A stretch of 7,007 nucleotides of DNA from a virus. Taxonomy: Duplodnaviria; Heunggongvirae; Uroviricota; Caudoviricetes. The notes under the pieces are model-generated. The model saw nothing but the letters and a program-made list of their open reading frames with translations. It was not told the origin of the DNA and ran no database searches. Both the position numbers and the translations under genes were made by a program. The stretch is from the IMG/VR virus record IMGVR_UViG_2690316343_000005, one strand, 5' to 3'. Of this stretch, positions 1 through 7,007 are shown in pieces; position 1 is the first letter of the stretch; the number at the start of each line of letters is the position of its first letter.

Positions 1-437
1 GCCCATACCGGCGGCTTACCATCCGGATACTGGATCTTGTTTGTAAAAACCTCGCTTTCAATAAATTTTTTTCCGTGACAGCAGGGGCACTGTTTTTTGC
101 TCGCCGCGCTACGGGCATAATCTTCAAACGCATACGAAGCCATAATACGCATCACTGCCGGTTTTATTTCTGCCGGGAGTTTTCTTAACGCCGCCACGCG
201 ATCACACCGACTGAGTGCATATTCTGTCAGCAATTCTGTTGCCCGCTCTCTGTCATTCATACTAATGCCCATTTTCCCAAGGAACGCAGAAACCCCCATC
301 TCAGCCCGATTCTGTGTCATGCCCTGCGCGGCCATCACATCAGTGATACTCAGCGCATCTTTCGACGTTGAGGCCGATGCATCAGTCAGGCCGGGGGATT
401 TTGGGGAGTAGTATTTCGGTAAATCTTCCAGTTTCAT
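1..437 (-). CDS. Q: Antitermination protein Q (lambda Q family), N-terminal 145 codons; C-terminus runs off the left window edge
   Basis: Manual minus-strand translation from ATG at 437..435 gives MKLEDLPKYYSPKSPGLTDASASTSKDALSITDVMAAQGMTQ...KQCPCCHGKKFIE with no stop to position 1. It closely parallels lambda Q as recalled (MRLESVAKFHSPKSP...GTDVMAAMGMAQ...CRDCHGTG zinc motif). The ATG overlaps the rusA TGA (ATGA). Confidence 0.85.
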   Translation of the reverse strand, partial: MKLEDLPKYYSPKSPGLTDASASTSKDALSITDVMAAQGMTQNRAEMGVSAFLGKMGISMNDRERATELLTEYALSRCDRVAALRKLPAEIKPAVMRIMASYAFEDYARSAASKKQCPCCHGKKFIESEVFTNKIQYPDGKPPVW

Positions 438-814
438 TTTTTGACCTGCCCTTCAAGCATTATGGGATAAATCTTCACCCCCAGACGTCCACCAGATACT
501 GGCTGACCACGAACGATATTGATTTCATCAAACTGCTCATCGTCCATTAGCAACCCCGCATGCGTCAGCGCATCCAGCGGCGCTTTCAGAATATTGTCCA
601 GGTCACGGCGGCGCTTATCCGGTGGTTCTGCAATAATTTTTATTGCCAACCTTCCGGACAGGCTTAATTTCAGCCGCTGCTGGCGAACAATAAGCGCCAC
701 TGCCCGGCGATAACGCTCCCCGGCTTTTGATACAAAATATGTGCTGCCACGACGACGCCAGTAAGTGTTCACCGTCGGCGGGTAAGGTAAAACAAATTCT
801 ATGCGCTCGGTCAT
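434..814 (-). CDS. rusA: Crossover junction endodeoxyribonuclease RusA (Holliday junction resolvase)
   Basis: 126-aa ORF with RusA hallmarks (LPYPPTVNTYW, DKRRRDLDNILKAPLDALTHAGLLMDDEQ) similar to E. coli RusA as recalled. ATG at 814..812 directly abuts the upstream gene's TAA. Confidence 0.9.
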   Translation of the reverse strand: MTERIEFVLPYPPTVNTYWRRRGSTYFVSKAGERYRRAVALIVRQQRLKLSLSGRLAIKIIAEPPDKRRRDLDNILKAPLDALTHAGLLMDDEQFDEINIVRGQPVSGGRLGVKIYPIMLEGQVKK

Positions 815-1873
815 TTATGCTTTCCACTTCAGAACACCCGAATTTCTCGCGTGCATTAAAAAACGAATCAGCAACAACAGCTGACTGCCGTGTTTCTCTT
901 CAAAATCTTTTACTCCGGCATGTAGTTCGTTACGGCATTTACGGCATAACGGAATAACAAACAAATCATCAGCCTTTGTTCCCATCCCTCCCAGTCCATG
1001 ACCAATGATGTGATGCGGATCATCTGCCTGATTGCCACACGTCATGCATTTCTGCGTTTTTACCCAGCGCGTGTATACAGGCATCTCTTCCCGTTGTGAT
1101 TTCTGGCGCTGGAGATACTGAGCCGGTGACTCCGGATCAACGGCAATGCTGACCACCGTCTTTTCCTGTGGTGGGTTCTGTTGCTGGTGGACGTGAGGCA
1201 GTAACGCAATATTTTTTGTGCGCTGCTTCAGTATGCTGGTGGCTGTCTGCTCTCCCGGTATGATGTCGCTTTCACTGTACACAGAGCGAATTTTTTCCGC
1301 ACGCAACCCCAGCGAACGACGTAATACCGCTTCCGGTAGCGCGTCCGCCACCTGATTGCGGACCGCCCACCAGGATAATTCAGCCAGAGATAATTCACGC
1401 TCCTGCGTACCGCTTATTGCGTGACCGATGACGTCAATCATCCATGCTGACAGGTTTTGATGAGCAAGTTGCTCGAGTGATTCGGATGTCTGGTCACGCA
1501 GCTGGTTGTCGCAGTGCCAGCACAACACCATTGCGCCGGTACCATAACGGTGAATGACGGTTTCGCTGTGATGATAATCGCCGTGTGGCCACTGGCAGGA
1601 TTTAATATGGCGCAACAGCCAGTCAGACAATGCACCAGCACCACCAGCAGCACGAATCACCCGTGCGTTACTGAAAAACGGCAGCAATGTTTTGTCTTCC
1701 ACCAGCGGCTGGCGAGCGGCAGGAACGACCCCGGACGGCAGATTACGCATGCTTTTTGGTTCCGGCTCCACCAGTATTCTGCCGTTATGGAATGCTGACA
1801 TTGATTCACGGCCTGGCTTAACGATAACCAGACCGAGTTCCGGTACCAGAACAGGTCGAAGTAATACCCGCAC
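815..1873 (-). CDS. DUF968-like (YdfU-like) prophage protein with C-terminal HNH-type Cys/His motif
   Basis: 352-aa ORF. C-terminus CMTCGNQADDPHHIIGHGLGG...LCRKCRNELH resembles an HNH/zinc-finger nuclease motif. A DUF968 gene sits between hok and Q in E. coli Qin prophage, as recalled. Start is GTG at 1873 preceded by GGAGGT; an alternative ATG lies at 1801. Confidence 0.65.
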   Translation of the reverse strand: MRVLLRPVLVPELGLVIVKPGRESMSAFHNGRILVEPEPKSMRNLPSGVVPAARQPLVEDKTLLPFFSNARVIRAAGGAGALSDWLLRHIKSCQWPHGDYHHSETVIHRYGTGAMVLCWHCDNQLRDQTSESLEQLAHQNLSAWMIDVIGHAISGTQERELSLAELSWWAVRNQVADALPEAVLRRSLGLRAEKIRSVYSESDIIPGEQTATSILKQRTKNIALLPHVHQQQNPPQEKTVVSIAVDPESPAQYLQRQKSQREEMPVYTRWVKTQKCMTCGNQADDPHHIIGHGLGGMGTKADDLFVIPLCRKCRNELHAGVKDFEEKHGSQLLLLIRFLMHARNSGVLKWKA

Positions 1874-1948
1874 ATTACCTCCAGATCCGTTGCTGGAATG
1901 TGCGGGACGGACGCGTTGGCCGTTCGGAGTAAGGGAGCCTGACGGAGA

Positions 1949-2230
1949 TTATCCAGTGACGGTAGTCGAGGCTAAGGGCTTTTTTAACCTCGCATCCGCG
2001 CCTGCGGTAACACTGAATGAGCCATTCGGCCTGTTCTTCAGTGCATGGGGGATGCTGGTACCAATCAGATTTAAATGCGTGAGAGCGCCGCCCGTGCCTG
2101 CTGGCAAAGACGGCTGAATTATCAGAATTGTGTAGTCTGGAAGGCAGTGGCTGACAATAGCGCCATTCTCAACGCGCACAGTATAGAGGCCATCTTCACT
2201 AAAAATTTCACGTAATTCTTCGATTTTCAT
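1949..2230 (-). CDS. Small hypothetical protein, copy 1 (MKIEELREIFSEDGLYTVRVENGAIVSHC...); shares first 29 codons with 2757..3044
   Basis: ATG at 2230..2228 preceded by GGAAGG 9 nt upstream. N-terminal 29 codons lie inside the 252-bp direct repeat; the C-terminal ~64 aa are unique. Confidence 0.4.
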   Translation of the reverse strand: MKIEELREIFSEDGLYTVRVENGAIVSHCLPDYTILIIQPSLPAGTGGALTHLNLIGTSIPHALKNRPNGSFSVTAGADARLKKPLASTTVTG

Positions 2231-2400
2231 CAACAGAATCCTTCCAGATAAATAGCACTCCCCTGTTCGGGGTCCATCCCTCTTCTCCCTGCGCGCTACT
2301 TAAGTATTTTTGATTCTATTCCGGCACCATCTAAAACTTCAAACGCGTTGAAAATAAAAACAAAAACCCGCCGAAACGCTGAGAGATCACAGCGATGGGC
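2149..2400. repeat. 252-bp direct repeat, copy 1 (hok-type terminator hairpin + promoter-like region + 5' end of small ORF); truncated by gap
   Basis: Aligns without indels to 2962..3213. Flanks are near-identical (gctgacaat...cttaagt and cccgccgaaacgctgagagatcacagcgatgggc); the central ~60 bp diverges. Confidence 0.8.
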
Positions 2401-2411
2401 NNNNNNNNNNN
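2401..2411. other. Assembly gap (11 N)
   Basis: Run of N in the sequence; it cuts a terminator hairpin on one side and an ORF on the other. Confidence 0.95.
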
Positions 2412-2718
2412 ATTGCTCTGCGGCTTCGCTCAGAGCTGGCGTATGTTCCCGGCCTACTGATTCACACAGGTAATCAACGAAACCGGACACCAGTTTTCGT
2501 TCGCGAGGCGTGATCGCCCCACCGACCGGAGTCCAGTAATCGAAACCCAGTTGCAGGAGTTTGAAAAAACGCTTGTGGAATGCGTAGTTACACACACGCT
2601 TAAAGTCTGCGTGTATCCACTCACCTATTTTGATTTGATGCAGAAAATCGCAACTCTCCGGCGTCGCCGGGAGAAGTAATCCGGAAGAGGTTTGTTTGAC
2701 CAGTTGTATATGTGCCAT
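2412..2718 (-). CDS. Hypothetical protein, partial (C-terminus lost in gap): MAHIQLVKQTSSGLLLPATPESCDFLHQIKIGEWIHADFKRVCNYAFHKRFFKLL...
   Basis: ATG at 2718..2716 with GGAG 7 nt upstream. Open frame continues to the N-run at 2411. The ORF-track TTG extension to 2760 has no RBS. No family recognised. Confidence 0.5.
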
Positions 2719-2756
2719 CGGCTTTCTCCGGTGGCACGGTGTTACACAGCAGGAGT

Positions 2757-3044
2757 TCAATCCTGCTCAAGATTGTAGATGAGTTTATTCTTCAGCAAAA
2801 GCAGAAAACCAGCCTTAAAACCAATCTCTTTCAAAACCCGTAATGATGTGACAAATTCGTCCTCACGCAAAATAAAACCGTCCGTCAGAAGTCCATTACA
2901 AAAATAAAATAACACAGCACCGCTCTTCCTTTGTTGAGATTGCAAACATCTAATGCGGCAATGGCTGACAATCGCTCCATTCTCAACGCGCACAGCATAG
3001 AGGCCATTTTCACTAAAAATTTCACGCAATTCTTCGATTTTCAT
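2757..3044 (-). CDS. Small hypothetical protein, copy 2 (MKIEELREIFSENGLYAVRVENGAIVSHC...), divergent C-terminus
   Basis: 95-aa ORF beginning inside the second 252-bp repeat copy, with the same RBS context as copy 1. Sits just downstream of the hok terminator and a promoter-like TTGATT-N16-TAGAAT. Confidence 0.4.
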   Translation of the reverse strand: MKIEELREIFSENGLYAVRVENGAIVSHCRIRCLQSQQRKSGAVLFYFCNGLLTDGFILREDEFVTSLRVLKEIGFKAGFLLLLKNKLIYNLEQD

Positions 3045-3213
3045 CTTCAGAATCCTTCCAGATAAATAGCTCTCCCCTGTTCGGGGTCCATCCCTCTTCT
3101 CCCTGCGCGCTACTTAAGTGAGTCGATTCTATCTGCGAAGGTGCGCGAATCAAATTCACCGGAAATAAACAACAAAAAACCCGCCGAAACGCTGAGAGAT
3201 CACAGCGATGGGC
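2962..3213. repeat. 252-bp direct repeat, copy 2
   Basis: See copy 1; identical length with scattered substitutions. Confidence 0.8.
3126..3153 (-). promoter_or_regulatory. Putative sigma70 promoter for the small ORF (minus strand TTGATT-N16-TAGAAT)
   Basis: Minus-strand -35 TTGATT (plus 3148..3153) and -10 TAGAAT (plus 3126..3131), 16-nt spacer, immediately downstream of the hok terminator. Read by eye only. Confidence 0.3.
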
Positions 3214-3216
3214 GGG
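3165..3216 (-). terminator. Rho-independent terminator of the hok transcript
   Basis: Minus-strand CCCGCC-(25 nt with inner CGCTG/CAGCG stem)-GGCGGG followed by TTTTTTGTTGTT. The same hairpin recurs, truncated, at 2367..2400. Confidence 0.6.
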
Positions 3217-3220
3217 TTAA

Positions 3221-3285
3221 GTGCGGGTGCGTTGAGGATGCCTGACACATCAGAGGTGGGCGGGGATGGGATCAGCTCCCCGCCC
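3221..3285 (-). promoter_or_regulatory. hok mRNA 3' UTR structure: 8-bp GC stem-loop (3258..3285) plus fbi-like element (3221..3237) complementary to the 5' leader
   Basis: GGGCGGGG-12 nt-CCCCGCCC lies 9 nt after the hok stop. Plus-strand 3221..3237 gtgcgggtgcgttgagg is the reverse complement, with one bulge, of 3792..3807 cctcaagcacccgcag. Confidence 0.5.
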
Positions 3286-3293
3286 GGTCACTC

Positions 3294-3633
3294 TTACTTC
3301 CTGGATTCGTAGTCTACGAAGACAGCGACCTCCGTCTGGCCGGTTCGGATTCGTACCTCACAGAGGTCTTTCCTCGTTACCAGTGCCGTCACTATGACGG
3401 TNNNNNNNNNNNNNNNNNNNNNNNNNNNNNNNNNNNNNNNNNNNNNNNNNNNNNNNNNNNNNNNNNNNNNNNNNNNNNNNNNNNNNNNNNNNNNNNNNNN
3501 NNNNNNNNNNNNNCTCCGTCTGGCCGGTTCGAATTCGTACCTCGCAGAGGTCTTTCCTCGTTACCAGTGCCGTCACTATGACGGTTAAACAGATGACGAT
3601 CAGGGCGATTAACATCGCCTTTTGCTGCTTCAT
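3294..3633 (-). CDS. hok: Hok-family type I toxin (51 aa), split in this assembly by the N-gap and a 72-bp duplicated overlap
   Basis: ATG at 3633..3631 with AGGAG 9 nt upstream. Reads MKQQKAMLIALIVICLTVIVTALVTRKDLCEVRIRTGQTE (3514..3633), then gap, then ...EVAVFVDYESRK with stop at 3296..3294. Removing 112 N and the 72-bp duplicate gives exactly 156 nt. Near-identical to E. coli HokD/RelF as recalled. Confidence 0.85.
3402..3513. other. Assembly gap (112 N) flanked by a 72-bp near-identical overlap (3330..3401 vs 3514..3585)
   Basis: The flanks differ at two positions (G/A, A/G), both synonymous in hok. Confidence 0.95.
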
Positions 3634-3839
3634 AGCCTGCTTCTCCTTGCCTTTCGGCATGTAAGAGGCTAACCTACATGTGCAAAGCATGAAATTGGCC
3701 TCAGATTAATGTTAAGCGTCTTGCCGGACGCGTAATGTTAACTGGGGCTTTTCTCTATCTGCCTTTTGGTGTTCATGCCTGAAGCAGATAGCCTCAAGCA
3801 CCCGCAGTCATTCTACTTACCTCGCCAATATGAAATCAA
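3634..3839 (-). promoter_or_regulatory. hok promoter and long 5' leader (tac-like element; expected mok/sok region)
   Basis: Minus-strand -35 TTGATT (plus 3834..3839), 18-nt spacer, -10 TAGAAT (plus 3810..3815). The leader begins with GCGGGTGCTTGAGG, complementary to the 3' UTR element. The ~170-nt leader fits hok/sok-type loci. A sok promoter could not be pinpointed. Confidence 0.4.
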
Positions 3840-3860
3840 TCAGAAAGGTGCCCCATAAAA

Positions 3861-4547
3861 TCACTCCTTCTCTTCTTTACCGTAGTGGAGTTGACCAATT
3901 TTGATAAGAGGGCGTCCCTGAGATTTGCGGTGTAGATTGGTATCGCGCAGAGAATACACACAGCCACAATATTCCTGCTGATAGAATTTTTCGCGCTTGC
4001 TGATTTCAATCATACGGGACGAGCCGCCCTGCTTGCGCCAGTTATAATCCCAGTACACCATGCCCGGATAATGCGCGACGGCTCGCCGCCCACAGTCGTT
4101 AACCTGCTGCATATTTTTCCAGCGTGAAATGCCCAGTGAACTGCTGATCACACTGAAACCATTTTCAGCGGCGTACAGCGCTGTCCGCTCAAAACGCATG
4201 TCAAAACACATGGTGCAACGGATCCCTCGTTCGGGCTCCCATTCCATTCCTTTGGCTCGTTCAAACCAGTTGTCTGTGTCGTAATCAGCATCAATAAACG
4301 GCACGCCGTGTTGTTCAGCAAAGCGAATATTCTCATCCTTACGAATTAAATACTCTTTCTGAGGATGAATGTTCGGGTTGTAGAAAAAGATGGTGTAGTC
4401 GATTCCCGAGGCCTGAAGCGCCTCCATCACCTCACCGGAACATGGAGCACAGCAAGAGTGCAGTAGTAGTTTGTTTGCCCCGTTTGGGAGCTCCAATTTG
4501 GGCCGTTTGAAATCAGCAACTGTCATAAATATGTTTATTGGGGTCAT
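3861..4547 (-). CDS. queH: QueH-like epoxyqueuosine reductase homolog (DUF208 family, Fe-S enzyme)
   Basis: 228-aa ORF with [15 protein letters not shown] near the N-terminus plus conserved [19 protein letters not shown] and QEYCGCVYS motifs typical of DUF208/QueH. An alternative ATG lies at 4526; neither start has a clear RBS. Confidence 0.8.
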
Positions 4548-4694
4548 AAAAATATCAAAGAGTGTAGCATTAGAACGGGGCTATCGGAAACAGATGTGTG
4601 ACTGCTCCCCGCCCTTTCGGGTGGTCTCCTGATGATTTGAGGGTGCAGAAATCCCTCCGGTTAAGGATTAAATTTTTAACAGTGCTAAATTTAA

Positions 4695-5108
4695 TTATTC
4701 AGTTCTGGATTTTGTCGCCCTGCGTATCCGCGCTTTCGCGTTACGCTCAATCTGTATCAGCTTTTCTATATTTCTCCGCCTTTCCTGTTCCTCCTGGCGC
4801 AATAGCCTTACATCATCTGCCAGTCTGGTTTCTCTTTTTGCCACAGAGAGCATCCAGTCAAACGGCTCCACAACCGCACCGCAGATTTTACAGCGGACCT
4901 GACGCTCTTTTTCGTCAACCCGGACAGAGGCGTGATGGCAATATGGTCTTTCCGATGGCTCATAAAGAAAATTAACCTGATTACGAGGGTCATCCTCTTT
5001 TACCGGAAATAAAACGATATTGCTTAACTCATCTTCTGGTTTTATTTCCATGCTCCTCTCCTTTGATGCGAATGCCAGCGGTAATTGAAGCCTGATAGCT
5101 AATTTCAT
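4695..5108 (-). CDS. Hypothetical zinc-ribbon protein with basic coiled-coil C-terminus
   Basis: C-H-H...C-x2-C cluster (YCHHASVRVDEKERQVRCKICG) followed by a charged helical tail (RLLRQEEQERRRNIEKLIQIERNAKARIRR). ATG at 5108 abuts the upstream TGA (AGGAGG 11 nt upstream); an alternative ATG at 5051 has AGGAG 6 nt upstream. Confidence 0.6.
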   Translation of the reverse strand: MKLAIRLQLPLAFASKERSMEIKPEDELSNIVLFPVKEDDPRNQVNFLYEPSERPYCHHASVRVDEKERQVRCKICGAVVEPFDWMLSVAKRETRLADDVRLLRQEEQERRRNIEKLIQIERNAKARIRRATKSRTE

Positions 5109-5531
5109 TCACAGTATCGCCTCCTGAAAATTACCCTGATAGAAAGCCAGTACACGCTGCATAGCTTCGCTCTTCCGGCACTCGCGACAGATTATATTCA
5201 GGCGCCTGTCGTAGCGGCGTATTTCTCCGTCAGGTAATGACCAGATAAGGTCCGGATCAACAACAACCGGTTTCCTCACCTTTACTCTCGAGAGTTTTTT
5301 GCGGGCGCTTTGCCAGTCCTTGCGAGCCTGTTCAGACGGGAATAAGCCGTAGCCAGAATTATATACATCACCACTTGCGACCAGTTCTATGCATAAGCGA
5401 CCGACAGACGCACGACTGATACCTGTTTCATCTGACAACTGCCGAATCGTGACCCGACCGTCCTGATGCACGAGTTCCACAATTCGCGTCTTCAGTTCTT
5501 CCCGCTGTTCGGGAGTAAAAGGTTTCGCCAT
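5109..5531 (-). CDS. Winged-helix DNA-binding protein, possibly YdaW/DUF977-like, with C-terminal CxxC
   Basis: 140-aa ORF. N-terminal HTH-like segment (TIRQLSDETGISRASVGRLCIELVASG) and CRECRK near the C-terminus. AGGAGG lies 4 nt before the ATG. Its position after the DnaC-like gene mirrors ydaU-ydaV-ydaW in Rac prophage, as recalled. Confidence 0.65.
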   Translation of the reverse strand: MAKPFTPEQREELKTRIVELVHQDGRVTIRQLSDETGISRASVGRLCIELVASGDVYNSGYGLFPSEQARKDWQSARKKLSRVKVRKPVVVDPDLIWSLPDGEIRRYDRRLNIICRECRKSEAMQRVLAFYQGNFQEAIL

Positions 5532-5545
5532 AAATCCTCCTGAAA

Positions 5546-6292
5546 CTACTTAACAACCCTCGAATGGCTAACATTCGGACGCCAGCTCTCCCAGTTAAAA
5601 TTCACCCAGCGCCCGCCGTTCATGACCATGCGATCCATCACCCGCTCGCCGAGCAATGTTTTCATCACCTCATAGTTCAGGTTTGTCAGCATCCCCACGC
5701 TGCGCATCGACGCTGTCCGGCGATCAACAATCTGGTGCAGCACCACCTGCTCGTTTTTCGTCTCGCGCTGAATGCCAATTTCATCAAGAACCAGCAGATC
5801 CACTTCGCACAGCTCCCGCAAAAATTTTTCGCCTGACTGCCCGTCGTCATAGCTGGCGTGCAGGGCGCTCATAACATCAGCCACGGTAACCACAATCACT
5901 GTCTGACCGTCTTTCAGCAGGCGATTCCCGATAGCTGCCGCTAAGTGATTCTTCCCGGTACCAGGTTTTCCGCTGAACGCAAAATTTGTACACCCGGTCA
6001 TCAGTTCATCGGCGATGGATTTCGCCTGGCTTAACGCGTATCGCTGGCCGTCGTTCTGCACCTGGTAATTCGCAAACGAGCATTTACGGTGCAACGGCTG
6101 GATGCCTGAGCGATTCAGAATTTTTTCCACCCGCAACTGGCGATTCAGGCGGTTGATCTCCTCGCTACGTTTCTGGCCTTCAGCAAGTTGCCACTCGCGC
6201 CACTCCGCTACCGTTCTGAATGGGGCGGTTACATGTGGCGGGGTCAGTCGGCGGATGCGTTCCAGAACGCCGCCTGTCGCAATATTTTTCAT
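5546..6292 (-). CDS. DnaC-like replicative helicase loader (IstB-like AAA+ ATPase)
   Basis: 248 aa with Walker A FSGKPGTGKNHLAAAIGN and Walker B DLLVLDEIG. Collinear high similarity to E. coli DnaC as recalled (NRSGIQPLH, LGERVMDRM). Confidence 0.9.
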   Translation of the reverse strand: MKNIATGGVLERIRRLTPPHVTAPFRTVAEWREWQLAEGQKRSEEINRLNRQLRVEKILNRSGIQPLHRKCSFANYQVQNDGQRYALSQAKSIADELMTGCTNFAFSGKPGTGKNHLAAAIGNRLLKDGQTVIVVTVADVMSALHASYDDGQSGEKFLRELCEVDLLVLDEIGIQRETKNEQVVLHQIVDRRTASMRSVGMLTNLNYEVMKTLLGERVMDRMVMNGGRWVNFNWESWRPNVSHSRVVK

Positions 6293-6298
6293 GGTCCG

Positions 6299-7007
6299 TT
6301 ACCCCCTGAAGCCTGGCGGGATCGCACTGTCCGGCAACGAGACGGTGTTAACCTGTCGGAGCAACGTCTCAGGCCGAACACCTTTCGGCGCGAACAGGCC
6401 CTGGTATTCATTGGCGATGCTGTGTCGAATCACCTGCTCAGGTGTAAAACCCTGCTGACGGAATTTTTCCAGTTCCCGTATCGCCCCGTTAGCGCCCTGC
6501 TCCGTTCGAATCGGTTTTCGCAATGCCTGTCTGAACCGGACCCACTCATGCCAGAGTGTTTCCGGCAACCAATCGGGCAGCTCAATAGCCTCCGGCTCGA
6601 ATTTTTTAGACGCTCGTTTTTGGCGAGGGGGAGATCAGTATTTAGATCTTCCTCTTCCTCTTCCTCTGGTAACGCTTTTTGATCCGTTTGTGTAACGCTG
6701 GCAGCGTTACCTTTTCGTTTCAGTTCGCGTATTTTTGTTACTCGCTCGTTTGTAACCGCCCGTTTTTTTTAGAGCTTTTTCCGTTATGACGTTCAAAGTT
6801 AGGTAGAGAAAGCCCTCCGTCATTTTCGACCAGCCATCCAACCTGAATTAACGCATCAGCAAAACCAGACATAAAAGTGATGCGATCTATTGCACTTTTT
6901 GTAACGCCGCGAGCGTTACAATCTGCATTACCGTCTATCATTTGTTGATCCGCCCATGCCCAGAAGCGAATAACCTGAGGTAGCCTGAGTTTAACGGACA
7001 CTCCTTC
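6299..7007 (-). pseudogene. Replication initiator (YdaU/DUF1376-like, O-protein analogue) interrupted by two frameshifts at homopolymers; N-terminus may extend past the right edge
   Basis: Three consecutive open frames on the minus strand join into one protein if one A is added at the 8-nt run (plus 6773..6780) and one at the 6-nt run (plus 6602..6607): MSVKLRLPQV...GKSSKK|RAVTNERVTKIRELKRK...PEEEEEEDL...AKNERLK|FEPEAIELPDWLPETLWHEW...GFRG*. The stop is 6 nt before the DnaC-like ATG. Confidence 0.6.
6633..6770. repeat. Origin-like sequence cluster inside the replication gene: 3 GATC sites in 52 bp, (GAGGAA)x3, perfect 9-bp inverted repeat GTAACGCTG-g-CAGCGTTAC and related TTTGTAAC(C)GC motifs
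   Basis: GATC at 6633, 6645 and 6681; cttcct x3 at 6649..6667; inverted repeat at about 6691..6709; similar motifs near 6669 and 6755. Confidence 0.3.

Follow-up and report, generated by a model that had tools for sequence, protein, structure and literature searches.

Rem (b1561, Pfam PF27490) is an antirepressor of DicA in the Qin cryptic prophage of E. coli K-12, as has been shown experimentally (Ragunathan et al. 2023, PMC10448788), and was first found via its distant similarity to GfoA and FsoA (PMC10448788). GfoA, GftA and FsoA are antirepressors of the Gifsy and Fels-1 prophages of Salmonella, where they are encoded in a dinI-antirepressor-irsA operon (Lemire et al. 2011, PMC3121763).

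Here, we analysed a stretch of 7,007 nucleotides of a viral sequence record (IMGVR_UViG_2690316343_000005), referred to as the window, in which the start of a rem gene occurs twice. The window is very probably a draft S. sonnei scaffold, in which an unresolved repeat of two lambdoid prophages is laid out with its alternative branches in series; the duplication would not be genomic. Copy 2 is an intact rem gene and copy 1 a deletion stub. Two N runs split the window into three blocks, A, B and C. The features are given below, with the records used for comparison being numbered from L001 onwards.

1-2400, minus strand: block A, piece of prophage 1, with the start of the Q antiterminator gene, rusA, DUF968, phrog_1212 remnant, rem stub and 3' half of the hok terminator
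434-814, minus strand: rusA (Pfam RusA, 2.1e-16)
815-1873, minus strand: DUF968 (ydfU-like) gene (Pfam DUF968, 2.6e-62)
1878-2141, minus strand: remnant of a conserved 92-aa gene (phrog_1212, 6.2e-35) upstream of DUF968, start codon and first ~4 codons deleted
1949-2230, minus strand: copy-1 ORF, 93 aa, rem codons 1-29 joined out of frame to the phrog_1212 gene, probably non-functional
2143-2305, minus strand: conserved block, copy 1, rem leader and first 29 codons
2144-2230, minus strand: rem 5' stub, 29 codons (deletion junction 2142/2143)
2313-2342, minus strand: promoter-like site upstream of the rem stub, TTGAAG-18-TAGAAT (consensus scan only)
2379-2400, minus strand: chimeric end of block A, long-loop hok terminator of the prophage-2 type (comparison with L008 and L012)
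2401-2411, no strand: 11-N run, probable false join of prophage 1 to prophage 2, without counterpart in the finished genomes examined
2412-3401, minus strand: block B, piece of prophage 2, with the DUF1367 5' part, intact rem, hok terminator and hok 3' part
2413-2718, minus strand: DUF1367/irsA homologue, first 102 codons, cut by the block end (Pfam DUF1367, 1.7e-46, profile 1-101 of 198)
2757-3044, minus strand: copy-2 ORF, intact rem, 95 aa, DicA-type antirepressor by homology (K-12 Rem, phrog_340, PF27490)
2957-3119, minus strand: conserved block, copy 2, rem leader and first 29 codons (repeat alignment)
3126-3153, minus strand: promoter-like site upstream of copy-2 rem, TTGATT-16-TAGAAT (consensus scan only)
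3172-3218, minus strand: hok mRNA intrinsic terminator, long-loop, with T tract (fold -22.8 kcal/mol, z = -5.0)
3294-3401, minus strand: hok 3' part, prophage-2 allele, end of block B (translation ...TALVTRKDLCEVRIRTGQTEVAVFVDYESRK; hokD annotated there in L002)
3402-3513, no strand: 112-N run, no missing sequence under it (overlap of blocks B and C in L002 and L017)
3514-3585, minus strand: start of block C, duplicate of 3330-3401 with two SNPs of the prophage-1 hok allele
3514-7007, minus strand: block C, rest of prophage 2, with the hok 5' part, sok/mok region, QueH, a hypothetical gene, DUF977, a ydaV/DnaC-like gene, a truncated replication gene and an IS end
6976-7007, in block C: IS end

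The copy-2 ORF shares 67.5% identity with K-12 Rem across 80 aligned aa (E 1e-28) and matches phrog_340 (6e-20), and the PF27490 (Rem) label is precomputed for the identical protein. Copy 2 is thus a full-length member of the Rem family (PF27490); the family assignment came from the precomputed PF27490 labels and PHROGs, while NCBIfam and local Pfam scans returned no family for either small ORF. As in K-12, copy-2 rem lies directly downstream of hokD, and homologues of DicA (62% identity) and DicC are encoded in the same prophage, ~4.6 kb upstream of rem. In contrast, copy 2 has 95 aa compared to 83 aa in K-12, the last ~15 residues differ, and rem is followed by DUF1367/irsA rather than by ydfU/DUF968. 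By analogy, copy-2 Rem is a putative antirepressor of a DicA-type repressor, an activity demonstrated only for K-12 Rem, and the 95-aa 'hypothetical protein' annotated in S. sonnei could be named a Rem-family antirepressor.

The neighbourhood of copy 2 also resembles the Gifsy/Fels-1 operon, since the antirepressor gene is located immediately upstream of irsA (DUF1367), between the replication genes and Q, an order also found in record MN652886; in prophage 2, intact rem sits directly upstream of the irsA/DUF1367 homologue, which is full-length (199 aa) in L002, L015 and L019. The window differs from this operon in that it contains no dinI homologue and has hok/sok upstream instead. Furthermore, no LexA box (CTGT-N8-ACAG, one mismatch allowed) is present in 2231-2350 or 3045-3175, and a Gifsy-like SOS operon was therefore rejected for rem. 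Promoter-like sites precede both rem starts at a number not above the shuffled expectation, and no promoter is claimed. A Hok toxin ORF (HOK_GEF, 1.5e-18), a sok antisense region (Rfam, 3628-3803, 117 bits) and the terminator at the 3' end of the mRNA, ~75 nt past the stop codon of hok, are all present, as in the hok/sok (hokD/gef) inserts of lambdoid prophages with their strong terminator after hok; nothing is unusual here. The Pfam scan also identified QueH in block C. The sok match, upstream of hok, was the sole Rfam hit, with no RNA family detected inside the repeated module. The terminator exists in two forms, with a long or a short loop, which tell prophage 2 from prophage 1.

Self-comparison of the window revealed direct repeats of 163 nt (2143-2305 and 2957-3119, 94% identity) and of 50 nt (2351-2400 and 3164-3213, 90% identity, the final 39 nt being identical), so that the module copies 2143-2400 and 2957-3213 lie at an offset of 813-814 nt; their similarity is far above chance. 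The module comprises the terminator of the hok mRNA and, after it, the leader and first 29 codons of rem, and marks the boundary of the hok/sok toxin-antitoxin insert with the next gene, rem. Both copies open a minus-strand ORF with these 29 codons. A preliminary description, which saw the letters of the window only, had proposed a duplicated 252-bp module in two directly oriented copies ~810 bp apart, with identical N-termini and coding sequences that diverge completely after codon 29. The repeats, their orientation, the terminator and the complete divergence past codon 29 were confirmed; the module is not uniform, however, as ~45 nt between the two conserved pieces cannot be aligned, the shared codons contain two amino-acid differences (D13N, T17A), and the two copies do not belong to one locus, finished genomes keeping them separate.

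Copy 1 differs from L001 by a deletion. Positions 1-2142 of the window map to L001 2303-4441 and positions 2143-2378 to L001 4692-4927, with 250 bp missing compared to L001, and the junction sequence, CACTGCC|TTCCAGAC, shows no microhomology. L001 carries both an intact rem and an intact 92-aa gene, and the gene table of L006 lists intact rem, the 92-aa gene and DUF968 in the same order. The phrog_1212 remnant of the window, whose frame has no start codon, aligns with the intact genes at L001 4174-4452 and L004 5875-6153. Lost in the deletion are all rem codons from 30 onwards, the spacer between the two genes and the first ~4 codons of phrog_1212, and the remaining 29-codon stub continues out of frame into the phrog_1212 gene for another 64 codons. 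In line with this, only residues 1-29 of the copy-1 ORF match phrog_340 and K-12 Rem, and the other 64 aa have no family match and overlap the phrog_1212 frame. The copy-1 ORF, which keeps just these 29 codons, is not a Rem protein, as the preliminary description had suspected in allowing for at most one real protein among the two small ORFs. The break past codon 29 is a real junction, because chromosome-sized S. sonnei contigs contain the identical 93-aa ORF; the protein was found in S. sonnei only. The version with an ATG start is on record, and a 94-aa version starting with TTG is not.

In the records compared, the rem 5' block is joined to a Rem-type tail (L001, L002, K-12), to the tail of a 57-aa form (L003, L004, P0067) or to the deletion junction (window, L006-L013). 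With one segment next to differing neighbours across phages, it represents a lambdoid mosaic boundary. The recombination junction suggested in the preliminary description is thus real, with a 5' block carrying varied tails, whereas the duplication within one locus suggested alongside it is not. The 57-aa form (MKIEELREIFSE.GLYAVRVENG...LIPDDHVILSIEAFIEYLERLGFKVVRE) is called a pseudogene by PGAP in L003 and L004. The idea that it is a Rem protein with an internal deletion was dropped, since BLASTP aligns aa 1-26 only and homology of the tail was not established. One could go further and regard the rem 5' block (76-nt leader and ~24-29 codons) as a portable N-terminal module, whose C-terminal parts are swapped by recombination, in which case the widespread 57-aa form would be another functional allele of the antirepressor, differing in repressor specificity; we consider this unlikely, and even if it were true, the window would add only a dead stub. 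An ORF of 14-15 codons in the rem leader, which overlaps the rem start via TGATG in copy 1, was set aside as a candidate leader peptide; it is frame-shifted in L004 and its ATG is lost in L014; the leader-ORF sequences are too similar for a selection test.

The same variety of tails bears on whether copy 1 encodes a new small protein that is functional and combines a Rem N-terminus with a novel C-terminus overprinted on the phrog_1212 gene. Other natural proteins, for example the 57-aa form, pair the N-terminal block with another tail, the copy-1 ORF has kept the rem leader, ribosome-binding region and start codon, and hundreds of S. sonnei assemblies contain it in intact form. However, the ORF is limited to one clonal species, so that its persistence is a weak sign of selection. 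Moreover, the tail, which lacks a family match, overlaps a frame that encodes a strongly conserved phage protein, the junction can be derived from L001, where both genes are intact, by a plain 250-bp deletion, and the prophage around the stub is heavily decayed by IS elements. A functional copy-1 protein is therefore very improbable. The chimeric 93-aa ORF more likely has no function, thereby leaving prophage 1 without an antirepressor, and the 93-aa 'hypothetical protein' annotated in S. sonnei would best be called a rem pseudogene.

The block structure of the window could be resolved by comparison with other genomes. Positions 1-2378 of block A are 99.9% identical to L007, L008 and L012, which are chromosome-sized S. 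sonnei contigs with the neighbouring genes IS, 76-aa, 55-aa and 114-aa ORFs, HOK, rem stub, DUF968, RusA and Antiterm. Block B is identical to L016-L019 and L021 at 990 of 990 positions (window 2412-3401 corresponds to L017 6633-5644), and block C (3514-7007) is 99.4% identical to L017 5715-2204. In L002 (4919-4990) and L017 (5644-5715), 72 bp are common to blocks B and C, and the 112-N gap therefore hides no missing sequence. The corresponding repeat in the window (3330-3401 and 3514-3585, 72 nt, two mismatches) flanks the 112-N run and shows the same problem as at the other gap. There, an 11-N run directly abuts copy 1 (2400|2401), as the gap noted at 2401 in the preliminary description had indicated, and the repeat ends at 2400, 3401 and 3514 adjoin the N runs. 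Both gap edges are chimeric: every prophage-1-type alignment of block A ends at 2378, and the last 22 nt of the block are of the prophage-2 type, with L008 and L012 having AACCCGC-TTCG-GCGGGTT at the position of 2379-2400, where the window has the copy-2 form; the first 72 nt of block C, in turn, carry the prophage-1 hok SNPs.

The finished genomes have the two copies of the module in different prophages. On the 4.82-Mb S. sonnei contig JBEAAA010000004.1, the stub locus (2,426,850-2,439,131) and the intact-rem locus (3,657,851-3,670,138) lie ~1.23 Mb apart. The exact copy-1 ORF is present in 965 blocks of the collection, contigs of >4 Mb among them; in every match listed, hok is immediately upstream and DUF1367 is never adjacent, and nearly all matches listed have IS elements no more than a few kb away on either side. 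An exact match to the copy-2 ORF was found in 4,517 blocks of the collection, in the context QueH, HOK, Rem, DUF1367. The arrangement of the window is absent from 5,426 complete E. coli genomes; the best places in these genomes cover 80% of 1700-3401 within ~1,106 bp of the record, and thus represent a single module matched twice. Of 26 genomes that 'cover' the junction of blocks A and B, 15 were listed; a base-by-base check of the order in two of these, L002 and L003, revealed that the pieces are in reversed order, and the other 13 places have record spans of 685-802 bp, which fit the reversed order and not the ~551 bp of a colinear one. Among 185,579 species-representative genomes, no match was found for the A|B junction with a gap of 0-30 nt (gapped pattern), and among species-representative genomes there was likewise none for an exact 40-mer across the rem-stub junction. 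An N run separates copy 1 from everything to its right and the arrangement does not recur in the finished genomes examined, in contrast to what a genuine duplication should show. The preliminary description had named two findings as speaking against its own proposal, namely copies from different prophages joined by scaffolding, and a conserved family for one C-terminus and not for the other; both were obtained.

Block structure, overlap, chimeric ends, positions in finished genomes and family assignments, all observed directly, suggest the following course of events. Two lambdoid prophages share a near-identical stretch with the hok gene, the terminator, the leader and the 5' end of rem, on which the assembler would have failed, leaving a fork with two alternative branches that the scaffolder would then have placed serially. 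Block C is prophage 2 upstream of hok, block B the prophage-2 branch with hok, terminator, rem and DUF1367, and block A the prophage-1 branch with terminator, rem stub, DUF968, rusA and Q. As the alternative branches would be laid out serially, the 814-bp 'duplication' would not be a genome structure. The window shares N runs at repeat ends, overlapping flanks and allele switching at contig ends with collapsed-repeat forks in short-read scaffolds, and block B likewise resembles a short contig of ~1 kb inserted between two longer ones. The break point of block B is only partly accounted for, as it lies 43 bp short of the IS insertion seen in L017, and not at the IS.

The arrangement might instead be genuine, with a local duplication or rearrangement having brought the modules to a distance of 814 bp within a single prophage and real bases lying under the N runs. 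The window is given as one continuous sequence, some collections write masked stretches as N, so that N runs need not be scaffold gaps, and lambdoid prophages in the IS-rich Shigella rearrange, with IS elements being found on both sides. However, this explanation needs three coincidences, with masks within 0-11 nt of the homology ends at 2400, 3401 and 3514, a 184-bp internal tandem duplication of hok, which is absent from any genome examined, and a fusion of half a terminator to a DUF1367 gene that breaks off at codon 102, which was likewise found in none of the genomes examined; in addition, the SNP pattern switches between the prophage alleles exactly at the gaps. It is hence extremely improbable. 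Almost no weight is given to a recent homologous exchange between the prophages, in which A and C would be a truly contiguous hybrid and only block B misplaced: a crossover in hok would also give a block C that starts with prophage-1 hok SNPs and continues as prophage 2, but in finished genomes of this lineage, prophage 1, with IS, small ORFs, hok and the rem stub, and prophage 2, with QueH, hok, rem and DUF1367, remain separate, and the turn of block A to the prophage-2 terminator form within 22 nt is likelier to reflect contig-end chimerism in a collapsed repeat than one clean crossover.

Under the preferred reading of serially placed repeat branches, the underlying biology is ordinary lambdoid mosaicism and gene decay of a known or common kind: rem behind a hok/sok insert, with one intact copy and one deletion stub in a decayed second prophage. 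It calls for caution, since scaffolds of prophage- and IS-rich genomes such as those of Shigella may show alternative repeat branches serially, which creates false tandem and hok duplications and truncated genes that can be mistaken for biology by readers of the sequence alone. Most public contigs with either ORF are <10 kb in length and many S. sonnei entries are marked 'partial', which fits with routine contig breaks at the hok-rem repeat.

All genes of the window lie on the (-) strand, and two direct copies of a module are indeed present as sequence. A repeat finder and pairwise alignment delimit a first piece of 163 nt (2143-2305 and 2957-3119, 94% identical) and a second of 50 nt (2351-2400 and 3164-3213, 90%, the final 39 nt being identical), separated by about 45 nt that pairwise alignment could not match between the copies. 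The first piece comprises a 76-nt leader and rem codons 1-29, and the second is formed by the 3' half of the intrinsic terminator at the end of the hok mRNA, for which folding gave -22.8 kcal/mol (z = -5.0). The (-) ORFs of copy 1 (93 aa, 1949..2230) and copy 2 (95 aa, 2757..3044) have their 29 starting codons in common except for two substitutions, and share nothing beyond. An 11-N run (2401-2411) directly abuts the end of copy 1, and a further direct repeat of 72 nt with 2 mismatches (3330-3401 and 3514-3585) lies on either side of a 112-N run. The window thus falls into three blocks:

1-2400, genes on (-): block A, prophage 1
2412-3401, genes on (-): block B, prophage 2
3514-7007, genes on (-): block C, prophage 2

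Comparison with finished genomes indicates that these blocks are not neighbours as written. Positions 1-2378 of block A are 99.9% identical to three chromosome-sized S. sonnei contigs (L007, L008 and L012). In the finished genome CP065613 (locus L002), block B corresponds to 4001-4990 and block C to 4919-8389, an overlap of 72 bp; in L017, a chromosome-sized Shigella contig of the prophage-2 type, block B matches 6633-5644 (990/990 identical) and block C 5715-2204 (99.4%), again with a 72-bp overlap. The 112 N and the second 72-nt copy therefore hide no missing sequence. The copy-1 ORF has hok immediately upstream in all places listed, mostly with small ORFs and an IS element before hok, and is followed by DUF968, RusA, Q and a methyltransferase; DUF1367 is adjacent in none of these places. 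The exact copy-2 protein is found in the order ydaV, DUF977, a hypothetical gene, QueH, HOK, Rem, DUF1367, YbcO and DUF1133. The preliminary description had proposed duplication of a 252-bp module about 810 bp apart in one locus, which does not agree with the finished genomes: block A is not adjacent to block B there, and on contig JBEAAA010000004.1 (4.82 Mb) a distance of about 1.23 Mb separates the copy-1 locus (2,426,850-2,439,131) from the copy-2 locus (3,657,851-3,670,138), both being on one strand. The local duplication is very probably a scaffolding artefact.

Searches for the join of blocks A and B gave the same picture. When window 1700-3401 was compared with 5,426 complete E. coli genomes, coverage reached no more than 80%, at places packed within about 1,106 bp of the record, so that one module was matched to both copies. 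A 551-bp query across the gap at 2401 spanned 685-802 bp of the record in the 15 listed places covering at least 80%, and in L002 and the prophage locus L003, which were inspected base by base, the pieces occur in reverse order to the window, with the module upstream of DUF1367. No match to a gapped pattern spanning the join turned up in 185,579 species-representative genomes, and none of the finished genomes examined appears to support this join. A length below 10 kb is usual for public contigs with either ORF, and 'partial' labels are frequent among S. sonnei entries, which fits routine contig breaks at the hok/rem repeat.

The blocks have chimeric ends. In finished genomes of the block-A type, the hok terminator is short (AACCCGC-TTCG-GCGGGTT), and all alignments of this type end at 2378; the final 22 nt of block A are instead the long-loop form proper to prophage 2. 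Conversely, the initial 72 nt of block C carry both SNPs of the prophage-1 hok allele (L008), whereas block B and L017 have the prophage-2 allele at these positions. Such ends are the signature of a collapsed repeat, consisting of hok and its terminator, with two outgoing branches; scaffolding would have put branch B between C and A; this branch would be short because an IS interrupts DUF1367 43 bp further on in this lineage. The long-loop hairpin of prophage 2 (window 3172-3218, -22.8 kcal/mol) differs from the short hairpin of prophage 1 (L008 5843-5875, -11.8 kcal/mol) by an insertion of about 25 nt, which forms an inner stem of its own.

The module is made up of known parts: the terminator of hok/sok, the gene for the Rem antirepressor and what is probably a rem pseudogene left by a deletion. 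The hok gene matches Pfam HOK_GEF, and the region upstream of it matches Rfam sok (117 bits). A protein identical to the 95-aa copy-2 ORF is annotated in Shigella sonnei and labelled PF27490 (Rem). K-12 Rem, whose gene lies in Qin in the order hokD, rem, ydfU, is 67.5% identical to the copy-2 ORF over 80 aa, and its alignment with the copy-1 ORF is limited to aa 1-29. Ragunathan et al. (J Bacteriol 2023, PMC10448788) came upon K-12 Rem through its remote similarity to two Gifsy antirepressors, GfoA and FsoA, and showed that it lifts the repression of dicBp by DicA, leading to 165-fold induction and to filamentation via DicB and DicF. In Gifsy prophages, an irsA homologue lies directly downstream of the antirepressor gene (Lemire et al. 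2011, PMC3121763); irsA is DUF1367 according to the annotation of MN652886, where the order is mok, hok, rem, irsA. The synteny of block B is exactly this antirepressor-irsA order; however, in contrast to the Gifsy antirepressor operon, no LexA box precedes rem here. Homologues of DicA (62% identity) and DicC (72-75%) are encoded about 4.6 kb upstream in prophage 2. The N-terminal half of DUF1367 (window 2413-2718, (-)) also matches phrog_319, labelled 'NinB/Orf homologous recombination mediator' (9e-26); for the Salmonella homologue irsA, the literature gives no clear function. In several S. sonnei genomes, DUF1367/irsA is IS-interrupted about 350 bp into the gene (L017 6327-6707; same place in L018 and L021), and block B ends 43 bp short of this insertion point.

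The copy-1 ORF derives from a deletion. In the comparison prophage L001, rem (86 aa), a 92-aa gene and DUF968 stand in intact order, as in the gene table of L006. Compared with L001, 250 bp are missing from block A (window 2142 corresponds to L001 4441, and 2143 to 4692), so that rem has lost everything from codon 30 onwards, the spacer is gone and the 92-aa gene is without about four of its starting codons. This gene belongs to the conserved phage family phrog_1212 (6e-35), and its frame is open in the window but without a start codon; the rem stub runs across it for 64 more codons in a different frame, giving the 93-aa ORF, whose tail had no family match. The exact ORF occurs in S. sonnei only and, since S. 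sonnei is a clonal species, its persistence is no evidence of function. We take this ORF to be a pseudogene, which would leave prophage 1, riddled with IS elements, without its antirepressor.

Lambdoid mosaicism, which had also been suggested, stands in a general sense, as the rem 5' block adjoins differing sequence across prophages: a Rem-type tail, a 57-aa form and the Shigella deletion junction. The 57-aa form is common in E. coli (protein P0067 is found on at least 1,000 contigs) and by BLASTP shares only aa 1-26 with Rem. Its ORF is open at L003 4370-4540 and L004 6216-6386, both (-) (proteins P0067 and P0074), where PGAP labels a rem 'pseudogene' of 25-26 codons; the tails of the two differ by 4 synonymous and 4 conservative changes. 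With low probability, the 57-aa form may be a second, alternative antirepressor allele.

The rem leader contains an upstream ORF of 14-15 codons, MDPEQG[S/R]AIYLEGF[C], with a Shine-Dalgarno-like GGGAG (window 2230-2277 and 3047-3091, (-)), whose TGA stop overlaps the rem ATG in copy 1 (TGATG). A frameshift disrupts this upstream ORF in L004 and its ATG is missing from L014, so it gives no sign of selection. In block C, a QueH (epoxyqueuosine reductase) gene (3861-4547, (-), Pfam 1.9e-65) lies between the replication genes and hok/sok, and a CCTCTT repeat tract in the replication-gene region (about 6645-6663) is 18 nt, or three GAAGAG hexamer units, shorter than in L017. At the window's right edge an IS cuts the replication gene, as it does in L017 and L018, and the final 32 nt (6976-7007) are identical to IS ends of the HTH_Tnp_1 + rve type in L007, L008 and L012.

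Follow-up and report, generated by a model that had tools for sequence, protein, structure and literature searches.

The window analyzed here is a stretch of 7,007 nucleotides assembled from three contigs, A (1-2400), B (2412-3401), and C (3514-7007), which are separated by N runs at 2401-2411 (11 N) and 3402-3513 (112 N). On contig B, a minus-strand open reading frame (ORF) begins with an ATG at 2718-2716 and stays open down to 2412, where it runs into the 11-N run; as listed and translated, it comprises 102 codons plus 1 nt. A Shine-Dalgarno sequence, GGAGA at 2729-2725, lies 6 nt 5′ of the ATG (the minus strand reads ...ccaccGGAGAaagccgATGgca at this site). An earlier note on this DNA, which did not give the strand, had described an ORF of at least 102 codons with a good ribosome-binding site, and our examination bears out both features.

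The earlier note had also called the ORF unrecognised. However, even the fragment can be assigned clearly to a known nin-region family, which is the outcome that the note itself had named as contradicting its reading. The 102-aa product matches the Pfam family DUF1367 (PF07105) at 158.9 bits (E = 1.7e−46), well above the gathering threshold of 25 bits, and it also matches PHROG 319 (9e−26). It is identical at 101 of 102 residues to WP_000940336.1, a “DUF1367 family protein” encoded by a prophage of Escherichia coli FDAARGOS_944 (L001), where the gene has 600 nt and encodes 199 aa. This full-length reference protein covers positions 1-198 of the 198 in the PF07105 model (E = 1.7e−96) and matches PHROG 319 at 2e−68, while the copy in the window extends over model positions 1-101 only. 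Judging by the strength of the Pfam match, the ORF is a real gene and not a chance ORF, and its membership in the DUF1367 family is, on sequence grounds, virtually certain. It represents codons 1-102 of the 199 codons of a DUF1367/IrsA-family gene, and the family is already known and annotated. In other searches, NCBIfam returned just one spurious sub-threshold match, to a leader peptide, and the PDB sequence search returned one chance match (E = 0.26).

Members of this family are widespread. An exhaustive profile search recovered approximately 2,380 DUF1367 representatives at 50% identity, and the gene is found in 1,324 of the 5,426 complete E. coli genomes (about a quarter). The two closest complete genomes, FDAARGOS_943 and FDAARGOS_944, carry two copies each. 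A 93%-identical homologue in the “Escherichia phage Rac” record (MN652886, L002) is named irsA, a name used in Salmonella and in this one Rac record, and homologues with approximately 55% identity are present in Gifsy-1/2, mEp237, and Aeromonas and Klebsiella phages. DUF1367 proteins come in two architectures, of approximately 197 to 203 aa and approximately 150 to 160 aa. The short form lacks residues ~65-112: short proteins (P0397 and about 40 other representatives) align with the profile over positions 1-64 and again from about 113 to 198, and the length of the PHROG 319 profile (159) is that of the short form.

The copy in the window shares its ribosome-binding site and its upstream rem/hok neighbours with WP_000940336.1, Rac IrsA, and the Gifsy proteins, but it differs from them in having only the N-terminal 102 of 199 residues and in having a cysteine at position 43. 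The latter results from the single difference of the ORF from FDAARGOS_944, at base 2592, which changes codon 43 from Arg to Cys. C43 is common to the window and the Shigella sonnei copies of the gene, while R43 is nearly invariant in the family (Arg in at least 90% of a 72-sequence alignment), and the R43C change may be a sign of functional decay. In a non-significant alignment, R43 pairs with the invariant R41 of lambda Orf, at the start of a channel-lining helix.

The gene directly upstream, at 2757-3044 on the minus strand, encodes a 95-aa Rem-family protein (ORF list; PF27490:Rem on S. sonnei contigs, “hypothetical protein” in FDAARGOS_944), and its stop codon lies 38 nt before the DUF1367 ATG. 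The stop codon is spanned by a perfect 6-bp hairpin (GCAGGA-TTGAAC-TCCTGC, 2749-2766, minus strand) that lies 30 nt before the same ATG. Because no T run follows it, the hairpin is not a classical terminator, and it may have a role in translation or RNA processing. Rem also precedes irsA in the Rac record. On the strand of the gene, the intact order is ydaU/ydaV-type replication genes, DUF977, a hypothetical gene, QueH, sok/hokD, rem, DUF1367, YbcO, and a DUF1133-type Q gene, and the rem-DUF1367-YbcO-Q part of this order is present in four of the reference sequences (L001, L002, L011, and L014). YbcO (DUF1364) is a putative nuclease. The stop codon of the DUF1367 gene overlaps the start codon of ybcO (TAATG), and translational coupling of the two genes is therefore implied. 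The QueH gene (3861-4547, minus strand), which encodes an epoxyqueuosine reductase (DUF208), is tRNA-modification cargo of the prophage. It is located between hok/sok and the replication genes and is conserved in both FDAARGOS_944 and the S. sonnei contigs.

The earlier note had placed the ORF in an accessory region and suggested a synteny survey. Such a survey points elsewhere: in mEp237, Gifsy-1, an Aeromonas phage, and Mannheimia phages, DUF1367 genes occupy the same slot of the nin module, after dinI and a small antirepressor gene and before YbcO/RusA/NinG and then Q, and the arrangement is not of the moron type. This slot, in the nin region of temperate phages and upstream of a junction nuclease and Q, is the position of ninB (orf) in lambda. 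The gene also has a ninR-type location, between the replication genes and Q and near Rap/RusA-type nucleases, which served as a criterion for the Orf family in Curtis et al. 2014 (PMC4118853). The Eru1 replication unit of Eru1-type Stx phages has the DUF1367 gene in third place, after the genes of a DEAD-box helicase and a Toprim protein (primase) (PMC8044961). We conclude that the DUF1367 gene has a conserved place in the replication-recombination (nin) module, between the antirepressor/hok region on one side and the junction nucleases and Q on the other.

Two genes upstream of the DUF1367 gene, the presence of a complete hok/sok type I toxin-antitoxin module is confirmed at the sequence level: the Rfam family “sok” (RF01794) is matched at 3628-3803 on the minus strand, in the hok leader (117 bits, E = 6e−27), and hokD lies at 3294-3630 on the same strand. 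As assembled, hokD is split artificially by the 112-N run. The flanks of this run, 3330-3401 and 3514-3585, are the same 72 nt with two mismatches (97% identity), contigs B and C overlap by these 72 nt both on the FDAARGOS_944 sequence and on the S. sonnei contigs L005 and L006, and merging the two contigs at the overlap yields an intact HokD identical to that of FDAARGOS_944. The N run at 3402-3513 inside hokD is spurious. Because the two mismatches (3532 and 3544, in contig C) agree with neither FDAARGOS_944 nor L005, they suggest that the end of contig C was built from a paralogous hok copy.

The position of the ORF between two repeat copies, which the earlier note had remarked on, holds for the window: segments 2143-2305 and 2351-2400 recur at 2957-3119 and 3164-3213 with 94% and 90% identity, respectively. 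It is not, however, a genomic arrangement but a product of scaffolding. The copy on contig B (2957-3213) consists of the 5′ end of rem, the region upstream of it, and the 3′ end of the hok mRNA, and the repeat search pairs it with the paralogue at 2143-2400 on contig A, which aligns to positions 5546-5802 of the FDAARGOS_944 sequence at 86%. The two copies are the rem/hok regions of two paralogous prophages that the scaffolder set in series.

Contig A carries Q, RusA, DUF968, a hypothetical gene, a rem remnant, and the 3′ end of hok, in an order that, in complete genomes, leads on to hokD. The final 38 nt of contig A recur without a mismatch in the hok-terminator region of contig B. The DUF968 (YdfU-like) gene at 815-1873 (minus strand; annotated as DUF968 in L003 and L004, PHROG 96 HNH endonuclease) is followed by RusA (434-814) and then by the antiterminator, and it occupies, in a paralogous prophage, the slot equivalent to that of DUF1367 (rem, then the gene in question, then a junction nuclease, then Q). 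Because DUF968 proteins have been described as an Orf-like N-domain joined to an HNH domain (Curtis et al. 2014, PMC4118853), the slot after rem is filled in the two prophage types by different candidate Orf-like genes.

In comparison to E. coli TUM10008 (L003), contig A has a net loss of approximately 156 nt, as 24 nt (2132-2155) stand in place of 180 nt of L003. A 92-aa hypothetical gene is thereby left without its start, and the initial ~25 codons of a rem-like gene run on into sequence that is out of frame. Because of this loss, we consider the 94-aa ORF at 1949-2233 (region 1875-2233, minus strand), for which a Pfam search gave no match, to be a chimera. At the other end of the window, the ydaU-like gene (about 6299-7007, minus strand) lacks, relative to FDAARGOS_944, 10 nt at 6625/6626, corresponding to one unit of the tandem duplication TTTAGGGGGA, and two additional T at 6763-6764 lengthen a T run from T6 to T8. 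These two frameshifting indels split a 262-aa YdaU-like replication initiator into ORFs 6299-6568 and 6738-7001, and the split gene reflects either a pseudogene in a decaying prophage or sequencing errors in a homopolymer and a repeat.

The earlier note had attributed the loss of the C terminus to the assembly, and the comparison with other genomes upholds this. Contig B aligns to FDAARGOS_944 to its last base (1 mismatch in 990 nt), and there the gene runs 97 codons beyond the end of the contig. Across all 990 nt of 2412-3401, S. sonnei contigs L005 and L006 agree with the window at every base; they read 137 nt past 2412 (codons 103-148) and also bridge the 112-N run. Because the gene continues in these identical contigs, the end at 2412 is the end of a contig, and we regard it as highly probable that the truncation is an assembly artefact. 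The “gap” of the earlier note does terminate the ORF, at the N run, but it is no short hole: at least 293 nt of the gene are absent from the window, and by comparison with the references and the S. sonnei contigs the 11 N are a scaffold join between contigs A and B, not a measured gap. The sequence to the left of the join belongs to a different prophage context. In a scan of 5,426 complete E. coli genomes, the sequences on either side of the 11-N run never occurred together within about 1.1 kb; contigs A and B are not neighbours, while the FDAARGOS_944 sequence is matched colinearly, at 99.6%, by contigs B and C. The gene would not be restored by closing the 11-nt gap, as the missing half lies on another contig and is followed by YbcO and Q. 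Contigs that begin at codon 103 and contain the remaining 97 codons, YbcO (DUF1364), and the DUF1133 Q antiterminator do exist, with the proviso that they were picked by exact protein identity, which partly accounts for their common start.

We propose that the source genome would carry several paralogous lambdoid prophage regions with near-identical stretches (rem/hok and DUF1367), at which short-read assemblies break, and that a scaffolder would then have joined three contigs by N runs, A from a Qin-like Q-RusA-DUF968-rem′ region and B and C from a Rac-like region. In S. sonnei, there are at least two DUF1367 alleles, and the protein cluster contains partial proteins of many lengths; those in draft genomes that begin with the exact 102 aa, including C43, are 148 aa (P0034) and 149 aa (P0121) long. 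Partial proteins of many lengths, together with multiple alleles or copies, are the usual signature of repeat-induced contig breaks. Overall, the locus is probably best explained as the 5′ half of a DUF1367/IrsA gene that belongs to the nin region of a lambdoid prophage of the Rac-like type and is cut by the end of a contig; the sequence derives almost certainly from a draft genome of S. sonnei.

As to the function of the family, DUF1367 may be related in fold to lambda Orf (NinB, PF05772, PDB 1PC6), a recombination mediator with affinity for single-stranded DNA (ssDNA) and SSB. Structure prediction, which the earlier note had suggested, gave a mixed picture. The AlphaFold2 model of a full-length member, built from the 72-sequence alignment, is of moderate quality (pLDDT 76.8, pTM 0.55). 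When the model was compared to viral models with Foldseek, NinB-named proteins were retrieved at ranks 4, 5, 6, and 45, with probabilities between 0.54 and 0.84 and low TM-scores for ranks 4 to 6, but the Foldseek search against the PDB gave nothing significant. Residues ~65-112 (approximately 48 residues) form a helical hairpin in the model, a feature of DUF1367 that distinguishes it from lambda Orf. Without the hairpin, the modeled protein consists of three helices, a beta-hairpin, and two helices, in an order and of a size like those of the 146-aa Orf.

At the level of sequence, in contrast, DUF1367 has no significant sequence or profile similarity to lambda Orf. Comparisons by hhalign with lambda Orf, with the NinB family alignment, under relaxed settings, and with the short forms were never significant (probabilities of 0.15 to 0.31%), and a Pfam scan of the protein and 72 members at E ≤ 10 gave no matches to NinB (PF05772), YbcN, or DUF968. 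Because hhalign was never significant, sequence homology between DUF1367 and Orf is not claimed, and motif resemblances are reported as observations only. These resemblances, seen in non-significant alignments under relaxed settings or with short forms, pair RN..FHKRFF with RSLDQNRKLW of Orf and KSI.F..M...EF with QSTS.M...EF; the Orf regions concerned line the central channel (Curtis et al. 2014, PMC4118853). The same survey of the Orf family, in which DUF1367 does not appear, offers in DUF968 and in YbcN of DLP12 a precedent for diverged Orf-like proteins that escape the Pfam NinB model, although DUF1367, unlike DUF968, is without an HNH domain and has no detectable sequence similarity to it. 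Lambda NinB and DUF1367 fall into different PHROGs, 72 and 319, and both are labelled “NinB/Orf.”

On balance, we lean toward an Orf-like fold for DUF1367. Its Orf/NinB-like core would consist of an N-terminal strand-helix-strand-helix, followed by a helix, a beta-hairpin, and two C-terminal helices, and would be interrupted by the ~48-residue helical insertion (residues ~65-112). Like lambda Orf, the protein would be an ssDNA- and SSB-binding mediator for the loading of RecA or of a phage annealase, acting together with the junction nuclease encoded next to it. We put forward this role as a recombination mediator tentatively, with the scales close to balanced, from family membership, genomic context, and a fold match in the grey zone. 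What the window preserves is only the N-terminal core with the greater part of the insertion, a fragment that would be non-functional alone.

We considered other explanations for both the truncation and the function. It is rather unlikely that the gene is truly truncated or disrupted in the source genome, for example by insertion of an insertion sequence (IS) or a rearrangement at codon 102/103, with a repeat hidden by the N run. Such a pseudogene would fit with S. sonnei as the likely source, given that Shigella genomes are rich in IS elements, with contigs that start exactly at codon 103, and with signs of prophage decay (R43C at a nearly invariant residue and the two indels in the ydaU-like gene relative to FDAARGOS_944). 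However, the S. sonnei contigs that are identical over 990 nt read through codon 103 to codon 148/149, neither contig end has non-homologous (IS-terminal) sequence, as both align to references to the last base, and the start at codon 103 is in part a look-up effect, with partial proteins of many other lengths also in existence. An IS insertion at codon 102/103 was set aside as the main explanation on account of the read-through and the lack of IS-end sequence.

For the function of the family, a role as a replication accessory factor (under the name Eru1C), acting with a phage initiator, helicase loader, or primase and not as a recombination mediator, is unlikely, if a little less so than disruption of the gene. 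The position of DUF1367 beside the DEAD-box helicase and Toprim protein in the Eru1 unit of Stx phages (PMC8044961) speaks for it, as does the location of the gene always downstream of O/P-like or YdaU/YdaV replication genes. Yet the Eru1C assignment was made by position, several unrelated genes (QueH, hok/sok, rem, and dinI) intervene in most contexts, DUF1367 lies immediately next to junction nuclease genes or is translationally coupled to them, and the structural matches are to NinB only. An accessory, moron-like function as a toxin, a phage-exclusion factor, or a host-fitness factor is more improbable still. The Salmonella irsA gene first drew attention through Tn10 insertions in it that reduce growth inside host cells (unpublished, cited in PMC3121763), and the gene in the window has a hok/sok toxin-antitoxin module in its vicinity, both of which would agree with such a function; but irsA deletions in the Gifsy prophages left prophage induction reporters unaffected (PMC3121763). 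Moreover, no family among the PADLOC-DB defence-system models matched either the fragment or the full-length protein at E ≤ 0.1, conservation of a nin-module slot across many phage genera is atypical of a moron, and both the coupling to a nuclease gene upstream of Q and the fold matches, which point to NinB, argue against it. The earlier note's candidate, an uncharacterised accessory function, is right insofar as the function of the family is experimentally uncharacterised, and the literature on DUF1367, irsA, STM1020, and STM2620 offers only positional mentions and the unpublished Tn10 phenotype on this question; the nin-module slot and the negative defence-library search do not agree with its accessory part.

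For the reading of this and similar assemblies, our analysis is a caution: what appeared as a novel truncated ORF between repeats reflects the scaffolding of contigs from paralogous prophages, and neither N run gives a true picture of the genome. The truncated copy adds nothing new by itself, and the conceptual gain is small given that PHROGs already labels the DUF1367 family NinB/Orf. We regard it as an even proposition that DUF1367/IrsA is a large branch of the Orf/NinB mediator fold, with about 2,400 representatives at 50% identity that include Orf-sized short forms and enterobacterial long forms. If this is true, a function would be assigned to a long-standing domain of unknown function and to Salmonella irsA, and many lambdoid prophages without a recognisable ninB would carry a recombination mediator after all.

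What the first reader, a model, noticed from the sequence alone, without database searches (positions are those of the whole stretch)
3165..3839. Complete hok-type type I toxin locus with 5'/3' long-range complementarity
Besides the Hok ORF, the minus-strand transcript shows the expected architecture: a promoter (TTGATT-N18-TAGAAT), a ~170-nt leader, a GC-rich stem-loop right after the stop, and a terminator. A 3' element (plus 3221..3237) is complementary, with one bulge, to the extreme 5' leader (plus 3792..3807), which matches the fbi/tac fold-back that keeps full-length hok mRNA inert. The antisense Sok RNA and any mok frame could not be located, partly because the gap interrupts the locus.
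Basis: partly seen in the sequence, partly recalled or inferred. Interest (0 to 1): 0.5.

Follow-up and report, generated by a model that had tools for sequence, protein, structure and literature searches.

The report
Ordinary prophage hok/mok/sok toxin-antitoxin locus
This is a standard hok/sok-type RNA-controlled toxin-antitoxin locus of a lambda-like prophage of E. coli, nearly the same as the already studied hokW-sokW, and it looks interrupted only because two overlapping assembly pieces were joined with a run of Ns.

Summary
On the minus strand there is a Hok ORF (Pfam HOK_GEF, 81 bits). There is a TTGATT-N18-TAGAAT promoter-like site, a 170-nt leader, a GC-rich stem-loop after the stop and a terminator hairpin. 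The first 12 nt (3803-3792) are complementary to 3237-3225 with one bulged C.

The N run at 3402-3513 is an assembly artefact. The 72 nt on each side are the same sequence, and two complete E. coli genomes (99.8% identical) carry one copy, 184 nt fewer.

In the repaired 447-nt transcript the 5'-3' helix is part of the minimum-energy fold (pair probabilities 0.97 or higher). It beats all but 17 of 3000 shuffles, and 14 relatives keep it, with one compensatory change.

Sok lies at about 3682-3752 on the plus strand, with promoter hexamers TTGCCT and TAACCT.

The locus is 91% identical to hokW/mokW/sokW of phages 933W and VT2-Sakai (Sp5), an experimentally shown type I toxin-antitoxin system. Related sequence is found in 4731 of 5426 complete E. 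coli genomes.

Interest is low.

The parts
3810..3839 (-). hok promoter-like site: -35 TTGATT (3839-3834), 18-nt spacer, -10 TAGAAT (3815-3810)
   Evidence: Consensus scan, 9 of 12 matches. The -10 hexamer is conserved in relatives, while the -35 region differs because of a 10-nt indel. The transcription start was not measured.
3174..3803 (-). hok mRNA, 447 nt once the 184-nt artefact (3402-3585) is removed
   Evidence: The 5' end is inferred from the -10 spacing and from position 1 of the Rfam match. The 3' end is inferred from the terminator. Minimum free energy is -189.6 kcal/mol, z = -7.8 against 100 dinucleotide shuffles.
3792..3803 (-). tac element (GGGUGCUUGAGG), the 5' end of the mRNA
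   Evidence: It pairs with fbi at P of 0.97 or higher. It is invariant in the hokW-type clade. In R1-like plasmid loci U4 is replaced by C, with a matching A-to-G change in fbi.
3775..3785 (-). partner of tac in the early (metastable) hairpin
   Evidence: In folds of the first 113 or 170 nt, and of 3'-shortened transcripts, nt 3-13 pair with nt 19-29. The same kind of element is described for R1 hok (PMC9841398).
3742..3750 (-). ucb / anti-Shine-Dalgarno (AAGCCCCAG). It pairs with the mok SD in the full-length fold and can pair with tac in the Rfam consensus fold.
   Evidence: Searches show the pairs 56-62 with 100-106. In one search this is helix 5, 98.8% of cells paired and 2 pairs with compensatory change. 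The Rfam consensus structure shows the alternative pairing with tac.
3682..3752 (+). Sok antisense RNA (predicted, about 71 nt): single-stranded 5' tail, long hairpin, GGGGCUUUU tail
   Evidence: The position corresponds to sokW as annotated in 933W and VT2-Sakai and to K-12 sokC, which overlaps the mok start by 9 nt. The fold is -30.4 kcal/mol, z = -4.4. Expression was not measured here.
3647..3675 (+). Sok promoter (predicted): -35 TTGCCT (3647-3652), 17-nt spacer, -10 TAACCT (3670-3675)
   Evidence: Both hexamers are identical to those of 933W/Sp5, where sokW is expressed from its own promoter and -10 mutations abolish protection (PMC8621323). TTGC and the TA...T positions are invariant or nearly so in 14 loci. 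The site is too weak for the simple consensus scan.
3294..3702 (-). mok: SD GAGG (3702-3699), ATG 3690, 70 codons, in frame with hok and sharing its stop (window coordinates span the artefact)
   Evidence: It is 67/70 identical to MokW of 933W and 72% identical to K-12 MokC. mokW/hokW and mokC/hokC are annotated with the same 57-nt offset and a shared stop.
3514..3633 (-). hok coding sequence, 5' part (codons 1-40), with SD AAGGAG at 3648-3643
   Evidence: Pfam HOK_GEF, E = 4e-23.
3294..3401 (-). hok coding sequence, 3' part (codons 17-51 plus stop). Codons 17-40 repeat those of the 5' part.
   Evidence: The joined 51-aa product is identical to the protein annotated HokD (WP_014532198.1) in FDAARGOS_943.
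3402..3585 (.). assembly artefact: 112 N plus a second copy of the 72 nt 3330-3401
   Evidence: Repeat D2. The contig ends map to overlapping positions 4131-4202 of L001. Complete genomes are 184 nt shorter here.
3258..3285 (-). GC-rich stem-loop 11 nt after the stop (9 bp, 10-nt loop)
   Evidence: Minimum-energy fold. Relatives keep a hairpin here with compensating changes, for example GGCGAGGG/CCCTCGCC in HannyBb. Its role as the protective 3' end of the processed mRNA is inferred from R1 (PMC9841398).
3225..3237 (-). fbi element (CCUCAA-C-GCACCC), complementary to tac, with C3231 bulged
   Evidence: The only variable base in the clade is the bulged one (C or U).
3174..3218 (-). intrinsic terminator: 8-bp outer stem, inner 5-bp hairpin, T6 run
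   Evidence: Minimum-energy fold. Relatives have a simple ACCCGC-TTCG-GCGGGTTTTT hairpin; this locus has an insertion of about 23 nt in the loop.

Best explanation
The region is a hok/mok/sok type I toxin-antitoxin locus of the hokW/hokD subgroup. It sits in the early-right (nin-like) region of a lambdoid E. coli prophage, between a QueH gene and a small ORF.

Shown by sequence:

- The minus strand encodes a 447-nt mRNA for a 51-aa Hok membrane toxin.
- The mRNA's 5' end (tac) base-pairs with a 3' element (fbi).
- An upstream box (ucb) pairs with the Shine-Dalgarno sequence of mok. The mok frame starts 57 nt upstream of hok and is in frame with it.

Inferred from the R1 and hokW-sokW work:

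- The closed full-length mRNA is neither translated nor bound by antisense RNA.
- Slow 3' trimming back to the GC-rich stem-loop removes fbi and frees tac to pair with ucb. This exposes the mok start region.
- That region is then either translated, which gives Hok and membrane damage, or bound by the roughly 71-nt unstable Sok RNA made from the opposite strand (3682-3752), after which RNase III cuts the duplex.
- When Sok supply stops, Hok is made. This could happen on loss of the prophage, or on prophage induction as shown for Sp5.

The apparent interruption of the gene is an assembly artefact.
For: - Pfam HOK_GEF, 81 bits.
- Rfam RF01794 matched full length on the hok-sense strand, 117 bits against a threshold of 59.
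- tac/fbi pairs have P of 0.97 or higher in the repaired transcript. The duplex is -21.5 kcal/mol, reached by 17 of 3000 shuffles, and is the best of all 13-mers tried.
- In 14 loci the tac/fbi helix is paired in 92% of cells with one U:A-to-C:G compensatory pair. The ucb/SD helix is paired in 98.8% of cells with two compensatory pairs. The whole structure is 83% paired against about 40% when the partners are slid.
- DNA identity to hokW/mokW/sokW of 933W and VT2-Sakai is 91%. Mok-Hok is 67/70 identical to MokW.
- The sokW promoter hexamers are identical here.
- hokW-sokW was shown experimentally to be a toxin/antitoxin pair that partly depends on RNase III and Hfq (PMC8621323).
Against: - No expression data exist for this locus. 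The starts of both RNAs are inferred.
- The Sok -10 hexamer (TAACCT) is weak and was not picked up by the consensus scan.
- Folds of 3'-shortened transcripts did not switch to the open tac/ucb form. They kept ucb on the mok SD, with tac in the local hairpin. The activation step therefore rests on analogy with R1.
- The two contig ends differ at 2 of 72 overlapping bases, and a second hok 3' end lies at 2351-2400. The joined locus could therefore be a blend of two paralogous copies.
- From my own recollection of Pedersen and Gerdes 1999, chromosomal hok loci were reported not to mediate post-segregational killing (also stated in the preprint 10.1101/2025.08.07.668861).
Confidence: 0.9

Rival explanations
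1. The locus in this genome is really disrupted. Under this view the N run hides real sequence, such as a 184-nt tandem duplication or an inserted element inside hok, so the toxin gene is broken and only the regulatory RNA parts remain.
For: The window as given has no intact hok ORF. The 72-nt copies on the two sides of the gap differ at 2 positions. Chromosomal hok loci of K-12 are often inactivated, for example by IS186 next to hokC.
Against: The two contig ends map to overlapping coordinates of a complete genome that is 99.3-99.8% identical. Joining them reproduces that genome exactly over 581 nt. A period of 184 nt, equal to 112 N plus 72 nt, is what a scaffolder produces when it fails to merge overlapping ends. 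A second odd N run (11 nt) also abuts a repeat.
Confidence: 0.06
2. The locus is intact in sequence but is a silent relic. Under this view it is like the K-12 chromosomal hok loci or hokD/relF: the toxin is never released, and the conserved RNA features reflect recent descent rather than function.
For: Relatives within the clade are 82-91% identical, so conservation of tac and fbi within it says little. Chromosomal hok loci were reported not to kill after rifampicin (preprint 10.1101/2025.08.07.668861).
Against: All regulatory parts are present and mutually consistent. Compensatory changes link this clade to R1-like plasmid loci. The 91%-identical hokW-sokW is active and affects phage release (PMC8621323). 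In the clade the only variable base within fbi is the bulged one.
Confidence: 0.04

Closest known systems
hokW/mokW/sokW of Stx2 phages 933W and VT2-Sakai (Sp5)
   Same: DNA identity is 91% from just upstream of the mRNA start to fbi. Mok-Hok is 67/70 identical, and within it Hok is 50/51. The tac and fbi elements are identical, the 57-nt in-frame mok is the same, the Sok promoter hexamers are the same, and the leader hairpin carries the same extra 16 nt.
   Different: - Position in the phage differs. Here the locus lies between QueH and a small ORF plus DUF1367 in the nin-like region. In 933W it lies near the genome end, next to a YgiW/YdeI-like gene.
- The sequence upstream of the -10 hexamer is unrelated.
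- The sequence after fbi, including the terminator, is unrelated.
- The first few nucleotides of Sok differ (CTTTGC here, CTGAAC in 933W, in hok sense).
hokC (gef)/mokC/sokC of the E. coli K-12 chromosome
   Same: Mok is in frame with Hok, with the same 57-nt offset and a shared stop. Sok overlaps the mok start by about 9 nt. Protein identity is 72%. The Rfam leader match has a similar score.
   Different: The K-12 copy has IS186 directly downstream, and the DNA is more distant. This locus is prophage-borne and has an intact 3' end.
hok/mok/sok (parB) of plasmid R1 and R1-like IncF plasmid loci
   Same: The architecture is the same: tac, ucb, mok SD, Sok promoter overlapping the hok SD, 3' stem-loop and fbi. 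The structure aligns, with compensatory changes.
   Different: About 44% protein identity is reported for HokW against R1 Hok (PMC8621323). In R1-like loci mok is in a different frame from hok; this rests on my own recollection of the R1 sequence, and I checked it here only for the Rac442 and P1-like relatives, which carry one extra nucleotide. tac is GGCGCUUGAGG rather than GGGUGCUUGAGG.
hokD (relF) of the K-12 Qin prophage
   Same: This is the name NCBI's pipeline gives this CDS. The toxin sequences are very close (my own recollection of the K-12 HokD sequence).
   Different: K-12 hokD follows relBE and lacks the leader, mok and sok (established knowledge, Pedersen and Gerdes 1999, not re-tested on K-12). 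A plasmid relB-relE-hok locus fetched here gave no RF01794 match. The present locus has the full regulatory set, so it works like hokW rather than like K-12 hokD.

Membership tests
[quoted passage not shown] | Small hydrophobic toxin of the Hok/Gef family | tested here: met
   Pfam PF01848 HOK_GEF, 81.1 bits (cutoff 22), profile positions 1-42 of 42. The NCBIfam Hok subfamily model scores 55 bits, below its strict cutoff of 73.
[quoted passage not shown] | Conserved structured hok mRNA leader | tested here: met
   Rfam RF01794, 117 bits (threshold 59), model positions 1-157 of 157, window 3803-3628 minus. The model is in hok-sense orientation, as shown on K-12 hokC/sokC.
[quoted passage not shown] | Long-range tac/fbi pairing of the mRNA 5' end with the 3' UTR | tested here: met
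   12 bp plus one bulge, P of 0.97 or higher. Reached by 17 of 3000 shuffles. 92% of cells paired over 14 loci, with one compensatory pair.
[quoted passage not shown] | mok reading frame upstream of and overlapping hok, with its SD sequestered by ucb | tested here: met
   ATG 3690 with GAGG 8 nt upstream. SD paired with GCCCCAG. Helix paired in 98.8% of cells with 2 compensatory pairs. The frame is in phase with hok, as in the annotated mokW and mokC.
[quoted passage not shown] | Alternative partners of tac: an early hairpin, and ucb in the processed mRNA | tested here: inconclusive
   Both pairings are possible. The early hairpin appears in folds of nascent RNA. The tac/ucb pairing appears in the 60-nt fold and in the Rfam consensus. 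However, minimum-energy folds of 3'-shortened mRNA did not adopt the open form.
[quoted passage not shown] | Antisense Sok RNA gene with its own promoter and terminator, opposite the mok start | tested here: met
   Sequence evidence only. The position and both promoter hexamers equal those of the annotated and functional sokW. The candidate has a hairpin plus U-rich tail, z = -4.4. The promoter falls below the consensus-scan threshold.
[quoted passage not shown] | Sok is transcribed and unstable, hok mRNA is stable and trimmed at its 3' end, and the duplex is cut by RNase III | not testable with these tools
   This needs northern blots or RNA-seq and half-life measurements. Partial dependence on RNase III and Hfq has been shown for hokW-sokW (PMC8621323).
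[quoted passage not shown] | Hok expression arrests growth and Sok counteracts it | not testable with these tools
   Shown for HokW, which differs from this Hok by one residue.
K-12-type hokD (relF): hok without regulators, downstream of relBE | Absence of the leader, mok and sok, with relBE upstream | tested here: not met
   The full leader, mok and Sok are present. The upstream gene is QueH, not relE. The pipeline name 'HokD' therefore reflects toxin similarity only.

The most novel reading that the evidence does not exclude
In this subgroup the mok frame is in phase with hok. Any ribosome that starts at the mok ATG therefore makes a 70-aa Hok with a 19-residue basic N-terminal extension (MLCTCRLASYMPKGKEKQA-) rather than a separate Mok peptide.

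Close relatives (Rac442 and P1-like plasmids) differ by a single nucleotide that restores the classical out-of-phase mok. The subgroup may therefore toggle between 'coupled translation' and 'long and short toxin isoforms'. That would be a regulatory difference nobody seems to have tested.

The in-phase arrangement itself is already annotated for mokW and mokC.
Probability: 0.15. Interest if true: 0.35.

Novelty: already known. Interest (0 to 1): 0.1.

Why it matters
It matters little beyond correct annotation. The value of the check is practical:

- It shows that the apparent break in the toxin gene comes from scaffolding.
- It places mok and Sok, which genome pipelines leave unannotated. RefSeq lists only 'hokD' here.
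- It shows that the pipeline name HokD hides a fully regulated hokW-type system.

Loci of this kind are of interest for prophage stability and for lysis after induction, because hokW-sokW raises Sp5 phage release about twofold (PMC8621323). Related sequence is present in most E. coli genomes (4731 of 5426).

Tried and rejected
1. Searching the genome-contig collection for the exact 39-nt variant on the right side of the gap found nothing. The source record and its own N runs could not be inspected.
2. The simple terminator scan found nothing in 3100-3900.
3. Folding 3'-shortened transcripts to reproduce the open, translatable form did not show the switch. Thermodynamic folding alone cannot settle that step.
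4. I rejected this because the 3' side varies in relatives (GCA, GCG, GTA, TTT) while the 5' side does not.
5. I considered that the Rfam 'sok' match on the minus strand is Sok itself. I rejected this because on K-12 the same model matches the strand opposite to the annotated sokC.
6. The weak Rfam match to snoRNA sR55 at 1424-1485 (23.9 bits, threshold 35) was dismissed as chance.
7. I looked for any complete genome containing the join across the first gap (2401-2411). None of 5426 has it.
8. A literature search for discussion of the in-phase mokC frame gave nothing useful.

Full report
**What the window is.** The window is part of a lambdoid prophage of E. coli. All of its genes run on the minus strand:

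- a DnaC-like loader (5546-6292);
- a DUF977 protein;
- QueH (3861-4547);
- the hok locus;
- a small ORF (2757-3044);
- the first half of a DUF1367 gene (2412-2760).

Beyond an 11-N run come another small ORF, a DUF968/HNH protein (815-1873) and RusA (434-814).

**The gap.** There are two N runs, at 2401-2411 and 3402-3513. The second lies inside hok.

- The 72 nt to its left (3330-3401) and right (3514-3585) are the same sequence apart from two synonymous differences.
- Two complete genomes (FDAARGOS_943 and FDAARGOS_944) match 2700-4000 at 99.8%, but in 1117 rather than 1301 bases. That is 184 fewer, equal to 112 N plus 72 nt.
- The pieces on the two sides map to overlapping coordinates 3213-4202 and 4131-7595 of that genome.
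- Joining them with the left copy of the overlap reproduces the complete genome exactly over 581 nt.

The gap is therefore two overlapping contig ends that a scaffolder did not merge.

**Checking the observation.**

- The consensus scan independently lists TTGATT-18-TAGAAT at 3839-3810 on the minus strand.
- G3803, 7 nt after the -10 hexamer, is also the first position of a full-length match to Rfam RF01794 (117 bits, threshold 59).
- From there to the hok ATG (3633) is 170 nt.
- The ORF encodes 51 aa with a complete Pfam HOK_GEF match. The protein is identical to the one annotated HokD in the complete genome.
- In the minimum-energy fold of the 447-nt transcript (-189.6 kcal/mol, z = -7.8), nt 1-12 (3803-3792) pair with 3237-3225. 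C3231 is bulged, and pair probabilities are 0.97-1.00.
- The fold also contains the 9-bp GC-rich hairpin 11 nt after the stop (3285-3258) and a terminator hairpin (3218-3178) followed by T6.
- The tac/fbi duplex (-21.5 kcal/mol) is matched by 17 of 3000 dinucleotide shuffles of the GC-rich 3' UTR. It is the best of all 13-mers of the leader and coding region against that UTR.

**Relatives.** The repaired locus matches 110 phage records and many plasmids. It is 91% identical to the hokW/mokW/sokW locus annotated in phages 933W and VT2-Sakai.

Sequence related to the 1.3-kb query around the locus (window 2700-4000) occurs in 4731 of 5426 complete E. coli genomes, with a median of two places per genome.

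I aligned 14 loci: ten of the hokW type from phages, P1-like plasmids and chromosomes, and four R1-like or other plasmid loci. Each had a full RF01794 match.

- Within the hokW type, tac and fbi are invariant except for the bulged base (C or U). The sequence just after fbi diverges completely in some relatives.
- In the R1-like loci, tac is GGCGCUUGAGG and fbi is CUGAAGCGCC. This is a U:A-to-C:G exchange at the fourth pair.
- Counted over the whole predicted structure, 83% of cells pair, against about 40% when the partners are slid by 1-3 columns.
- 25 pairs show changes on both sides. The helix between ucb and the mok Shine-Dalgarno is paired in 98.8% of cells, with two compensatory pairs.

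*mok.* An ATG at 3690, with GAGG 8 nt upstream, opens a frame that runs into hok without a stop. The offset is 57 nt, and the product is a 70-aa Hok with 19 extra N-terminal residues.

- This is exactly how mokW is annotated in 933W and VT2-Sakai, and how mokC is annotated in K-12: shared stop, 57-nt offset.
- Protein identity is 67/70 to MokW and 72% to MokC.
- Some relatives (Rac442 and P1-like plasmids) have one extra nucleotide and hence the classical out-of-phase mok.

*Sok.* The sokW feature of 933W corresponds to window 3682-3752 on the plus strand.

- Upstream lie TTGCCT (3647-3652), a 17-nt spacer and TAACCT (3670-3675). Both hexamers are identical to those of 933W.
- The TTGC and TA...T positions are invariant or nearly so across the 14 loci.
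- The RNA folds into a single-stranded 5' tail, a long hairpin and a GGGGCUUUU tail (-30.4 kcal/mol, z = -4.4).
- It overlaps the mok start by 9 nt, as sokC does in K-12.
- The Rfam family called 'sok' is modelled on the hok-sense strand. In K-12 it matches the strand opposite to annotated sokC. The match here therefore identifies the leader, not Sok itself.

**Mechanism.** The sequence shows every element of the R1 paradigm as summarised in PMC9841398:

- tac with three possible partners: a local hairpin at 3785-3775, ucb at 3750-3742 and fbi at 3237-3225;
- ucb covering the mok SD;
- a Sok promoter overlapping the hok SD;
- a 3' hairpin that could protect the processed mRNA.

By inference, the full-length RNA is closed and inert. 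Trimming at the 3' end removes fbi. The RNA then refolds, and either Sok binds and RNase III cuts the duplex, or mok and hok are translated.

I could not reproduce the refolding by energy minimisation of shortened RNAs, so that step rests on analogy. For hokW-sokW the following have been shown experimentally (PMC8621323):

- toxicity of HokW;
- protection by sokW expressed from its own promoter;
- partial dependence on RNase III and Hfq;
- a roughly twofold contribution to Sp5 phage release after mitomycin C.

[quoted passage not shown] Within the family it belongs with hokW.

It differs from hokW in three ways:

- its place in the phage genome;
- the sequence upstream of the -10 hexamer, where a 10-nt difference from its closest relatives puts a different hexamer at -35;
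- a terminator with an extra inner hairpin.

NCBI's pipeline names the toxin HokD. K-12 hokD lacks the regulatory RNA parts, whereas this locus has them. Nothing here is new in kind.

**Limits.**

- There are no expression data.
- Both RNA starts are inferred.
- The two contig ends differ at 2 of 72 bases, and the genome has at least one more hok module. The repaired locus could therefore mix two near-identical copies.

Noticed in passing
window 2143-2400 (compare 2957-3213): This is a second, paralogous copy (87-94% identical) of the module 'start of small ORF MKIEELREIFSE..., promoter-like region, hok terminator'. It ends inside the hok terminator exactly at the 11-N run, so the genome carries at least two hok modules.
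   Followed up: partly
window 2401-2411 and flanks: The join across the first N run puts half a DUF1367 gene (profile positions 1-101 of 198) next to a hok terminator. None of 5426 complete E. coli genomes has this arrangement, so the scaffold join is doubtful. Positions 1-2400 probably belong to another prophage.
   Followed up: partly
window 3126-3153, minus strand: A second TTGATT-16-TAGAAT promoter-like site lies directly after the hok terminator and upstream of the small ORF 2757-3044. TAGAATC is conserved in relatives.
   Followed up: no
window 3305-3312, minus strand (Tyr47 codon UAC at 3309-3311): The Tyr47 codon of hok sits in CUACGAA, which I recall is the sequence of the tRNA-Arg(ACG) anticodon loop (not checked here). 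UACGAA is invariant in all 14 aligned hok loci. It corresponds to the TadA A-to-I Tyr-to-Cys recoding site described for several hok mRNAs (preprint 10.1101/2025.08.07.668861). Editing was not tested here.
   Followed up: no
window 3628-3803; L020 402-554: Rfam RF01794, named 'sok antitoxin', is modelled in hok-sense orientation. It spans the whole leader from the 5' end to the hok AUG. In K-12 it matches the strand opposite to annotated sokC.
   Followed up: yes
window 3174-3218 and 3816-3833: Compared with its closest relatives, this locus has an insertion of about 23 nt that forms an inner hairpin in the terminator loop. It also has a 10-nt deletion between the upstream TTGATT and the -10 hexamer. 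The deletion replaces the relatives' candidate -35 hexamer (TTGGCG at 17 nt) with TTGATT at 18 nt.
   Followed up: partly
window 3643-3690; loci L004, L009, L010: The phase of mok relative to hok flips between close relatives through a single-nucleotide indel next to a small covarying hairpin (UGCC-GAAA-GGCA versus GACC-AAAA-GGUC). It is in phase here and in 933W, HannyBb, Tritos, PhiR12_3, PPompW, SCU115 and K-12 mokC. It is out of phase in Rac442 and the P1-like plasmids.
   Followed up: partly
window 3861-4547, minus strand: An epoxyqueuosine reductase QueH homologue (Pfam QueH, 220 bits) is encoded in the prophage early region directly upstream of hok.
   Followed up: no

Follow-up and report, generated by a model that had tools for sequence, protein, structure and literature searches.

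How does a short prophage toxin gene come to be written twice, in two overlapping pieces, on either side of a run of N? The stretch of DNA analyzed here in full (7,007 nt, hereafter the window) contains two such runs, one of 11 N at 2401-2411 and one of 112 N at 3402-3513. The longer run separates two 72-nt segments, 3330-3401 and 3514-3585, that match at 70 of 72 positions. The two mismatches (G at 3348 against A at 3532, and A at 3360 against G at 3544) each affect the third base of a codon in the minus-strand hok gene and are synonymous; the variant codons are codon 34, ATC or ATT (Ile), and codon 30, TGT or TGC (Cys). A match of 72 nt at 97% within 7 kb cannot be chance. The original prediction, that the same hok segment occurs twice with two synonymous differences, is thereby exact in every detail. 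It further proposed that two contig ends had been left unmerged and that a scaffolder had inserted the 112 N between them, and it is this proposal that the relatives of the window allow us to evaluate.

The window is three contigs (c1, c2 and c3; Table 1) from a short-read, IS-rich, Shigella sonnei-like draft. On the complete E. coli FDAARGOS_944 genome (L001), c2 aligns at 5001-5990 with 99.9% identity and c3 at 5919-9389 with 99.45% identity, so that the two alignments have exactly 72 nt in common, within one hokD. The same exact 72-nt overlap (5644-5715, with c2 at 5644-6633) is seen in eight further gap-free records (L016-L020 and L022-L024), which were retrieved through the 95-aa protein. 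These include HE616528.1, which we take to be Shigella sonnei 53G; the matching plasmid record, NC_016833.1, carries the label S. sonnei 53G. Five of the eight (L017-L020 and L022) are 100.000% identical to c2, and 18 IMG/VR contigs run uninterrupted through hokD with the c2 allele. Judged from the 72-nt overlaps in the gap-free records and from these uninterrupted contigs, the 112-N gap would be false and the adjacency of c2 and c3 real, at a true distance of -72 nt. The flanks of the gap thus share 72 bases of one hokD in gap-free relatives, as the proposal of unmerged contig ends requires.

Collapsing the two copies gives a single unbroken open reading frame of 51 codons, MKQQKAMLIALIVICLTVIVTALVTRKDLCEVRIRTGQTEVAVFVDYESRK, equal in length to the hokD annotated by RefSeq in E. 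coli FDAARGOS_944. The merged 51-aa protein scores 81.1 bits against the Pfam family HOK_GEF (PF01848), for which the cut-off is 22, and covers profile positions 1-42 of 42. For this gap, then, the flanks overlap in relatives, their collapse restores a known gene and the contig ends lie at multi-copy repeats. Contig ends that overlap at a repeat but stay unmerged are a well-known artefact of scaffolding, and the apparent tandem duplication is not real.

In order to trace the two variant bases, the contigs were compared with two arrangements found among the references. Locus A has the order antiterminator, rusA, DUF968, rem-like remnant, hokD; locus B has the order IS600, DUF1367', rem, hokD, queH, DUF977, ydaV. 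Apart from a C/G difference at 507, positions 1-2375 of c1 equal the sequence of nine complete 4.8-Mb genomes (L005-L011, L013 and L014), in which hokD comes directly next, not DUF1367. A tenth genome with locus A, L012, carries an extra 250 nt. The A at 3532 and the G at 3544 in the head of c3 are the hok allele of L005-L014, that is, of locus A, and all locus-B references carry the c2 bases, G and A, at these positions. Set against the locus-B reference L018, c3 differs at 3532, 3544 and 4923 and in how many times a hexamer is repeated, and nowhere else. An exact core of 115 nt is common to the hok genes of loci A and B; c2 stops 41 nt inside this core, while c3 starts 31 nt to the left of it and exits it as locus B.

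Table 1. Features of the window, with coordinates counted from its first base; c1, c2 and c3 are the three contigs.
Feature	Position	Strand	Description
Contig 1 (c1)	1-2400	-	3' part of antiterminator, rusA, DUF968, degraded rem-like region
Contig 2 (c2)	2412-3401	-	DUF1367 first half, 95-aa rem-family gene, terminator, 3' hok
Contig 3 (c3)	3514-7007	-	5' hok, leader, queH, 118-aa gene, DUF977, ydaV/DnaC-like gene, replication-gene fragments
Antiterminator gene, 3' part	1-437	-	c1, locus A
rusA	434-814	-	Pfam RusA
DUF968 gene	815-1873	-	Pfam DUF968
Degraded rem-like region	1875-2233	-	followed by an intergenic stretch into the hok terminator
Putative chimeric c1 tail	2376-2400	-	equals 3189-3213; locus-B 23-nt insert; breaks off midway through the hairpin stem
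11-N scaffold gap	2401-2411		joins c1 and c2
DUF1367 gene, 5' half	2412-2718	-	Pfam DUF1367, profile positions 1-101 of 198; c2 left end
95-aa gene	2757-3044	-	Rem family (PF27490) by the collection's precomputed annotation; identical protein present in many genomes
Intrinsic terminator of the hok transcript	3170-3218	-	8-bp G+C stem, inner hairpin, then U run
hokD 3' part	3294-3401	-	codons 17-51 and stop; c2 right end; locus-B allele (G 3348, A 3360)
Overlap copy 1	3330-3401	-	hok codons 17-40
112-N gap	3402-3513		between c2 and c3; predicted true distance -72 nt
Overlap copy 2	3514-3585	-	hok codons 17-40; 3514-3544 with locus-A alleles
hokD 5' part	3514-3633	-	codons 1-40; c3 left end
Exact core common to locus-A and locus-B hok	3545-3659	-	115 nt; pairwise alignment of L005 and L018
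hok mRNA leader / sok target region	3628-3803	-	Rfam RF01794 'sok'
queH homologue (epoxyqueuosine reductase)	3861-4547	-	Pfam QueH, 220.6 bits; RefSeq annotation
118-aa zinc-ribbon-like gene	4695-5051	-	
DUF977 gene	5109-5531	-	
ydaV/DnaC-like ATPase gene	5546-6292	-	
IS600 far end	6976-7007		32 nt; exact match to the IS600 copy in L018

The combination of alleles at the head of c3 appears to be peculiar to this assembly. Among 5,426 complete E. coli genomes the best match to this haplotype was 245/247, and a 175-mer from the c3 head had 0 exact matches in GTDB representatives, JGI metagenomes and IMG/VR. With a degenerate pattern as control, 19 IMG/VR contigs were recovered, 18 of them with (G,A) at the two sites, one with (G,G) and none with (A,G), so the exact-pattern scans work. 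We conclude that the head of c3 would be chimeric, assembled from reads that belong to the paralogous locus.

Given that c1 and c2/c3 sit in the same scaffold, we infer that one source genome carries both loci. A gap-free genome with loci A and B together was not found, exact-protein look-ups gave disjoint sets of assemblies, and A-type and B-type contigs have no IMG/VR taxon id in common. The original prediction had left a choice between two nearly identical hok-bearing prophage regions and a heterogeneous sample; the former gains support because the variant bases are the allele of a second locus, and the latter is not needed.

The smaller gap involves the terminator of the hok transcript. 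This intrinsic terminator folds at -24.7 kcal/mol (z = -4.9), and 0/200 shuffled sequences folded as well. A simple terminator scan missed it, its loop being larger than the limit of the scan; folding shows the hairpin. The terminator occurs in two forms, as seen by comparing 3176-3213 of the window with 5499-5476 of L005. The short form is the hairpin CCCGCC GAA GCGGG, and the long form has a 23-nt insert that makes an inner hairpin. In the 25 loci fetched, the long form was present in 10/10 B-type and 0/15 A-type loci.

To the left of the 11 N, positions 2351-2400 repeat 3164-3213 at 90%, with the last 39 nt exact, and this repeat is the hok terminator hairpin. The tail of c1 leaves all locus-A references at 2376, and none of the complete E. 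coli genomes covers c1 beyond base 2378. A 45-mer from the tail was in none of the fetched loci, and the 60-mer 2341-2400 was absent from GTDB representatives, JGI metagenomes and IMG/VR. On the right of the gap the situation is different: position 2412 is the exact base at which an insertion sequence interrupts DUF1367 in L018, L019 and L022, as compared with the intact gene in L020, and the interrupting element is 99.8-99.9% identical to annotated IS600. The suggestion of a repeated terminator around the 11-N gap is therefore correct for its left flank and wrong for its right flank, which is an IS600 boundary in DUF1367.

The natural neighbours across this gap are hokD on the c1 side and IS600 or the rest of DUF1367 on the c2 side, and no junction of c1 beside c2 occurs in any reference or complete E. 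coli genome. We judge the c1-c2 join to be, on these comparisons, a probable chimeric mis-scaffold, and its likely cause is that both contigs link by read pairs into the common hok region. The warning that adjacency across both gaps was unverified, and the gene order perhaps chimeric, thus applies to the 11-N join; it does not extend to the 112-N gap, where synteny in many complete genomes corroborates the adjacency of c2 and c3. We also considered a real c1-IS600-c2 structure produced by IS-IS recombination. This was rejected, as the IS600 copy beside locus A and the one beside locus B are oppositely oriented in the frame of the window and approximately 2.3 kb would be missing too.

A further copy of IS600 is met at the far end of c3, and alignment to references without it stops at 6976. 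The window and c3 end inside multi-copy IS600, and so, probably, does the whole 7,007-nt scaffold. Repeats (the hok terminator and core, the IS600 boundary and the IS600 end) are thus found at each inner contig end and where the window stops on the right.

Our preferred reading, to which we assign a probability of roughly 0.8, is that the overlap and the N are an assembly artefact within one hokD, with a second hok locus as the cause, and that the 11-N join is a mis-scaffold. The source genome would contain two hok-bearing prophage remnants, locus A and locus B, and contigs would break at hok because the two loci share the exact 115-nt core and near-identical flanks. Contig c2, from locus B, would extend 41 nt into the core; c3 would be locus B from the core on, with its first 31 nt assembled from locus-A reads, and the two synonymous differences would be the consequence. 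These two mismatches would then block merging, so that the contig ends would stay unmerged and the scaffolder would write 112 N for a true distance of -72 nt. Contig c1, from locus A, should continue into locus A's own hokD, and c2 should follow IS600.

Such a history closely resembles false gaps with redundant contig ends in short-read scaffolds. There, as here, a run of N stands between the same sequence written twice, the flanks fold onto one copy in finished genomes, the contig ends lie at repeat boundaries (here the hok core and IS600) and mismatches between paralogues block merging. We see no essential difference between those cases and this one; we infer the assembler behaviour that would produce the chimeric ends, as well as the step that would yield the lengths of 11 and 112. 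The locus-B-type tail of c1 has only 14 nt in common with the true locus-A sequence before the two diverge. This is awkward for a simple k-mer-graph account; an assembler that works by overlaps, or a step that closes gaps, would fit it. An attempt to read a k-mer size from the exact overlaps gave inconsistent values (39 nt for the c1 tail, 41 nt for the c2 tail and 18 nt for the c3 head), and we therefore draw no conclusion about the assembler.

Could the head of c3 instead be genuine? A crossover in the 115-nt hok core, for example through an inversion, would join the left side of locus A to the right side of locus B; c1 would then truly lie some 110 nt to the left of c3, and c2 would be the misplaced contig. 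It is true that c3 physically joins A-type SNPs to B-type sequence and that c1 and c3 are in one scaffold. In locus A, moreover, the sites where c1 ends and c3 begins lie 109 nt apart, close to the 112 N, which could hint at a c1-c3 link. However, the haplotype is absent from the 5,426 complete E. coli genomes, the fetched Shigella-type genomes, GTDB representatives, JGI metagenomes and IMG/VR, and a single crossover in the core leaves the B-type 23-nt insert on the c1 tail unexplained, while chimeric contig ends are common at repeats. We regard a real recombinant as unlikely. If it were true, the chromosomal rearrangement would be real, and hok paralogues would be recombination substrates alongside IS elements.

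The presence of two alleles of the same 72 nt in one assembly might equally bring to mind mixed strains, or a heterogeneous culture, differing at the two synonymous hok sites with one allele at each contig end. The second allele, however, is identical to the one at the paralogous hok locus, and c1, which flanks that locus, is in the scaffold. No other heterogeneity is visible: c2 is 100% identical to references and c3 has one further SNP in 3.5 kb. With the paralogue accounting for everything by itself, a mixture seems very improbable. There is still less to be said for taking the sequence as literally right, with a tandem partial hok duplication around 112 bases or with the N as a deliberate mask. 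Every gap-free relative examined has one hokD on which the flanks overlap by exactly 72 nt, the 18 IMG/VR contigs are uninterrupted, and the other N run adjoins an exact IS600 boundary, a typical contig end. A duplication with a period of 184 nt would, moreover, leave two truncated hok fragments. This reading does take the sequence as written, and some collections do contain masked stretches, but its chances are minimal: both the 184-nt-period duplication and the masking were rejected on the single hokD with its 72-nt overlap in all references. Our preferred reading, an artefact in one hokD caused by a second hok locus, is the one carried forward below.

The gene restored by merging belongs to a well-described toxin family. 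Hok toxins are membrane proteins, and their translation is held off by folding of the mRNA leader together with the antisense Sok RNA. The leader region here matches Rfam RF01794 over the full model length, at 117 bits (gathering score 59) and E = 6e-27. This 'sok antitoxin' match lies on the hok-sense strand and ends at the hok start codon. What it describes here is the hok mRNA leader, rather than the antisense transcript. A simple promoter scan found no plus-strand promoter for Sok within 3600-3800; its three consensus matches are all on the minus strand, a number that is not significant against the 1.4 expected. Once the copies are merged, a frame of 70 codons, extended upstream, runs from 3690 to 3294.

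The hokD (relF) of the Qin cryptic prophage in E. coli K-12 likewise encodes a 51-aa HOK_GEF toxin and likewise lies in the late or nin-type region of a lambdoid prophage, and RefSeq gives the locus-B gene the same name, hokD. Locus-A hokD encodes MKQQ...VAVFTAYEPEE, presumably the exact K-12 HokD sequence. The C-terminus distinguishes locus-B HokD, which ends in VDYESRK (3294-3329), from K-12 HokD and the locus-A protein, which end in TAYEPEE. In both loci hokD retains TAC as the Tyr47 codon, with a G after it. Compared with K-12 HokD, locus B retains a full-length leader that fits the Rfam sok/hok model. With hok/sok of plasmid R1 it has the toxin family in common, and the leader RNA of both is recognized by the same Rfam model; the 70-codon frame corresponds in position and length to an R1-type mok. 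The R1 system is located on a plasmid, whereas the locus described here is chromosomal, in a prophage and known from sequence. The feature underneath the assembly problem would thus be a standard prophage hok/sok-type type I toxin-antitoxin locus (hokD), well known and without new biology.

The hok region is multi-copy: complete E. coli genomes contain it at 2 places in the median and at as many as 9-10. Multiple hok copies per genome, enriched in prophages, have also been described (bioRxiv 10.1101/2025.08.07.668861), and the chromosomal hok loci that have been tested show no post-segregational killing (literature summarized in 10.1101/2025.08.07.668861).

Several observations on the other genes of the window may be recorded. 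The 95-aa gene of c2 gave no match in a Pfam scan at E<=0.001. The queH homologue, a tRNA modification gene, is carried by the prophage as cargo, with the hok leader on one side and the replication module on the other, and the hokD-queH arrangement is widespread in E. coli prophages. Upstream of ydaV, the replication gene at 6299-7001 (minus strand) is represented by ORFs of 89 and 87 aa, compared with 262 aa in L016; calls for this gene in S. sonnei-type genomes are fragmentary too, and it is probably a pseudogene. Within this degraded region the hexamer TCTTCC is repeated 3.5 times at 6647-6667, and finished relatives have extra units (three more in L018, four in L020, five in L019 and one in L017), a difference that could be either a genuine VNTR or a short-read assembly collapse.

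On the c1 side, c1 and most S. sonnei-type genomes are without the 250 nt present in L012. The loss fuses the first ~30 codons of the rem-like gene to other sequence (a 94-aa ORF at 1949-2233), and leaves an ORF at 1875-2147, just upstream of DUF968, without a standard start codon. Outside the contig ends, 507 and 4923 are the only substitutions relative to finished S. sonnei-type genomes. The C/G change at 507 places Gly at RusA residue 103, where the references have Ala; the Gly103 variant is known from a related prophage, in E. coli contigs with 97.8% identity. The G/T change at 4923 is synonymous.

Read literally, the window would show a split and duplicated hokD, when the real gene is single and intact. 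The gene order of the scaffold, with rusA, DUF968 and DUF1367' adjacent, is found in none of the genomes examined. Used for annotation, or for counts of toxin-antitoxin loci, prophage modules or pseudogenes, this sequence would yield two hok fragments and a false synteny. This matters for data hygiene only, and the case illustrates that drafts of Shigella and E. coli are broken up by short paralogous prophage genes as well as by IS elements.

Follow-up and report, generated by a model that had tools for sequence, protein, structure and literature searches.

The DNA analyzed here, hereafter the window, is a 7,007-nucleotide stretch of a tailed virus of the Caudoviricetes recovered from IMG/VR. 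The ORF listing of the window gives a single ORF of 228 amino acids for the interval 3861..4547, on the minus strand, and its translation contains the motifs LHSCCAPCS (from residue 29), CTMCFD (from residue 111), and QEYCGC (from residue 191). A prior reading of this DNA, made from the sequence only, had called 3861-4547 a QueH-like gene with signature cysteines but had given no strand; the one ORF with all three motifs bears out that call and, lying at exactly these coordinates, places the gene on the minus strand. The frame stays open to an upstream ATG at 4547, which yields the 228-residue product, while a second ATG lies at 4526, where RefSeq/PGAP places the start; the resulting queH CDS (3861..4526, minus strand, 221 amino acids plus stop) matches RefSeq WP_012421537.1. 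Two observations favor the second ATG: three of the eight amino acid differences between the QueH proteins of the window and of Escherichia phage HannyBb lie within the first seven codons, and in one related locus (n=1) there is a 1-nucleotide insertion between the two ATGs that would break the longer frame. Hence, initiation at 4526, with a product of 221 residues, appears the likelier of the two options. On inspection of the sequence, neither ATG was seen to be preceded by a Shine-Dalgarno sequence. A 24-nucleotide inverted repeat in the gene region (3986-4009 with 4507-4530, 79% complementary) was judged to be a chance occurrence.

The neighbors of queH are all encoded on the same (minus) strand, with genes for a replication O-like protein, the DnaC-like YdaV, a DUF977/Ren-like protein (named "Ren-like exclusion protein" by PHROGs), and a zinc-ribbon hypothetical protein upstream, and hok, DUF1367, DUF968, and RusA genes downstream. 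The hypothetical protein whose gene separates queH from the Ren-like gene (4695-5108, minus strand, 137 amino acids) belongs to phrog_1621, labeled as of unknown function, and its zinc-ribbon match is weak, falling below the Pfam threshold; the gene is missing from most queH-bearing prophages, in which queH directly follows DUF977. At the other end, the DUF968 protein (815-1873, minus strand, 352 amino acids) is YdfU-like with an HNH-like C-terminal region, and the ORF for the RusA Holliday-junction resolvase (434-814, minus strand) starts at the base adjoining the DUF968 stop, with zero gap, an arrangement typical of the end of Qin/Rac-like nin regions. Two runs of Ns, at 2401-2411 (11 bases) and 3402-3513 (112 bases), mask parts of the DUF1367 gene and of the 3' region of hok, and the ORF translations that cross them contain X. 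The DUF1367 ORF is interrupted by Ns and reads 154 amino acids in the window versus 199 in the prophage of E. coli FDAARGOS_944 (18443-19042). It is bracketed by two ORFs (1949..2233 and 2757..3044) of phrog_340, again of unknown function, both of which begin MKIEELREIFSE. A direct repeat of about 258 nucleotides (2143-2400 versus 2957-3213, 90-94% identical, spacing about 814) lies in the same region, and this arrangement resembles a scar left where nin regions of prophages have recombined.

Directly downstream of queH is a hok/sok type I toxin-antitoxin locus (3514..3839, minus strand), with the hok ATG at 3633 and the 3' end masked by the Ns at 3402-3513; the Rfam model RF01794 recovers sok with 117 bits at 3628-3803 on the minus strand. 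The regulatory region of hok/sok (3628-3839, minus strand) is thus present in full. A promoter-like sequence for hok, TTGATT-18-TAGAAT (3839..3810, minus strand), starts 22 nucleotides past the queH stop and is the sole minus-strand site returned by the promoter scan. A 72-nucleotide direct repeat (3330-3401 versus 3514-3585, 97% identical, spacing 184) lies on either side of the larger run of Ns and encodes the C-terminal half of Hok, of which the related locus of E. albertii has one copy; the mask may conceal a second, or a tandem partial, copy of hok in the window. Control of queH by an upstream riboswitch for B12 or preQ1 was considered and rejected, as an Rfam scan at gathering thresholds, covering the window and two chromosomal loci, gave sok only.

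On the other side, a leader of about 50 nucleotides (4548..4597, minus strand) travels with queH across 80 IMG/VR loci. It contains an extended -10-like element, TGcTACACT (4569..4561, minus strand), 13 nucleotides upstream of the first queH ATG, and a weak -35-like element, TTCCGA (4589..4584, minus strand), that agrees with the consensus at 3/6 positions. The sequence TGCTACACT was found in 80/80 of these loci, with the adjacent bases being variable. A consensus promoter scan returned no sigma-70 site upstream of queH and did not call TGcTACACT, which is a candidate for a weak promoter of its own for queH. A simple scan for terminator-like sites found none in 3300-5200, and, with no terminator between queH and hok, transcripts of queH would read into the leader of the hok mRNA. 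Beside the mosaic junction upstream of queH lies a hairpin with a GAAA tetraloop, CCACCC-GAAA-GGGCGG (4609..4624, minus strand), which has a perfect stem (CCGCCC...GGGCGG) in some loci; without an accompanying T-run, it differs from a typical intrinsic terminator.

The wider genomic context of the gene is that of a temperate phage. In E. coli FDAARGOS_944, a 100% identical gene is found in a lambdoid prophage of about 32 kb beside ybhA, whose order begins with the repressor, Cro, and YdaT, followed by a replication protein, YdaV (DnaC-like), DUF977, a hypothetical protein, and QueH, and continues through hokD, DUF1367, DUF1364, DUF1133, four tRNA genes, and the lysis and structural genes. The positions 3514-7007 of the window are 99.9% identical to the best-matching IMG/VR prophage contig, while the locus in the representative genome of E. 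albertii shows 94% identity to the window. Comparison of the 80 IMG/VR loci shows that queH, the approximately 50 nucleotides upstream of it, and hok/sok constitute a mosaic module: in 64/80 the match to the window extends no further than 4590-4599, the module junction falls at 4597-4621 in related loci, and in most of those 64 queH comes directly after the DUF977/Ren-like gene. Other prophages hold unrelated cargo between the same flanks, such as DUF7167 and hypothetical proteins. The linkage of hok/sok to queH is retained in nearly all prophages, with hokD being annotated beside QueH. Thus, the placement of the gene by the sequence-only reading has held up well: its prophage origin is supported by the FDAARGOS_944 prophage, HannyBb, and the IMG/VR contigs; its location in the early operon, at a position of ren/nin accessory genes, by the collinear same-strand neighbors, the Ren-like gene upstream, and the variable cargo slot; and the survey of related prophages that it had suggested recovers the queH-hok/sok module recurrently after Ren-like or replication genes.

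A Pfam search with the protein recovered PF02677 (QueH) with 220.6 bits (E=1.9e-65) against a gathering score of 23.5 bits, covering positions 1-174 of the 175-position profile. It was the sole match at E<=0.01, and at this threshold neither the cobalamin-binding nor the 2x[4Fe-4S] ferredoxin domains of the QueG type were detected in the protein. A sequence search of the PDB returned QueH entries only, with phmmer aligning residues 27-203 to the solved Thermotoga maritima QueH 7LC5 (E=5e-22). An AF2 model of moderate confidence (pLDDT 72, pTM 0.73), for which 28 homologues were used, was compared with the PDB using Foldseek; the top five matches were all T. maritima QueH (target-normalised TM 0.76-0.78, E~1e-9), and the next best were TtuA and LarE, related Fe-S/ATP-pyrophosphatase-like enzymes, at E>5e-5. 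In a family alignment of 88 sequences, comprising the query, 86 representatives from a 50%-identity library, and T. maritima QueH, all seven conserved cysteines of the family are present in the prophage protein (Cys32, Cys33, Cys36, Cys111, Cys114, Cys194, and Cys196), each being the majority residue, as are H30, N57, N59, Q191, and G195; the seven cysteines are moreover invariant among 28 close homologues. These fall into an N-terminal CCxPC, a middle CxxC, and a C-terminal CxC, which we take to bind a [4Fe-4S] cluster and an adjacent iron; the assignment of individual cysteines to the cluster or to the extra iron is reportedly that made by Li et al. in 2021. Cys36 occupies the position of Asp13 in the T. 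maritima enzyme, which its depositors mutated to Asn in PDB 9DCO; as a cysteine is found there in 71/77 aligned family members, it is T. maritima QueH, rather than the prophage protein, that is the deviating member. On the strength of these profile, alignment, and model comparisons, the prophage gene is a genuine member of the QueH/DUF208 family, and both checks that the sequence-only reading had proposed for its assignment, the HMM search against DUF208/QueH and the alignment of the cysteine ligands, come out in its favor.

The closest relatives of the prophage copy include chromosomal QueH proteins of other enterobacteria, with amino acid identities of 92% in Scandinavium, 91% in Kluyvera, 89-90% in Enterobacter, 80-86% in Erwinia, 84% in Providencia, 82% in Serratia, and 79-80% in Photorhabdus; Pantoea too carries a chromosomal, non-phage queH. 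These proteins (Providencia, Photorhabdus, Enterobacter, Scandinavium, Kluyvera, and Erwinia) are 214-223 amino acids long and share all invariant columns with the prophage copy, but, unlike it, they are encoded in housekeeping-gene neighborhoods free of hok and phage genes. In Providencia the gene is beside tmcA and near purC and dapE; in Photorhabdus it adjoins benE and toxin genes; in Enterobacter it lies among genes for NUDIX, pseudouridine synthase, chorismate mutase, and GGDEF proteins; and in Scandinavium among SDR and DUF1543 genes. Among 80 species-representative loci, it is only in E. albertii that Hok and DUF977 adjoin queH. QueH is in general unusually conserved across classes, with the prophage copy showing 76-82% identity to those of Sphingomonas, Stenotrophomonas, Pseudomonas, and Lysobacter (76-82% for the first three when taken by themselves). 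Certain oddly placed QueH records, namely those of Bacillus subtilis SK7B5, "Avacidaminococcus", and Kingella MAGs, suggest contamination or transfer. The earlier statement that enterobacteria normally use QueG needs to be divided accordingly: it stands for E. coli, where queG was found in 5426/5426 complete genomes, but is too broad for the Enterobacterales, many of which have a chromosomal queH with 79-92% identity to the prophage copy.

The dN/dS of 0.08 between the window and HannyBb copies indicates that queH is under strong purifying selection. Against the Providencia gene, pS is saturated (0.90) and pN is 0.115, and this synonymous saturation implies that the capture was not a recent transfer from the Providencia lineage. 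The G+C fraction of queH (0.492) is close to that of the prophage (0.494). These comparisons suggest that a chromosomal queH of the housekeeping type was captured long ago and has been kept by strong purifying selection while moving with temperate phages.

As cargo the gene is common. It is present in 995/5426 complete E. coli genomes (about 18%), nearly always as one chromosomal copy annotated by RefSeq as "epoxyqueuosine reductase QueH", and 985 of these 995 genomes retain at least 80% of it; E. coli 042 and APEC O1 are among the carriers. Since queG is found in every one of the 5426 genomes, every queH-positive E. coli has both reductases. The exact 221-residue sequence is a RefSeq "MULTISPECIES" QueH of the Enterobacteriaceae present on at least 1000 contigs, and the 90% cluster to which it belongs has 2308 members, including proteins from Shigella, Enterobacter, and Klebsiella. 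At least 189 prophage contigs in IMG/VR carry copies that are 99-100% identical, and protein identity is likewise 99-100% across the 80 loci compared. Among the phage genomes of GenBank, HannyBb is the sole isolated phage with a close copy, there labeled "hypothetical protein"; the other 24 tblastn matches in this survey of cultured phages are unannotated fecal fragments or oversized "phage" records resembling bacterial DNA. PHROGs places the protein in phrog_3217, "unknown function", whose profile of 188 positions begins at Met41 of the prophage QueH; from this it appears that many phage annotations call a 5'-truncated ORF without the CCAPC motif. A scan of the protein against NCBIfam gave no match to a curated model, so that no curated NCBIfam HMM is visible as the source of the RefSeq name. 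Our literature search turned up no publication that deals with an E. coli prophage QueH or tests this particular protein. The QueH identity is thus already known in bacterial annotation and has not been transferred to phage resources. The novelty implied by the sequence-only reading was therefore overstated, given that the identical protein already bears the name QueH in RefSeq across about 1000 complete genomes; as a gene identification there is nothing new in it, and it is an ordinary, common, and already annotated prophage cargo gene.

E. coli cannot make B12 de novo and must import it; among its B12-dependent steps, that of MetH has MetE as a back-up, and we know of no core back-up for QueG. 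The last step of queuosine (Q) formation in E. coli is cobalamin-dependent, being catalyzed by QueG/YjeS (PMC4646009, citing Frey 1988 and Miles 2011) on the epoxyqueuosine (oQ) that arises on tRNA through Tgt and QueA (PMC4646009; PMC5372724), and the complete Q pathway is present in this organism (PMC5372724, PMC9508795). QueH is described as a non-homologous, iron-dependent, and cobalamin-free alternative to QueG (PMC9508795; PMC13443448). Given the likeness of the prophage protein to its chromosomal near-twins, the most economical reading is that it converts oQ-tRNA to Q-tRNA without B12; since the QueG of E. coli needs imported B12, the prophage copy would give the cell a B12-independent way to complete Q. 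We accordingly consider it quite probable that the gene specifies a genuine cobalamin-independent QueH, captured by a phage from a related enterobacterial chromosome, which allows the lysogen or the infected cell to finish Q without B12. Under this proposal, a lambdoid phage lineage would have captured the gene from such a chromosome, and the queH-hok/sok module would now move in the variable slot that follows the Ren-like or replication genes. The host itself would supply oQ-tRNA through tgt and queA, and QueH would reduce oQ to Q at position 34 of tRNA-Asn, tRNA-Asp, tRNA-His, and tRNA-Tyr, acting as a back-up when cobalamin scarcity, including that faced by a B12-auxotrophic host, limits the core reductase QueG with its need for imported B12. 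We infer both the reduction of oQ by the prophage QueH in E. coli and that independence from B12 is the benefit under selection.

As to when such an enzyme would be deployed, one tentative answer is that queH is a lysogenic-conversion moron, transcribed from its own extended -10 in the repressed prophage to the benefit of the host. Q formation would thereby be freed from the supply of B12, for instance where a niche is poor in B12 or where BtuB-dependent phages and colicins have selected btuB mutants. Such a role is consistent with the strong purifying selection on the gene, its occurrence in 18% of the complete genomes of E. coli as well as in Shigella, Enterobacter, and Klebsiella, the retention of the approximately 50-nucleotide leader despite differing upstream neighbors, and the persistence of TGcTACACT in 80/80 loci amid varying adjacent bases. 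The same leader also furnishes the objections: the -35 is poor (3/6), the consensus scan is silent, no terminator follows queH, and the conserved bases might just as well act as a signal for translation or simply belong to the leader. The more specific formulation, that queH and hok form a lysogenic-conversion cassette in which QueH made from the extended -10 frees E. coli from its lone B12-dependent housekeeping step without a back-up, is in our estimate doubtful.

Alternatively, queH might be a lytic auxiliary gene that is silent in the lysogen, induced with the delayed-early pR transcript, and used to top up Q-tRNA for the late genes, an option that we regard as plausible while stopping short of calling it probable. 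It agrees with the gene order, in which queH is on the same strand as, and collinear with, cro-O-P(YdaV)-Ren-like genes upstream and hok, nin-like genes, and RusA downstream with no terminator detected between queH and its flanking genes, as well as with the presence of queH at the same place in HannyBb, a plaque-forming isolate. The codon data lend it little, however. Among NAY codons, NAC makes up a fraction of 0.457 in 41 prophage CDS (0.454 in the late genes) versus 0.415 in 16 host CDS, so that prophage usage is close to that of the host sample, and there is no difference in this fraction between late and early prophage genes; hence, the bias in decoding of NAU/NAC codons, which the sequence-only reading had offered as a benefit to the phage, finds no meaningful signal in this comparison with a small host sample. 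As QueH acts on oQ to give Q, rather than on G to give Q, the idea of a decoding bias is weakened further: to our knowledge no decoding or translational difference between oQ and Q has been established, which makes it hard to see a benefit of the conversion if the enzyme is made only during the short lytic cycle. Further, the tRNA genes of the FDAARGOS_944 prophage are for Ile, Arg, Thr, and Gly, none of which is a Q-tRNA, and the lytic cycle is short for remodeling a tRNA pool.

It is improbable that queH is a neutral passenger, which persists without a selected function through its linkage to hok/sok and the success of the prophages that carry it. One might point to the tight linkage with hokD across prophages with differing neighbors and to the queG already possessed by the host, but a gene free of selection is expected to accumulate nonsynonymous changes and frameshifts, contrary to the retention of at least 80% of the gene in 985/995 genomes, the dN/dS of 0.08, and the 99-100% protein identity in the 80 IMG/VR loci. 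Finally, although phages use 7-deazaguanine chemistry for DNA modification (PMC6884629, PMC10516641) and the PHROGs label of phrog_3217 leaves room for another function, we find it hardly credible that the enzyme was repurposed (the sequence-only reading had allowed for another substrate), acting for example on a 7-deazaguanine DNA base or free nucleoside, or in a step countering a tRNA-targeting defense or colicin, in view of its 84-92% identity to orthologues in non-phage, housekeeping contexts, the retention of all conserved family columns, the low dN/dS, the absence from the annotation of the approximately 32-kb FDAARGOS_944 prophage (52 CDS and tRNA features) of DpdA, tgt, queA, queC/D/E/F, FolE, or preQ0-synthesis genes, among which are the components of phage 7-deazaguanine DNA-modification systems, the lack of DpdA/TGT-like, FolE, QueC, QueD, or QueE genes in the annotation of the 16.7-kb HannyBb region, and a PADLOC search that matched neither QueH nor four neighboring proteins and led us to reject a role in a defense system.

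If the prophage enzyme is active in lysogens, about one-fifth of E. coli strains, along with strains of Shigella, Enterobacter, and Klebsiella, would finish queuosine without B12, unlike strains of the K-12 type. This would amount to a strain-dependent, phage-delivered difference in the tRNA modification state of the host, with fully matured Q-tRNA being kept in B12-poor niches or after loss of BtuB under pressure from BtuB-dependent phages and colicins. Such a difference would matter for the measurement of Q and oQ, for codon-specific translation, and for B12 dependence in natural isolates, and it would extend the known cargo of temperate phages by a tRNA-modification enzyme.

Set against known systems, the prophage QueH has about 30% identity to T. 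maritima QueH (PDB 7LC5/7LC7/9DEU), with the same fold and matching positions of the CC..., CxxC, and CxC cysteines, but is about 20 residues longer at the C-terminus, an extension common to other proteobacterial QueH proteins, and in E. coli it is encoded by a prophage rather than the core genome. Like the morons and auxiliary metabolic genes of the lambda ren-nin region, queH occupies a variable slot after a Ren-like gene with a sharp mosaic junction; it may depart from classic morons, in that the scans returned no clear promoter and terminator pair of its own and in that it is coupled to hok/sok in nearly all prophages. With QueG (YjeS), which depends on cobalamin and 2x[4Fe-4S], it shares the genomes in which it occurs and, by prediction, the reduction of oQ to Q, though the two are non-homologous and the prophage protein has no QueG-type domain. 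In the 2017 study of Zallot, Acinetobacter baylyi is reported to possess both reductases. Staphylococcus aureus also has QueG and QueH, which are redundant, with differing expression profiles and a suggested division of labor, both ascribed to cofactor availability (PMC13443448). The queH-positive E. coli strains likewise have two reductases per cell, but here the second is contributed not by the core genome but by a mobile prophage found in about 18% of strains.

Follow-up and report, generated by a model that had tools for sequence, protein, structure and literature searches.

The two genes that lie between the helicase loader and QueH in this prophage are probably independent delayed-early genes of a Rac/lambda-like rightward operon, the first a Ren-family gene and the second a mobile cassette that carries its own ribosome-binding site. 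These genes, here called gene A and gene B, were analyzed within a 7,007-nucleotide stretch of DNA (the window), which comes from a lambdoid (Rac-like) prophage of E. coli/Shigella and is 99.6% identical to E. coli FDAARGOS_943 over 1 kb. All of the genes around the two are carried on the minus strand, and in transcription order they run from a DnaC/IstB-type loader through gene A, gene B and QueH to a hok/sok locus (Rfam sok, 117 bits). The original prediction had two open reading frames filling positions 4695-5531 between the loader and QueH, and both the coordinates and the order were correct, with the frames on the minus strand.

Table 1. Features of the window around gene A and gene B. 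Positions are counted from the first letter of the window.
Feature	Position	Strand	Basis and remarks
Helicase loader, DnaC/YdaV-type	5546..6292	minus	IstB_IS21 1e-19; PHROG_50 1e-82; RefSeq ydaV; upstream neighbor of gene A
GGAGG Shine-Dalgarno of gene A	5536..5540	minus	Within the 14-nt gap between loader and gene A; read from sequence
Gene A, 140 aa, DUF977/Ren-like	5109..5531	minus	ATG 5529-5531, TGA 5109-5111
Gene A winged helix-turn-helix, residues 7-65	5337..5513	minus	HTH_24/HTH_IclR/MarR_2; AF2; Foldseek
Gene A C-terminal Ren motif NIICRECRKSEAMQRVLAFY, with CxxC inside	5139..5198	minus	BLASTP to lambda Ren residues 73-92
Spacer of 57 nt from the gene A stop to the probable gene B start	5052..5108	minus	Frame open in the window
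Shine-Dalgarno of gene B, AAGGAGAGGAG	5053..5063	minus	Conserved in every genomic context of gene B
Gene B, 118 aa, predicted zinc ribbon and long basic helix	4695..5051	minus	ATG 5049-5051, TAA 4695-4697; PHROG_1621
Gene B predicted zinc ribbon, residues 36-62	4866..4946	minus	Ligands C38, H40, C54 and C57
Gene B predicted single long helix, residues 63-117	4701..4865	minus	AF2; ends in invariant NIEKLIQIERNAKARIRR
QueH	3861..4547	minus	PF02677 1.9e-65; downstream neighbor of gene B

Both proteins had been described as uncharacterized, and the profile searches proposed for them gave a different answer in each case. Gene A belongs to the DUF977 family: its residues 1-136 aligned with positions 1-134 of the 134-position Pfam model (PF06163) at 116.5 bits, against a cut-off of 22.1, and its RefSeq entry (WP_001118169) is named DUF977 family protein. 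It is also a member of PHROG_142, 'Ren-like exclusion protein', which gene A matched at 2.7e-44 and lambda Ren at 1.6e-41. Gene B falls into PHROG_1621, and for this protein the original description stands, because the family has no functional name. A search of the literature for DUF977, LygF, the protein accessions of the two genes and the PHROG identifiers returned no functional study.

Direct comparison of gene A with lambda Ren by BLASTP aligned only 20 C-terminal residues, NIICRECRKSEAMQRVLAFY with NLVFKECRQSAAMKRVLAVY, at 60% identity and E = 3e-7, and lambda Ren reached no score on the Pfam DUF977 model. Pairwise likeness is limited to this 20-residue motif, which is kept across DUF977 alleles, and otherwise PHROG clustering carries the link. 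A remote relationship between gene A and lambda Ren is nevertheless supported by profile, motif and position together. Gene A is a real gene, with dN/dS values of 0.18-0.23.

The winged helix with a CxxC tail that had been read from the letters of gene A was confirmed in its first part. The N-terminus matched the Pfam models HTH_24, IclR (HTH_IclR) and MarR (MarR_2), and the AF2 model has pLDDT above 90 at residues 7-65, with a poorly defined C-terminal part and low confidence at the Ren motif. Foldseek aligned the winged helix at probability 1.0 to IclR, MarR and GntR regulators, all of them generic winged helices, and the PADLOC models gave gene A only weak generic winged-helix matches (E = 0.0017 or worse). 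The CxxC is present as C115-x-x-C118, inside the Ren motif, but it is not a recognizable four-ligand metal site, because the first cysteine is missing in lambda Ren, one DUF977 allele has CRESR in its place, and the aligned DUF977 alleles contain no further conserved ligands beside the CxxC.

Synteny was assessed in the best 80 of 508 IMG/VR loci, in which gene B is at least 97% identical and which are nearly all from E. coli; neighboring genes were typed by tblastn against a hand-built panel, with coverage of 40% as the threshold. In 59 of the 62 assessable loci from this sample, the gene directly upstream of DUF977 is one of the replication module. These genes are a DnaC-type loader (22 loci), DUF1627, which was counted as replication-module-associated solely because it follows P (20 loci), an O-type gene (11 loci), a P-type gene (4 loci) or a lambda-O-like gene (2 loci). 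The winged-helix allele found in the window comes directly after a DnaC-type loader in all 19 of its loci, and the gap of 14 nt places gene A next to the replication genes in the window itself; in lambda, where the order is O-P-ren, ren likewise follows P. The mosaic accessory slot named in the original prediction is therefore a fair description of gene B and the region after gene A, but not of gene A, which travels with the replication module. The outcome that was to count against that prediction was found for gene A, which matches a named family (Ren-like, PHROG_142) and stays with the replication module regardless of QueH at 59 of 62 loci, and was not found for gene B.

As the last gene of the prophage replication module, gene A is an ordinary member of the Ren family. 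In the classical phenotype, lambda ren mutants become sensitive to Rex exclusion. The lambda gene is transcribed together with O and P and has been described as "likely involved in DNA replication", and an interaction between the Ren and Rex proteins was detected by two-hybrid assay (bioRxiv 10.1101/2021.04.19.439022). By homology to lambda Ren, the product of gene A is most likely an accessory to phage replication and a protection against Rex-type exclusion.

The second gene had been read as translationally coupled to the first. The longest open reading frame for gene B spans 4695-5108 and encodes 137 residues, and its ATG at 5106-5108 directly abuts the gene A stop codon at 5109-5111. This junction is genuine in the window; as a start site it is contradicted by comparative evidence, which places the start of gene B at 5051, behind its own ribosome-binding site and 57 nt past the gene A stop. 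Homologues from E. coli, Kluyvera, Klebsiella, Serratia, Yersinia, Erwinia and Pluralibacter all start at the equivalent of M20 of the long frame, and the PHROG_1621 profile (5.1e-56) aligned residues 20-136 of that frame with its positions 1-120 of 134. RefSeq/PGAP annotates gene B as a 118-residue protein (WP_001343130), and the length was 118 residues in each record examined. The Shine-Dalgarno sequence AAGGAGAGGAG stands before the ATG at 5049-5051, and about 32 nt upstream of this codon, including the Shine-Dalgarno sequence, are constant in all contexts, with the sequence beyond them changing completely. The 19-residue N-terminal extension is missing from all homologues outside the gene A-adjacent context.

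The abutting codon is much more variable. Across 79 loci, the codon next to the TGA position is ATG in 16, GTG in 25 and GTA in 5; the other 33 have unrelated upstream sequence, with in-frame stops in 23 of them. The abutting ATG is allele-specific. In each of the 46 DUF977-adjacent loci the frame runs open through the 57-nt spacer, and 41 of these loci have ATG or GTG at the abutting position; this open frame leads ORF finders to lengthen gene B to 137 residues. Given a conserved start with its own Shine-Dalgarno sequence and a variable abutting codon, the 137-residue frame and the apparent coupling are most likely by-products of ORF calling. A translationally coupled pair would have a conserved abutting start and a second gene lacking its own ribosome-binding site, and neither feature was found here. 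Occasional re-initiation at the abutting ATG or GTG is possible and would give a longer isoform of gene B.

The zinc ribbon and basic helical C-terminus proposed for gene B were borne out by the alignment and the AF2 model. In 32 homologues down to 44% identity, the zinc ligands C38, H40, C54 and C57 are invariant, as is most of the C-terminal helix, in the pattern L84-R85-x-E87-E88-x-x-R91-R92-x-x-I95-x-K97-L98-I99-x-I101-E102-x-N104-x-K106-x-R108-I109-R110. The same homologues share an N-terminal peptide, E-x-E-L-x-N-V-V-x-F-P. In 48 distant members the three cysteines are still invariant and H40 is at least 90% conserved. Like that of gene A, the AF2 model of gene B represents a monomer and is of moderate confidence (mean pLDDT 76). 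It shows an N-terminus of low confidence, then a small beta zinc ribbon, and lastly a continuous helix over residues 63-117, for which block-mean pLDDT is 91-95 at residues 81-110. With four ligands, two knuckles and beta-hairpins (strands 43-46 and 51-54), the protein is predicted to contain a generic zinc ribbon. Its N-terminal half is acidic, and the last 16 residues have a net charge of +6.

More specific relatives of the fold were not found in the databases searched. Residues 36-73 scored 21.1-21.5 bits against Zn_Ribbon_TF (PF08271), below the cut-off of 29, and the protein is not assigned to that family. The best Foldseek match was the TFIIB zinc ribbon 1pft at E = 0.3, with nothing under this value in fold searches of the model against the PDB and BFVD, and sequence and profile searches against the PDB gave nothing beyond S27e at E = 0.55 and coiled-coil noise from keratins. 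The match to TFIIB goes no further than a likeness of fold.

Gene B is a member of a large catalogued family, PHROG_1621, that lacks both a Pfam model and a functional name. No NCBIfam family, Pfam family or PADLOC match was obtained for the protein. None of its 148 close homologues carries a functional name, and nearly all are labeled 'hypothetical' or 'putative bacteriophage protein'; the few other labels belong to fused or automatically annotated sequences. An exhaustive profile search of clusters formed at 50% identity recovered 1616 representatives at E of 1e-3 or below, 260 of them at 1e-10 or below. Distant members keep the signature [VI][VI]xFP, CxH, CxxC, DPFD and ERNAKARI, and Pfam searches with 48 distant and 10 longer members found no shared domain, the one exception being an Ead_Ea22 fusion. 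Contigs of about 70% GC carry some of the members, and one of these is a phage contig with a Mu-type portal. The metagenome contigs that bear distant members are mostly about 1 kb long; on one 23-kb contig, small early genes surround the gene B relative, and a probable terminase gene and a portal gene lie downstream of it. Relative to the copy in the Stx2a phage ArgO145, gene B has a dN/dS of 0.028, and relative to other genera, where synonymous sites are saturated, pN is 0.17-0.35. Gene B is a real gene under strong purifying selection.

These features describe a protein with an acidic N-terminal peptide containing [VI][VI]xFP, a CxH...CxxC ribbon and a helix of 55 residues whose end is invariant and strongly basic. 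Our best guess is that gene B encodes a zinc-stabilized, probably dimeric coiled coil, the basic helix of which would attach either to nucleic acid or to a core host machine that is highly conserved. Structure searches against the PDB, BFVD and PDB profiles gave no match that supports nucleic-acid binding. To our knowledge, the N-terminal motif does not fit the consensus expected for beta-clamp or SSB-tip mimicry.

We also considered that gene B may encode a host-takeover or anti-defense protein whose invariant helix inhibits a specific host protein, with no binding to nucleic acid. A host-protein target stays plausible because the gene is placed in the ea and nin accessory regions, the home of such genes, and because a conserved short linear motif is found in the low-confidence N-terminal region. 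The gene also behaves as a moron-like mobile cassette, and a helix that is invariant on all faces fits a fixed protein target. However, the same invariance and the very low dN/dS disfavor a fast arms-race role: a dN/dS of 0.028 and a helix invariant across genera would be atypical of an arms-race protein, except one aimed at a core machine. The positive charge of the C-terminal tail and the failure to match any known defense or anti-defense family also weigh against this reading, which we consider possible but unlikely.

The genomic distribution of gene B argues against a fixed association with gene A. Among the best 80 of the 508 IMG/VR loci, DUF977 lies immediately upstream of gene B in 42, with DUF977 alleles of 55-100% identity. 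In another 24, DUF977 lies within 1.5 kb, separated from gene B by DUF4406, RseB-domain, Ea22-like, methyltransferase or small ORFs. DUF977 is absent from 11 loci and 3 could not be assessed, so that 66 of 77 loci have DUF977 no more than 1.5 kb upstream. Other phages place gene B elsewhere. In ArgO145, a 99%-identical copy is found in the early-left region, far from any DUF977, where it overlaps the end of an Ead/Ea22-like gene, and a 33%-identical homologue in Enterobacter phage Tyrion also follows an Ead/Ea22-like gene. Klebsiella phage ST15-VIM1phi2.1 and prophages of Kluyvera, Erwinia, Pantoea and Photorhabdus carry the homologue where the nin-like region ends, immediately before the Q antiterminator gene; its upstream neighbor in these positions is NinG, RusA, DUF1364 or HNH, usually with a 4-nt ATGA overlap. 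Conversely, the slot after gene A is occupied in other prophages by Ead/Ea22-like, DUF4406, methyltransferase, RseB-domain or DUF7167 genes. In complete E. coli genomes, 2135 copies of gene B, nearly all at least 95% identical, were found in 1679 of 5426 genomes (approximately 31%), compared to at least 5014 DUF977 copies in 3617 genomes, a megablast count that is too low for divergent copies. Most DUF977 genes must therefore lack gene B. Gene B is a separately mobile cassette whose commonest site in E. coli is the accessory slot right after gene A.

It could still be argued that the two genes form a functional, co-translated module in which a winged-helix regulator or adaptor is paired with a zinc-ribbon effector in exclusion, anti-defense or a toxin-antitoxin-like role. 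Immediate adjacency in 42 of the 80 loci, DUF977 within 1.5 kb in 66 of 77, and two A-B fusion proteins known from single records (P0040 and P0042) would fit such a module. Gene B directly follows gene A with an equal 57-nt spacer across DUF977 alleles of 55-100% identity, and the recurrence of this junction could be due to a functional preference and not to chance. But an obligate pair is contradicted by gene B copies without gene A in ArgO145, Tyrion, the Klebsiella phage, Erwinia, Pantoea and Photorhabdus, and by the at least two-fold excess of gene A in E. coli. Moreover, lambda Ren has no such partner, gene B has its own Shine-Dalgarno sequence, and PADLOC gives neither protein more than generic winged-helix noise. 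We judge a two-gene module to be improbable.

The preferred reading, in which gene A and gene B are independent, accounts for this distribution as follows. The cassette would comprise the Shine-Dalgarno sequence, the gene B reading frame and approximately 30-45 nt on each side. Recombination would have inserted it into the nin-like region, the ea region or the site just before Q in different phages, and its position behind gene A in this prophage would be happenstance.

The proposed three-gene block with QueH fared worst. QueH is the next gene after gene B in 11 of the 76 assessable loci, and these 11 represent a single lineage because all 11 carry a DUF977 allele 100% identical to that of the window; in the other 65, gene B is followed by ArgO145 gp16-like, DUF7167-like or other small ORFs. 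Although gene A, gene B and QueH are contiguous and co-oriented in the window, in those 11 loci and in 22 E. coli genomes with coverage of 80% or more of a 1-kb query, the restriction to one lineage, the other genes after gene B and the 147-nt gap between gene B and QueH make a three-gene accessory unit highly improbable. QueH is cargo specific to the lineage of the window and not a member of a conserved block. We also considered, and rejected, a promoter, terminator or regulatory RNA in the interval that separates gene B from QueH, which has no Rfam match, a folding z-score of -0.9 and no consensus site on the coding strand.

Together, these results indicate that the A-B pair is a product of lambdoid mosaicism and deserves little weight as a module. 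For annotation, neither the 137-residue frame nor the TGA-ATG junction should be taken as evidence of coupling. DUF977 proteins can be read as Ren-family proteins encoded at the end of four or more kinds of replication module, which provides a much larger comparative base for the old and poorly understood function of ren. Carried by roughly 31% of complete E. coli genomes and under very strong purifying selection, gene B is a reasonable, though not exceptional, candidate for functional screens of phage accessory genes. We tentatively suggest, while thinking it rather unlikely, that the gene B family is a general host-takeover or regulatory factor whose basic helix and [VI][VI]xFP peptide target a universal host machine or nucleic-acid structure. 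If true, the target would lie, for example, in replication, recombination or transcription. The family has about 1600 clusters and extends from enterobacterial phages to phages of about 70% GC. The recurrent adjacency and occasional fusion of gene B to Ead/Ea22-like proteins might point to a shared pathway.

Several known systems resemble one or the other protein. TFIIB-type and S27e-type ribbons align with residues 36-73 of gene B with the metal ligands in register, but gene B has CxH and not CxxC as its first knuckle and lacks a cyclin or ribosomal context, and those proteins have no counterpart to the long basic helix. The small zinc-binding nin-region proteins NinD and NinF of lambda are, like gene B, small, cysteine-containing and encoded between the replication genes and Q; homology was rejected, with hhalign probabilities of 2.7% for NinD and 10.6% for NinF. 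Gene A, as a full-length DUF977 member, has close phage homologues labeled LygF after the protein of the Salmonella Sdf region. We know of no functional evidence behind the names DUF977 or LygF, and the latter presumably only signals linkage to ydaO. YdaW of the E. coli K-12 Rac prophage shares the slot of gene A, directly after ydaV, and has an N-terminal winged helix. However, YdaW belongs to PHROG_630, matches PHROG_142 at only 2e-4 and aligns to gene A by BLASTP at E = 0.054. YdaW overexpression blocked the retron-Sen2 toxin (preprint 10.1101/2020.06.22.160242), but this result cannot be transferred to gene A because YdaW is in a different family, and YdaW was rejected as a functional proxy. 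A close counterpart of gene A is lambda Ren. Ren is shorter (96 residues, compared to 140 in gene A, which has an extra basic linker and beta segment) and follows lambda P rather than a DnaC-type loader, and the Rex-related phenotype known for Ren is putative, by homology, for DUF977 proteins. Nonetheless, gene A matches the same PHROG profile over its full length, shares the N-terminal winged helix and the C-terminal motif CRxSxAMxRVLAxY, and occupies the equivalent position on the same strand, straight after the replication genes.

The zinc-ribbon gene appears beside Ead/Ea22-like genes in other phages. In the Stx2a phage ArgO145 (99% identity) and in the Enterobacter phage Tyrion (33% identity), an Ead/Ea22-like gene lies immediately 5' of the zinc-ribbon gene, and two protein records (P0241, 256 residues; P0002, 202 residues) are natural fusions of a complete Ead_Ea22 domain with the zinc-ribbon protein. 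This adjacency, together with the fusions, may point to a functional connection, or to a junction that recombination favours.

The sequence directly 3' of the zinc-ribbon gene also has isolated matches in three other places: Actinobacillus phage vB_Apl-pPE4, phiSTEC1589-Stx1c and Rac-SA53. An Rfam search of this segment produced no match and folding revealed nothing unusual; it could be a mosaic boundary sequence. QueH, which follows the zinc-ribbon gene, is lineage-specific cargo, and its family is entered in PHROGs as phrog_3217, of unknown function. A hok/sok locus is placed 3' of QueH, with the hok ORF region partly masked by a run of Ns (N runs lie at 3402-3513 and 2401-2411). Elsewhere in the window, two ORFs share a near-identical N-terminus (MKIEELREIFSE[DN]GLY[TA]VRVENGAIVSHC) and flank a third ORF, an arrangement that suggests local duplication or rearrangement.

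Features of the window and of the compared loci
Feature	Location	Strand	Remarks
ORF with shared N-terminus	1949-2233	(-)	
ORF between the two	2296-2760		by eye, resembles a truncated DUF1367 gene
ORF with shared N-terminus	2757-3044	(-)	
hok/sok type I toxin-antitoxin locus	3628-3803	(-)	sok RNA, Rfam RF01794, 117 bits
QueH, prophage-borne epoxyqueuosine reductase	3861-4547	(-)	PF02677, 1.9e-65
Segment 3' of zinc-ribbon gene	4609-4702		~95 nt
Ead/Ea22-like and zinc-ribbon neighbours (ArgO145, Tyrion)	L003 6047-7415; L129 2621-3896		
ydaW, E. coli K-12	L097 4753-5313		

The DUF977 gene (5109-5531) is itself uneven. Across more than 3600 E. coli genomes, its C-terminal two thirds are 82-91% identical at the DNA level, whereas the N-terminal third, encoding the winged helix (wHTH), has diverged. 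Moreover, the wHTH allele of the window was found behind a DnaC-type loader in 19 of 19 cases. These patterns suggest either a mosaic joint within the gene or a wHTH fitted to its replication module.

YdaW of E. coli K-12, whose overexpression is reported to block the retron-Sen2 toxin (preprint, 10.1101/2020.06.22.160242), fills the same post-loader slot as the DUF977 gene, yet it is a member of PHROG_630, a separate family. Thus, several unrelated wHTH families seem to hold the Ren position, the slot right after the replication genes.

Follow-up and report, generated by a model that had tools for sequence, protein, structure and literature searches.

A YdaU-type replication-initiation gene in a Rac-like prophage, very probably a genuine pseudogene bearing three lesions

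At the right-hand end of the stretch of DNA analysed here (the window, 7,007 nt in all), a gene of phage replication-initiation type is spread over three reading frames. The question it raises is whether the gene is dead in the organism or only misread in the draft. The earlier note had favoured misreading, ascribing two frameshifts to under-called homopolymers. We conclude that the locus is very probably a genuine, recently decayed YdaU-type pseudogene of a Rac-like cryptic lambdoid prophage, in a lineage essentially identical to Shigella sonnei, and that it carries three independent lesions. The features on which the argument draws are the following.

6299-6975, minus strand: remnant of a YdaU-type replication-initiation gene, a pseudogene, holding codons 36-262 and the stop codon in three frames (tblastn, DNA alignment).
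5546-6292, minus strand: ydaV (RefSeq name), intact, coding for a 248-aa DnaC-like helicase-loader ATPase (NF009043, phrog_50).
6763-6770, minus strand: run of eight A (T8 on the plus strand), first frameshift, exceeding the A6 of intact genes by two bases.
6626-6632, minus strand: surviving copy of the 7-bp direct repeat TCCCCCT, site of the deletion (alignments with intact copies).
6602-6607, minus strand: run of six A (T6 on the plus strand), without lesion.
6647-6667, minus strand: (GAGGAA)n tandem repeat of the poly-Glu linker (TRF, period 6, 3.5 copies).
6973-6975, minus strand: GGT, one copy of a 3-bp target-site duplication (flanks in related loci).
6976-7007, plus strand: left terminal 32 nt of IS600 (IS3 family), TGAGGTAGCCTGAGTTTAACGGACACTCCTTC, identical to annotated IS600 left ends.

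We characterized the gene through an intact homologue, the 262-aa protein WP_038340159.1 of E. coli FDAARGOS_944 (locus L001, positions 1600-2388), whose DNA is 98.3% identical to that of the window. Over its whole length (1-262 of 277 profile positions), this protein matches phrog_2509, ‘replication initiation protein’, with E=1.2e-89, a match that bears out the earlier assignment of the gene to the phage replication-initiation type. Weaker matches were obtained to phrog_678, ‘replication initiation O-like’ (7.3e-26), and to phrog_6451, ‘primosomal protein’, and the C-terminus shows a faint, sub-threshold similarity to DnaT in NCBIfam (E=0.006). A Pfam search with the intact protein returned no family, and a literature search on ydaU/ydaV replication and Rac found no paper. 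The PHROG family annotation thus points to the YdaU-type protein as a putative replication initiator. The pieces in the window resemble the homologue closely enough to belong to PHROG 2509 (97-99% identity, 85% for the linker piece), while a single uninterrupted ORF with its own start codon is missing. The locus is a pseudogene of the YdaU-type (PHROG 2509) family, not a functional member of it.

The right half of the window has all its genes on the minus strand. Reading from the right-hand end, the region 7007-6299 is followed by ydaV (6292-5546), DUF977, a 137-aa ORF, QueH and a hok homologue, beyond which lie more lambdoid late-regulatory genes. The QueH homologue (epoxyqueuosine reductase; 3861-4547, minus strand; PF02677, E=1.9e-65) is placed downstream of the replication module in the early region of the prophage. 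The order dicA, dicC/cro, ydaT, ydaU, ydaV, DUF977 is common to Rac-like prophages, and the lineage of the window shares the gene order of the Rac-like YdaU/YdaV module, with DNA 93% identical to that of phage Rac (MN652886). It differs from that module in that its initiator gene is dead, through IS600, a 10-bp deletion and a run lengthened by two bases. The initiator gene precedes the gene of the DnaC-like loader, as is expected in a lambdoid early operon; the same order is found in the three intact copies that we aligned, namely L001, Rac (L002) and L006.

The earlier note had also described an intact DnaC-like partner downstream. This is confirmed: ydaV follows directly, 6 nt separating the stop codon of the ydaU-type gene from its start, and its product matches NCBIfam NF009043 over residues 1-248 with 510 bits. 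The product also matches phrog_50, ‘DnaC-like helicase loader’, and scores 1.7e-91 against the DnaC equivalog, under the cutoff of that model; the exact protein occurs in 5731 blocks of the sequence collection searched. The intact partner had been taken to argue for a sequencing artefact, for which it is weak evidence. The pair resembles the O/P genes of phage lambda in forming a two-gene module, where the initiator gene is followed at this 6-nt spacing by the helicase-loader gene, and in the ‘O-like’ match of the intact homologue. In contrast to lambda, the partner is a DnaC-like AAA+ ATPase and not a P protein, and the C-terminus of the initiator homologue is only faintly DnaT-like.

When the intact 262-aa protein was compared with the window by tblastn, three pieces were recovered, in agreement with the earlier description of three parts in three frames.

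6983-6765, frame -1: homologue residues 33-105, 97% identity.
6768-6589, frame -3: homologue residues 104-162, 85% identity; this is the linker piece, which spans the deletion.
6634-6302, frame -2: homologue residues 152-262, 99% identity, E=3.5e-74.

The gene is indeed broken by two frameshifts, as had been stated, and these are the A8 run and a 10-bp deletion. The proposed repair was simulated: with one A added to each run, a single ORF with no internal stop resulted, again as claimed. The resulting product is not that of the intact gene. It carries one extra Lys, and its linker reads AKNERL in place of NPPRQKRAS (9 to 6 residues). The apparent success of the repair has a simple origin. An insertion of two bases and a deletion of ten each have the same effect on the frame as a missing base, so that a single added base works at both sites. 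Moreover, the linker and C-terminal frames are both open over about 200 nt (6634-6433), so an extra base anywhere within this zone would seem to mend the gene; runs of 6 nt or more number 13 across the 7007 nt of the window, and a homopolymer inside the overlap is therefore unremarkable. By contrast, a repair guided by the homologue, in which two A are removed and 10 bp restored, yields a product that agrees with residues 36-262 of the intact protein at every position.

The comparison of homopolymer lengths with homologues, which the earlier note had proposed, gave different answers for the two runs. At the first, an A6 is found in the intact copies L001, L002 and L006, and also in L015, L021 and L022, which are broken at other sites; the eight A of the window are thus two too many. 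Twelve other lesion-bearing loci have A8, S. sonnei 53G has A9 and L017 has A7. In 53G, the ninth A restores the N-terminal part and the linker to one frame, and a 224-aa product is called there. This A9 could be either true slippage or a calling error in one or the other assembly. At 6602-6607, L001 and L006 have the same AAAAAA as the window (AAACAA in Rac MN652886), and a second frameshift in this 6-nt run was rejected on that ground. The first junction thus coincides with a homopolymer, as had been proposed for both, while the second lies elsewhere.

The second frameshift is the loss of 10 bp, TCCCCCTAAA, between 7-bp direct repeats at 6626-6632. In the intact gene, the site reads GATC-TCCCCCTAAA-TCCCCCT-CGC, and the window lacks one TCCCCCTAAA unit; the undeleted allele of the site is TCCCCCTAAATCCCCCT. 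Among the aligned loci, the window and 13 others carry the TCCCCCTAAA deletion, which was not found in L001, L002, L006, L015, L017, L021 and L022. Close to this site, the (GAGGAA)n repeat varies in length between strains without changing the frame. The window has n=3; values range from 3 to 10 in deletion-bearing loci, and are 3 in L001, L002, L006 and L015 and 4 in L017. Expansion of the repeat may have been faster after the death of the gene.

The third lesion, which the earlier note had overlooked, lies at the edge of the window. Homology to the ydaU-type gene ends at 6975, and positions 6976-7007 reproduce without mismatch the left ends found in two annotated IS600 copies of E. coli PV0838. 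The first 11 residues of what had been described as the N-terminal part of the gene, EGVSVKLRLPQ, are accordingly the translated end of IS600. The remnant starts at codon 36, with no start codon, codons 1-35 being split off by the insertion. The sequence TGAGGTAGCCTGAGTTTAACGGACACTCCTTC is multicopy, with up to 43 places per genome, and has the terminal inverted repeat starting with TG that is found in known copies; the transposase gene is oriented rightwards, past the end of the window. In related loci, a complete IS600 occupies the same junction, with codons 1-35 of the ydaU-type gene across it. There, the upstream flank ends in GGGAAGGT just before the element and the downstream flank resumes with GGTTATTCGC (L005, L009, L011, L012, L013 and L014), for an intact gene reading GGGAAGGTTATTCGC. 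The doubled GGT is seen at this junction in the related loci, the window itself holding one of the two copies. The adjoining gene in these loci codes for a 385-aa HTH_Tnp_1/rve protein, which PGAP labels ‘IS3-like element IS600 family transposase, programmed frameshift’. A scan of contigs of species-representative genomes for the exact IS600/ydaU junction gave 0 matches; this lineage is evidently not among the species representatives.

In all, 16 related loci were recovered through exact-protein matches to ydaV and to a 74-aa C-terminal fragment of the broken gene, the fragment being called as a gene of its own in 448 blocks of the collection. Their alleles, with those of the intact copies, are distributed as follows.

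A8, 10-bp deletion and identical IS600 junction: L005, L008, L009, L011, L012, L013 and L014.
A8 and deletion, contig ending a few nucleotides from the junction: L018, L019 and L020 (short draft contigs).
A8 and deletion, no IS, native start codon: L007 and L016.
A9 and deletion, no IS: L010, which is HE616528, S. sonnei 53G (PMC5447701).
A6, no deletion, intact: L001, L002 and L006.

The A8 run and the 10-bp deletion are thus shared with 12 other assemblies, comprising closed genomes and short-contig drafts; the species identity S. sonnei was confirmed for 53G alone among the matching assemblies. The window is 99.9% identical to L008, L011 and L012, gap-free over 3494 nt. In L008 (CP146292.2), the immunity region and the 35 codons of the 5′ end of ydaU are missing, their place upstream being taken by an IS110-type transposase gene, a sign of further IS-mediated rearrangement of the same prophage.

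Outside this group, the lesions are different or missing. Neither the A8 run nor the deletion was found in any of the 681 complete E. coli genomes that covered 80% or more of the query (5,426 searched); the best match there was 98.3% identical, and the matches listed were all longer than the query (mostly 785 vs 777 nt). A megablast of the E. coli genomes with a 60-nt probe around the A8 run gave no match, a probe probably limited by low-complexity masking and the 28-nt word size. A contig scan allowing any length of the A run retrieved two A6 copies only, those of S. flexneri SFBU1023 (L021) and E. coli ECMA0423 (L022). Each has lost another 10-bp segment, CTAACGGGGC, between GGGCG repeats. 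Further breaks of the same gene are an insertion of one A in L015 and the A7 run of L017. The same gene has been inactivated independently in other lineages, as a dispensable cryptic-prophage gene that has decayed more than once.

The quality of the draft itself deserves attention. Runs of N at 2401-2411 (11 bases) and 3402-3513 (112 bases) mark the window as a scaffold of draft contigs. Around the second gap, the flanking 72-nt segments (3330-3401 and 3514-3585) share 97% identity, a sign that contig ends were left unmerged. One ORF there, the 110-aa ‘Hok’ (3358-3690, minus strand), is an artefact that runs through Ns. DUF1367 looks cut short at residue 117, a point that falls on the 11-N gap; this truncation and the duplication at 3330-3585 were rejected as biology, the N gaps lying at exactly those places. 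A paralogous segment, 2143-2400 vs 2957-3213 (87-94% identical), stops exactly at the 11-N gap. This join may link contigs of two lambdoid prophages, with RusA/DUF968 to its left and Rem/DUF1367 to its right.

The N gaps and the unmerged 72-nt overlaps, the position of one lesion inside a homopolymer and the difference between A8 in the window and A9 in 53G would all fit a gene that is intact in the organism and that homopolymer miscalls in a draft have made to look frameshifted twice. We consider this highly improbable. The second lesion lies outside any homopolymer and removes 10 bp, and the first run differs from the intact one by two added bases, a change opposite in direction to under-calling; under-calling, the explanation preferred in the earlier note, fails on both counts. 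Both lesions recur, identical, in the 12 other assemblies, and homologues sharing the frameshifts were precisely the observation that the note had named in advance as refuting an artefact. Nor are there similar errors nearby. Over 3.46 kb, the window differs from the intact prophage L006 by indels at the A8 run and the 10-bp deletion only, and the other 22 of its 23 runs of at least 5 nt show no difference in length. The IS600 insertion inactivates the gene whatever the state of the runs. The recurrence and IS600 instead uphold the alternative that had been named and then set aside, that of a truly inactivated gene in a cryptic prophage. Local base errors are possible in a gapped draft scaffold read without its reads, and the length of the A run could be off by one base, which would not affect the main conclusion.

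Two further readings accept the sequence as it stands and give the A runs a function; to each we assign a minute probability. The cell could bypass the lesions by -1 ribosomal frameshifting or transcriptional slippage at both runs, producing a near-full-length initiator with an altered linker at a low level. A -1 slip is equivalent to one added base, and the simulated additions gave an open frame. In the incoming frame, the runs also form formal slippery heptamers, A_AAA_AAC and A_AAA_AAT. These heptamers, at 6763-6770 and 6602-6608 on the minus strand, are probably a coincidence. Conservation of the site, which is expected of a programmed ribosomal frameshift, is not found: the intact homologues, which have A6 and lack the deletion, keep to one reading frame, and unrelated lesions break the same gene in other lineages. 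Two slips of low efficiency in sequence would leave a negligible yield. In the window, IS600 parts the start codon and the first 35 codons from the remnant, which makes the idea moot there. In IS-free S. sonnei strains of the L007/L016 type, double slippage might supply traces of initiator and sustain a marginal activity of the cryptic prophage origin, a prospect that we judge extremely slim. The other reading takes the A run as a phase-variable (contingency) switch of a prophage replication gene, for which run lengths of 6, 7, 8 and 9 among related loci could be invoked. However, A8 and A9 always occur together with the irreversible 10-bp deletion, so that switching of the run could not restore function, and the presence of A8 in all 12 other carriers (53G aside) shows a stable rather than a hypervariable run. 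This reading is no more credible than that of recoding.

Genuine decay of the gene, which we retain, would have proceeded in steps whose order and mechanisms can be proposed from the distribution of the lesions. The 10 bp were probably lost between the 7-bp direct repeats by replication slippage or short-homology recombination, and the A6 run probably grew by two bases to A8 through strand slippage. Both changes are also present in strains without the IS, which suggests that they came first and that IS600 arrived later, in a sub-lineage. A simple insertion of the element after codon 35, with duplication of a 3-bp target, cut the remnant off from its start codon, ribosome-binding site and upstream promoter. 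The remnant, lesions aside, still encodes residues 36-262 of the FDAARGOS_944 protein exactly, indicating that the decay is recent. The intact state of ydaV would be explained if the time since inactivation has been too short for its own decay. A functional initiator cannot be produced from this locus.

Such a history is familiar in Shigella. IS600 is one of five IS that have expanded in all Shigella species; in S. sonnei, IS insertion accounts for 50% of pseudogenes, and another 12% combine an IS with another inactivating mutation (PMC7373316). The locus resembles the IS and indel pseudogenes described by Hawkey et al. 2020 (PMC7373316) in its interruption by IS600 and in lesions that are shared within the lineage and vary between sub-lineages; in the parts of that work used here, we noted no substantive difference, and a ydaU-type gene is not named in them. 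As a point of method, the possibility of mending a gene by adding one base to a homopolymer does not identify the lesion: frames may overlap in the open state for hundreds of bases, and a nearby homopolymer is then easy to find. For annotation, the locus should be marked as an IS600-interrupted pseudogene and its frameshifts should not be ‘corrected’. Its biological interest is small: it represents ordinary pseudogene decay of the Shigella type, already well described, and adds one more IS- and indel-inactivated prophage gene to a sort catalogued by hundreds in Shigella.
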